Shown: positions 1-64,000 of the stretch, in pieces
How the letters are laid out: each line of letters opens with the position of its first letter
Numbering within the stretch: position 1 is the stretch's first letter
Translations under genes and position numbers: made by a program
Assembly: GCF_022045235.1 (NCBI RefSeq)
Contig: NW_027266275.1
Coordinates: forward strand, 72,788,001 to 72,852,000
From: Haliotis cracherodii
Taxonomy: Eukaryota
Reading direction: 5' to 3'
Length of the DNA stretch: 64,000 bases
Notes under the pieces: generated by a model
What the model was told of the DNA's origin: nothing
What the model saw: the letters and a program-made list of their open reading frames with translations, nothing else
Database searches by the model: none

Positions 1-86
1 CTACAGCAAGTAGTTGGGACCAAAAAGTAAGTTGGTTATATCCGACAGTTCGTTATAAGCGTGTTCGTTATAACCGTAGTTTACTG
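1..86. mobile_element. End of a Tc1/mariner-type MITE
   Basis: ...gttcgttataaccgtagtttactg|TA terminus with a repeated gttcgttataa subterminal motif. Confidence 0.5.
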
Positions 87-466
87 TACATAATTTTTTT
101 TACAAAAGTCAATAACTACCATATGATCATACTTTTGAAAGGCATGCATTCTGAAACATACAATCACAAGACAATACTTGGCCATGGTTATCAATCCAAC
201 ACCCCAAAATTCAATTCACTACAGCACAGATAGCTGACAAGGCAAGACATTTTCCAGACAATTTCCGAGAGAGGAAACATTTACCTAATCAAACAAAAGT
301 TGAAGCTATAGCAGACTTCCCTATAGGATCATTGACGTTTTACTCCTGACTCACAAAGCTATCTACTATCACCAATAGCAGTATTGCGCTATCAGTATGT
401 ATGAGGACACAGTATTGCTGCCTACAACAACCGGGGAGCCCACCTGGAAGGTGCGCGGTACGCGAC

Positions 467-805
467 TGACTGACTGACTGATATAAAAGATTTAACGTGC
501 GCTTTCCGACTACAGCGTATTTCGCACACGGGCCTGGCCGGACCATTTAGTGTATTCCGAGAAGGGTGAAAGTGGTGTGTGCAACCCAAGAGGGGGCTTT
601 TAGGGGTTGCTTATATTGATTTTTTGAAATTTTTAAATTTGGAATAAATGCCGAGGTGGGTGGAGGAGGGAACTAAGGGAGCCGGGTGAGGTGCGTGTTT
701 GTATGTTTATTGGATTTTGGATTGGTAGATTAATTAATTTTTAGATGCGCTTAATTAGGTCTGTTTTGATTAGGAATACGCCTAGGGCCTTGAAGTTTTC
801 TAGTT
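467..805 (-). mobile_element. 5'-truncated LINE 3' end
   Basis: Minus strand encodes ...ENFKALGVFLIKTDLIKRI*, then a 3' UTR and a (CAGT)n tail. Direct repeat TACGCGAC at 459-466 and 806-813. Confidence 0.7.
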
Positions 806-1183
806 TACGCGACCGCTGTGTGTGACATTTATACTCCAATCAATCACCCATGAATAACCAGCCATTGAAATTAGCTGGCCTGATCGGGTATAACTAGAGG
901 GAATTATATGATAAGACAAATTGTAAGTTGAAACTACCTTAAATGCTTAATAGGAATTTAACCAGGTGACAATAAGTATTAAAGAGGTTATGGCGGTTTT
1001 CAATTCATAAAACTGAATAGTTTTATTGTTGTATTCTGTTTGTGTGCTATTATCTATAATTAAGTGTATCAGATGAACAATTATGAATATATGATAGACA
1101 TGTTAGTGTCCAATTATTTGTAAATGATTCTCAAAATTATATAATTAAAAATTAAATTAACTGCAACCAAAAAATTATGTGTC

Positions 1184-1425
1184 TGGGGAGATATGTGTCT
1201 GTATTTACTATCATGGAGAACTTAGAGTGGCCTGCCTTGTAGTCCCAGTTCAATATACCGTATAGAACACGAGGGGGGAGATATGTGTCTGTATTCCCTA
1301 CTATCATGGAGAACTTAGAGTGGCCTGCCTTGTAGTCCCAGTTCAATATACCGTATAGAACACGAGCAGGGATATATGTCTCTGTATTCCCCACTATCAT
1401 GGAGAAGTTAGAGAGGCCTGCCTTG
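1184..1425. repeat. Tandem repeat, 90-93 bp unit, about 2.6 copies
   Basis: atatgtgtct recurs at 1191, 1281 and about 1374. Confidence 0.9.
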
Positions 1426-2329
1426 TCGTTGGGCAGTAATCAGCACTCCAACTTGCAGTGTTTACAACTGATATCAGCCTTGCTGATCACTCAGAAAATT
1501 GCTCTAATTCACCCACCTCCTGTGACCCCACTCTAACCTCTGACCCCTACCCAGCATGCTCTGCTCCATGTAGAGATAATCTATTGATGTGCCTGTGAGC
1601 GCACAGGTTAATGTCACTACAGCCTGAGAACAGAGCTTACTACGGGGAACGGAGTCTACTATGGCATTTAGGCCAGTTCTACAATGTAATGCCCCTGTTT
1701 GCTCTGTCACCTGAACAAGTCATCCCAGGACATGCAGAGACTGCTGATGGAGACAAAGGTGGCACTGCACTGATCTGTTTGTCACAGGTACTCAGGCATA
1801 CCCCCTGCTGCCAAAATAGCTCCGTGTAAACACACGCCCTCATTATAAGGCTGAGGTGGGAGACAGGTGACTACACGCTCATATACACACACTTTGGATC
1901 TGCCCACACCGGTTGATATGTGTTATTGAGAAAGGAATGCATGACACAAAAAACGTGACAGGATACCGAGTCAGAAAGATAGACAGTGCTTCCATTCTGG
2001 AAAACTGACAAATAATTTCACTTCACCATCTAAATTATCTACCACTATCCTGCACCAATGTTGAAGTGTGGAAGTTATGTCACCATAACAATCATACAAA
2101 TTTATGACCTCCTTTTTTGGATACATTAGTTCAAGTTATTACAGTATACGTGTTTGCATATCCAAAAAACAATAATAGCAACTTATAGCAAAGAAAGATA
2201 ATGGCTTCATGCAGAAATACTCATTAACTGTGGAGTTTGGGCAGAAAACAAACATTACTTGTTTGAGACTCAGTCCAAATTGTTTCCATGGAAACACAAC
2301 AACTAAAAAAGATTTATAAATACGAAAAG

Positions 2330-2630
2330 GCAATAGTTGACCATGGTCATTGCACAAGTATCACTTAGATAAGCATGCAAACTTTCATTTATGTAACTTT
2401 AGTTTCTGAGAAAAACTTGCAGACACTATGCACTTACGGCACCAATTTTCGAACTCATTTAAGATCGTGACCAGGAACATCAGTGAGTAAAATTTGATCT
2501 TTTTAACTTAAATAGTTTTTGAGAAAAGTTCTCCCCATTGAGAAGCAGACGGACGGACGGACGGACAGACAGACAGACAGACGGACTCTGTTTCTACATT
2601 CCCCACCCCACTTCATGGCGGGGGATAGAA
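2330..2630 (+). mobile_element. Helentron/DINE-1-like non-autonomous element (HINE)
   Basis: (GGAC)n(AGAC)n microsatellite followed by a short 3' palindrome, ccccac-ttcat-ggcggggg-ata. Confidence 0.55.
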
Positions 2631-2969
2631 CATACAACAACAGTACCGTGAAAGATGGAATAGTGACACTGACTTGGAAAATAGGATTTCTCAACATTCC
2701 CTGGGAACACATATTAACGCCAACCTTGTTGAGGTGATCATGCACTGAGCTGGCACCTGAAGATAGGAATTATCACTAGCACAGCTAGAAGATAACCTGC
2801 CTGTATTACCTAGCCCTGTATTATTGATTGAAGGAGCTATCTTTGAGAGTACAAAGTATCTACTCTCAGCTACAGGGTATTACTTATTCAACACATTATT
2901 CTTTGTACTGTTGAACCTATTCTGTTAAGACCAATTACATTGTTCATTATGCATGAAGAAAATAAGGAG

Positions 2970-3995
2970 GCAACAGTGTTGACATATAGCCTCCCATACA
3001 CACATAACAGTGTTGACAGATAGCCTTCCATACACACATAACAGTGTTGACATATAGCCTTCCATACACACATAACAGTGTTGACATATAGCCTTCCATA
3101 CACACATAACAGTGTTGACATATAGCCTTCCATACACACATAACAGTGTTGACAGATAGCCTCCCATACACACATAACAGTGTTGACATATAGCCTTCCA
3201 TACACAGGTAACAGTGTTGACATATAGCCTTCCATACACAGGTAACAGTGTTGACATATTGCCTTCCATACACAGGCAACAGTGTTGACATATAGCCTCC
3301 CATACACACATAACAGTGTTGACATATAGCCTTCCATACACAGGTAACAGTGTTGACATATAGCCTTCCATACACAGGTAACAGTGTTGACATATTGCCT
3401 TCCATACACACACAACAGTGTTGACATATAGCCTCCCATACACACATAACAGTGTTGACATATAGCCTCCCATACACACATAACAGTGTTGACATATAGC
3501 CTTCCATACACAGGTAACAGTGTTGACAGTTAGCCTCCCATACACACACAGCAGTGTTGACAGTTAGCCTCCCATACACACACAACAGTGTTGACAGATA
3601 GCCTCCCATACACACACAACAGTGTTGACAAATTTCCTCCCATACACAGGCAACAGTACTGACTTATTGCCTCCAATACACAGGCAACAGTGTTGACAGA
3701 TAGCCTTCCATACACACACAACAGTGTTGACAGATAGCCTCCCATACACACACAACAGTATTGACAAATTGCCTCCCATACACACACAACATTATTGACT
3801 TATTGCCTCCCATACACAGGCAACAGTGTTGACAGATAGCCTCCCATTAACACACAACAGTGTTGACATATTGCCTCCCATACACAGGCAACAATGTTGA
3901 CAGATAGCCTCCCATTAACACAAAACAGTGTTGACAGATAGCCTCCTATCCACAGGCAACAGTGTTAACAAATAGCCTCCAATACAAAGGCAACA
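2970..3995. repeat. Minisatellite, 34-bp unit
   Basis: acagtgttgacatatagccttccatacacacata, about 30 copies. Confidence 0.97.
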
Positions 3996-4246
3996 AAGGT
4001 ATTTGTTGACGATTATAACATTTTGGCTTCGTAATGGAATTTAAATGCTGAATTCAACAGGAGTCGGATCAGTTCTGTGAAACGACAAACTACAGCCCAG
4101 CTCATGCACTGGCCTTGGATGGAGCTGAGAACTATCAACACAAGGTTGATGTGCAGTAATTGATACAGACACTGTTGTTTCAGATACTACTATATGCCAC
4201 AAGTGTATACATAATACTGCATCTGATAAAGATGCATACACATAAA

Positions 4247-4975
4247 TAGACACGACTGTATGACACACCTATGTATTCAGACACGACTGTATGACACACC
4301 TATGTATTCAGACACGACTGTATGACACACTTATGTATTCAGACATGACTGCATGACACACCTATGTATTCAGACACGACTGCATGACACACCTATGTAT
4401 TCAGACACGACTGTATGACACACTTATGTATTCAGACATGACTGCATGACACACCTATGTATTCAGACACGACTGTATGACACACTTATGTATTCAGACA
4501 CGACTGCATGACACACCTATGTATTCAGACACTACTGTATGACACACCTATGTATTCAGACACGACTGCATGACACACCTATGTATTCAGACACGACTGC
4601 ATGACACACTTATGTATTCAGACACGACTGTATGACACACCTATGTATTCAGACACGACTGCATGACACACCTATGTATTCAGACACGACTGCATGACAC
4701 ACTTATGTATTCAGACACGACTGCATGACACACCTATGTATTCAGACACGACTGCATGACACACCTATGTATTCAGACACGACTGCATGACACACTTATG
4801 TATTCAGACACGACTGCATGACACACCTATGTATTCAGACACGACTGCATGACACACCTATGTATTCAGACACGACTGCATGACACACCTATGTATTCAG
4901 ACACGACTGTATGACACACCTATGTATTCAGACACTACTGTATGACACACCTATGTATTCAGACACTGCTGTATC
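4247..4975. repeat. Minisatellite, 31-bp unit
   Basis: tgacacacctatgtattcagacacgactg(c/t)a. Confidence 0.97.
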
Positions 4976-5231
4976 TGACAATATATATACATGTGATACA
5001 CCTACATTTACAAGAAAGTGAGTCCAAATTTAGCGTAGCATCGACATTATTTCAGCCATATAGTGACGTTTACAAGACTGACATTTAAAATATATATTCC
5101 ACTGAGAGAAGTGAATGCGATAGTGGTGGCTCCATACACCTTCAACAGCAGGTATGAATAGATCTGCTGCTTATCATAAGTAGTGCAAGTGTTAGCCCAG
5201 CTCCCGCACTACTGCGTTGTGTAATGGACTT

Positions 5232-5264
<33 letters not shown>

Positions 5265-5288
5265 CCACGGCCACCACCACCACCACCA
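5232..5288. repeat. (CCGACA)n + (CCA)n microsatellite
   Basis: Direct reading. Confidence 0.9.
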
Positions 5289-6577
5289 TGCAGCACCAAC
5301 TACTTAGCTGTGATTTCCTTGCAGCCCTATGTCCACACACTGCAAGAAAAGCACACTGATGACGCTAGGCAATACAGCCCATATCAACCCATCATACCCA
5401 ACTATGACATCAAGACTCTTGACAAAGCTCTCCTGCATCTAATGCTCCAATATACTGCAGTTATGGCCTGCTCTATTGCGGTGTTATGTGCCACAAACAC
5501 TTTGGCTTTCATAAAAAGAAGAAGCCTGCAAAAACAGTAATTATCTAGAAACGGGAACTTCTAAATTCCTGGCAGACCTGCATGTGAGCATGTCAATAAA
5601 AACATGAAGATATTTCAGTCCAAGGACAACCACTAGCTCCTAGCATTGTTCCCGTCTCAAGACCAATACATGTTTTCCCACACATCAGTGCAGAAACAGG
5701 AGCATGGACATCTGACAGATATACATGTATGTACACATAACACTGCCTGTAACAGACCAGTGCATGTTCCCTGACAGACCGTCACACTGTTGTTATTATT
5801 AGACACATGTAGGATCAGTTCTGTAAGGTAATATGTGTGCTGCCACCTGGCGCTACTTATATAGACCACTTGCTTGCTAAGGAATGCGCACCTATGCTTT
5901 CTACAACCACCTGGCAATATATCTGTCTGTTGAATAAGACACAATACAGGAAATAAATAGTTCGTCAGTATCCACAACTGAAGAGTAAAATGTTCTCAGA
6001 TATCAACATGATGCTGACATGCCGATTGGAATGTCGTCCTCTGTAGTCGTGTATGTTGATGTCCAATTCTGACATCCCCAATAGCCGGAATTTAGCCTTG
6101 CTCTAATGCTGTACAGAAAGAAAAATCCATGCATGTGTTGTAATTCTATCCTCCTAATAGGCAAGTCTAAATATGTGGACTCCAGTCTAGGGACAACTTG
6201 TTCTTATTATTTCCATAATCTAGAAATTATGATTTAAACTAATAATTATTGCCTTAGAGACTTGTGCAAATCTAGCAGAGAGGCTGATCCTGCAGAGAGC
6301 AAGGTGCATGTAGGCTAAATGTTCGGTGGAATCAATGCAGGTAATCTATACACTCTTCCACTGTAAGTACCTGGTCATGCACAATGTCTCTGCAGCTCTA
6401 CCGATGACAACAACAACATTGTGGCATCTTTATTGATCCAACTTTTTGCCACAGATTCCGCCAGCCGAGTTGCGATGCTAGGGATGGAAGGTGAAGGCCA
6501 CATGAAAAGATGCACTCTTTGCCCCTGCACTGCTGGTACTGAGAGGTTTGTTTACACCTGTCATTAATTACAGGTAT

Positions 6578-7510
6578 CTGTGTTATACACTACAAGTGGG
6601 GAATCAGTGTTATACATTACATGTGGGGTATCAGTGTCATACACTACAAGTGGGGAATCAGTGTTATACATTACAAGTGGGGAATCAGTGTTATACATTA
6701 CAAGTGGGGTATCAGTGTTATACACTACAACTGGGGTATCAGTGTCATACACTAAAAGTGGGGTATCAGTGTTATACACTGCAAGGGGAGTACCAGTGTT
6801 CTACACTACAAGTGGGGTACCAGTGTTATACACTAAAAGTGGGGTACCAGTGTTATACACTACAAGTGGGGTACCAGTGTTATACACTACAAGTGGGGTA
6901 TAAGTGTTATATACAAACAAGAGGGGTATCAGTGTTATACACTACAAGTGGGGTATCAGTGTTATACACTACAAGTGGTGTACCAGTGTTCTACACTACA
7001 AGTGGGGTATCAGTGTTATACAGTACAAGTGGGGTACCAGTGTTCTACTCTACAAGTGGGGTACCAGTGTTATACACTACAAGTGGGGTATCAGTGTTAT
7101 ACACTACAATGGGGTATCAGTGTTATATACTACAAGTGGGGTATCAGTGTTATACAGTACAAGTGGGGTATCAGTGTCATACACTACAAGTGGGGTACCA
7201 GTGTTATATACTACAAGTGGGGTACCAGTGTTCTACACTACAAGTGGGGTACCGGTGTTATATACTACAAGTGGGGTATCAGTGTTATACACTACAAGTG
7301 GGGTATCAGTGTTATACACTACAAGTGGGGTATCAGTGTTATACACTACAAGTGGGGTATCAGTGTTATACACTACAAGTGGGGCACCAATGTCATATAG
7401 AAATGGGGTACCAGTGTTTGTTCTACAAGTGTAGAGTGTTATAGGTATCAGGTATAGGGGTATCAGTGTTATATACTACAAGTGGGGTACCAGTGTTATA
7501 TACTTAAAGT
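6578..7510. repeat. Minisatellite, 27-bp unit
   Basis: gtgttatacactacaagtggggtatca. Confidence 0.97.
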
Positions 7511-10024
7511 GGGCTACCTGCTTCATACCTTCTGTATTTTCATACGACAGGTGGCTAGTCGTCTAGACTCAGTAACATATCTAACTCAGTTTCAATGGCA
7601 AATTATCAATAAATATCTCGCCACATTAGTCAATGAGTGATGGAGTGAGTTGGACATAATGCTGCTAAAATTTAACAATATTTAAATAATACCATAACCG
7701 TTCAGCCTTATGTGGGGGGAAAGCCCAAAGTGATGTAGGACTATGACTTCCCTCATGTCGGTGAAATCTACAAGCATGGCTATGGTGTTGCTGACCAAAT
7801 GATTCTTTACTTCCTGCATGTATGCAGAATTTGTTGTTATAGCGAGGTATGCTATAAAAGGCACCTGAGGGATTAAGGGTTATCAGACATCATGCTTACA
7901 CCCCTATGTCAAACAAAGTGGAGCAGAGACCCGGCCTTGTCACAAAGACTGGGCCTCATTAGCTCACCACACACACGTCTCTTTACTGAAGGTTGTATCA
8001 CCTACACTGCCAATATACTCCACTTACCTAAGTCATCAGGTGCAACACACAGTAACATAAACGTCCTTGGTTATTCTCACAGGCTTCTAGAAAATATATC
8101 TTTACATCATTCCTAAAAATACATTCTTGATTGTTCATCAGAGAAAAGAAATCCTAAGTAATTGTCTAATTTAATGACATAAATAACATAATTGATACAG
8201 GCAGCAATGAACATGGAACATGGCCACACATACCAATGCTGGCTACTGCCGATCATTCTTATATTTCTCTTCAATTACCATGGCAATCAACAAACCTCAG
8301 TTTGATCCCTAATACAGTTGGCACATCAAACACACTGGGTAACTATTCTCACCTGGAATTCCCACGGGGTACTGATTCTTCAAATGTGTTCTTGCAATGC
8401 ATTCAGACATAAGAGTCAAGTCTCTGAGAGTCATAAAAAAAGACATATGTATAAAACATATGGACAAAACTTCTTTTGCATTTGTAACCACATTTCAAGT
8501 TGTTATCCATAACAAATAGAGTGTTGAAATAAACATAAAAATCAAAATTGCTTTTTTCGTTTGTCAAATTTTAGGAAGGCTCAAAATCAATCTGAAACAA
8601 CAAAATGGTGTAGTCTATTATAAGGAAAGACACTGCCTATAGATTCCATCTCAGAAATGCAGGGAACATGCCAGGCCCAGCACCTCCTGAATAGCGTGAA
8701 GACACTCTCTTAAACATCAATAAATCCTGCTCCACTCAAATGATATCTTTAATGGGGACAGATTGCTTGGGGCGAGAAGGCGAGTACCAAATATTGTCCG
8801 AGTTTAGCATGTTAATGCCAAAATATGTGAACAAAGGTATCTGTAGGGCAGGTACAATGTTGAGGCTTCATGTAAGAGGGGCAGAACAATCTACATGCAG
8901 GACCTCCCCGTCCCCAGTGGCTGCAGCCACCCCTCACAACGTAACTGTGATCAATGGCTCCTGCTGAATAATTCAGGCCTGGTGTAAACCGATCATATGT
9001 GAGCTCATCTTGCTGCTCGTTCTCCACCATTCTCAACATACACAAGTCGGGGCCTCAGACAACAAACAGGTTATTTCCGAATGACGTCGGTATTATTTCT
9101 GGATTCTAAATCTTTGGAAGTAAATGTCAGCTTTGTTTAAACATGGTTTTAAGTAAGATTGATTTTAGTCTTTCTTTCCAACCTTATTGACAATAAAATC
9201 TTGGTGTTACCATTTTGGAAACATTTATTTGAAATGCTGCACTATTCTGTATTTCCTAGGTGCATTATGCTTACAGAAATCACACGGAGTAACACATGGA
9301 CACCCCTCCGATGTAACACACTGTTGTTAACAGGCAATATATTTCCTAATGTTTGCCCATGTCGTGGCAACATGCTATGGTTCAGTGCCACTTTGGTGTA
9401 TGGATTACACATGCCATGTTAAGTCTGTTAATCTTGCATGTAACTGCTAAATGACACAGCTTGCCTACAATCTTCTTGAATCTTGGACCTGCTAATACTG
9501 TGGCCCCTACCTCAGCACCAAACACTGAAGCCTCAAATGTGAGCCTACTCATCTTCTTAACCAAAAAACCAACACCCACCTCAACCACCTCATCTTCCCG
9601 AGGCAAGGAAGTTAACTGACTATATAAGTCCAGTTTACAAGCCGAACAAGGCTGGTATTATGGAGTTACATGTTGGCTGGACTAACGAGTCTATGCATAG
9701 TCCAATCACAATCACGTAACGAAATCGAAATCCGGTTTGTAAACTGTCGTGCAGATTTCAGTTGATTGCAGGATTTGCAAAGCATGTGCACCGCCACCTC
9801 GTTGTCAACAGTTATTTTCCAAACTTTTTCATGTTCTTAATACAGATCTTGATGATCGATCAGATCGTCTTGACTGAGCGCCACCATAGGAGAGGCTAAG
9901 AAGGGACATAACCCCTAATAACCACTGGTGGCGCTACTATCGACCCCAGGAATTCCAGCCTAGTTCAGCAAGGGTGGAAACTGGACTTTTAAAGTCAGTT
10001 AACACTCTTGCCTCGGGAAGATGC

Positions 10025-10345
10025 ACCCACCCCCATCTCAGCCCCACCCCTTGTCCAGTGTCCCTGTCGCCACTAACTCCCAGCACCATCTCAGCCCCAC
10101 TCCTAGTCCAGTGTCCCCACCCCCATCTCAGCCCCACCCCTTGTCCAGTGTCCCCACCCCCATCTCAGCCCCATCCCTTGTCCAGTGTCCCCACCCCCAT
10201 CTCAGCCCCACCCCTTGTCCAGTGTCCCCACCCCCATCTCAGCCCCACCCCTTGTCTAGTGGCCCCACCACTATCTCAGCCCCACCCCTAGTCCAGTGTC
10301 CCCACCATCTCAGCCCCACCACCATCTCAGCCCCACCCCCACTCC
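10025..10345. repeat. C-rich minisatellite, 37-bp unit
   Basis: catctcagccccaccccttgtccagtgtccccacccc. Confidence 0.95.
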
Positions 10346-11074
10346 AACACCCCTGACCCCCAGGGACAGTGGAGTGGACCCACATGCAGTGGACAACATG
10401 GAGGATGACATCACATGCCCCGCTATGGAAACACCTGGAATGCATTTCAGTCTTTACAAACAGTCAACAAATGTGTGGATTGTGGATTTTGTATGAGTAA
10501 ACATGGCTATACATAGCAGCATTCTGTCAACGTGCTCCAGTGGCCCTGCTCCGCATCAATGCCACTTTCCTCTCACAACATGTTGTAGAGCACACACAAC
10601 AACTTAACACAACTTAACCAAGCGAGGATTAAAGCTTTGTGAGGATTACTCGCTGATCGGCATTTGGAAGAGTGTGAGCTGTCATGATACAATCAGGTAT
10701 CTAGTTCCCGACACACTGGGTCGTATGCGAGACAGACATTGGGCAGAGGTCAACTATACCACTTATTCCAACTCTCAAATGTTTTCAATTTCACCGTTAC
10801 TGGTGTTTGCAACAAAATAAATAAATATTCCCTTGTTTAGTACATTACAATGCCTTGAATATAGGACACTATGGTCCCTTGAATACAGAGCTCTATGAAC
10901 CCACAGACCCCCTGAATGCCTCACCTAAGGACCTATTGAATATGGGAGCATAGGGGCCTTGTAAGGTCCGTTGAGAGCCTAAGATACAGGGCACCTCGAA
11001 TACCACAAATGTGTCCCTCAATTACTGAATTGCTGGGTTCCTTGAATAGACATATGATCCCTTGAATATTAAAC

Positions 11075-11990
11075 ACAGGATCCCTTGATCACTAGATAAA
11101 CAGGATCCCTTGATCACTAGATAAACAGGTCCCTTGATCACTAGATAAACAGGATCCCTTGATCACTAAACATGTCCCTTGATCACTAAACATGTCCCTT
11201 GATCACTAGATAAACAGGTCCCTTGATCACTAGATAAACAGGATCCCTTGATCACTAGATAAACAGGTCCCTTGGCGACTAGATAAACAGGTCCCTTGAT
11301 CACTAAACATGTCCCTTGATCACTAAACATGTCCCTTGATCACTAAACATGTCCCTTGATCACTAGATAAACAGGTCCCTTGACCACTAGATAAACAGGT
11401 CCCTTGACCACTAGATAAACAGGTCCCTTGATCTATAGATAAACAGGATCCCTTGATCACTCAACCGGTCCCTTGATCACTAAACAGGTCCCTTGATCAC
11501 TAGATAAACAGGTCCCTTGATCACTAGATAAACAGGTCCCTTGACCACTAGATAAACAGGTCCCTTGATCACTAGATAAACAGGTCCCTTGATCACTAGA
11601 TAAACAGGTCCCTTGACTACTGAACTATAGTACTTGAATACTTAATTTTGGATCCAATGAATTCTAAACATAGGATCCCTTGAATACTTAATTTTGGATC
11701 CAATGAATTCTAAACATAGGATCCCTTGAATACTAAATATAGGATCCAGTGAATTCTAAATGTAGGGTCCCTAGAATACTAAACACAGGGTCCCTCCAAT
11801 ACTAAACATAGGGTCCCTCCAATACTAAACATAGGATCCCTTGAACACAAACATAGGATCCAATGAATTCTAAACATAGGATCTAATGAATTCTAAACGT
11901 AGGGTCCCTTGAATACTAAACAAAGGGTCCCTTGAATATTAAACCTAGGATTCCTTCAATACTGGATAAAAATGTCCCTTGAATATTGGT
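11075..11990. repeat. Minisatellite, 20-25-bp units (homogeneous core 11075-11620, diverged flank)
   Basis: gtcccttgatcactagataaacag and shorter gtcccttgatcactaaacat variants. Confidence 0.93.
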
Positions 11991-12567
11991 GCCCCTGGGT
12001 CTAGGCCTGTATTTTACCTATCCCATGTGAAACTCAACAGTCACATGTTAGCTCTGAAGTAATGGGGCACATTATTTACTTTCACAACAGGTTTGTTTGC
12101 AACTGCCACAGTCAAGCAAGCCTCCTAATCTGAGGAGTGAGTGAGTGAGGGAGGTTTAGCACAGTAATGTCTGACACATCCTCTCCATCACGATCGTCAC
12201 CATACTTTGAAACTAATTACATCTGTTCTCATACCGTCAACATTTCAATGGTCCTTCAGGAAACACAAATAGTCTAAGGATTTATCTAGACTTGCTTAAA
12301 GGCCGGTATTTCACCCCAAGTCTGCAGCAAATGTCAAATGTACCAAATTTGAGTTTAAAATTTTGCAATTCATGTCAATATGGTTCCCACTACTGTTATC
12401 ACTTTGCAGGGGAGACCGACAACGGGATCAACTGATGGAGAGGATTAATGACTAGTGTTACATTATTGTTGTGAACATGTAGAATGCAATGTTTTACAGG
12501 CATGACTGGACATTTAAGGCTGGTTTCAACAGCATCAGGCAATAAGAGTTACCATTTTGTTTCATAA

Positions 12568-12828
12568 GTGAGTGAGTGAGTTTAACGCCGCTTTTAACAG
12601 TTATATCATGGGTGTCAGCTAATGTGGGAGGAAAGCCCGAAGTGATGCAGGTCCCAGACTTTTACCACTTCGTTGAAACCCATGAGCACGGGTATGGTGC
12701 TGACAAACCTAGAAACATAATCGGGGCGAACTGGGATTCGAACCCACAATCATAGGTTTCTGCCGTGCCCAAGGGACGCAACTCTGCACATTGAATTGCG
12801 GCGCCTTAGACGACTGAGCCACCTGTGC
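12568..12828 (-). mobile_element. tRNA-Leu-like SINE (family L), full length
   Basis: Minus strand: GGTGGCTCAGTCGTCTAAGGCGC (A box) ... GGTTCGAATCCC (B box), body, (CTCA)n tail. Homologues at about 54981-55239, 7645-7800, 27415-27520, 33530-33665. Confidence 0.85.
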
Positions 12829-15394
12829 ATTTTTGTTTCATGACAGGCGGGAAGGTTATTGTAGTTTCATCAAACAGAAATATATCATGAACCAATAAAT
12901 AGGTAGGGGTATTATGTATCATAAAGTCAGGTGTAAACCAATGGCCATGGAGTTGTCAAGAGGCTCAGAGGCCCAAAGTCTGCAGCAAATGACAGTAAGT
13001 AATAATAATACTAATTACAAAAATAAAAACTTCAAAAAATCCAGTTAAGAACAATATCACGATTTTTTCCCTATCTGCCTGCGAGGGGGACTTGGGATGG
13101 AATCCCAGATAAATCCCTGGGTACAGACACACTTATCACAGCATAAATGTTACTATGTAATGGGTATGACTAATAGTCAATATTATTACCATCATCGATA
13201 CCTCATGGGTGTGTGAAACTACGTATCACCCGGGAATACATATGTCTGTTTTGTGGCTGCTAATTTGGATCAACTAATCAACCAAGAGCCTGGTCCAGTG
13301 AGAGGGAAACCAGCATGTACTCTGACCAATGAGCTCCCAGGTCACATCTCACATGGTAATGTTTTCCACTTGACATGGCTCGCAACATGACCCATAGTCG
13401 TGTGGTATGTACCATAGTCTCCGCACTGCTTCAATGTCTGGCCATGGCAGGGTTTGCGTATAGTTCATACACTCAGTTGAGCTGATATGACTTCCTTGAG
13501 TTCTGCACAGCCTCATGTCATTAGCTGTCTAATAATAGACACATGTCACTACTGCACGTCGGCCCAAAATATTCAGGTAGTGAGGGACACAGTGTATACA
13601 TACCCCTGGAGTATTGACGATGGATCACGACTGGCACTGTGATAACAGCAGGCGGTTATTATTGACCATGGGATAAGTGCAGGCAGTTATTATTGGGAAC
13701 GATCTGCAGTGCATTACATCCTCGATTATCCAGTGTATCACCAATCTGTTAAGATCAATACTTGGATCCATTTGCTACCACAGGGCTTTGAGCCCTATTC
13801 GAACGGCAAGGCGTTAACATTAGCCGTCAAATCAAATTACTCATGGGCAAGAGAATTCCTGTGCTACAGAGTGATCGGAGATAGAGAAGGTGATTTCATT
13901 TCCGAAATGAAGCCTTAGTGACAAATGGGCCCATGCTATTTATAATAGAATGGAGATGTAATACCCTAGATGAACGAGGATGAGTGCACTATGGCCTTAA
14001 GCCTAAGTGACGTAGGTTTCAAGTGGCATACCGCCATCATAAGGAATGATAAAATACCTCAACACAACAAGTCTAGAGATTTTTTACTGTTACTTTCGGT
14101 GTTACATGCTCACAGTTGACAGCTGGTATTGCCTTTGCGTTGGGGGAAAAACATCATGTCAGTGTAAAACTTGAGTTTATCATAAAACGTACATAAATGT
14201 ATGTCATGTAATTGCTTAGGTTGAAACATTGCAGTGATATTTTTTGTGAAGGAAACAAGAATTACATTGCGACAATGGCGCTTATAGCCTAATGTTTTGA
14301 CTGACAGTATGATAAGGGCCCTTGGAAAACAGACACAAGTTACACTACTGCATGGCTTGTAAAGCCTTGTATATATTCCATTCTGCATGTCTAACTTTAA
14401 TAAATAATGATGAGTTCAAGTTAAAAGCACTCTCTAAAAACATATTCGTACATATTCGATTCTAGTGACCACAAATAACAAATTCAATTCATGAAGGGAT
14501 ACAGTATGATTCACCAAATACGTGAGTAAATCGTAACAGCCCTAGTCTATACACTTAATGATATTAAATCAAAATGGACACACATACCAGTAGAAAAGAG
14601 TATTTCTACATCCATTTTCACACCACATCAGTCTCTTATTTTGCATGAATCATTTTAAGCCAATACCTGATTTCAAGATAAATACAAATAAGAGGACAAA
14701 GTAATAAATATCCCCTGCAATGGTAAAAACTTGTCAGGAAAAAATATATTAAACTTGTCCAAAGTTTTGTGAAGAAATACAGTACAGTTTTCCATATATG
14801 TCCAGAAACAAGCACTAACTAACTATTGTTTTAAAGAAAATAATTCCAACTATCAAAAGGCCCCAAGTCACCTCTAGACCTATAAATGTACCAAGTTTGT
14901 TGATGAAATATTGTATGGTTTACAAGATCTGACGGAAAGTGTCCATTTTAATACCTCCCAGAAAATGCGTATCATATATGATGCAGGGGTTTAAGTACAG
15001 CAATGCACTGATATTCCAGTGAATCAATGCTGCCCTGTGGAACCACCTGCACACCCGATGGCAGCAGGAACTATGCAGGAAGGGTAATCTGTTCCGTGTC
15101 ATTCTGACTTGGTGCCACCACTCCACATCTTGAACTGCAGCCAGATTCATCAGTGGAATTTATCCTTGCATGTGATTGTAAACATGGAGGGATAGTGTGT
15201 CCTTCAGCAGCCAAGCCTCTTCACAGACCCTTCTAAGCAAAATCAAGGCCCTTGATAGACCCTAGTAATCAAAATCAAGACCCTTGCTTGACCCTTCTTT
15301 GCTAAGCCATTGCCTTCACTGACACTTCCCCACTAAACCATGGCCCTTACTTATCTTCAGTTAATCCAAGGATTGTCATTGACTCTTCTCTACT

Positions 15395-16035
15395 GAACCA
15401 AGTCCCTTCACAGACCCTTCTATGTTGAACCAAGGCCCTTCATTGACCCTTCTATGCTGAACCAAGGCCCTTCATTGACCCTTCTATGCTGAACCAAGGC
15501 CCTTCATTGACCCTTCTATGCTGAACCAAGGCCCTTCACTGACCCTCCTGTGCCGAACCAAGGCCCTTCACTGACCCTTCTATGCTGAACCGAGGCCCTT
15601 CACTGACCCTTCTGTTAAACCAAGGCCTTTCACTGACCCTCCTGTGCTGAACCAAGGCCCTTCACTGACCCTTCTATGCTGAACCGAGGCCCTTCACTGA
15701 CCCTTCTATGCTGAACCGAGGCCCTTCACTGACCCTTCTATGCTGAACCAAGGCCCTTCACTGACCCTTCTATGCTGAACCGAGGCCCTTCACTGACCCT
15801 TCTGTTAAACCAAGGCCCTTCATTGACCCTTCTATGCTACACCAGGCCCTTCATTGACCCATCTATGCAAAACCAGGCCCTTCACTGACATTTCTATGCT
15901 AAACCAGGCCCTTCACTGACCCTTCTGTGCTGAACCAGGCCCTTCATTGACCTTTCTATGTTGAACCAAACCCTTCACTGACCCTTCTATGTTGAACCAA
16001 GCCCTTCATTGACTCTTCTATGTTGAACCAAACCC
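15395..16035. repeat. Minisatellite, 32-bp unit
   Basis: gacccttctatgctgaaccaaggcccttcact. Confidence 0.96.
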
Positions 16036-16077
16036 TAGCCTGCAGCTACCACCAGTCCTGATCATGTATTGCTCAGA

Positions 16078-17001
16078 GTTACTACCAAGCCTACAAACAA
16101 ACTTGCTACTACCGAGCCTACAAACAAACTGGTTACTACCGAGCCTACAAACAAGCTGGTTACTACCGAGCCTACAAATAAGCTTGCTACTCTCGAGCCT
16201 ACAAACAAGCTTGCAACTACCAAGCCTACAAATAAGCTTGCTACTACCGAGCCTACAAACAAGCTGGTTACTACCAAGCCTACAAACAAGCTTGCTACTA
16301 CCGAGCCTACAAACAAACTTGCTACTACCGAGCCTACAAACAAGCTGGTTACTACCGAGCCTACAAACAAGCTGGTTACTACCGAGCCTACAAACAAGCT
16401 GGTTACTACCGAGCCTACAAACAAGCTGGTTACTACCGAGCCTACAAACAAGCTGGTTACTACCGAGCCTACAAACAAGCTTGCAACTACCGAGCCTACA
16501 AACAAGCTTGCAACTACCGAGCCTACAAACAAGCTTGCAACTACCGAGCCTACAAACAAGCTGGTTACTACCGAGCCTACAAACAAGCTTGCAACTACCG
16601 AGCCTACAAACAAGCTGGTTACTACCAAGCCTACAAACAAGCTGGTTACTACCAAGCCTACAAACAAGCTGGTTACTATTGAGCCTACAAACAAGCTGGT
16701 TACTATTGAGCCTACAAACAAGCTTGCTACTACCGAGCCTACAAACAAGCTTGCTACTACCGAGCCTACAAACAAGCTGGTTACTACCGAGCCTACAAAT
16801 AAGCTGGTTACTACCGAGCCTACAAATAAGCTGGTTACTATTGAGCCTACAAACAAGCTGGTTACTACCGAGCCTACAAACAAACTTGCTACTACCGAGC
16901 CTACAAATAAGCTTGCAACTACCGAGCCTACAAATAAGCTTGTAACTACCAAGCCTACAAACAAACTTGCTACTACCGAGCCTACAAATAAGCTTGCTAC
17001 C
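16078..17001. repeat. Minisatellite, 27-bp unit (stop-free TTEPTNKL[AV] frame)
   Basis: actaccgagcctacaaacaagct(tgc/ggt)t, about 34 copies. Confidence 0.97.
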
Positions 17002-17005
17002 TAAA

Positions 17006-17158
17006 TGAGTAAGTGAGTGAGTTGGATTTTACTCTGCTTTTAGCAACATTCCAGCAATATCACAGCTTCTCACAATGTACCCATGTAAGGAATACATTGT
17101 AGGGAACCCAGGCCTTCAGTGTGATGAGCGAAAGCTTTAACCACTACCCCACCTCCCC
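17006..17158 (-). mobile_element. tRNA-Asp-like SINE (family D), degenerate copy
   Basis: Similar to 58488-58670. Confidence 0.75.
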
Positions 17159-19285
17159 ACCTCAAAACCACCTAAATTACAAATGAGCTTCCTACCACTT
17201 CTGATATACCTGGTGGTATTCTACTGTTTTCAAATAATTTTCAGCTCATATCTGTCTGTTCATATTCTCATGAGATTGTTCCTCTCTCTCTATCTGCATG
17301 ATCTGTTCATAAACGTGTGTTTACTTTCAGTCTCAGTGTGAGAGTCAGTAGTACAGTTCCAATTGACCTTGAGTCTTTGCTGGTACTATAATATTGATAA
17401 GTATACATGTCTAGCAGCCAGGCAGGGCCACGCTGTTGAAACTCTGAGTCCACATGAATAAATGATAAGATATTCCCGTAATAACGCCAGCCAACCTCCC
17501 CTCCGACAGCTCCCTGTGCCAGCTCAACCAGTGCACAGACAAAACACACTTTCTTTGCCCACTCACAGGCAATTATGTTTTTCTGCATAAATATATTCAA
17601 CCTTTCTTTGAGGCCGGCAGTCAGGTGGAGGAAGCCGTGTCTGCATTATCTCCTGGTGGCATGCATCCACACCTCCACAATTACCAGAAATTGCAGTACT
17701 TCTCACCATCCTGGATACACAGCATCGAGGATATATCATGCATAATATTTCAGTCTTTTAACAGCATGTTAGACTTGCACAAATCTCTAAGCCAATAATT
17801 ATTAGTTTCAATCATAATTTCTTGATTTTGTACATAATAAGAAGAAACTATCCCTAGAAGAGACTGGAGTCCTTAGATGTAGTGTCCTCTATTAGGAGGA
17901 TAGAATTACTACACATCCATGGACTTATCTTTCAGTACAGCCTTGGAGCAAGGCTAACAGCATGTATTCTCTGTCAAAAGAATAGTATCAGTTGTGTGGA
18001 ATCACCTTCTGCTTATTTAATAGACTTTTCCCAATCCTGGGAGTAACCATACTATGGACAGGGTTTTGCTGTTGTACAGGGCAATGTGTTTACAGTCCTT
18101 GTCACAGATCCACAAACCATGATGCCTCACTGCACTGACGGACTAAAGGCTGTCTTGATTGTACTGAGTGAGTGAGTTGGGTTGAACACTGCGTGTAGCA
18201 ATGTTCCAGCAATATCACAACAACGGACACCCTGCCTGGCTGATAGTAAGTGTTAGAGTAACTTTTGGGGGTCATATATATTGTATTTGTCTGTAGTCCA
18301 TTAGGCTTACTACTTGGGGATAAGATATGCTTACTTCAAACAACTCATCAGCCACAAGAATCACATTAAGATCGGCAGGTAAATCCCGTAAGTAACGACC
18401 ACCACAATGTTTCTAACATGGCCACCAAACTACAACCAGCATCATGATCATGGAGGGGCACCAAGCATCATTCTCAGCAACATCGGAGCTTCCGCAGCTA
18501 GAAATACCAGTGGACATAACAAAGGATAAACTTCTTTGTTAAGTCTAACGAGTACCTCCAACTGCCCTCAGCCATAGAATACCATCACAAAGGCTGTAGC
18601 TGACAGAAAGTGATTTCTGCCAGGCTACTTTCACCTGTGTGGCTATGGCGTAGCCAAACACCACGACGTTGATGGGAGACAGAAGCTCTCTATTGTCGGC
18701 AGAACAGCGGCAAGTCTGTGGGGTCATACATTGATTCTGGGAGGAGTCTCCACGCCGACGTGTACAACATGTAAACACTGCCATGCTGAACCACAAGGAA
18801 GCTTAACATCTCCAACATTGTCAACAACAGCAGCAGCAGCTTCGCTGCAGCAACATCTCGCCTCCCGGTCGGACGTAACATTACCTCACCACACATTGAT
18901 CAACCACATGTATCAATAAATCTCCTACGCCATGGTCATCAGGTGTAATTTCAGGTTTGGGGAACAATGATTTCATAAGCATATTACATGGAGTAAGAAT
19001 ATTTGCATGCTGCTCAAAAGAAGTTAAGGACCACCCATTTCTTTCAAACAACTATAGTTAATCTGTTGTGGCATGGCATTGATATCAATCCATACTGGTA
19101 GAAGAATATGGTGGTGTTAATAGCTAAAATGGTCAGAATTATAAAAAAAAGGTCCACATGTTATCAAGCAAAGTGGGGGCTTTGTAATTTCACAATTTCC
19201 TCATTTGGGCTAATGACGAGCCATCTTCAATGACATTTACGTGTGACATCATACCTAATTTGCATACTAACGTAAATAAACAGGG

Positions 19286-19530
19286 TTGTTTGGTTTGTTT
19301 GTTGCTTAACGCTGCACTCAGCACTATTCCAGCTATATGATGGCGGTCTGTAAATAATCGAGTCTGGACCAGACAATCCAGTGATTGACATCATGAGCAC
19401 CGATCCACGAAATTGGGATCGATGACATGCATCAACCAAGTCAGCGAGCCTGACCACCTGATCTCGTTAGTCGCCTTTTTCGACAAGCATAGTCACCTTT
19501 TACGGCAAGCATGGGTTGCTGAAGACCTAT
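19286..19530 (-). mobile_element. SINE-like retroposon (family N) with GTCG-N7-CGACTAA hairpin and (CAAA)n tail
   Basis: Dispersed diverged copies at about 24377-24435, 36895-37095, 51085-51280, 52261-52330, 53590-53720, 56441-56605. Confidence 0.75.
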
Positions 19531-19654
19531 TGACAGTAACGTTATGGATCTGTCAACTCGAGAGATTAAGCGGATGCCTCAAGAGTCAATTGTTGATATC
19601 ATGTTCATATATTAAAGAATTGACCTCAATAGTTTTTGCCGTTTAGGGAGGTAT

Positions 19655-20570
19655 GAACATAAACATTATTTTCGAGCATACCTGCATAAACATAAACATT
19701 ATTTACGAGCATACCTGCATAAACATAAACATTATCAGAGCTCCAGATAAGCTTTTGGTGTTGTGGGTATTTTACCCATGCATTTTAAAATCATTGGGTA
19801 TCAGTAATTCTATCTGCGTATTCAAATTTCTGTTACCCACTAGTTTTTACACATGTGGGTATTTAAGTTAAATGTTTAAAAACACTATTCATCTAGTCCC
19901 TGCAAACTTGTGTCGTGTGGGTTCGAGAGCTTTAGAGGACTCAAAAATACCACGATACTTCCACAAGAAAGTGTGATGGCAAATGATCATGATCTGACTG
20001 CCATCGTGGAGTTTGGCAAGGTTGACGGAATGCCCTTTTATAATTTAAAAATAAGTTGCTGATTTGCTAATCGAATACGCAGGGTTACTTCACAATATTT
20101 TGATGATACGCACAAATTTTATTTTTGTAGCGTATCTGTAATGTTCGTTGCGTATTTGATACGCTTGGATTATATTTTACTGCGTATTTCTGCATTTCTG
20201 ATGCGTATTTTACGCAGATACGCAGCTTATCTGGAGCTCTGCATTATTTACAAGCATACATGCATAAACATAAACATTATTTACGAGCATACCTGCATAA
20301 ACATAAACATTATTTACGAGCATACCTGCATAAACATAAACATTATTTACAAGCATACCTGCATAAACATAAACATTATTTACGAGCATACCTGCATAAA
20401 CATAAACATTATTTACGAACATACCTGCATAAACATAAACATTATTTAAGAGCACACCTGCATAAACATAAACATTATTTACGAGCATACCTGCATAAAC
20501 ATAAACATTATTTACGAACATACCTGCATAAACATAAACATTATTTACAAGCATACCTCCATAAACAAAA
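19655..20570. repeat. Minisatellite, 33-bp unit, interrupted by a MITE
   Basis: gcataaacataaacattatttacgagcatacct on both sides of 19736-20241. Confidence 0.95.
19736..20241. mobile_element. MITE, 506 bp, 18-bp perfect TIR, 6-bp TSD
   Basis: TIR CAGAGCTCCAGATAAGCT; TSD CATTAT at 19730-19735 and 20242-20247. Confidence 0.92.
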
Positions 20571-23398
20571 TAATACTTGAGTCAATTTTCATAAATTAAG
20601 TCAACAATAATAACTTCATGGGCTTCTTATTTAAGCAACTTAACAAAACGACGATACCAAATCAGTGACATTGATCAGTGCAATAATCTAACACAAGCTC
20701 TAGTATCAGCCAATCAGGAAACACTTAGGTTTATGGAAACATAACGACACTAATGCCATGGAATCATGTGCATTTTATTCAGAAGAAAACATTAACGACT
20801 CAGAGGAAACACTCTCAAGCTTGCAGATGGAGCATCAATGGAACTCTAAGAGAAGTGCAACATTAAGGCAATAGTTGGATATTTTGAACTTCCTTGCAGA
20901 TGCCACCATCCATCATTTCACTGTGCATTATTTCACTGTCAATCCTTGCAATAAAAAAGGCAACAAATCTCCAAAAGTTGACTTTTGATTAGTTAAAAAA
21001 AAAAGAGGCCACGGTCGAATGACATCACATGACTTATTGTTGTCGATGATGTGTTTCTAGACCCGCGACACACTTTCCTATGTTCTGTCTTCCATATGAA
21101 TTGCAACAGTCTACCATAGTTTGTTGATATTATTCGGTTGTTTTGCTGATATCACCATGCAACAGACAAGTTCTGTACATTTAGATATGACACTGGAAAC
21201 AGGGCAAATATCAGGGCATCACAGTTCGCAGAAGCTCAAGGTTTGACATTAACTGGCTTAGGGCTTCGACAAATGATAATGCCCTGAAAATAACATTAAC
21301 CTCATAATGTACTACCGAGCAAAACTAAGGAAACTAATGATTTGAATGTAGCTATTGTTGAGGTATACATTTACAATAATGTGGCATTGCATCTGAACGC
21401 AACATCTGATCACAATGAAGTTTCACAGCATGCATTAACAGCATGTGATGCATGTGCACACAGAAGTCAAAGTGTGTGCACCTATAAGGGAAGGCGTCTT
21501 GTGAAGGGTGTGACCCTGACACCTTACCAAGGCGGCAAATATTGGGGTGGGCAAGGCAACACCAGGGACGGGCTGTGCACACTGTTATACCACATCCACC
21601 AGTATATAACCACATATCTCCTGCATAGCTGGGGTAACATGTTGTACAATACCACTGGAAATTAATCAGTATTTCAAGCTTAACCTGGTGTACCCTAATA
21701 ATATTTTTTATAACACCTCCTCACAGTAACTTAACATGCCTACATTTCCTAAGGAGCACAATGCAGATCAGCCTTATCACACAATGGCCAACTTTATACA
21801 GAGCCGGAACCACACACCTGCATAGTGGAGACTTAGCATTACACCACTGCCTCAAGCTAATTTGCATATCAAGTGACCAGACTTTTTTCTTGTTTGTAAA
21901 CAAACACACTTATTTTGAAATCAGAGCACACTGGCCTCAAGGAAGCGATTCGGTGCGCTGTACATATTGTTTGGCGTACTTATATAGATATGCTACTACT
22001 ACTGCAACAGAGGCCATATCCCTAGCAATCTGCAGGGCTTTGATGACAGCTCGTTGAGCCATACAACCAATGTAAACAAAAGATAATTATGCAAATGGAA
22101 ATAGTTTTTGACATTTTAGGATATTTTCTCCATGAAGGTTTATCATTTCATGACACGTTTATCTAAAGGTTTAGACTCTCCTAAACTGAAACAGATGCAC
22201 ATCGTGTAAACATGATAAATCGCATGGAACTCTGGGTAGGAGAGCGGATAGGAACAATTCATCAATGGTGCGTCAAGCTGCTTTGATCGATGACACAAGA
22301 GTGGTATTGTAATGTCAAGGGCAAATATACACAAAGATACATGTATGTGAAATGAGAGCAAATGCATAGTCAAAGATTTTATTGCAACAGTCGCTGCTAG
22401 TTTACTTGGCTGAAGTTAACTTCTTTATTTACAGTGTGTGGGTGGCAGGTGCTATCGGGAGAGCAGGACATGCTTACCCTTTACGAAAACACCTGGTGTC
22501 ATCTTTAGGTTTCAGTGATCCATTCATGGAATGGAATCTGGTTTGGCAGATAATCAAGGCTGATTATTCCCTGGCATCTTTATAGATGTTTTTGGGTTTA
22601 GTTTTTGTCATTCACTTTGAGGCTTCCTTACATGAAGCTTGTCAAGATTTTATGTTACGTGTTGCCATTGCAACTGACATTTCAGGAAACAAAATGCAAA
22701 GAGTTCATCACTTATTGCATGGGCATAAATATGATACTTTAATCTTGGTGTTGAGCAAAATATGTAAGCTGAAATATGGAAGAAAACAGTGAACCTTAAA
22801 ATGATAACCCAAATATATAATAAACTAATAAAAATGATTTAATCTGCAGATCCTTGCACAACAGGGATTCATTGTCATTAACCACATGTGCATGTCCATT
22901 GTCCCTGGTCACAGGACCATGTTACAGTTCTGTCAGTGCTGCACAGGTGTGAATACATGACGTTCATCCATTGCCGTGATTACATATGGCCACTTTGAGG
23001 AGCAGTCGCTATTTCCAGCGAGGGGGCAACCAGCGAGCACGAAGACCAACGCGCCTTCAGTTTACATCGCACAAAGGGTAACTTTTCTCATCTGACAGCA
23101 TGTGCCATATGATTGTGGTGACTATCTGCATATTGCTTCAAGTAATGGTTGGGTCTGTACAAAGTCCTGGCATGGAGAAGGGCTCGTCTGACTTCCGCGG
23201 GCGATATACGGCCTCATTTCATTGGCTGACTAAAAATAGATGCCATCACTACACTGCATCAGTCATATACATGTATATTCGCAAATGATGGAGGAACGTA
23301 GTGTAACCAAACCCATGACATACTGACGACGTGTACCACAGTCTTCATCAGTGCTCACACCATCAGTCATTAGTTTGTCTGACCCTGACAATGTCTAC

Positions 23399-23765
23399 TA
23401 GTACTAGGGCTGGGACGACGCACCAACTGTGCAATCCGATACATATCACAATGCCTTGCTCATGATCGGATACATATCACGATACTTGCATGTGCTCTTA
23501 TCGGTGTTGCGTTAGCCATGTTTTTCATAGAAAGGATGGCCACATACATGGCACACTAACGATTTACAGTTGGCAGTGCTAAGTATGGCGCAATGGATGA
23601 AAATATTGACGTTTTTTACTTTCACTTTCACTCGTCATTAGTGTTTGGTGAAACATTTAAGGTAAAAACGATATTTTTTACTGTGTGTGCGATTGTGATC
23701 GATACTTGTATCGAGAAGTAGAAAATCGCGATCCACGGATGCATCGGTGTATTGTCCCACTACTA
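23399..23765. mobile_element. hAT-like MITE
   Basis: TAG...GGGACGA / TTGTCCCACTACTA termini; near-identical 8-bp flanks ATGTCTAC and ATGTCTAT; repeated CGATA subterminal motifs. Confidence 0.65.
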
Positions 23766-24775
23766 ATGTCTATCTGGTATCACTCAGATAACAACAGCAC
23801 AGTCCCAATCACCTGATGTAGAAGGCCTCACACCATGAACAAGTATTTCGTGATACGGTGTGTGGAACTGTAACACAAATGTGTAAGATACGAGCAATGC
23901 GGCTATCAAGTTCGTGTAGTGATGGCAGGCTGTTCAATGTCCTTGAGGAGCCAGTGTTCAATTGTCTCATTTCAAAAGCAATGACAGTAGGATAAGATAG
24001 CGTGTCCGTCACAAAGTTAATTCATTTAAGGATTGACAGTGGATTTTTTTTTGGTTTATTGAGGTATGAATCTGTATACGGATGTGCAAACTGTATGAAT
24101 AAGGGTGGTTTGGACAATGAATATGCATAAATGTCGCTAAATGTGCATGACAATACACGTGAGCAGAAAGGGAATTCCTTCGACTGCAATACTGGGGTTC
24201 CCTGAAAATTCTGTAGTAATAAAAGTTGTCCGCCTCTGCGGGCATGGTTAATTTTTTTACATTCATTGGGAAATGAATACAAATAGCACATGACCAACTT
24301 AGCTAATCAGAATGCAGGAAATACAATGAACACAACAAAAACTTAATTTTAAAACAAGGGTAGACGTGTTGAATTTTGGTTTGTTTGTTGTGTAACGCCA
24401 CACTCAGCAATATTCCAGCTATAGGACGGCGGTCTTTCAACAATGCTGTTGTCTGTATGAAATCATAACATGTGTGATTTGTAGTGACTTGATCAACTCA
24501 TTTCTCTGTGTAGAAAATACATTAAGTTAACTTGATAAGTTTATGTACAAGAGGGATTGAGTTATGAATTAATTTGAAATTTCATGAAATGGGAACCTGT
24601 TTCATAATTGACCCTTACCTTGACCTAACAGAAGTCACCCAAAAGATGATATGATCGGGACTCTGCCATAGAGTTCATGTATTAAGTTCCATCAAATTCC
24701 ATTCATTAATACTCTCAAGTTATCATTAACACAAGCTTTTCTGACACAGTTCATACTTAGTGTCCTTGACCTTCA

Positions 24776-25286
24776 CAATCTCATTAGAATCTGATCTTAG
24801 TTCTCGCTATCGCTAAACAAAGATCTGAGGACATCCCATTACGGGTCACGTCAGAACGACCATTTGCGAACTTTGACCGACCAATGAAATGACTGACAAG
24901 AAATCGACATTAGCCAATCAGAAGGCAGCTTTCTCGAGGTTTACGACACTAGTTTCAAACTGGCGACTACGCCTTGAAACATATTTTGACGTATTCTCGA
25001 TTAAAAAATTTAAAGCTGATAAGAAGAACATTCCAGAATGGCTAAAAGATGGCCTAGATTATAATGGATATAATCATAAAACCCGTAACTGTTGTTCAGA
25101 ATACCCCGTGTTAAATATTTTGTGGTTCCATGATCAGAAAACACATTCTGACTGTCACTTTCATGATCTGATAAGCGACGCTCTGATTGGTTGGATGAAA
25201 GGTCGTTCTGACGTGACCCGTAATGGGATGTCCTCAGATCTTTGTTTAGCAATAGCAGGAACTAGGATCTGATTTTAATGAGATTG
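24776..25286. mobile_element. Mutator-like MITE, 511 bp, about 86-bp TIR, 9-bp TSD
   Basis: TIRs 24776-24861 and 25201-25286; TSD TGACCTTCA at 24767-24775 and 25287-25295. Confidence 0.92.
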
Positions 25287-25721
25287 TGACCTTCAGGGTC
25301 ATCCAATCACATCTCAGAAACAATTCGTCATGAGAGTATAGGAGATATTTCAGATATGAAGTTTCTAACATCTGTCAAATATACATATATCTGAAGACAT
25401 CCTCATTATTCAATACTGTAAAAACATTAACTGCACTTCATCATTCCGTATAACCTATGGATAAACAAATAAATTCTGAGTTCCAAGGTCCAGCAATGTA
25501 CTACTTCAATGGGTCCACCTGCTAACGAGGATACCACAGGTATGTTCCACACTGCAAGACAAGCAGGTTCATTTGGACAGAGCTTAAGGCAGCATGTAGA
25601 ATGTGGCCTGTACAACACTTGGGCTCAGACAGCTAAATGTTGCAGCTTCCTGTTACAGTGTGACCTGAGACAACACACTGATTACATAGCAACCAACAAC
25701 ATGCTTGCTTGCTGGCTGGCT

Positions 25722-26962
25722 GTCTCTCTCCCTGCCCAGTTACGGTCAACAACACTCTCTCCCTGCCCAGTTACGGAAACAACACTCTCTCCCTGCCAAG
25801 TTACGGTCAACAACACTCTCTCCCTGCCCAGTTACGGACAACAACACTCTCTCCCTGCCCAGTTACCGAAACAACACTCTCTCCCTGCCCAGTTACGGAC
25901 AACAACACTCTCTCCCTGCCCAGTTACGGTCAACAACACTCTCTCCCTGCCCAGTTACGGACAACAACACTCTCTCCCTGCCAAGTTACGGTCAACAACA
26001 CTCTCTCCCTGCCCAGTTACGGTCAACAACACTCTCTCCCTGCCCAGTTACGGACAACAACACTCTCTCCCTGCCAAGTTACGGTCAACAACACTCTCTC
26101 CCTGCCCAGTTACGGACAACACTCTCTCCCTGCCAAGTTACGGTCAACACTCTCTCCCTGCCCAGTTACGGACAACACTCTCTCCCTGCCAAGTTACGGA
26201 AACAACACTCTCTCCCTGCCAAGTTACGGTCAACAACACTCTCTCCCTGCCCAGTTACGGACAACAACACTCTCTCCCTGCCCAGTTACGGACAACAACA
26301 CTCTCTCCCTGCCAAGTTATGGTCAACAACACTCTCTCCCTGCCCAGTTACGGTCAACAACACTCTCTCCCTGCCCAGTTACGGACAACAACACTCTCTC
26401 CCTGCCCAGTTACGGACAACAACACTCTCTCCCTGCCCAGTTACGGACAACAACACTCTCTCCCTGCCCAGTTACAGTCAACAACACTCTTTCCCTGCCC
26501 AGTTACGGTCAACAACACTCTCTCCCTGCCCAGTTACGGTCAACAACACTCTCTCCCTGCCCAGTTACGGACAACAACACTCTCTCCCTGCCCAGTTACG
26601 GACAACAACACTCTCTCCCTGCCCAGTTACGGACAACAACACTCTCTCCCTGCCAAGTTACAGTCAACAACACTCTTTCCCTGCTTCATTACCAACAACA
26701 CTCTCTCCCTGCCAAGTTACCAACAACACTCTCTCCTAGCTTAGTTACCAACAACACTCTCTCCCTGCCTAGTTACCAACAACATTCTCTCCCAGCTTAG
26801 TTACCAACAACACTCTCTCCCTGCTTAGTCACCAACAACACTCTCTCCTAGCTTAGTTACCAACAACACTCTCTCCCAGCTTAGTTACCAACAACACTCT
26901 CTCCCTGCCTAGTTACCAACAACACTCTCTCCCTGCCTAGTTACCGACAACACCCTCTCCCT
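25722..26962. repeat. Minisatellite, about 31-bp unit with 28-30-bp variants
   Basis: ctctctccctgcccagttacgg(t/a)caacaaca. Confidence 0.97.
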
Positions 26963-27646
26963 AACAGGTCTTATCACCATAACAGTCAGACCTAAATACA
27001 AAGTTAACACCAAATACCAAATCACACAAACAATAACAAACTGAAAATCACCCAAGAAGATGGTGTCACAATTTTTTTACATTTGAAAGCCAAGTGATAT
27101 CTTCAATATGGAAGCCCTGGCATAATATTCAGTGCTGTTACCATAATTGTAATGAATGTCCCCACTCACATTACTAAAATACATGTCCCCATGTTGTCAA
27201 TGCATCCACAATTATCACAAAACCTAAGCGGTTACTTAGTAATTGAATCATCACATTCTTTTGACTTTGAAAGATATAAATCTTTCAGCAAAATCTCACT
27301 GACTTGAAGTTGCTGTAGTTATTCTGAAAATAATTCTTGAAAAACTGATCATTATTGGAGGTACACTGACATATATATATGGATCAAAGGAGTGATCCTG
27401 GCAGGAACGAATCAGTGTGTTGGGTTTATTCAATTATAACAAGGTGTGTCAGCTTAATGTGGAGGAAAGCCTTGATGTAAACTACTTTCATGGAAACCAT
27501 TGGATTCAAACCTACAATCATCAGATCCTAGCACATATTTGCATTTACACTAAGAATATTTACTGCAATCGTATTTCACAAACTTATGCAACTGACCACT
27601 GCCAAACTCATCAATTAACAGTTATGTTTAACCTTGATTTGGCTTA

Positions 27647-27972
27647 CCGTAATCGACGTAATAAGCGCCTCGCTCTTATAAGCGCCCACGGCGATATTTG
27701 CTAATATATTGGCTAGTGAACAATCCTAATTAGCACCCCTTCCGATAGATCAATGTACACAAGACTTATTTATTCTTGTATTATACGCACTCGTGTGTTA
27801 TGCACCCTTAATTATGGGCAATTAAGTATATATCTGGCGTATGCAAACATTCAGCATAAACATGAAATTTACGATCTTTCAACTCTGTTTTTTTCACCAA
27901 AATAATATTCTAATGAGAGCCCACTATTCCTAATTTTGAGAGCGCCCTGGGCGCTAAATACGTCGAATACGG
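27647..27972. mobile_element. Tc1/mariner (pogo/Tigger-type) MITE
   Basis: TA|CCGTAATCGACGTA ... TACGTCGAATACGG|TA. Confidence 0.85.
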
Positions 27973-29389
27973 TAATTGGGATTAAAAAAAACCAGAAACA
28001 AAGTGTTCAGCAATTTGGCATGTGCATGAATGTTATTTAAGTTGAACGTTATTGTGCAAATATTTGAGACATGGTAAATGACAACAGGGTCAACAAGGAA
28101 TTTCTTAACGAAATAGATCTACAAGTTTGACAATCACATTTTTTAAGTCTTTGGCTCCAAGTTTTAACACACACACGATTTTGACATCTGTCATGACCGC
28201 TGTTCATATGGAAATAAAACTGCTTATCTCATTTGGTTGTACAAAGTAGGTCTAATTTGTTCACAATAGAAAAACGATCACGTGTAGATGCCAATCTATG
28301 CATACAATCTGTCAAGTTTCGGCATCGCCACGGGACCCAAACAATGGAACACGATGGATCACAATCTAACGATGCGGAAAAAAAATAATTATAATGAATT
28401 AATAACATGTCAAGAAAAATGCAGTTACCTGATAGATTTTTCATGGAAATTATCAGTGACATGATGCATGTCTGCATGCTGTCTGTGTTCATTGCTTTCA
28501 CGGAGTGTAAACAATACAAGTTTTGTTTTGCAGGGCACTTGCTCAGACGGTTCGGGCACTTGCGTGAAACGTCACGTGGGGTGTAAGTCCTACTTTCAAC
28601 ACAACTCATTCAATGGACCAGTAGGCTCGGAGTGACATTTATGGAAACCATAACAAGTACTGAAATGACACAAATTACCATAAATATTTTTCTTCAATAC
28701 CGCTGCTGGTTGTCGTGACATAATGTGTACTACGTGTAACCAGAGACCACATGTAGGTCAGAGGCCATATTTGTCAGAAATTATATACTGACATGTTACA
28801 TGTTAGAGACCGTTTTGTGTAAGAGACCACACATGTCATGTATACATCAGATGTCATATATATACATTACATTAAATATCAGGGCCACATACATTATATT
28901 ACTGAGGTCACGTACACTCAGATGAAACAATTTAAGAATTAAAAAGAAATACTATGTGGTTATTCAGAGAAGGAATAAGTAAATATATTAATTACGTTCA
29001 TGCTTGTAAAATGTTGTATATCGGTATATTCACCGGTATGGGGAACTCGCAGGGTCATAAATGTTTATGTTTACTTCAGATTTAAAAACCAATGACAAGA
29101 CAAGGTTACCCTGGCGAGTGGTTGATGTTGTGAGCAGCGCCCATGTCGACGGGGTACGATGACACGCAAACAACAAAAGCACCTCATCCATTTAGTCATC
29201 GTGTGCGACCAACACAGGTTATTGGGGACCTATTCTGTCCTGGAATCCACGCGCTGTGAATTTTGATTTCATGTAAATAAAAGTAGTTTACTACCAGATC
29301 TATATTTTTTGGAAACAGATAAGAGAATGTTAGAGATGGATCGATATAGATGTGAATAACATACATTTTGAATAGAAACCAATTATTAC

Positions 29390-29396
29390 CTGGCAT
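29390..29396 (-). CDS. Candidate first coding micro-exon (ATG CCA G) of an unidentified divergent gene
   Basis: Minus strand reads GGCGCC-ATG-CCA-G|GTAATA: strong Kozak and donor, CpG-rich leader 29397-29460, GGAAGT at 29531. No downstream exon identified. Confidence 0.45.
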
Positions 29397-29608
29397 GGCG
29401 CCAAGCGGGTTCGGCTTTTCGGCAAAGTCGGGTCACTTAAATGGCAATATTTCGGGAAACATTTTACATGTTTTAGCAAAACATTAGTCAGTTAACTATT
29501 TAAGGAATGGGGGAGTATGCAATAACCGCAGGAAGTCGATTTGTGCTTACAGAAAGGTGTGTGTTATTTGAACGTTTCAGGGCCAGCCACGGTGAACATG
29601 TCATACAT

Positions 29609-30020
29609 CCAAACTGCAGGTGCATCAACTGTATATTACCCTACAGGTTCCAAACTGCAGGTGCATCAACTGTATATTACCCTACAGGTTCCAAACTGCA
29701 GGTGCATTAACTGTATATTACCCTACAGGTTCCAAACAGCAGGTGCATTAACTGTATATTACCCTACAGGTTCCAAACTGCAGGTGCATCAACTGTATAT
29801 TACCCTACAGGTTCCAAACAGCAGGTGCATTAACTGTATATTACCCTACAGGTTCCAAACTGCAGGTGCATCAACTGTATATTGCCCTACAGGTTCCAAA
29901 CAGCAGGTGCATCAACTGTATATTGCCCTACAGGTTCCAAACAGCAGGTGCATTAACTGTATATTGCACAGGTTCCAAACAGCAGGTGCATCGACTGTAT
30001 ATTGCCCTGCGTGTTCAAAC
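29609..30020. repeat. Minisatellite, 41-bp unit, about 10 copies
   Basis: ccaaactgcaggtgcatcaactgtatattaccctacaggtt. Confidence 0.96.
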
Positions 30021-30552
30021 AGTGGGTGATTATCCTTCAAGGAGGGAGTATAAACAAGTTGTCATCATTATTACCTCGCTCATTCCTATGTCAATCAAAC
30101 GATATGTATTTTCTTTACTGTGTGTGTGGTAAAGGACATTTTGAAACAGGAGAAAAGTAACCATGCATATGAATAACCTTTATGATAATCTGGCAGTGCA
30201 ATCCTTCCTATTTCAGTAATGCCGAGAGGGTTTGAATATTTACCCACCCAGAGATCCTATGTGGGTAGATAGATGTCAATATGGCGGGGATAGACATCCT
30301 CACCATTGAAACGATTCAGTTAAATGCAAGCTTGCCCTGCAAATTATGCATAAGTAATGCGGTATATTTCGATGTGCATATTTATGCTGAATAAAATATA
30401 AAAAGACGACCGATGCCACCCAATCACAGTCGGCCATTTAAAAACAAGCAATTTATATAAGTAAGAGTTTCGTCCTAAGAATTACATATCTGTGCAGATT
30501 CGCTTCATTGTTGTTACAACACCACGTAGTTAATGGGTTGTTGACACAAGGG

Positions 30553-30979
30553 ACATGCGCATGTGTCATTACAACTCAGTCTCTAAATACTCTTGAATAA
30601 TCATGGCGTAATCTTTCGGACATTGATTTGTTTTGACAATGTATTCGCCCTTGTTCAGATCAAGCTTCTTATAGTGTTTACAAATACATTGGAAATAAGC
30701 ATGGAAATCAGATTATAACTCCACCTTAAAGTTTATATTATTTTATCGTTATATCAAGATCTTTGTTATTTCTGAACCCATTGGCATTAATACAAACTAA
30801 TACACAACAGCAATTAATCACGTGTTGGTGCTAATTGTAACCTTTCTTTAGTTCATTTAATAAGTAAAAGTTCCCGATTTTTTTAAGCCATTGATGATGC
30901 TTTTACATGAAGTCATTCTATATAAAATGTTATTACGAGAATAGTTTCGTTATCACGTGATTTGCGAGACATGCGCATG
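30553..30979. promoter_or_regulatory. NRF1-type palindromes and E-box in the inter-promoter region
   Basis: ACATGCGCATGT 30553-30564, TCACGTGA 30953-30960, CATGCGCATG 30970-30979. Confidence 0.5.
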
Positions 30980-31589
30980 AAAGGCGACATTTAACAGAAG
31001 CCAGTGGACGTAATGGGCCTGATGCCGATATCGGCCTCCAGGCAGGCCTGTCAGCATAGCTTTGAATACTGACAGAATCTGTTGATTTCGGCAATAATGA
31101 TGTCTCGGCACCGGTGCTATGTAGATACTCTATTTTGAGACAATTTGAGTGTGTATTCCTCAAGCAGATTCTGTGATATACGTGCAATCTTTCCAGGGTA
31201 GGAAACTCAGCCATTTGAATTCCTTCTGAAAGGTGAGTTGCCTTGCTCTGCCGTGTTGAGGGCTTTTACTTCTGAGAATGCAATCTTACTGAAGTGAAAT
31301 AGTGCATTTATATTGTTAATCATATCCAAAGGCTTTTGGGGTATAGCATTTGTTATGTTTTGAGTGTTTACAAGGCTGTTGTTGTGAAAAAAACATATGT
31401 CTGCATTTCGCAATGCGGGTAAGGTGTCGGTGAGGGGAAGGTGCCCCCTATTTTCGAGCTCAAAAGCTCAGCAAATTGGCCTCAGCTGTGTTTGCAGTAT
31501 GTTGTTTAGGTAGTGATCAACTTTATTCTTGCTGTAAACATCATAACCTACTTAGATGCATTTTGGGTAATGTCAATACAAACAACATT

Positions 31590-31720
31590 CACTTCGAGGA
31601 TCGGATCAGACAGGTCGCCATTTTTGTTATGGGCGGCCATGTTGTAGAGTGGATTGACTTCATTGAAAATTCAAGATGGCGTTTCTGCCGATGCATAGTT
31701 GGTCCGGGGCGTCTTAAACA
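31590..31720 (+). promoter_or_regulatory. Probable TNRC6 core promoter / TSS region
   Basis: Locally CpG-rich with three YY1-type motifs: CGCCATTTT 31616, GGCGGCCATGTTG 31632, CAAGATGGCG 31672. The T-rich intronic skew begins just downstream. Confidence 0.6.
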
Positions 31721-32286
31721 ATGTGCATAACCATTTTTGCACAATTAACTGCTATTTTATATGTTTTAGTAGGAAATATGCCGCCAAAACAACAAATCGT
31801 ATAAATTTCATCCCCCGAAGCACGAGTGGCATTTTGCCAAAACCTCAAATGACCCAGACTCAGTTATGTCATGGCCACCATTGACATGGCCGAACATAAA
31901 ATATCATTAGAATCGGACATAATTTTTGATGCAGAGAATTTCCTCTGATACTATGTCTTAGAAAATGAAGTAATCATAACTAGGTGACGTATCTCTTATA
32001 TGTTGCCGAGTTCAGAATTGAAAATGTTTTCTTTTTTTTTCAAATGTAGAACAATGAAAATGAAAACATAATGTTTTCTTGGGGCTGACATGTACGAGTT
32101 TGGTTAATGTGACATAGAATCTAACAGGAAAGGTTAGGTAGATCTTTGTTTAGTTTTAAGATAGTTTTATTGGAAATTTATTCCAAATAATATATGTATA
32201 TTGGTTAAAAAAGACCCTAACATATTTTTTTTATGTTCCTGATCAGCTTATATTTACACAGCTTTTGATTTTCTGTTTTGTTTCAG

Positions 32287-32346
32287 CTGTTATCCAAAGA
32301 TCTTTCATCTTGCCTTGCAGTATAATCAACCTGATCCTGTTATAAG
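32287..32346 (+). other. TNRC6: TNRC6 5' UTR exon (60 nt; alternative acceptor at 32321)
   Basis: Long T tract + tttcag| ... AAG|gtgatt. Confidence 0.6.
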
Positions 32347-32750
32347 GTGATTCTTGAATAAGCTTCCTGTAGTTGAAAATGTATGTTTGATTATCTTTTC
32401 TTTTTAATTTGTATAATACATGTTCATGAATATATTAGCCGTGGGGTACATTCTTCATTATGTTAGGGTTTGGAGACTGTCAGAAAAAGCCATTCCGTTA
32501 CCAGCAGTGGTATGAAGTAGAAGTTACACATTTTTAATGATCATTACACAAGATTTGGCAAGACTTCCAAATCTTGGAAATCTGCCAACTAGACTAGGAT
32601 TAGTGGGAATACTTCTGGGAAGACTAGTTAAATTCTTTAATCAGACCACTTACAAAGTAATCAGATGTTTTTCTTAAAGGTGTAATTTTGATATTTCTAT
32701 TTAAATTTTGGGTTGATTTTGAGTTTTAATTATGTTTTCATCATTTGCAG

Positions 32751-32811
32751 GGTTTAAATTCCATTGCCAAATCGGAAGATATTAGCACTGCCTTTCATAT
32801 CTAATCTCAAG
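32751..32811 (+). other. TNRC6: TNRC6 5' UTR exon (61 nt, stops in all three frames)
   Basis: tttgcag| ... AAG|gtaagt. Confidence 0.75.
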
Positions 32812-33170
32812 GTAAGTACTAGTCCAAATTGACATTGTCTGTCTCTTGGAGTATTCATAATAGCGCCTTTCTAGTTATCACAGCTTGAGTAACCTGACTG
32901 TAAAATTATAGACAATGTGTAACACAGATTGTGAGAGTACCCTGCATCTTATTTTACCAAACATCTTGGGGTAAAATTCTCAACCAGACTATTGCTGTTA
33001 CCAGTTCTGTGCAATCCTATTGGCATGATACATACTATTTATTTATAGTTAACTGAAAGCAACTGCTTATTTGCAATCACTCTTTGGAACTATGTGGATA
33101 TTAGTGATCTATTGTTCTTTGGCTTTTTGTGTTATCATGGCTAATTACAGATTTTGTTTTTGTTTTGCAG

Positions 33171-33195
33171 AACCATAATCAACAGTCATTAAGAG
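33171..33195 (+). other. TNRC6: TNRC6 5' UTR micro-exon (25 nt)
   Basis: gctaat branch-point-like site, tttttgttttgcag| ... GAG|gtgagt. Confidence 0.75.
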
Positions 33196-33854
33196 GTGAG
33201 TATCATGTGTGCTTTTTCAGTATAATAGTTCAGTTCAATGTAATACAGGGACAGTGCTAGGCGTGGGCAATTATTGGGTTACTAACTGCCCATATAGTAC
33301 ATTTTTTGATTTGACCAAACAATATGACATTTGAGAAATCATGAAATAAAAACCGAAATTTGCCATAGATGTTAAATACATATTTACTCAGGAGCTTGTA
33401 ATGAGGGACCAAACCTAAAAAAACCTATCCTATTGCGTCTAACACATGTAAAAGGGACACTGGTGCCCAGTCAACTAAATGCACAGAAATCTATTGTAGG
33501 TTCAAATATCAGATAATCATTGTTTCTACCTTTGTCAGCACCACACCAATGCTGTTGGGTTTCAAGAATATGGTAAACATCCAAGAACTGCATCACTTTG
33601 GGCTTTTCTCCCACATCAAGCTAACATGATTACTGAAGCTGCGTTAAAGAAAGCGAACACCAAATAGGACAGTGACATTTGTAGACTGTTGGCCAGTGTG
33701 TTGTAGCTGTTAGCAGCACGCAGTGTGAATGATAGATATTTCATCTAGGAACAGCATATGATGCTAATTTTGTAATGCAATACAGGGTTGTATTGTATTG
33801 AGGTACAAGGGATTATTGTATGATAAAACCATCGTTTATTTGGTGTATGTTATT

Positions 33855-33993
33855 CAGTGTTCGAAATTAAGCATGACACTCCCAGAGTCCTTGTCATAAC
33901 CCTCGTTAAAAGTTAATGATTTTAATGTCACCTAAATGAAAATGCCACAGAAGACCTCAAGAATCCTAGTTCTTCCTTAATTTCGAAACACTT
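33855..33993. mobile_element. Short MITE remnant
   Basis: CAGTGTTCGAAATTAAG ... CTTAATTTCGAAACACT inverted termini. Confidence 0.55.
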
Positions 33994-35416
33994 TTATAAG
34001 TGGAGTCACAAGATCTATTGCAGACAAATGAGAGAATTTCTTGAGATTGTGGTTGTGTTTAATGTATTAATTGTAGCCAAGCACCCTCTAAAATGTACAT
34101 AATTACTTACAATACATTTACTTAAATACACTTCCAAAGGGGCAAGAATGAAAATACTCTGTGCAAAATAAGTCCCTCAAATATTAAGGTTATCTGTTGT
34201 TGCATAGTAAATTGATTAATTTATTGTGATATAGCTGTTTTATGATATGCTAGTCTGTCCCAAAGAGACACCTGAGTTGTTTGTGGATGGTTATCATCCA
34301 CTAACTTTTGACATTTTCAACTTCTCAATCTCATTGAACTGAAGTTGTTTATGAATATTTTGATTGCAGCTCCAAGTTGGGTCCCATGTATATTATCATG
34401 AATGTAGACTAACATCGTAAATGAACATATATTTACAGAAAAATGTTGTTTAAATTATAGTTATAAAATATAATAAAAAGGAGCCCAGAGACTTTCTTCA
34501 ATTCCTGATACTGCAGGAATCTAGACTTGCTAAACAATATAAATTTTCATGGGCTGTATTGGATATATTTGTTTCAGGTCCTGTATGACAAACTATCATG
34601 AATGGTCAATTTCAAATTGTCTCCATCAAGAGTTTAGTTTGATTATCATGAGAACACTAATCAAAAGAAAACAAGACAAAATTGTGTGTAGCTTATGTGC
34701 AGTGTGGCCAATATGAAATTACGCAGATTTTGTTTTTTAATGTTATCACTTTTTAGAGACTGGGGTGACTTGTATTTCACTGATAACTGAAGAAGTTTTG
34801 ATGCTTAGTTTTACATTATTGCATTGAATGCAATATTAAAATGAAATACCTCTTCAAGAAAATAGGAACTTTAAAAATATGAATTTTTGAACAATGATTT
34901 GTTTTCGAGTTGTTTCCCTGCTAAATGTACTAAGTTTCTGATCCTAGATAAACCACTGTCTGTACATAGATGTAGAAACCAGTGGCAACCTTTGGGCTTT
35001 GGTCATGCCTACAAGTGTGTGATATGTTTCTTCTCAAAGCCGCAAGTCATTTCGAATTGTTTCCAAAAGTATAGTTTGGTTTCCATGAAAACCCTATAAA
35101 ACTATTTGAGAAATGATTTACTTAAAGACTTTGATATTTAGTACAATTAGTATCACTTTAATCATGAAATGTCAACCTCAATAGATGCTTTGCCACAGTA
35201 TAAGACTAAGAGAATAATCCTTTCTCGGTTAATTAAACTTTGTGAAGCCAAAACATCTAGATCTACTGAGGTTTTTTTCCAACAGGTATTCAAAGAAACA
35301 CCTTACCCCTTTCCTCCATGCAAAGAAACACAATTATCCTCACAAATTTATTACTTTTCATTTCACTTCCTATTTATGTGTTTAATATGTCAGTACACAT
35401 TTTCTTTATTTTTCAG

Positions 35417-35458
35417 ATTTCTTGATCTGCTCGCCATTGTATTTTTTGTTGTGCAAAG
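35417..35458 (+). other. TNRC6: TNRC6 5' UTR exon (42 nt)
   Basis: ttctttatttttcag| ... AAG|gtagat. Confidence 0.65.
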
Positions 35459-36072
35459 GTAGATATTTTAGTATATTCTATATATTGTTCTGAAGAGTTT
35501 TTGAATAATTCATGGTGATAGTAAACTTTCAAACTAGTTTGCAACTTTACGCTGATGGTGTCATGGTACCCTCAGTGTCATTAACAGAATCTCCTTTCCT
35601 TGAATTGATAATAGCTAAATATGACCTGCAAGGTATGCCATAGATTGAATCAGATTAGAGCAATAAATTTGAATTTGTCTTTTATCACAAGATGGGTTGG
35701 CTAGAAAAAAATTTAGTGAGTTTCACCTTAACGCATAACAGAATTGGATGGATGAGGGTTTTGAAAAACATAGGCCAGTTATTTCATTGTGCAAAAGTTG
35801 ATAGATTGGCATGATTGTCGAACTGCTTTCATATGTTTGCATTCTACTTCAAGGGAAGGGTTCTGTGAAGAAAAAGTCTCTTTAAACAAATGACATGAGG
35901 GTTATTCTTAGTAGATGACGAGTAACCATAGTTTTCAAGTATTGGATACTATAATTTATTTTACCGGATTTAAAAAATAAATATTCTAATAGATAGTAAA
36001 GATCTCAGAGGTTTTAGCTTAGAATTAAAGATTAAAGACATCATTATATTACACTGTTATTTTTTTTTTCAG

Positions 36073-36111
36073 ATCTCGTGGGTCCATGCCATATTCTTTC
36101 AACATTTCATT
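36073..36111 (+). other. TNRC6: TNRC6 5' UTR exon (39 nt, upstream ATG)
   Basis: poly-T-cag| ... ATT|gtaagt. Confidence 0.72.
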
Positions 36112-36350
36112 GTAAGTTGTTACTTTATGTTGAAACATTGATGTTCTCCAAGCATTTATTCATTGACCCCTGAGAAATGCACAATGCCCCCATTTCTGAT
36201 AAATATGACTCGCATGACCATCAGTTTCTAACATCAGTTCCATCAATTTCACAGTTACTGCTTCTGTTAACTTGAATCATGACTATTTAGATAACGATCA
36301 TGATAGCTTTGTGATTTACATTGTCTGACAAATTCTTTTTTTCCTTCCAG

Positions 36351-36409
36351 ATTTTTGTCTAGTTCAGAACAATGCAAATTGAACCTTGCTTTGAGGTTGT
36401 GTTGTAAAG
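36351..36409 (+). other. TNRC6: TNRC6 5' UTR exon (59 nt, uORF MQIEPCFEVVL*)
   Basis: ctgac branch-point-like site, tttttttccttccag| ... AAG|gtgagt. Confidence 0.78.
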
Positions 36410-36745
36410 GTGAGTTATGATAGAACTAAAAATATTTTATCAGTGCTTAAATGACATGATTTTTTGTTATAGGTGCCATTGGCAATAGTTCATGTTTTTA
36501 ATATATTACACTTACAAAAATTGCTCTCTCGGATAAATTAGAACTTTTGAAAATCTATGTCAGGGATTAAGGTATTGATATTATAGTTTTGCCATTAAAA
36601 CCCAGCTTTAGAGTCAAGTGTTGTAACAAGGGAATAAATATAACATTTGTGTTCTTACTTGTAGCATGTTTGTCTGTATTTACATTAGTTGTTGATATTG
36701 TGAATGATATGCTATGAAATGTATTCTAAGATTTTCTTTTATCAG

Positions 36746-36823
36746 ATTGCATTCCAAATTGAGGGCAAGCACATTGAAGCATTCTCTAGCTAAGACAAAT
36801 CAGTCAAAGTGCCTAGCTCTCGG
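36746..36823 (+). other. TNRC6: TNRC6 5' UTR exon (78 nt)
   Basis: ttttcttttatcag| ... CGG|gtaaga. Confidence 0.72.
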
Positions 36824-37638
36824 GTAAGAATCTTACTGATGCCCTCACTACATACTTTTTATGTAGATATTAGCGCTCTAGCCATACTGATAATCCTGTG
36901 TGGAGACACAGCTAGAAAGGGTCCCCAGTTTTTAGCAAGAAGCGACTCGATAAGATTGGATTGTCGGTCTTCGTGACTTAATTGTCATTGTACCCTGATT
37001 TGTGGGATGATACTCATAAGATCAGTCACTGGTTTGTTTGGGATTAAATTATTATATAGCTGTAATATTGCTGACTGTATTGTGAAAACATAACCATACA
37101 TGCTGGTACCCTCAGATAAAATTTCATGACTAGCTTTTCAGACTTTTTGATCAGTTATAGAAACATACTGAACTATTTATCTACTTTGTTTTAAAGCGTT
37201 CATGCATGATCTGATCAAATTGGACTTGTATACAATAAGTCTTTGCAATGGAATTGATTTCATTTGAGGTCCATTGATTATGACCCAGAGAAGTCCCAGC
37301 CAAGTGCTAAGCTGGTTCAACACAGAACTTTTCTTTTTAAGGAAATGGGAGTTACTGAATCCTTCCAACAAAGAGGGAAGCTTACTACTTGTTTTCACAA
37401 TAGCTGGTACGTTGTGGTATGGTTCATGCTTTACATTGTTTAGACTTAGATACAGGGTTATTGCTTACACTGGAAAGTTAGCTATATCAAGTATCATGGT
37501 CTTTGTTCAGTAATCTTCCATCAATTAAGTTATTGCAATATTCATGACTACTTTGAAAGTAACTTTACCTTGTGGCCTTACCTTTGTATAATAGGCAGGT
37601 AAATGGAGATGTATTTATGTCAGTCATCTTGTTTGCAG

Positions 37639-37755
37639 ATTGAACAAATTACAATTAACTCAAGATCAATCATCGCTTGCTACAAACTACTCATTGCTCC
37701 TTATCAACGAAGTACTCACCAAGCCACGATTCCCCCCTGAGCTGGTCACAAAGAC
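37639..37755 (+). other. TNRC6: 5' UTR part of the start-codon exon
   Basis: gtttgcag| acceptor; same exon as the ATG at 37756. Confidence 0.7.
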
Positions 37756-37765
37756 ATGCAAGAAG
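37756..37765 (+). CDS. TNRC6: TNRC6 coding exon 1 (M-Q-E-G; 3' end of exon 37639-37765)
   Basis: gacATGCAAGAAG|gtaagc. In-frame TGA lies 15 nt upstream of the ATG. Phase 1 matches the next exon. Confidence 0.72.
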
Positions 37766-40700
37766 GTAAGCAGGGTTAGAAACTAACAGTTTCAGTCCAC
37801 TACTCCTTATTATGATAACAAATATCAAAACCCCTAAAAATGGCAAATGTCTTCTAGTCCTTATGATACCATTACTATTGGGCAGTTTGGCAAGGACTAG
37901 TGCCAATTTCTAAAGCAGGTAAGTCAGCTGAAGAAGTAACTGCAATTAACATTTATGTCTATCTTTCACTACCATTTTGTTTGCTTGCTTCTGTATACAC
38001 CAGACTGTTAAGCAATCAAGTCAGAGATTTGTGTAGGATTTCAAATTAAGTGCCCCTGGCAGGCAAATTGGAAAACATATATCATTATTTAAGTGTAGAG
38101 GCATGTGAGCATTGCATTTAATACAGTAGTGACAAAGCCTGTTTATTTATCCTGTTATCAGTGAACTACAAGTAGCCTACACAAAGCCATATATTAAAAC
38201 TATTTTTAATTTTGATGGACGTTTGCTCCAGACTTGATGCTTAATATTAGTCTCTGAGCAGGTCTAAATACATCCCTAAAGGTAAATGAACATTTGGTTT
38301 GTGGAATAATCAAATTGTGACTTGTAAAAGTATTGATACTCAAGTATTATAGGGTATTTGCTGCACTGATTACTACTCGTGAAAGTGTTGAATCATCCAG
38401 TTAGACTCTGTTCTGTACATGCAACCTATTTCGACATTAACAGTTTCATTGTTGACAACAGGGGGTAAAAAGACTGGTAATCAATGGGCGTCTTCAGCGT
38501 CAGCAGCAGGGGGACTGGGTTGGTGTGAAGAGGATGATGGTGGATGGCGTGAGGGACCACCTGCTACGGGTAGTGGTTGGACAGATCCAAGTGAGTTCTA
38601 CAATAAGGCCAAAATATTTTCTTGGTTGTCAGGCATGTCCACAAAAACTGCCCTTGAAAGCATTTAAGTTCTTTCTACCCAGTACAAATTTTTGGAAATT
38701 TATTTGCCTGAGAACCAACTTTTTATTTTTAAGTCTTACCTCAAAGTGTGTTGAATATTGCTTCATTAATATTAGTTTTGCGATTAGTCTTCTGCCTCTG
38801 AGATAATAATGAATGATGTTCTAGGAAATGGTCATAGTTGGATCAAATCATTTGTGGATGCAAGGCTTTTGGAAATAGTGAATGAAAACATCCCTTACCT
38901 CAAACAGTAATGTGTTTGAGTGAGAATCCCGCTTGACGTAAATTAATTCTATCATCCCTTAAGGAAATATAGTCCTATTTTGTCTCTGTAAGGTCCAGCT
39001 GCAAACGACAGAGGTCAGAATATAGGAACCTGGCACAATCCTTCCAAGGACTGTGAGTGGAGCCAAAGCTCAAGTGTTAATAGTGTCATTGTGGATTCCT
39101 CAGATAAAGAAGCTTGGCCGTCCATTGGGAACTCTGAAACTGCGGGCTCTGATGCAGGAGATGATGCTGCATCTGTCAAGTCCGGATCTGTGATATCTAG
39201 CTCAAGTAGCCATGGTCAAAATCAGGAGACCAATCAGGGGTTAAGTGCCATGCAGAGTCAAAGTGCTTCCAATCCATGGGGAGCCAATTCCACACTTGGT
39301 GGACTTGAATCAAATCCTTGGGGGATCAGGGATCCTCCCAATTCCTCTGCTGCCAATATGAATCCTATGAATTGGGGTTCAAGTAATCCGCATCCAAGTC
39401 TTTCTATGAACAACCAAGGACATAATATGCAAGTTGGTACCAGCATGGCTGGTAGTGATACTCTATCAAATTCTATGAACTCAAACTCCTCCACTTCCCG
39501 TTCAGGATGGGGGATGGGTGCCCCAGGCCAGGGTAGCCCAAGACCACAGAATTCCATGCAAATGCAAACCTCAAATGGCAACAATATGCATGGTTTGATG
39601 CTTAGCAGTAGCGGTGCTCAACAAAGTGGACCTCCAGTGAGTGGCAATCAGACAGGGCCTTCAAATAATCAAACTCCATGGCAGGGTAGTAGTGGGTCTG
39701 GTATGTTTGGTGGCATGACTACGTATTCCAAACCCCACGAGTCTGGCTGGAATAATCCAACAAGTGCTGTGATGAACAATTGTGGGAAAGATAACAGTGG
39801 CAATAATGGTGGCCCGGATGGTGCGGGCAACGGCTCCAGCATGTGGGGCACACCAGACGCGGCCCCTAAGTCTGGCTTTTTGGGAAGTAGTGGGTGGGGA
39901 GAGTCCCTACCTCCCACTCCACAGTCAGCAACCCAGTGGGACAATAATTCTAAGTCACAATGGGGGGACAACCCCAATGGTGCAGCCAATAGTCAGGGAT
40001 CAGGCAATACAACTGAGTTCATCTCATGGGCTCAAGCTGCATGCAAGGGCTTAACCCCAGGCAGCGGCAATTCAGGGACCGGGCAACCCTCTGCTGCTGA
40101 TGCAGCCGCCCAATCAGGACAAGTTGCTGATGATTTCATCAGACAGGCCATTGAGAACCATGATGGGTGGGGGGCGAAACCTGTCAAACAGGATACAGCC
40201 TGGGATGTCTCAGAATCACCAAAGACCAAACGCAAATTTTCTACCGATAGTGGTGGTGGAGCTTCCAATGTGTGGAACAATAATAATGGAACGGCAATCT
40301 GGGAAGCTAGTCGTGACAGTAGCTCTGGAGGTAATGGAGGAAATGGTGGCAATGGTGGTGGCGGCGGTGGCTGGAATGGTGCATCAGGTGGATCTCAGTG
40401 GCAAAACGAGAATGATTCCAATACTTGGAATGGCCCACCAAATAAGCCTGGAGCTGATAACCAATGGGGTGGTAACGGCGGAGGAAACGGTGTTGGCAGT
40501 GGCGTTGGCGTTGGCGTTGGTGGAAATAGTGGCCTTGGTGGAAATGGTGGCCTTGGTGGAAATGGCCTTGGTGGAAACAGTGCTGGCAATGTTGGAGTTG
40601 GTAATGTTGGAGTTGGTGGAAATGGTGCTGGCAATGGAGGTGGAAGTTCTGACAAAACCATTGGTACCTGGGGCGGAGGCTCGGAAACCTCAAGTATGTG

Positions 40701-43700
40701 GGGTAACAAGACCGAGACAGGATCTTGGGGATCTTCAGGTCAGGATCGCGATCGTGGATCTGGGTCCCAGTGGGGAGATAATCAAGATTCTCAAGGAGGC
40801 TGGGAAGATGCAGCAATGCAGCGTCGGCGTGTTGATAATGGTACAGGTTATTGGGGCGAGCCACAGATTCAGCGCCCACAAGGCTGGAACAGTCAACCAA
40901 GTACCCCAGCAACTCCCCTGACCCCACGGCCCAAGCCTGAACAGCCTGAGTCTTGGAACAAAGGAGCACCTGTCCAAGTTCCGCCACCAGCACCGACAGG
41001 TGGAATGGGTGGTGGTGGAATGGGTGGTGGCGGAATGGGTGGCGGCGGAATGGGTGGCGGCGGAATGGGTGGCGGCGGAATGGGCGGCGGCGGAATGGGC
41101 GGCGGCGGAATGGGCGGCGGTGGAAATGTTGGAGTTGGCAACCCACCGAAGGCCTCTGGATGGGGTGACCTCTCAAACTCCAACATGAAGGTTGATGATG
41201 GAACCAGTATTTGGGCAGCTAATGCCCAGCAGCAGGTTAGTGTTCATTTTGTTAGCCGAAATCACTGTTAGGTAATACAAGTATAAGAGAGCAATTTTAT
41301 CAGCATTAGCCCTGAGGGTATTTTACCTTTGTGGACATTTCATTACATAGTGTAATTATCTTTTTTTCATGGAATTATTTTCTTTGTATTATTCCCTCAG
41401 GATACCAACTTGTGGTTCTGTTGAAGAAACACTATCCAATCTTCAAGTGCTGTGTCTGATGCTTTTAAAATAAAATACCTTTGATTGTTGAATAGCTTAT
41501 CAACATAATGATATACCCTACCTTGTGTTCCAGGCCCGAGCTGGAGGTTGGGGTGACCCAGGGAGTCAGTGGAATCCCACACCTGGTGCCAAGCCAAAAT
41601 CCCTATCTACCTCGAGTTGGGGCGGAGACGGCGGTGGAGGTGGTGACCAGAGCTGGAACCTGAGAAAGGTTTGCTACGTTTCCTGTATTGCCCTTATCAC
41701 TATTGGTTAATGCCCATTGTGCTTGCAGACACGAGTGCATTGTGGCGGGTGTTGTAGCTGCTTCTCAGTTGATTGTTGTCCGACTCGGCCTCCCTCACAG
41801 CTGGGCAGGTGTAGCATGGAGACAGCATGGGAAGACCGTGCACAGCCCGTCTTACTTGCATGTCCCCGTGTTCCACCAAGTCTTCATTGGATATTTGAAA
41901 ATTTGGAAATTTTGGAAACAATTTTTGTTTTGGAGTTAAATATATTATGGTCATGAATAGTCTAATGGTCATGTGCACAGTTGTCTTTTCATCATTTCAT
42001 TTGCATGCTATTATCATTCATTTGTTATGTTTATATTAATCATTTAGTTCATCTGTACATCATCAGTCCACCTGATCATTCAGATGGGTTAATGCCGTGG
42101 GATGTCGTCAGTCATGTGAAAATCATTTCATCTTAATTTGCTCATTGAAATGGTCTCCTCAATATTCGTTCTCTTGAAGAGGTTTGCCAGGAAATTGAAC
42201 TAATTAACATGTACAACATAACTTAAGTCAATATTCCAAAAAATCCACATAAATAACAGTTTGCTCACAGTAATGAAAAGATAAAATCATTGACAGATTG
42301 TTTTGGTAAAAAGATACAAAGCTTGAAATACTTTGCCCTGATTGCCTTCAGGATGATTTCATAAAGTATATCCATGTTATTCATGCTATTTTTTTACTGT
42401 GATTTTAATGTGGTATCTAGATAAACATTAGAAATCAGCACTTATCTTATTGTCCCAACTTTTTTTCTGAATGACTATATCATAGGACTTGAAGAAATGG
42501 CTAAAATTCTGAAGGTTTTCCTGTATAATATATTCATGGGTTAACAGCTGTTAAATGTTCTTTTGGACTTAAAGAATTGTTCACTCATTTGTGATACAAT
42601 AAGCTGTTTATATGAAAGAAATGTAAATTGGGGGTTAAGTTTTAGTTTTGTGAATGTCCTAGTAACCAAATCACATGGCAGCAGTACAGAAAATGAGCAA
42701 TGCATTTGTTAGAAACTGTGACCACTGTGGATTCTTGTGTTTAAAAGTGTTCCTACAGTTTGAATTTCCAGTCAATAACCCATATACCTTTCAGTCTACA
42801 TTGATGTTTTGTCACAAATATATTAGCCTGAAAAATGTTGAGATAAGAGCATCCTTCATTCATTGCCAGGCATTAACTAATACTCTTTCTCCATAATATA
42901 GCATTAGTGCTAATACTCTAACTCCTCATGAGGCATCACATACCTGAATACCTCAACATTGGTGTCAAGGGAATTAGTTCTAGATTGTGGACATCTTCAG
43001 TTTGTTTGCTCTTGTCCCAGTTCATTGTTCTGAGCACCCTCTATACAGGTTCATGTGACGTTTTCATGACTCTGGACATCTTATGTTTATGGCTTAAATC
43101 ATCCTTACATTTGTGGCTTAGTATTATTCATACTAGATTTAGGTCAACTGTGCACATGGTTAAATCTGGTAAACTGTTACTCGACACTTGAGTGAAGCAT
43201 CAGTCTGTCTTCTTTCTCTCTTCCCTGTCCCTCCTCTTCCTCCGCCCTCCCTGCCTGTGCTGCTCCCCACCCCCCTTGGATTGCGGCCAACACTTGTATG
43301 TTGCTGATGGTGATTCTTGCAGCCGGGCTGGCCAGATGAGAATGCAAGCAATTCAGGCAATGTGTGGGGTGGTGAAACCGAGGTGGGATATTGGAATGAC
43401 ATTTCACAAGAAAATAGTACATGGAGCAGTGCCCCTGGCTGGAAAACCAAAAAGAATCTGGTGAAGGTATACTATCCCTGGAAAATGTGGGCACCATGAG
43501 ACCCCGTCACTTCCGACACCGTCCTTGTTCTAGCTCACACTAGCATAGCTGCCTGCAGCTCAAGTTGTACTGCCAGTACACTAGTCACAAGGCTCACCTT
43601 TACCATCATTTTGTTACATGCTAGATTGCTTGTAGTACAAATCTTACAGAAGTCATTTCATGCCTTTTGTAAGGTCTTAATGCTCATCCGTTCTTTGTTT

Positions 43701-46700
43701 GCAAATGAAATGAATAGTTAATGCTTTGTATTTTTCTCTAATCTTTAATGTTTTTTTCATTTTTGACACTGAGGCAACCATTTCTATTTCCCAAAATCAT
43801 TTTAATAAGTTAAGTAAAGGTAATGTTGCTGTGTTGGGGTGAACATGTTAACTAACTGCAGTGTTATAGTTTGGTTTAATTTTGTTCCTCCCTGTCATCC
43901 CAGTTGTATGGGACAACAGTGATTGAAGTGGCCCTCCTGTGCCAGGGATAACATTGGAGCTTGCAACATCGCACAATGTACAGTGTCTCTCTTGCTATTA
44001 TGCTAACATGATACATATATCTGTCTGCACGTTCTAACCCACATTTATTGTTCATGCTTTGTCATAATTTTTTTTTTATCAGCACATTGCTCATGCATTT
44101 CATCTTTTACGGAAATGAAAATTGATGTTACATGTTCAATTACAGTTGAAAAACGATTGATTATTGATTTGTTAAGTTGTTTTGTAGCATACTTTCATAA
44201 AGTGTTTTGTTTTGTAAGCATTTCTATTTTGTGAAATGATTGAATCATGGAACAGTTTTTCAGTAGTTCACAATTATTATGTCCTGGGCTTTCTTACAGG
44301 GTCCTAACAAATTCCCCACCGGCAACAATCATCATCCCCAGATGAGAAGCAAATTGCTACAACAGCTGATGGATATGGGTTTCAAAGTAGGTGTTCTCTT
44401 CCTGACATGTGCTTAATGAAATTCACTAAGATTAGCCATAGTGATATAGGTATCAAGTTGTTTGTCCAAATGGTTATTAGTAATGTTATGTCAGGGCATC
44501 TTTGAGAATAGTTGTGCCATTGTTTGACAAGGAATTTCATACCAAGTATCTTTGTGTAAAGGCAGACTTAATTAGCTCAGTTCATACTAGGGGTGGGGGG
44601 CTCTTGAATTGAAAAGAGCTTTTAGAGACAGGTAATGTCTTATTACACAAAATAATATCGTGATACCAGGATGTATTTTCAAAGTTTGAGCTAGTTTAGC
44701 AACATAATCTCTGGACTTTTAATTTTATGTATAGTCACAAAAAAGTAACTAGTATATTGATTTATGGCGGTGGGACAGGCTAGTGGTTTAAGCTTATGCC
44801 AAAAGCCTGGGTTAGATTCCCCACTTTGTTACAATATGTGAAGCCCATTGCTGGTGTTCTCCACCATGATATTGTTGGACGAATGCTGAAAATGGTGTAA
44901 AACTTTACTCACTTGCTCACTTTATGTATAGTTACCAATACTCTATTTGTATGGAAATTGTATTTGAAAGCCTCATCTATTGTTACTTACTGTTATATCA
45001 AGAAGAGATTTGTTTAGGTATTCATAAGATGTACAGAAATTTGATGTAATTTACTTCTGTTTTAACCGAACAACCCATCTATCATTTTTTTACAGAAGGA
45101 AGAAGCTCAGAATGCCTTGATTAGCAATAACATGAATGTTGAAAGTGCCCTGGGTAAGTAGCTATGTCTTGGAATCCTTTACATTTGGATTCATAATTGG
45201 GTAGTTTTTAAAAATTCTTTGGGCCTGTTGGCAAAGGTCTCATTTGTCATGCTGAAGCCCCGGTTCAATGCCCCACATGGGTATCAGGGTTGGAACTAAA
45301 CTCAAAAGCTTGACGAGCTTGATTTAAAGAAAAAATGCCCTTGTGATGTTTAAACAATGGGGAAATTTGTACCAGCCCACTAGAATTTGTACTAGCCCCA
45401 GTCTAGCAGGATAGTGTTCAGTTCTAACCCTGGTGTATGATGTGGGAAGCCAACTCCTGATGACCCTGTTGTAATATGGTTGGAATATTGCTATGAGCAA
45501 CATAGAACCCTATGAACTAAAAAATACTTTCGTATAGCATTGCATGTGTTCGCCATGATTACAGTGAAGGAAGTTCTTGGTGTTATCCATGCACATACCC
45601 CATGGTACATTCCAGCTTGGACAGTAATTTCAACATCTGAGAAGGTAATACTTTTGTTTCAGCTGATCTAATGGCCAACAAGAAGGATGCCGACATGGAT
45701 GTGTTCATGCCAAATAGTGCAAAACCCCGAATGCCTGGCATGATGCCTGACAATACCATGGTTAACGATGACATATCAGATACTCAGTCTGAGAGCAATC
45801 CACATGTGCCTAACATTAACATGCAAAATACTCCCTTTCAAAATGCTCAAGTACCAAATCAGCCATTTGTGACCATATATGACCGGTCTAAATCGGGACC
45901 TAGTCTGCCCCCATCTAGTCTGAATCCAAATAACCCCAGTATTAATCCACAATCATTGCAACAAAAACTCATGCAGCATAAGCGTCAACAACAGCAACAG
46001 AACCAGTCTATGAATTCAATGAGTCCCACCCAAGGTCCTCTGACCCGAGGACAGCTGCCGAACACACAGGTGATGCAGCAACAGATGGCGCAGCAGCAGA
46101 TTCTGCAACAACTGCGACTGGCAGTACAGTCTGGCCTCATCAGCCCTCAGCTCTTGAACCAGCAACTGCCACACAACATCCTGGTGCTCCTGCAACAACT
46201 GCTACAGCTGCAGAATGTCCTGCAGCAGCTTGTTAACAAGCAACAGTTCCTCCAGCAGAACAAGATGATGAACATGATACAACGGCAACAGGTGGAACAG
46301 CTGGCAGTCATGATCAACAATATCAAACAGCAGATACTGCAGCTGCAGAAGCAGCTTTCTCAGGCACAGCAGATCCTGCTCAAAAATCCCGGTGGGGCTG
46401 TAGGGGCCGGAGGTCCCATGGCTCAAGCTCCAGCGGCAGGCCCACATATTCAAGACTCAGTTGATAACATGATGCCCATTCAGAATGAGCTCGAGAAACT
46501 TGCCATCAATCCACCTCAAGTGCAACAAACGTCCCGCCTTAACCAGTGGAAGCGCCAAACCCCAGACAAAGAAACCGCTGGTGAAGTTGGAGAAAACCTC
46601 AATAAAGCTGTTGGAAGCAAACCTCTCCAGCAGTCACAAAATGGCCCGCCTCTGGGGCCATTCTCTGATCTCAGTGGCCTAAATATCAGTGGTGATACTA

Positions 46701-49023
46701 CTTGGTCTACACAAGCAACCACCTCGTCTCAGAATTGGCCTTCTACTAGTTCTGGTGGAACCACATCACAAGCCGAGACAAAAGAGAGCTCTGAAAACAA
46801 AGAATCTCACCCACCAATTACCACATCCAGCACTCCGACAATCAGTATGACAGACATCATCCCTGAGTTTGTTCCTGGCAAACCATGGCAGGGGCTCACT
46901 AAGAGTGTTGAAGATGATCCCCATATCACACCAGGAAGTATTTCCAGGTCGCTAAGTGTCAATGTTGTGAAGGATGACTACCTGAATAACTTGGCGACAA
47001 GCATCAAGACCAGCCCTATAGTGGCTGCTGACTCGTCCACCACTTGGAGCATGAAAGGAAGCCACATCTCCACCACAAGTTCGTCCAAACCCTGGTCCAC
47101 ATCTGAATCAACAACGCCCTCCATGTCTGATGTATGGAGCATGCCTCCAAAGAACCGCCCTCCCCCTGGCCTCATGGCGCACAAGTCCCACCACTGGCCT
47201 GCTGGTGTCAACAGACAGAACTCCTGGGCTGGCAGGACAGACAACTCAGCATTTACTCCAGGTAATCTTTATTCCTCTATTCACTTGGTGATGGGTATCA
47301 AGCTTCTGCTTCCTGGACTAACTGCAAACCTTCATGTGACTTGTATTTGTTCACGTCAAGGTTTAAGCCCTTTTTTAGCAATGCTATTTAATAGTTCTCT
47401 TTTCAAACCTTAATCTTTCAATTATAACATTCAACATCTATGTGAGCTGTTTTGAAGGTAAGAAAAACATTTTGGACTTTGGTATAACTTTCTTTTGCTT
47501 CATAAGTATGTGAATTTTATCCACAAATGCACCTAGTGGACTATTTATGCGATCTGATATTTGCCACCAGTGATGCCTGATTATAACTACCACCACTTTT
47601 AACTACCTTTCTGCTTGTACCACCCCAATAGTCCCCCTCTGCCTTCTCATCTCTGACATTGACACTTGCTGTCGGTCGGTCGGTGCAAGCTAGAGTGGGG
47701 TATGCCTAGTGGACCAACCAGTGTAATGGTGGAGACTATCGGGGCGGGTGGGCCTGCTGCTCTGTATATTTGGCAAAGCTTTGCAAATTGCTGTGAGACA
47801 AAATCTTATTGTGGGTTAGAGGTGATTGGTGCTGTCTTGTGAAGCTTTTGACCTCTTGTCTTACAGTGAACGCTCAAGGTTGGGATGGGAGAACCCCTAA
47901 TACCTCCACTTGGCTGGTCCTAAGGAACCTCACTCCACAGGTAGTAGTTGTCTTGTAGTCTTTAACTTGGTCACAACTTGCATGCCAGGCTGGGATATGA
48001 ATCATTAACTATCATGCCATTGGTCCGTTCGTTACCTGTCCCAAGTCCATCTAGCCTGGTTACTGCAATCTTTTAACCATAGTTCCATCCCACAATACCA
48101 GCTGTGTCCATATTGCATGCTCCATTCTCAACTTCTTCACATTTTGCTGCCTAGTGCTTGCTAGAGGTAAAATACAGCTTTCTATTCTAATTGGCTGCTA
48201 AAATAGTGCATTAGTTACTTTAATTAGGAAATTGAGCTGCAATATTTGGAGATGGCTGTTGTGGGCTTAGTCAACTTTCACATAGTATCTTAGCTTGCTT
48301 AATCCACACTTCATCAGCTTTTAAGTTGGGATTTGGAAGTTCTTTTTATATTTTTGTTTTCATGCATACATTTAATGATACTTTAATTGGTAATCAGTCC
48401 AAATGCTTTTTTGCCACAGTGTTGGCGTATGAAGTCTTTGATTTTGTCTTGCTTGGGGTTTGTCCCTTACAATTAAAATAAATGTTCCTTTTCAGATTGA
48501 TGGTTCCACACTTCGTACTCTGTGCCAACAACATGGCCCACTGCGTCTGTTCCACCTTAATCTCAGTCAAGGACAGGCAGTGGTCTGCTACAATTCCAAG
48601 GATGAAGCCATTAAAGCTCAAAAAGCACTTAATACTTGCGTTCTTGGCAACACCACCATTCTCGCTGAATTCTTGTCTGACCAAGAGTGTGCTCATTTCC
48701 TGGATCAGCATAGCAATTCATCCAACAACCCTAGTCAGTGGTCACAAGGCCAACAGGTGTCCAACTTCCAGCCATTGCAGCAAGCACCCCCTGGCCAGCC
48801 TGCCGTACAACGCTCCACACAGCCGTCCTCCGCTGCTAACCCTGGGTACTACCGCAGCGAGTCCACAACTCCGTGGAGTGCCATGCCAAGTCGTGGAGGC
48901 ATGGGAGGGGGACAGCCTGGTCCCGGCAACATGTGGAGCTCAAGCTTGTGGGGGGGAGGGGCAGTAGAGGATCATAATTCCAACCCTTTCCTTAGCAATA
49001 TATTGGGAGGGGAATCCATGTAA
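37756..49023 (+). CDS. TNRC6: GW182/TNRC6-family miRNA-silencing scaffold (gawky orthologue), 10 coding exons, about 1668 aa
   Basis: Exons join in frame with GT-AG sites (5007 nt, divisible by 3). Family motifs appear in the expected order: [56 protein letters not shown] ([30 protein letters not shown]), Q-rich region, SRLNQWK, PAM2 [20 protein letters not shown] ([26 protein letters not shown]), C-terminal ILGGESM. Confidence 0.96.
38462..38590 (+). CDS. TNRC6: TNRC6 coding exon 2 (GKKTGNQW...[10 protein letters not shown]...GSGWTDP)
   Basis: acaacag|GG acceptor, CCAA|gtgagt donor; GW-rich translation; phase 1/1. Confidence 0.85.
38993..41235 (+). CDS. TNRC6: TNRC6 coding exon 3, large GW/WG-rich Argonaute-binding region
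   Basis: Open frame after the TAA at 38989-38991. Acceptor at 38993, or in-phase alternative at 38999. Donor CAG|gttagt. Confidence 0.93.
40998..41124 (+). repeat. Coding 15-bp repeat (GGGGM)x8 within TNRC6
   Basis: GGAATGGG(T/C)GG(T/C)GG(T/C) units. Confidence 0.95.
41534..41668 (+). CDS. TNRC6: TNRC6 coding exon 4 ([13 protein letters not shown]...QSWNLRK)
   Basis: ttccag|GCC acceptor, AAG|gtttgc donor; 135 nt, phase 0/0. Confidence 0.9.
43323..43466 (+). CDS. TNRC6: TNRC6 coding exon 5 (PGWPDE...VWGG...GYW...[11 protein letters not shown])
   Basis: ttgcag|CCG acceptor, AAG|gtatac donor; 144 nt, symmetric phase 0/0. Confidence 0.85.
44300..44386 (+). CDS. TNRC6: TNRC6 coding exon 6 (start of UBA domain, ...[11 protein letters not shown])
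   Basis: ttacag|GGT acceptor, AAA|gtaggt donor; 87 nt; MGF UBA loop. Absent from the ORF track. Confidence 0.92.
44766..44921 (+). mobile_element. Family D SINE in a TNRC6 intron
   Basis: tagtggtttaagc ... gggttagattcccc ... tgtgaagcccatt ... ctcac tail. Confidence 0.75.
45096..45153 (+). CDS. TNRC6: TNRC6 coding exon 7 ([22 protein letters not shown])
   Basis: tttttacag|AAG acceptor, CTGG|gtaagt donor; 58 nt, phase 0/1. Confidence 0.92.
45221..45515 (+). mobile_element. Family D SINE interrupted by a 148-bp MITE (45285-45432)
   Basis: SINE halves join across the insert. Insert TIRs CAGGGTTGGAACTAAAC / CAGGGTTAGAACTGAAC; flanks GGGTAT / GTGTAT. Confidence 0.7.
45663..47261 (+). CDS. TNRC6: TNRC6 coding exon 8 (Q-rich, SRLNQW motif, PAM2, P-GL)
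   Basis: tttcag|CT acceptor, CCAG|gtaatc donor; PAM2 at about 46858-46893; phase 1/1. Confidence 0.95.
47867..47940 (+). CDS. TNRC6: TNRC6 coding exon 9 (VNAQGWDG...[10 protein letters not shown])
   Basis: ttacag|TG acceptor, CAG|gtagta donor; RRM first strand; phase 1/0. Confidence 0.93.
48496..49023 (+). CDS. TNRC6: TNRC6 last coding exon (RRM and W-containing C-terminus)
   Basis: tttcag|ATT GAT GGT TCC; stop TAA at 49021-49023. Confidence 0.96.
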
Positions 49024-50035
49024 ATATCAAACAAATCTTTAATATATAGAGATATATTATTACACTGAAACCTGCCGGAACCAAATCTAATCTGGGACCT
49101 CTACCAAGATTTTTGTCAATTCACTGGTTGTTGGTAGTCTGTTTAAATGATTAAATGTTGATGACTCGTGATATGGTCAGTATTCCAGTAGTGTGTTTCC
49201 AGGACAATCAAATATGGGTTGGGCAGGTTTCTGGCTTGTTTGTTGACATGGTTTCCCAGTTTCCCATCATGTGATTGATCTCTTGTTGTACGCGGGTTAG
49301 CTAGCTAATGCAGGTGGGTGCCGTCGCCAACGACGCAAGTTAGTTACTGCTTCTATGTGTTCCATGGACCATCACTTGTGCTCTGAGAGCTGCTACCCTG
49401 CTGCCTACCCTCCCTAGTGCTAAACAGCGTGCAATTAGTGGTGCTCACTGCTTCATGTATAGCACAGAGTTTATTTTTTGTACTTCAAGTGAAGTATTAA
49501 GTCTTTCAGAATTCCCAAATTGTCTTGTCATGTGGGTGTACAGCCTCAGCAAGCAAGTGGGCCTACTAATAATTGGGCTGGAGGGAGGGCGGGGGAAAGG
49601 GAGGGTTCAAAGCCTTTTATACAAGTTAACCTCAAGTCTTTATTTGTGAATGTATGAAAATACTGTTTATGTATAGGCCATTCATGACTGATGTCAAATC
49701 GAATCTTACTTGTAATGCAGCAACAATGAGTGCAAATATGTTTTCCTTTAATTACACTTGATTGGTGGTGTAATATTTTTTTTTCTTGTTTGAATTGGAA
49801 TCTGTCAGTTGGCAGGAAAAATACAACCTGTGATACTGAAGTCTCATATGTGTGTCTGTTGTCCAGTTGTGTGATTGAATCAGGATAGAAGTGCATTCTA
49901 GTGCTGTTGATAATTCTTCCAAGAAATAAATGATATTGGGCATAACGAATCATCTTGGATGATTGATTGGGTTAGCCATTTTATATAATATGCCACCTGA
50001 ACTGCTGTATTGTCTGTAATAGTCCTTATTCCCGC

Positions 50036-50173
50036 NNNNNNNNNNNNNNNNNNNNNNNNNNNNNNNNNNNNNNNNNNNNNNNNNNNNNNNNNNNNNNNNN
50101 NNNNNNNNNNNNNNNNNNNNNNNNNNNNNNNNNNNNNNNNNNNNNNNNNNNNNNNNNNNNNNNNNNNNNNNNN
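50036..50173. other. Assembly gap (N run)
   Basis: 138 N. Confidence 1.
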
Positions 50174-50776
50174 TAGAAAAGAAATGTGCATCCTAAATCC
50201 ACAAATTTAATTTAAGATTTTTAATTATTTGTCCTTAATATTATCAGTGATCTGGCATTTATGGGCTTGAGAGTCCAGCACGCCGTGGCAGCAGGTAGAC
50301 ACAGGATGCAGTGCAAAAAAAAAATACTTAAGTGAAAAAAAATGGAAAAAAAGAAATACAAAGAAAAAATGAAAAAAAAAACCAAACAAAAAAAACAAAA
50401 AAAGAAGAAAAAAAGAAACAAAACAAAAAAAACAATATAAAGAGAAAAAAATACCAAAAAAAAATTACTGTATCTATATAAATGCTATATAAGCACACTG
50501 TGATTACTTCCAGGCAGGGCACCGTGTGTTCCAAAGTGCTGCTATTACAGACAGTATGGTTCTTTATTATTATAATTATTATTAATGTATGATGCCTCTT
50601 GTGTTTTCCGAACTCAGTACTTACTGCATTTTTATTGTGACCAAGAAGAGATATAGATCACAATCTGCCAAAGCACAGGTATCCTAGGATTGGGCAGCTT
50701 TTATCAGTACAAGTGATAGGAGAATTTTTGACATGACATGTATATTGTGCTCGTAGCTTGCTTGAATTGTATTCTG

Positions 50777-50782
50777 AATAAA
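50777..50782 (+). terminator. Polyadenylation signal AATAAA
   Basis: Canonical hexamer followed about 20 nt later by ttttatgttgctttgtt. Confidence 0.6.
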
Positions 50783-51327
50783 GTCTTTATTCAAGTCAAT
50801 TTTATGTTGCTTTGTTCTGATGCATCAGTTAAAATAGGGAGTTCCCCTGAGGCATGAATAGTGCATTGTTTTCGACAGAATTTGACAAGGTACCTAGGAA
50901 CAGTTAAGATGACATAATCAATATTCAATTAATGGACAAAAACTTGCATTAGCATTATATGATTAATGTTGATTGGTGAACAAGAGGGAGCCTGCAACAA
51001 ACAATGGAAAGACAATATTCAACAGGGACAAGCTGCCAATCCTCCTGCATTTACCTTCACTGTTCATGCCCTACTTCCCTGATGGGGAGTCAAGGGCAGA
51101 ATAGGTTCCAGCAACCTGTTGTATGAGGTGAATTGATGGATTGGGTAGTCAGACTTGCTGACATGTTGATTACGTGTCGACATTCCCTGATGGCATAGAT
51201 GATGATTATTGTTATTGTCTTGTCCAGACAGTTATTTACATCTCCATAGCTTGATTATTGCTGGGTTAAGCAAACAGAAATAAATGATGGTCAACACAAA
51301 TCCAGATATCGCCACTCTTAGTAGGTC

Positions 51328-51615
51328 AGGACCGCTTCCGTAGTCTAGTGGTGGAGCATTGGAAGGTCGGGATTGATCCCTGGCAGAATCATACTAAAAG
51401 ATGATACTTGTTACCCTGCCTTGGGCTCGGCATTAAAGGGCTAAAAGGAGGCCTGGTCGGGTAGGAGTCTGTATACTGTGTCTGAGTGGGGTATTCATGT
51501 TAAACTGCAGCATGGCACTCAGCGGGCTAGCACTATAAAATCAGCATTAGTCCGGGCCAGTACAAGCAGTCACACACACATGTTCATGCACGTCGCTATC
51601 AACACGACAAACCCC
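51328..51615 (+). mobile_element. tRNA-derived SINE (family M)
   Basis: tRNA-like head; body matches the reverse complement of 52540-52862. Confidence 0.75.
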
Positions 51616-51918
51616 ATCTCACTTCACCTCGCCTATTAGTGGGTTGTATATCTTTTTATCACAAATGGTCTGTGTAACATTAGCATATCTCTGAAGTTCT
51701 CTACACTGGAAATGAATTTGGGTCAGTTAGATTCATTATATGCCTGTGAGCTAGTCTTTTTAATAGACCTACATTGATGGGATCCCAATTGGCCGTGCAC
51801 GTGACCCTTGCTTCACATACCAGCAACTTCCACCATAACTTCTTTAAGTGGCATTTAGAAGTTTGTGTGATGAAGTAAGACAAGTTCTATGGATGAACAA
51901 CTTCTTTATTACAATTAG

Positions 51919-51958
51919 TGCGACGTTTCAGTGTAGTTCCTAACACCTTCATCAAGCA
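51919..51958 (-). ncRNA. Minimal type I hammerhead ribozyme motif, Penelope pseudo-LTR type
   Basis: Minus strand: TGC-TTGATGA-A-GGTGTTAG-GAA-CTACACT-GAAA-CG-TC-GCA, with AATAAA 9 nt downstream (51910-51905). Confidence 0.65.
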
Positions 51959-52539
51959 AGAGATGGATAGTGCTAAACAACATAGGTGTATATATACTTA
52001 TTAACCTCAATGTTTATACAGTACATTGATTGATGGACAGAGAGCTGATTAATATATTGGAAGCCAGTGGATGACTAATGGGACAGGGTAAACAACCACG
52101 GAAGCTGATTGGGATGATTGGAAGCCAGTGAATTGTCTAATGGACAGTCAGCAAGTATCACCATCAATCCTCGTGGATTTCACTGAAGGGGTCAATGCCC
52201 AAGACCTGTCTCTTTTGGGTTTTCTGCAATGTTCTGCCAATCCAGTGAATGACATCATGAGCATCAATCTATGCAATTGGAATACGATGACATGTATCAA
52301 CGGAGTCAGCGAGTCTCACCACCTGTTGCCTCACAAGCATAGTAACAATATTGAGGTTGATATTTTTAACAGTAAATGCATGTTACACTGCTTGCAGCAA
52401 TAGTCCAGCTACATCACAGAGGCCTGTAAACACTCTAGTCAGTTCCAGGTAAACAAGTGCCCAGTGACATGAGCAGTGCTCCATTGAGGGTGTTGATGAC
52501 AATCGGCAAGAGCTCCATGTCGTAAGGTGATGTGAAAAG

Positions 52540-52862
52540 GGGTTTAACGTTGTGTCCAAGATTATTGCACTTATATAACGACATGTGTTTGTGACTGCTT
52601 GTACAAGTTCGGACTGATGCCGATTTAATAGTGCTAGCCCGCTGAGATACCATGCCGCGGTTTAACATGAATACCCCACTCAGACACAGCATACTGACTC
52701 CAAACGGACCAGCCCTTGTTTTAGCCCCTTAATGTCGAGCGCCAGACAGGGTAACAAGAAGTTCTATCTCTTAACAGCTTTTGGTATGACACGGTCGGGG
52801 ATTGAAACCCAGATCTTCCACTCTCCAGGCGGACGCTCTACCACTAGACTTCAGAGGCGGTC
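52540..52862 (-). mobile_element. tRNA-derived SINE (family M)
   Basis: Minus strand: TCTAGTGGTAGAGCG (A box), GGTTTCAATCCCC (B box); shared body with 51328-51615. Confidence 0.8.
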
Positions 52863-54757
52863 TCCATGTCACAAAGCAATCATAGCACTACAACAATCAC
52901 AACGGCTATACTTGAACATACAACAGTCATAGCGCTATGATTGCTTTGTCTTGTCTGGTCTCACATTGAAACCACCTCCTCAGTCGGATTACTAGAGCCT
53001 CATGTTGTCTATCCCACGATCCCTACATGAGATTTCATAAATAATTAAAACAACATGTTTATTTAGCGGGTTTATTCAAGATAATTCTTCACCTCACAAT
53101 AGACATAGCTTGTTCACCTCGTAACATCAACTGACAAATGGCTCTTGGGACAGATTGTCCACAAGTACAGATGATGGATGACTTGACAATGAACTGAAAC
53201 TATAAGGTTGGCCTGGAGAATTTGAGAATAGAATAAGAATAGATTTTTCATCATTGCTCATTCTGAAACTACTGTGCACAAGGCCAACACTGATTGTTTC
53301 TCAGGCACACCTAAGAACGTGAGGATATCACATACAACTTTAATATACAAACATCCTGGGTTTCATCACGGCCATATTCAACAGCATGTTTTAATGTCCC
53401 CATAAAGCAAACATTCAAAGTTGACATTTTCACATCAGTTTTTTCAATACAGGCTAGCCATTACATATTTCAAACATGTACACTTGGGTCCTTGTAGAAT
53501 GGTACACTCTGTGAAACTAAAACTTTCCAACAAACTAATCTGTCTAAAACTTACTATCTATAACTACAAGGAATGAGCGCAAGTCTCAGTCAGCAATATT
53601 CCAGCATGTAAATGGAGTCGGGCCAGGCTAACAAGACACTGACAGAATGAGAGGCTGTTTGGGATATGACGACACACAATCCCCCACTCCTCCTGCCCAT
53701 CTGATCCAATTTAGCGGCCTTGTAAAAATAAGCTAGTGCAAATCACTTGCAGAAAATAATATGCAGTATCATGAATTAATAAAACGCAATCAAAGTGTGA
53801 TTTTTGGAAATAATCAGTTTGATTTAAGTGGCTCTTCACTCCGTGTCGATAACCTTGTCCCCAACCGATGTAGCGTTTCATCCAGAGTCCGGAACAAAAG
53901 CAGGAAAGATGGGAACAACGACATCATCCATGTTAGGCTGGACAAACACTCTCTGTAAACACCAAACTATAGTCAGAGACTGTTTAATGCACTATTTATC
54001 ACAGTGTGTTAGTTAATTGTGTGAGGAACTTCTGCATTGACACAGGTCCGCGACGTTAAAATTTAAAAAAAGAAGTCCAATTTGGTGAAAGTTGGATCCA
54101 CATTCTACCCTGGCCAATATCACCAGCTAAAGGTCTATGTTAGGGTCAAATCACATTTATTTGTCCTGGTAATATACTGTAAATATTTCCATTGCAACAA
54201 TATCTATTATTTTGGCTGTTTGTGTAAATACAATATCTTTAGTAAATAAGTTTAGATCATAGTTATGACTGGATACTGAGACAGTGTCATTCTTAAGTTG
54301 ATCAACAGATATTTCCCAAATATTTTAATGTTTTTAATGAAGGTGCTCACCCAATTTGATGCACTTCGTGAATTAAGAGACGTTTTATCACAATATTGAT
54401 TTTGATTATCAATCAGATTGTCTTGACTGGGTGCCACCATTTTGTTTGAAGCAAATTCATGTGATATGAGAGGTGGAATTTATTTGGTCAATAGGAGGGA
54501 CATAGAAGGGACATAACTCGTGATAGCCACTGGTAGAAGTATGATTAAAGCCAGAAATTCCAGCCTGTTCGGGCAAGGGTGGAAACTGGATTATAGTCAG
54601 CGAAATCCCTTGCCTCAGGACGATCGTGCATGGTATATACTGGGATCTTTGCATATCATCCATGAAGCCTCTTGATATGAGGTTACTTTATGTTTAGTCC
54701 AGATCGACCAGCCAAAATGTCCTGGGACATCCAGCCCTGGTGACTAGTGTCTGACGC

Positions 54758-54814
54758 CAGAGACCATATAATAGTATATATATATATATATAATAATCTA
54801 TTATATGGTCTCTG
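54758..54814. mobile_element. 57-bp MITE, 17-bp TIR, 7-bp TSD (P-element-like)
   Basis: TIR CAGAGACCATATAATAG; TSD CTGACGC at 54751-54757 and 54815-54821. Confidence 0.8.
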
Positions 54815-54980
54815 CTGACGCTGCCCACAGCTACTTAATGACAATGGGTTGTGTGAGTAAATGAGTTGGGTTTGACGCTGCTTTTAACAGTATTCCAGTT
54901 ATATCACTTATATATATATAATAATCTATTATATGGTCTCTGCTGACGCTGCCCACAGCTACTTAATGACAATGGGTTGT

Positions 54981-55239
54981 GTGAGTAAATGAGTTGGGTT
55001 TGACGCTGCTTTTAACAGTATTCCAGTTATATCACTCCGTGTCAGCTTGATGTAGAGGGATGCAGGTCTTAGACGTTTACCACTTTGGTGAAACATGGGT
55101 ATGGTGCTGACAAACCTAGAAACATAATTGGAGCAAACTGGGATTTGAACCAACAAATATAGGTTTCTGGTGTGTGCATGGGATGCAACTCTTCACAGCA
55201 AATTGCAGCTCCTTAGACGACTGGGTCACCCATGCCCCT
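54981..55239 (-). mobile_element. Family L SINE copy
   Basis: Colinear with 12568-12828. Confidence 0.8.
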
Positions 55240-55246
55240 GACAATG

Positions 55247-56125
55247 ACTGGAGAGAGGATGTGTTTAAACTGGAGAGAGTATGTGTTTAACAAGAGACAG
55301 AATGTGTTTAACAAGAGACAGAATGTGTTTGACAAGAGAGAGGATGTGTTTGACCGGAGAGAAGATGTGTTTGACTAGAGAGAGGATTTGTTTGACTGGA
55401 GAGAGTATCCTTAACAAGAGATAGGATGTGTTTGACAAGAGATAGGATGTGTTTGACCAGAGAGAAGATGTGTTTGACTAGAGAGAGGATGTGTTTGACT
55501 AGAGAGAGGATGTGTTTGACAAGAGAGATGTGTTTGACTAGAGAGAGGATGTGTTTGACAAGAGAGATGTGTTTGACTAGAGAGAGGATGTGTTTAACTA
55601 GAGAGATGATGTGTTTGACTAGAGAGATGATGTGTTTGACTAGAGAGAGGATGTGTTTGACAAGAGAGGGGATGTGTTTGACTAGAGAGAGGATGTGTTT
55701 GACAAGAGAGGGGATGTGTTTGACTAGAGAGAGGATGTGTCTGACTAGAGAGAGGATGTGTTTGACTAGAGAGAGGATGTGTCTGACTAGAGAGAGGATG
55801 TGTTTGACAAGAGAGGGGATGTGTTTGACTAGAGAGAGGATGTGTTTGACTAGAGAGAGGATGAGTTTGACAAGAGAGGGGATGTGTCTGACTAGAGAGA
55901 GGATGTGTTTAACTAAGAGAGGATGTGTCTGACTAGAGAGAGGATGTGTTTAACTAGAGAGAGGATGTGTCTGACAAGAGAGAGGATGTGTTTGACAAGA
56001 GAGGGGATGTGTCTGACTAGAGAGAAGATGTGTTTAACTAGAGAGAGGATGTGTCTGACAAGAGAGAGGATGTGTTTGACTTGAGAGGGGATGTGTTTGA
56101 CTCGAGAGAGGATGTGTTTGACTAG
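55247..56125. repeat. Minisatellite, 21-bp unit
   Basis: gagagaggatgtgtttgacta. Confidence 0.97.
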
Positions 56126-57325
56126 TGTAAGTGTAGATAAAGACAGCACACATCATGGCTATCCTAAAGGTCAAACTTGTAACAAACACAACCATGCTCC
56201 TCCAGCATAGTCTGTATAAAGAAAAATACATTTCAGGCCAAGTACTGAGGTCCTTTAAGTATTGCTCCTTCAATAGATGTGTCATTACTCTTGCAATATC
56301 ATTCTGGGCATCTTTACCTCCAAACTTCTGGATATTCTAGGAAGACCTGACATGGGCTCATTAGATTGCAAGGGAACTTGTGGGACATTTTGAATAGAAA
56401 ACTCTTATTATGGTCTGTTGAAGAGGTGAATATGTGATATTGTTTGCTTGTTGCTTTACACTGCTCTCAACAATATTCCAGGTATATGACGGCGGTCTGT
56501 AAAGAAACAAGTCTGACCAGACAATCCATTGTTTGATATAATGAGCATCAACCTATGCCTTTGGGATATGATGACATGCATCAAACAAGTCAGCAAGTCT
56601 GACCATTATGAACACATGAATATGTTCTGACTAAAGGTGGTGGTGTTGACTTTAATGAAACCCTGTTAATCACAAATATAACATTCCAGACAAAATCATC
56701 TGGATTAACAAATCATAAATATGTAGTTATGTCCCTATTTTATAGAAGGACTTCAGGTTAAACAGGGTCAGGCAAGTTTTCACTTTATACAGTTGTCTAT
56801 CAAGACTATGGCCACAACTGTATATTTTAACTTGTCAATGAAATGCTGTCAATGCTGGTAGTTTGATCAATCAAACCATGTAATACCAACGTCTGTGCTG
56901 GGTCTTCTTCAATAAATGTTAAGGAAATCAGTGAGTTGGCAGGGTCTGATGTCCCTCTTGGCAACACCATAGCGACATGAATACATGGAATACAAGAAAC
57001 GAAACTGTAATGTACTGCTTCTACTTCCGTAATGTATCGTCTAACAAATATGGTATATGACCAGTATTCAAACTACAGACACTTGGTTTGTTATAAATAC
57101 TTTATGTATTCATGTTTCAATGTCAGTACATATGGCAAGCAATCTTTGATGAACAATGCAGATATCACCATAATCATAATAGTATCAATCTATATATCTT
57201 ACTTCTCCTGGTCATTTAGTCTTTTTACAGACTGGCCTGGATAACACTACTGAAAACCTGCATTACCTCTAGCCCGCTAACGGGATATAACTATTTTACG
57301 CTTTTCAGCGTGTCCTATCACTATC

Positions 57326-57484
57326 GTGAGTATGGTTTTACGCTGCTTTAAGCAATATTCCAGCAATACAACAGAGCGGGACACCAGAAATGGGCTTCAC
57401 ACATTGTACCCATGTGGGGAATCGAACCTGGGTCTTCGGCGTGACAAGCGAACGCTTTAACCACTAGGCTATCCCATTGCCCCC
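57326..57484 (-). mobile_element. Family D SINE copy
   Basis: Closely similar to 58488-58670. Confidence 0.85.
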
Positions 57485-58393
57485 TGCAATAACTAATTAG
57501 GCTAGTAAATATTTCATGTTAAATTGCATCACTGTAGCCTATTCTAATTTTCTATTCTCTTCCTGCAGCATGCCCTAAACTCACTTCTGTTGCATCTGGA
57601 CCCTAAAACTAGGAAACTATCTGCACCTGTCTACCCCTTATGGTCTGTTGGGATAGGCTGATGGAAAATCAGGTACCTGTTCAACAAAGCTATCCATGCA
57701 ACAATCACAAGGATAGGAGTTACGACAATCGTACCACCATGATCTTTCCGTGAAACACTGCCATCTCCTTAGAACCCTGAAGATAAAATGACCCTCCCAC
57801 ATTTCCCAATATTTCTAAAACCAGGTTCGTTGGTTTCATGAGTTACTTAGTTAATAGTTAATCAGTCTAAGCCCCTGGGGGTTTGCTAGATGCTGAGAAG
57901 GATGTTAACTCTATACACAGAAAAGAAGGTAGCTGCTATACAAAGAAAAGTAATTTGGCCAGTTCTTGCGTACAGATCGTTGACACATTGCACGTCAAAG
58001 TGCTACATACTTCCTAGATACAAGCTTCAACATACAGGAATATAAACTTCAACAATCTTCAACACATATATACATACCAACAAATAAACACTTGAACAAG
58101 CCATCTTCAAATAAAATACATACATCTCAATACAAGTAGTAAAATTACAAGAAAATAAATATATGAGAGGAATAAAATAACCAGCAGATGAACTACCTAA
58201 AATGACATGGATTTCTGAACTGAGCTGTGGGAATTTTATAAAACTGTCTAACTCAGATAGGAAGAACCTGACCCAGTAAGAACTAGTCATGCTTGATACA
58301 ACACAAGCAGGATAGTTTTTACGAAACCTGTAAATTACCAGCATCAAACCCTACAGCTCTTGTTCTGGAGAAGACTTGAATTCAAAATAGTAC

Positions 58394-58793
58394 CAGGGCC
58401 CCGTTCAACAAAGTGAACTTAGAGCTATGACTGTCACAAGTCTATGTTTAAGTATTGGAGTTTGGATCATCTCATAGCTATGACTGTGAGTGAGTGAGTG
58501 AGTGAGTGAGTGAGTGAGTATGGTTTTACGCTGCTTTTAGCAATATTCCAGCAATATCACGGCGGGGGACACCAGAAATGGGCTTCACACATTGTACCCA
58601 TGTCGGGATTCGAACCCGGGTCTCGGCGTGACGAGCGAACGCTTTAACCATTAGGTTACCCGACTGCCCCCTATGACTGTCACAAGTCTATGTTTAAGTA
58701 TTGGAGTTGGGATCATCTCAGAGCTATGACTGTCACAAGTCTATGTTTAATTATAATCTTAGAGATAAATCCGCTTTGTCGAACGGCCCCCTG
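58394..58793. mobile_element. MITE (PIF/Harbinger-like termini) with internal tandem repeats of about 52 bp
   Basis: CAGGGCCCCGTTCAACAAAG / CAGGGGGCCGTTCGACAAAG inverted termini (17/20 match), TAC on both flanks. Confidence 0.75.
58488..58670 (-). mobile_element. tRNA-Asp-like SINE (family D), full length, young
   Basis: Head GGGGCAGTCGGGTAACCTAATGGTTAAAGCG...CTCGTCACG...GGTTCGAATCCC; (CTCA)n tail; TSD CTATGACTGT at 58478-58487 and 58671-58680. Confidence 0.92.
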
Positions 58794-61729
58794 TACCCAT
58801 TAAAAACTGACATCTTATGCGAACATGCTCAGTCTTCAAGTAAAACCCTCATAAATTGATACAGATGTTTAATCGAAAAGCTGAGCAAGTTGCAACTACA
58901 GATAACAATGTCACCGTCTGAACACAACAGAACCATTACAAGTGAAACACAAAGCAAGCAGCTCTGTAGCTCACCTGACACGAGACAAATGGTCAAACTG
59001 ACATCCTTGTACAATGACTAAAAGATTGAAGAAATTCCTCATTAATATGCTGAAATATTGATGGTTCTTATGGACAGGCATGATGACTTAATAATAAATA
59101 TTTTTGTTAATTTATTTTGGGCTTCATTCAAACAGAATTCACAAGAACCTTTTCTAAACTCAATAATGAATACAACAGCAACACTTTTAACAATTGACCC
59201 TAACAATATAATTGAATTCAGCTAAACGATGCAGAAACATACATGTTACCACTGTCCCCGTCTATCAAGGATGCACCACACTGTGTCAGAAAGTAAGGTG
59301 AACCTGCGTGACAACAACACAGCTGTCAACGATACGATGGTGCCGGTAACCTTGGCCTTGTTATAACTAAGGGACATAACTCTGAGCTGTGAAACCAGCC
59401 AGTCAGAGCACCCTATTTCTTAGTACTATTTATACCTTATAGGTGTATAGAGAAAGCACAAGGTGACAATACTGGTATGAAAAAATAAGATTTCTACTGT
59501 TAAAACCAAGAAAAATATTTCCATACTATTCAAGTATTTGGCATTTCTGTTTTTCAAGCTAGAATTACCTCCTGCATTCTGAGCCTTACAGCCAGGACTA
59601 CACAGTTTGATTAAAGCGTAGGAAGACAAGCATGGGCACATATACATGACGACAATATTATGACAAGATTTACACATCCTACATGTGAAAACAAGGCTTA
59701 GGAAACACAATCTCACAAAAATGTTTTACTCCGATAAGATAGTTGTCTGCATGAAGACCTAACAACCCTCCTAAAAAGGAGGCATCAGCATGGCCTTCAT
59801 TAGTTACATTCAGAACTGTCCATTCAACTTGAGATACAGAAATCTGATATGCTTGTCTGAATGCTAGAAGTGAAAATTTAGAAGCTCGAACTGGATGATA
59901 AGAAAGGTCACCTGATGCGATCTCCTATGAAGGGGTTATCACATCTTTACACAGAGACATTTGATTTTACTTAGGCAAATACATCAAATATATAATGGTA
60001 CAAAGTCATGCATTTCAGTCCATACAAAACACAGCTAATACTTTGGTCACTGTTTCTAGCAGTGAAACCTCTGCTACAAGTACAACTCTTTCTTAAATAT
60101 ACACAGTATATTGACTATCAAGTTTCTCTGCACACTACTGGGTGCAAGCTTTACTTAAAAGCCATACAAATAAATGCCTTAAAGTACATGAAATATTGGT
60201 TCATTCCTGTATGCAGGACACTGTTAAGCAATGATGTTATTCTAAGTGACACTTTCAATGACAATCATACAAAAATACCACCATGGCTCCTCTCCATATA
60301 TAACAGTTGTATAACACTACATGACTGCTAGTGCAAAATTAACAGTGCATGTTGTTGTGATATGACATATAAAACTCCAGATTCACATTGCCTGGACACA
60401 ATGCTTACTTGCCACAAGATGCCTAACGTTTCCTTCTATTCTAAGGTTGTACATGGGAAGGGACATTCTGAAAGCTAACACATATTTAAACTACTTTGAT
60501 TGTATTTCAGATACAGGATCAGTTGGTGAGTGCATGGTGTTCTACACCTGAGTGAATTAGTGGCTCATGTGACAGCCTGGATTTGCACAGTGGCCTGCTT
60601 GCGGCATTCAACTGGTTGTGCATCAGCTTTGCATCTGTTTTGTTGGGGTACAATGGTCACAGCCAACAGCTGGCTTTACAGGGTGGTACCCAAGGGTGGT
60701 CCCCAAGGGTGGTTCCCAATCTGTCCAAGTCCAATCTGTCTTGGGACACTCTTGGGATCAATAATTATGATCAAGATTCCTGGAGGAAATATATTTCAGG
60801 TCTTTCCAGATATTAAAGTCATAAAAAAACACCCAAATATAATGAATATTTCCATGACATCAGAATTCCACCTCTGTATTATGATCACGAGGAATTGTCA
60901 CCTGTTTTCATGAACCCCCCAACACCCCCCCACCCCCCCCAACAGTCTGAAATGAACCAGATTTTGGCTCTATGTTAATGATAGACAACACAAGTACTTC
61001 CGGAATGAGAGTTATCTCCCTTACATCATTTGAGGGGTATGTGGGAGGAGGTTTGTTTATACTCTTTTGATGACATCTCATAAGACTTGGGATGAACAGC
61101 TATTACGGAACCAAAGCGAACGTTGAACATTATATGTCAGCCATAACAGTTACATCAACTGTACTCAAAAGCTTCAATTAAAAATATTCCACAAAAGCAG
61201 TATAAAATACCATATATCTTGTGATATTACAAAAATAAAATGTTTGGCAAAATATGATGGTATAAGTCTGTGGAACTTACATATTACAGAATGCTACAGA
61301 GACAGGTGTTCAGTTTGTACATGCCAGTGTTTCTTGTGTCTCAGTGAAACAGGCACGGACCTATCTTAACAATAGATGTTCACTGTGTCAACCATGCCAA
61401 AGTCTGAGTAGTACTACACCGGTAGTTATTCTAGTTACACACACACATGCTGATAACTAGCAAACATAATTCTCATCGTAACATAAAATATCCAGTAGAT
61501 TATTTAATCTCTATGACCATAATTTTTCCTGATATATTGAAGTAAAGCATCATATACCTTATTTTGCAATCAACAAAAGAATACCTTCCGTGCCACCCTA
61601 AAGACAGCTAAAATATACATATGTTATATAATACAAAACATACGCAACATGTACATAAATCATTGTCAAAATAAATAATCTGCAACAACTTACAATATCC
61701 CTGCAAGCAGAGTAAGCTACTCCTTCAGC

Positions 61730-62482
61730 CTTCCCGCTAGATGACCACACAATTGGACAAACCATCTACATTTCCACTAGATGACCACACAACTGAACAA
61801 ACCAGCTGTCTTCCCGCTAGATGACCACACAACTGAACAAACCAGCTGCCTTCCCACAAGATGACCACACAACTGGACAAACCAGCTGTCTTCCCACGAG
61901 ATGACCACACAACTGGACAAACCAGCTGTCTTCCCGCGAGATGACCACACAACTGGACAAACCAGCTGCCTTCCCCCTAGATGACCACACAACTGGACAA
62001 ACCAGCCGCCTTCCTACAAGATGACCACACAACTGGACAAACCAGCTGCCTTCCCGCTAGATGACCACACAACTGTACAAACCAGCTGCCTTCCCATGAG
62101 ATGACCACACAATTGGACAAACCAGCTGCCTTCCCCCTAGATGACCACACAACTGGACAAACCAGCTGCCTTCCCGCTAGATGACCACACAACTGGACAA
62201 ACCAGCTGCCTTCCCGCTAGATGACCACACAACTGGACAAACCAGCTACCTTCCGGCTAGATGACCACACAACTGGACAAACCAGCTACCTTCCCACGAG
62301 ATGACCACACAACTGGACAAAACAGCTGCCTTCCTGCTAGATGACCACACAACTGGACAAAACAGCTGCCTTCCCGCTAGATGACCACACAATTGAACAA
62401 ACCAGCAACCTTCCCACCAGATGACCACACAACTGAACAAACCAGCTGTCTTCCCGCTAGATGACCACACAACTGAACAAAC
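61730..62482. repeat. Minisatellite, 40-bp unit
   Basis: atgaccacac recurs every 40 bp from 61741. Confidence 0.97.
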
Positions 62483-62534
62483 TGGCTGCTGCTTCAACAG
62501 TCTTGGGCATCAGCAATTCTTACACCACTAACAT

Positions 62535-63748
62535 TGTCTACAGTGTCTTACAGCCTGATCGTCACATAAACACTCCCTACAGCTTGTTACTATTACGGTC
62601 TACAGCGTTCTATAGCCTACTCGTCACGTAGCGTGTCTTGTTACTATTACGGTCTACAGCATCATACAGCCTGATCGTCACATAAACACTCCCTGTAGCT
62701 TGTTACTATTACGGTCTACAGCGTCTTACAGCCTGATCGTCACATAAACACTCCCTGTAGCTTGTTACTATTACGGTCTACAGCATTCCATCGCCTGCTC
62801 ATCACGTAGCATGTCTTGTTACAATTACGGTCTACAGCGTCTTACAGCCTGATCGTCACATAAACAGTCCCTGTAGCTTGTTACTATTACGGTCTACAGC
62901 ATTCCATCGCCTGTTCATCACGTAGCGTGTCTTGTTACAATTACGGTCTACAGCGTCTTACAGCCTGATCGTCACATAAACACTCCCTGTAGCTTGTTAC
63001 TATTACGGTCTACAGCATTCCATCGCCTGCTCATCATGTAGCGTGTCTTGTTACAATTACGGTCTACAGCATCATACAGCCTGATCGTCACATAAACACT
63101 TCCTGTAGCTTGTTACTATTACGGTCTACAGCATTCCATCGCCTACTCATCACGTAGCGTGTCTTGTTACAATTACGGTCTACAGCATCATACAGCCTGA
63201 TCGCGTCACATAAACACTTCCTGTAGCTTGTTACTATAACGGTCTACAGCGTTCCATAGCCTGCTCATCACGTAGCGTGTCTTGTTACTATTACGGTCTA
63301 CAGCGTCGTACAGCCTGATCGTCACATAAACACTCCCTGTAGCTTGTTACTATTACGGTCTACAGCATCATACAGCCTGATCGTCACATAAACACTCCCT
63401 GTAGCTTGTTACTATTACGGTCTACAGCATCATACAGCCTGATCGTCACATAAACACTCCCTGTAGCTTGTTACTATTACGGTCTACATCATTCCATCGC
63501 CTGCTCATCACGTAGCGTGTCTTGTTACTATTACGGTCTAGAGCATCATACAGCCTGATCGCGTCACATAAACACTTCCTGTAGCTTGTTACTATTACGG
63601 TCTACAGCATCATACAGCCTGATCGTCACATAAACACTCCCTGTAGCTTGTTACTATTACGGTCTACAGCGTTCCATAGCCTGCTCATCACGTAGCGTGT
63701 CTTGTTACTATTACGGTCTACAGAGTCATACCACCTGATCATCACATG
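62535..63748. repeat. Two-subunit tandem array (62/64-bp and 54-bp units)
   Basis: Shared core TTGTTAC(T/A)ATTACGGTCTACAGC alternating with two types of intervening sequence. Confidence 0.95.
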
Positions 63749-64000
63749 TCACTGAAGTGTGCCTTTAACACAACTACCAATATCTAGGTACACCACTGAA
63801 GCTAATACACACTAACAAGACAAAGGCATCATAAACAAAGACTTTCTCTAATTATGCAAGTGGGGATATGCCAGGGGAGAAGACTCTGATGACTGGTTCC
63901 TCTGTGGTTCTGTGGGGCACAAGAGAGATTGTTGTGCACTCTGCATGATAGGCCTGAGAGGCCTGGACAGCTTTGTGTCAGTACACATTTGCACACAGAA

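Follow-up and report, generated by a model that had tools for sequence, protein, structure and literature searches.

An untranslated GW182 leader in abalone that probably descends from a J-domain coding region

GW182 amino termini and the abalone locus

GW182 is a core microRNA-silencing protein. In cnidarians such as Nematostella it carries an N-terminal DnaJ (J) domain, and the consulted parts of three publications term this domain cnidarian-only and absent from bilaterians (PMC3840309, PMC4615383, PMC5314787). The abalone gene described here is the same gene and two of its leader exons match that J domain, but the abalone region is untranslated and broken. In vertebrates, the long TNRC6A isoform TNGW1 has a 253-aa N-terminal extension, and the section of PMC4615383 on this isoform reports none found in invertebrates. 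As in TNGW1, the abalone extension lies ahead of an internal start Met; vertebrates, unlike abalone, translate theirs, and no J domain is reported in it in that section (PMC4615383). Coding sequence of a conserved regulator has also gone untranslated in some lineages in Meis, where exon 12b is 3' UTR and the coding of exon 10' has been lost repeatedly (PMC3140891, in the part consulted). Unlike what that part describes for Meis, the abalone chain is 5', comprises about nine exons, is constitutively non-coding and is still recognisable, with old wobble sites conserved. We found no such fossil GW182 leader in the literature searched, and the locus may offer an unusually legible example of a conserved 5' leader derived from coding exons; ordinary protein searches overlook this way of forming regulatory RNA.

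Genes for RNA regulators are known to carry uORF exons that are spliced alternatively, as well as conserved poison cassettes. Like poison exons, the optional exon of the abalone leader is conserved and, in an RNA regulator that is sensitive to dosage, introduces an early stop ahead of junctions. It differs from them in lying in the leader rather than the CDS, and in that uORF stops ahead of junctions are already present when it is skipped.

The window is the 64,000-nucleotide stretch of Haliotis cracherodii DNA that we analysed, and all features below lie on its forward strand. A large GW-repeat coding exon (38993..41235, with an alternative acceptor at 39104) is 84% identical to the TNRC6C-like protein P0001 of Haliotis asinina, which carries UBA, RRM_1 and M_domain matches. 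The second coding exon (38462..38590) also matches P0001 and is reached by the joint 37765>38462 in four of four runs; further matching ORFs lie at 45641-47413 and 48442-49023. By sequence similarity, the locus qualifies as a GW182/TNRC6 gene with a GW-rich N-terminal region, UBA, Q-rich/M domain and RRM.

The GW182 proteins of Lineus, Owenia, Ptychodera, amphioxus (Branchiostoma) and cnidarians start with a J domain, a linker, a coiled coil and the motif PRE[VI]PPRF. The motif is presumably also kept in the TNGW1 extension. Judged from these sequences, the J domain of GW182 is not confined to cnidarians but is also present in a nemertean, an annelid, a hemichordate and amphioxus, which corrects the published view of its distribution. 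Its presence in amphioxus, Owenia and Lineus makes any function that it has in RISC loading testable against close relatives that lost it. There was no named mollusc among the 12 matches of our search for J-type GW182, and the mollusc GW182 proteins that we retrieved start at an internal MQ that follows the motif.

Splicing of the leader

The RNA evidence consists of contigs from seven different runs in five studies, out of 14 runs judged RNA-like. That the seven are RNA is a guess, as none is recorded as such, although their GT..AG joints support it. Contigs drop rare variants, so that rare micro-exon skipping could escape detection. They show that the abalone GW182 mRNA has a leader of 779 nt in ten spliced exons. 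Its first exon (exon a, 31000..31232) has an approximate 5' end: contigs start at 31000 (run X8, preceded by adapter) and 31003 (run X1), and no contig covers 30300-30799 upstream. This exon splices straight to 32287 in seven of seven runs, contrary to the original prediction of a transcript start near 31670. A 13-aa ORF at 31676, which had been proposed as a third uORF starting in a YY1 motif, is therefore in intron 1, and it has three amino-acid-changing differences in two related organisms. Another predicted but weaker candidate exon, 32050-32132, is used by no joint among those listed.

The seven predicted micro-exons and the start-codon exon (37639..37765) proved real, with AG/GT ends and every junction present in seven of seven runs. 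The micro-exons are b (32287..32346, 60 nt), c (32751..32811, 61 nt), d (33171..33195, 25 nt), e (35417..35458, 42 nt), f (36073..36111, 39 nt), g (36351..36409, 59 nt) and h (36746..36823, 78 nt). A further exon of 65 nt (37342..37406) is both included and skipped, each in seven of seven runs, and among 12 of 12 joints of one run set it is the sole alternative leader exon. This cassette and the five uATGs of exon a were absent from the exon chain first proposed. In run X1 the leader had a greater contig depth than the coding exon, a measure that cannot rank parts of a gene.

The splicing bears on the idea that these are newly arisen non-coding micro-exons whose combinatorial inclusion yields differing uORFs that tune GW182. 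The exons and two exon-spanning uORFs do exist. However, skipping joints are absent for all seven micro-exons, short exons d and e included, which makes them constitutive in the seven runs, and single unbranched contigs span the whole chain in runs X7 (489 nt) and X10 (445 nt). As uATGs are also depleted and exons b and c appear to descend from coding sequence (see below), we regard combinatorial tuning as very improbable.

Similarity of the leader to the J domain of GW182

The explanation that we consider probable is that the leader is a decayed coding start, with J domain and coiled coil, that was kept as an RNA leader, and that its optional uORF exon acts as a dose switch. We compared the leader with a back-translated nucleotide profile of J-type GW182 N-termini, and assessed scores against shuffles and genomic windows. 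Ancestral exon borders were inferred from protein isoforms and gene models of other species rather than from DNA; among 849 candidates for a short or split version of the post-J linker there was one match, a 70-aa fragment, which was used for exon borders only. The whole leader beat all 300 shuffles in six of six settings, and one of 162 leader-sized genomic windows, a repeat, scored above it.

The signal is strongest in exons b and c, which together scored 38.0 versus 12.4; none of 500 shuffles and none of 1052 genomic windows scored as high. It persisted without Lineus in the profile (0 of 500) and with cnidarians only (2 of 500). Exon b appears to preserve helix II of the J domain and the HPD loop as a fossil, with a frameshift and with the HPD motif no longer intact (it reads YNQPD); its anchored global score was 19.2 versus -9.4 (0 of 1000 shuffles) and its 60 nt compare with an inferred 59 nt in the ancestral exon. 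Exon c appears to be a fossil of helix III (SIAKSEDISTAF, followed by a stop), with z 7.7 against its own ancestral segment. As had been noted, each of the three frames of this 61-nt exon contains a stop. With the frameshift in exon b, the stop in exon c and no start codon in that frame, there is no open frame through J-domain helices I-III.

Beyond exon c the similarity is weak. Exon d had z below 0 against every ancestral segment, so its ancestry is undetectable on its own. Exon e weakly matches a 46-nt ancestral segment after the J domain (115 of 1000 shuffles equalled its score), and the ancestral scores of exons f and g were reached by 33 and 31 of 1000 shuffles, respectively. Exon h had z 2.0 against its own segment. 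In size (39 nt) and first two codons, exon f equals a cassette exon of Owenia and Lineus GW182 (Owenia isoforms P0017/P0070). Exons d-h together were matched by 22 of 500 shuffles, with d and e non-significant alone, and single-exon tests of d-h against Lineus were all non-significant. Abalone and inferred ancestral exon sizes agree for b, e and f (60/59, 42/46 and 39/39 nt) and disagree for c+d (86/102) and g (59/95). Neither exon a nor 31670-31740 matched ancestral residues 1-20 (298 and 117 of 300 shuffles). The start-codon exon reads in frame IPP*AGHK, a likely relic of PRE[VI]PPRF in which the TGA aligns with the Arg of the motif; an in-frame [IV]PP(R|TGA) arose in 18 of 20,000 shuffles, in a post hoc test. 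As had been noted, the main ATG (37756) is preceded by this in-frame TGA, which lies six codons upstream. The exon ends with a phase-1 donor after MQE; isoforms of Lineus, Patella and Gigantopelta have the same exon border, following MQQ.

Could the resemblance be due to chance, or to a fragment of an unrelated DnaJ gene? The signal past exon c is weak, and a frameshift alignment at the protein level (averaged BLOSUM62, strict penalties) was null, at 21.5 versus 21.5 with 434 of 1000 shuffles reaching the score. Searching the window by tblastn with four J-type N-termini left the relic outside the matches listed, and querying the genome with the N-terminus of Lineus gave ordinary DnaJ loci only. 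Against these results stand the absence of comparable scores among shuffles and genomic windows for exons b and c, and the identity of their best match among 151 J proteins, which is GW182 of Lineus (33.3 versus 16.5 ± 3.4, maximum 25.6), although the only GW182s in the top seven were those of Lineus and Ptychodera and that of Owenia was outside the top 22. The similarity also lies in the correct place, with the first exon border correct, and runs in ancestral order upstream of the orthologous Met: strong in b and c, weak in e-h and the ATG exon, and none in a and d. We therefore give chance or an unrelated DnaJ fragment hardly any credence. Three metagenome matches to exon c had no splice flanks or neighbouring similarity and were set aside as chance.

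Because two exons match the J domain of GW182 from other animals, the leader is likely a decayed coding region. The earlier statement that the chain is not an N-terminal extension thus describes its present untranslated state, but not its origin, which on the match of exons b and c would be such an extension. In the preferred explanation, GW182 of the ancestral type started with the J domain, linker, coiled coil and PRE[VI]PPRF, and the proteins retrieved from molluscs now start at the internal MQ. The leader exons would be collinear remnants of the extension, broken by frameshifts and stops, most clearly in b and c and more weakly in e-h and the ATG exon, and most of the coiled-coil part would be gone. 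Coding was presumably lost before the limpet-abalone split, probably on the mollusc stem, as the start of translation moved to the internal Met.

A leader that is still coding, as a non-AUG micropeptide or as a J extension restored by editing, frameshifting or TGA read-through, appears highly unlikely. A stop-free frame of 63 codons extends from exon c to exon g, and LPFISNL in the model of the limpet Lottia is read in the same frame, but shuffles give longer frames, with a mean of 76 codons. The RNA contigs agree with the genome and show no editing, and several frameshifts and stops interrupt the leader. Within exon c, Lottia has a net difference of 2 nt, and a 1-nt deletion at 37667 is common in a related organism (organism B). 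The in-frame TGA directly follows CCC, a context that suits read-through or +1 frameshifting. We rejected both at this site, since the frames ahead of the TGA are disrupted and the TGA itself corresponds to the Arg of PPRF in the alignment.

Constraint, uORFs and the optional exon

Leader exons are far more conserved than the introns around them. Among the variants listed, run X1 differs from the reference at 1 of about 776 leader nt versus 63 of 3549 nt in intron pieces, and run X8, from the same study, at 1 of 779 versus 20 of 1412 intron nt; intron divergence in these related abalone-type organisms is thus 1.4-1.8% on the variants listed. Differences in the coding exon were 9/1352, 8/1959 and 4/1458, such that constraint on the leader is equal or stronger. 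In the comparison with Lottia, which rests on one ab initio protein model, exon c scored 37.0 versus 12.9 and the cassette 26.8 versus 12.5 (0 of 300 shuffles each), with the start of the cassette and its ATG kept. Exons g, h and the cassette together were matched by 0 of 500 shuffles, and g and h alone by 28 of 500. All 26 fixed positions are identical to Lottia, 14 of them old wobble sites, and in exon c 14 of 14 testable old wobble positions are identical. Exons a, b, d, e and f had no match in the model, which probably omits them. Since exons diverge far less than introns and Lottia has the same bases at old wobble positions, selection acts on the leader at the nucleotide level: by these sequence comparisons, the leader is non-coding yet constrained as nucleotides.

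The 33-aa and 11-aa uORFs form by splicing as originally described. The first starts at 36086 in exon f, in weak context, and its stop ends at 36762 in exon h; the second starts at 36372 in exon g. Five further uATGs lie in exon a (31013, 31022, 31097, 31100 and 31119), giving eight in the spliced leader with the cassette and seven without. The Lottia model would be compatible with the uATG at 36372 and does not cover 36086 or the uATGs of exon a. With 8 uATGs seen versus 17 expected, and 2 versus 7.9 across the seven micro-exons, the leader is depleted in uATGs, so that its exon chain does not form a uORF array.

This depletion, along with constitutive splicing, would also fit fossil exons with no regulatory role, which persist only because their deletion or mis-splicing would upset the mRNA; their conservation would then reflect ATG avoidance and splice signals that take up most of so short an exon, and the cassette would be splicing noise. 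There was no Rfam match at E ≤ 1 in 30500-39000, and no known snoRNA or miRNA in the leader introns. The leader folds no more stably than shuffles (17 windows with z from -1.3 to +1.8; the whole leader equals the shuffle mean), whereas an IRES- or switch-like leader would be expected to fold more stably. However, the constraint that matches or exceeds that on the coding exon, the blocks in mid-exon, the first bases and the ATG of the cassette common to Lottia, and both cassette forms in all seven runs argue against this alternative, which we consider unlikely. Given the strong constraint, a regulatory role as first proposed is probable; its dose tuning survives only for the previously unlisted exon 37342-37406.

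In the preferred explanation, the constitutive micro-exons may be kept for exact splicing, few ATGs and probable protein-binding sites, and scanning ribosomes would have to pass the leader uORFs or re-initiate after them. A wider scenario, which we offer tentatively and hold to be somewhat less than an even prospect, has J-domain GW182 as the ancestral bilaterian form and its coding exons silenced on the mollusc stem, then frozen almost immediately as a multi-exon regulatory RNA leader that is still legible after hundreds of millions of years; the conserved uORF cassette would set the dose of the microRNA effector, possibly with feedback, and other lineages that lost the J domain might have similar fossil leaders.

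The cassette is likely a dose switch candidate for GW182, judged from what its inclusion adds: a strong-context uATG at 37345 and a 20-aa uORF whose TGA is created by the splice to 37639. Its uORF would reduce the synthesis of GW182 and might make the mRNA a target of NMD. One conserved exon and one ATG may thus form a candidate control point for the level of a core microRNA effector in molluscs. The stop of this uORF ends at 37639, from where it is 116 nt to the main ATG and 126 nt to the next junction. Inclusion thus places a stop farther than 50-55 nt ahead of a junction, a geometry that the constitutive 33-aa uORF shares.

Leader structure and splicing

On sequence grounds, we treated the gene in the window as the abalone GW182/TNRC6-type gene. 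The TNRC6C-like protein of Haliotis asinina (P0001), which has UBA, M-domain and RRM matches, shares 84% identity with the ORF at 38992-41271, and its N-terminus (MQEGGKK) corresponds to the ATG at 37756. The ATG exon (37639-37765) is single copy in the 1.18-Gb genome.

Splicing was assessed from contigs of 7 of 14 presumed-RNA runs from five studies, their RNA status being a guess. The seven micro-exons of the original prediction were all recovered in a splice-site scan, and their GT..AG joints were present in every one of the 7 runs, in the order 31232>32287-32346>32751-32811>33171-33195>35417-35458>36073-36111>36351-36409>36746-36823 (the end of exon a, then exons b to h). Position 36823 joins either a cassette (37342-37406) or directly the ATG exon, again in 7/7 runs. 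The joint 37765>38462 occurred in 4/4 runs of one run set. Combinatorial inclusion of the micro-exons had also been proposed, but none of the 12 joints of the second run set skips an exon or uses the additional candidate at 32050-32132. In runs X7 and X10 the full chain lies within unbranched contigs. For the first run set, the joint list covers the stronger joints only, with 19 weaker ones besides. Among the joints covered, the cassette is the sole variable exon of the chain; with it, the leader is 779 nt long. The leader contains 8 upstream ATGs versus 17 expected (P 0.0005); the seven micro-exons alone have 2 versus 7.9.

Two runs of a single study have contigs whose 5' ends fall at 31000-31003, and 30300-30799 has no cover; we therefore place the transcript start near 31000, taking contig ends as a hint only. 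As the first exon (~31000-31232) is spliced to 32287, the ORF at 31676, previously read as a leader uORF, falls in intron 1; it carries three amino-acid-changing differences in runs X1 and X2. Intron 1 also contains four words at 31618-31740 that we take to be YY1-core-like, and unspliced low-depth contigs over 31461-31861. E-box- and NRF1-like palindromes lie at 30953-30979, a short distance 5' of the inferred start. At 33584-33626, 34450-34500 and 37800-37900 the leader introns contain short transcribed elements of high copy number, seen as hundreds of contigs with loose ends. In X1 and X8, from one study, contig depth drops from the leader (31000-36823) to the coding exons, which may reflect library bias or short leader transcripts.

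J-domain GW182 proteins in other animals

In the GW182 of the nemertean Lineus (P0011, 2122 aa), the mollusc start (KMQQGGKK) is preceded by a J domain, a linker, a K/E coiled coil and PREVPPRF. Its first 380 residues matched 12 of 7958 scored candidates, from Lineus, Owenia, Ptychodera, Branchiostoma, Nematostella, Rhopilema and Xenia plus unnamed proteins; no named mollusc was among the 12. Pfam DnaJ scored above cut-off in 5/5 J-type GW182 proteins tested, and a profile search added further cnidarian members and J-protein paralogues. Intact N-terminal DnaJ domains occur in GW182 of a nemertean (P0011), an oweniid annelid (P0017), and a hemichordate and amphioxus (P0018, P0020). This contradicts published cnidarian-only statements, as given in the parts of the papers available: bilaterian GW182 was described without a DnaJ domain (PMC3840309), and elsewhere the domain was found in no other homologue and an invertebrate N-terminal extension was not found (PMC4615383). 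DnaJ is not mentioned in the available parts of PMC4793324 and PMC6155107, and the literature searched, covering few subscription journals, held no report of a bilaterian J-domain GW182 or a fossil leader. Repression was mapped to the C-terminal part in PMC5314787, whose covered passages give no J-domain function.

In chiton, limpet, Gigantopelta, scallop, oyster and abalone, every annotated GW182 isoform begins at MQ/MH. The annelid protein P0016 (Paralvinella), as annotated, lacks the J domain while another annelid, Owenia, keeps it, which suggests that the domain may have been lost repeatedly. In separate proteins from Saccoglossus (P0085) and Mercenaria (P0167), and in P0150, a J domain precedes a similar basic motif and an 'EQR.REKEM' coiled-coil start; they are likely a paralogue with the same N-terminal module as GW182, still present in a bivalve.

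Origin of the leader exons

A strict protein-level frameshift alignment of the leader against the J-type N-terminus gave no signal. Since neutral decay acts on bases, we back-translated the alignment to a nucleotide profile and compared this with the spliced leader, which outscored all 300 dinucleotide shuffles in 6/6 settings (z 5.3-7.2) in a collinear alignment. The signal was located in exons b and c, whose score of 38.0 (versus 12.4 for shuffles) was reached by 0/500 shuffles and 0/1052 genomic windows; the shuffle count was still 0/500 without Lineus in the profile and 2/500 with cnidarians only. When 151 J proteins were scored singly, Lineus GW182 ranked top (33.3), against 16.5 +/- 3.4 (maximum 25.6) for 133 other J proteins; Owenia GW182 fell outside the top 22. 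Exons d-h together were weak (22/500 shuffles). Anchored tests gave 115/1000 for e, 33/1000 for f and 31/1000 for g, with no match for d, and single-exon tests of d-h against Lineus were not significant. Of 162 genomic windows of leader size, one, which is a repeat, scored higher than the whole leader.

Ancestral exon borders were deduced from one gene model of amphioxus, a cassette-type isoform of Owenia and a fragment of genomic origin. They predict sizes of 59, 102, 46, 39 and 95 nt (observed: 60, 86, 42, 39 and 59), and a border after MQ[QE] is common to abalone, Lineus, Patella and Gigantopelta isoforms. The main frame of the ATG exon has an 11-residue stretch at the position of the relatives' [VI]PPRF..K. 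Such a pattern arose in 18/20000 shuffles (a post hoc test; local alignment, 15/300), and given this rarity the in-frame TGA noted in the original prediction is likely a CGA>TGA change. Exons b and c are very probably decayed coding exons of an ancestral GW182 N-terminus, and the whole chain probably is. The predicted feature is real, with an origin that differs from the one first proposed.

Coding-to-UTR conversion and a uORF cassette are known kinds, here combined. In the part of PMC3140891 available, the Meis-type precedent concerns coding exons turned into UTR at the 3' end, whereas in abalone GW182 the 5' leader is affected. The J protein described in the available text of PMC11194074 works with Argonaute and is separate from GW182.

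Constraint on the leader and the cassette

Among the variants listed, X1 differs from the window by 1 substitution in ~776 leader bases versus 63/3549 in eight mostly intronic pieces (P 1.5e-5), and X8 by 1/779 versus 20/1412 intronic bases (P 2e-4); both runs belong to one study, the variant table has 61 rows beyond those listed, and the exon counts are based on the absence of high-depth variants and on listed difference-free pieces. Coding-exon pieces differ by 0.3-0.7%. X7 has no substitution in the covered chain but lacks 1 nt at 37667, within the untranslated stretch of the ATG exon; this deletion is in both runs examined from a related organism.

The first 101 residues of the Lottia ab initio model P0004 correspond to translated leader exons, an annotation error that records the limpet leader. 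P0004 matched exon c (0/300 shuffles), the cassette from its first base, ATG included (0/300), and g+h+cassette (0/500; g+h alone, 28/500). In two blocks of exon c, picked from the alignment, abalone and Lottia agree at all 26 positions that the Lottia residues fix, including 14 that were third codon positions in the old J frame (post hoc). Between the blocks there is a net offset of 2 nt, which breaks the J frame in Lottia as well. The limpet and abalone lineages diverged in the Palaeozoic, and synonymous sites should be saturated since then; because the old third positions are nevertheless identical, this comparison indicates that the constraint acts on nucleotides. Splicing enhancers or protein-binding sites are candidates for what holds the constitutive exons. 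The leader region gave no Rfam match, the leader no folding signal, and the longest open frame (63 codons versus a shuffle mean of 76) was not unusual; no RNA editing was seen in the run contigs.

The cassette ATG, with a purine at -3 and G at +4, is in strong context. It opens a 20-codon uORF whose stop, made by the splice, is followed by the main ATG after 116 nt and by the next junction after 126 nt. Two weaker uORFs lie in the constitutive leader exons, which apart from these contain few ATGs. Scanning, re-initiation and NMD are the general basis on which a uORF lowers main-ORF output, and for this reason cassette inclusion would be expected to cut GW182 output. We give about even chances that the cassette is a regulated switch.

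Two further variations lie in the coding part. An alternative acceptor at 39104 (versus 38993) drops 37 codons of the GW region in 3/4 runs and matches H. asinina isoform X2. Glycine-rich repeats at 40499-41113 of the large coding exon differ in length between organisms, every listed change being a multiple of 3.
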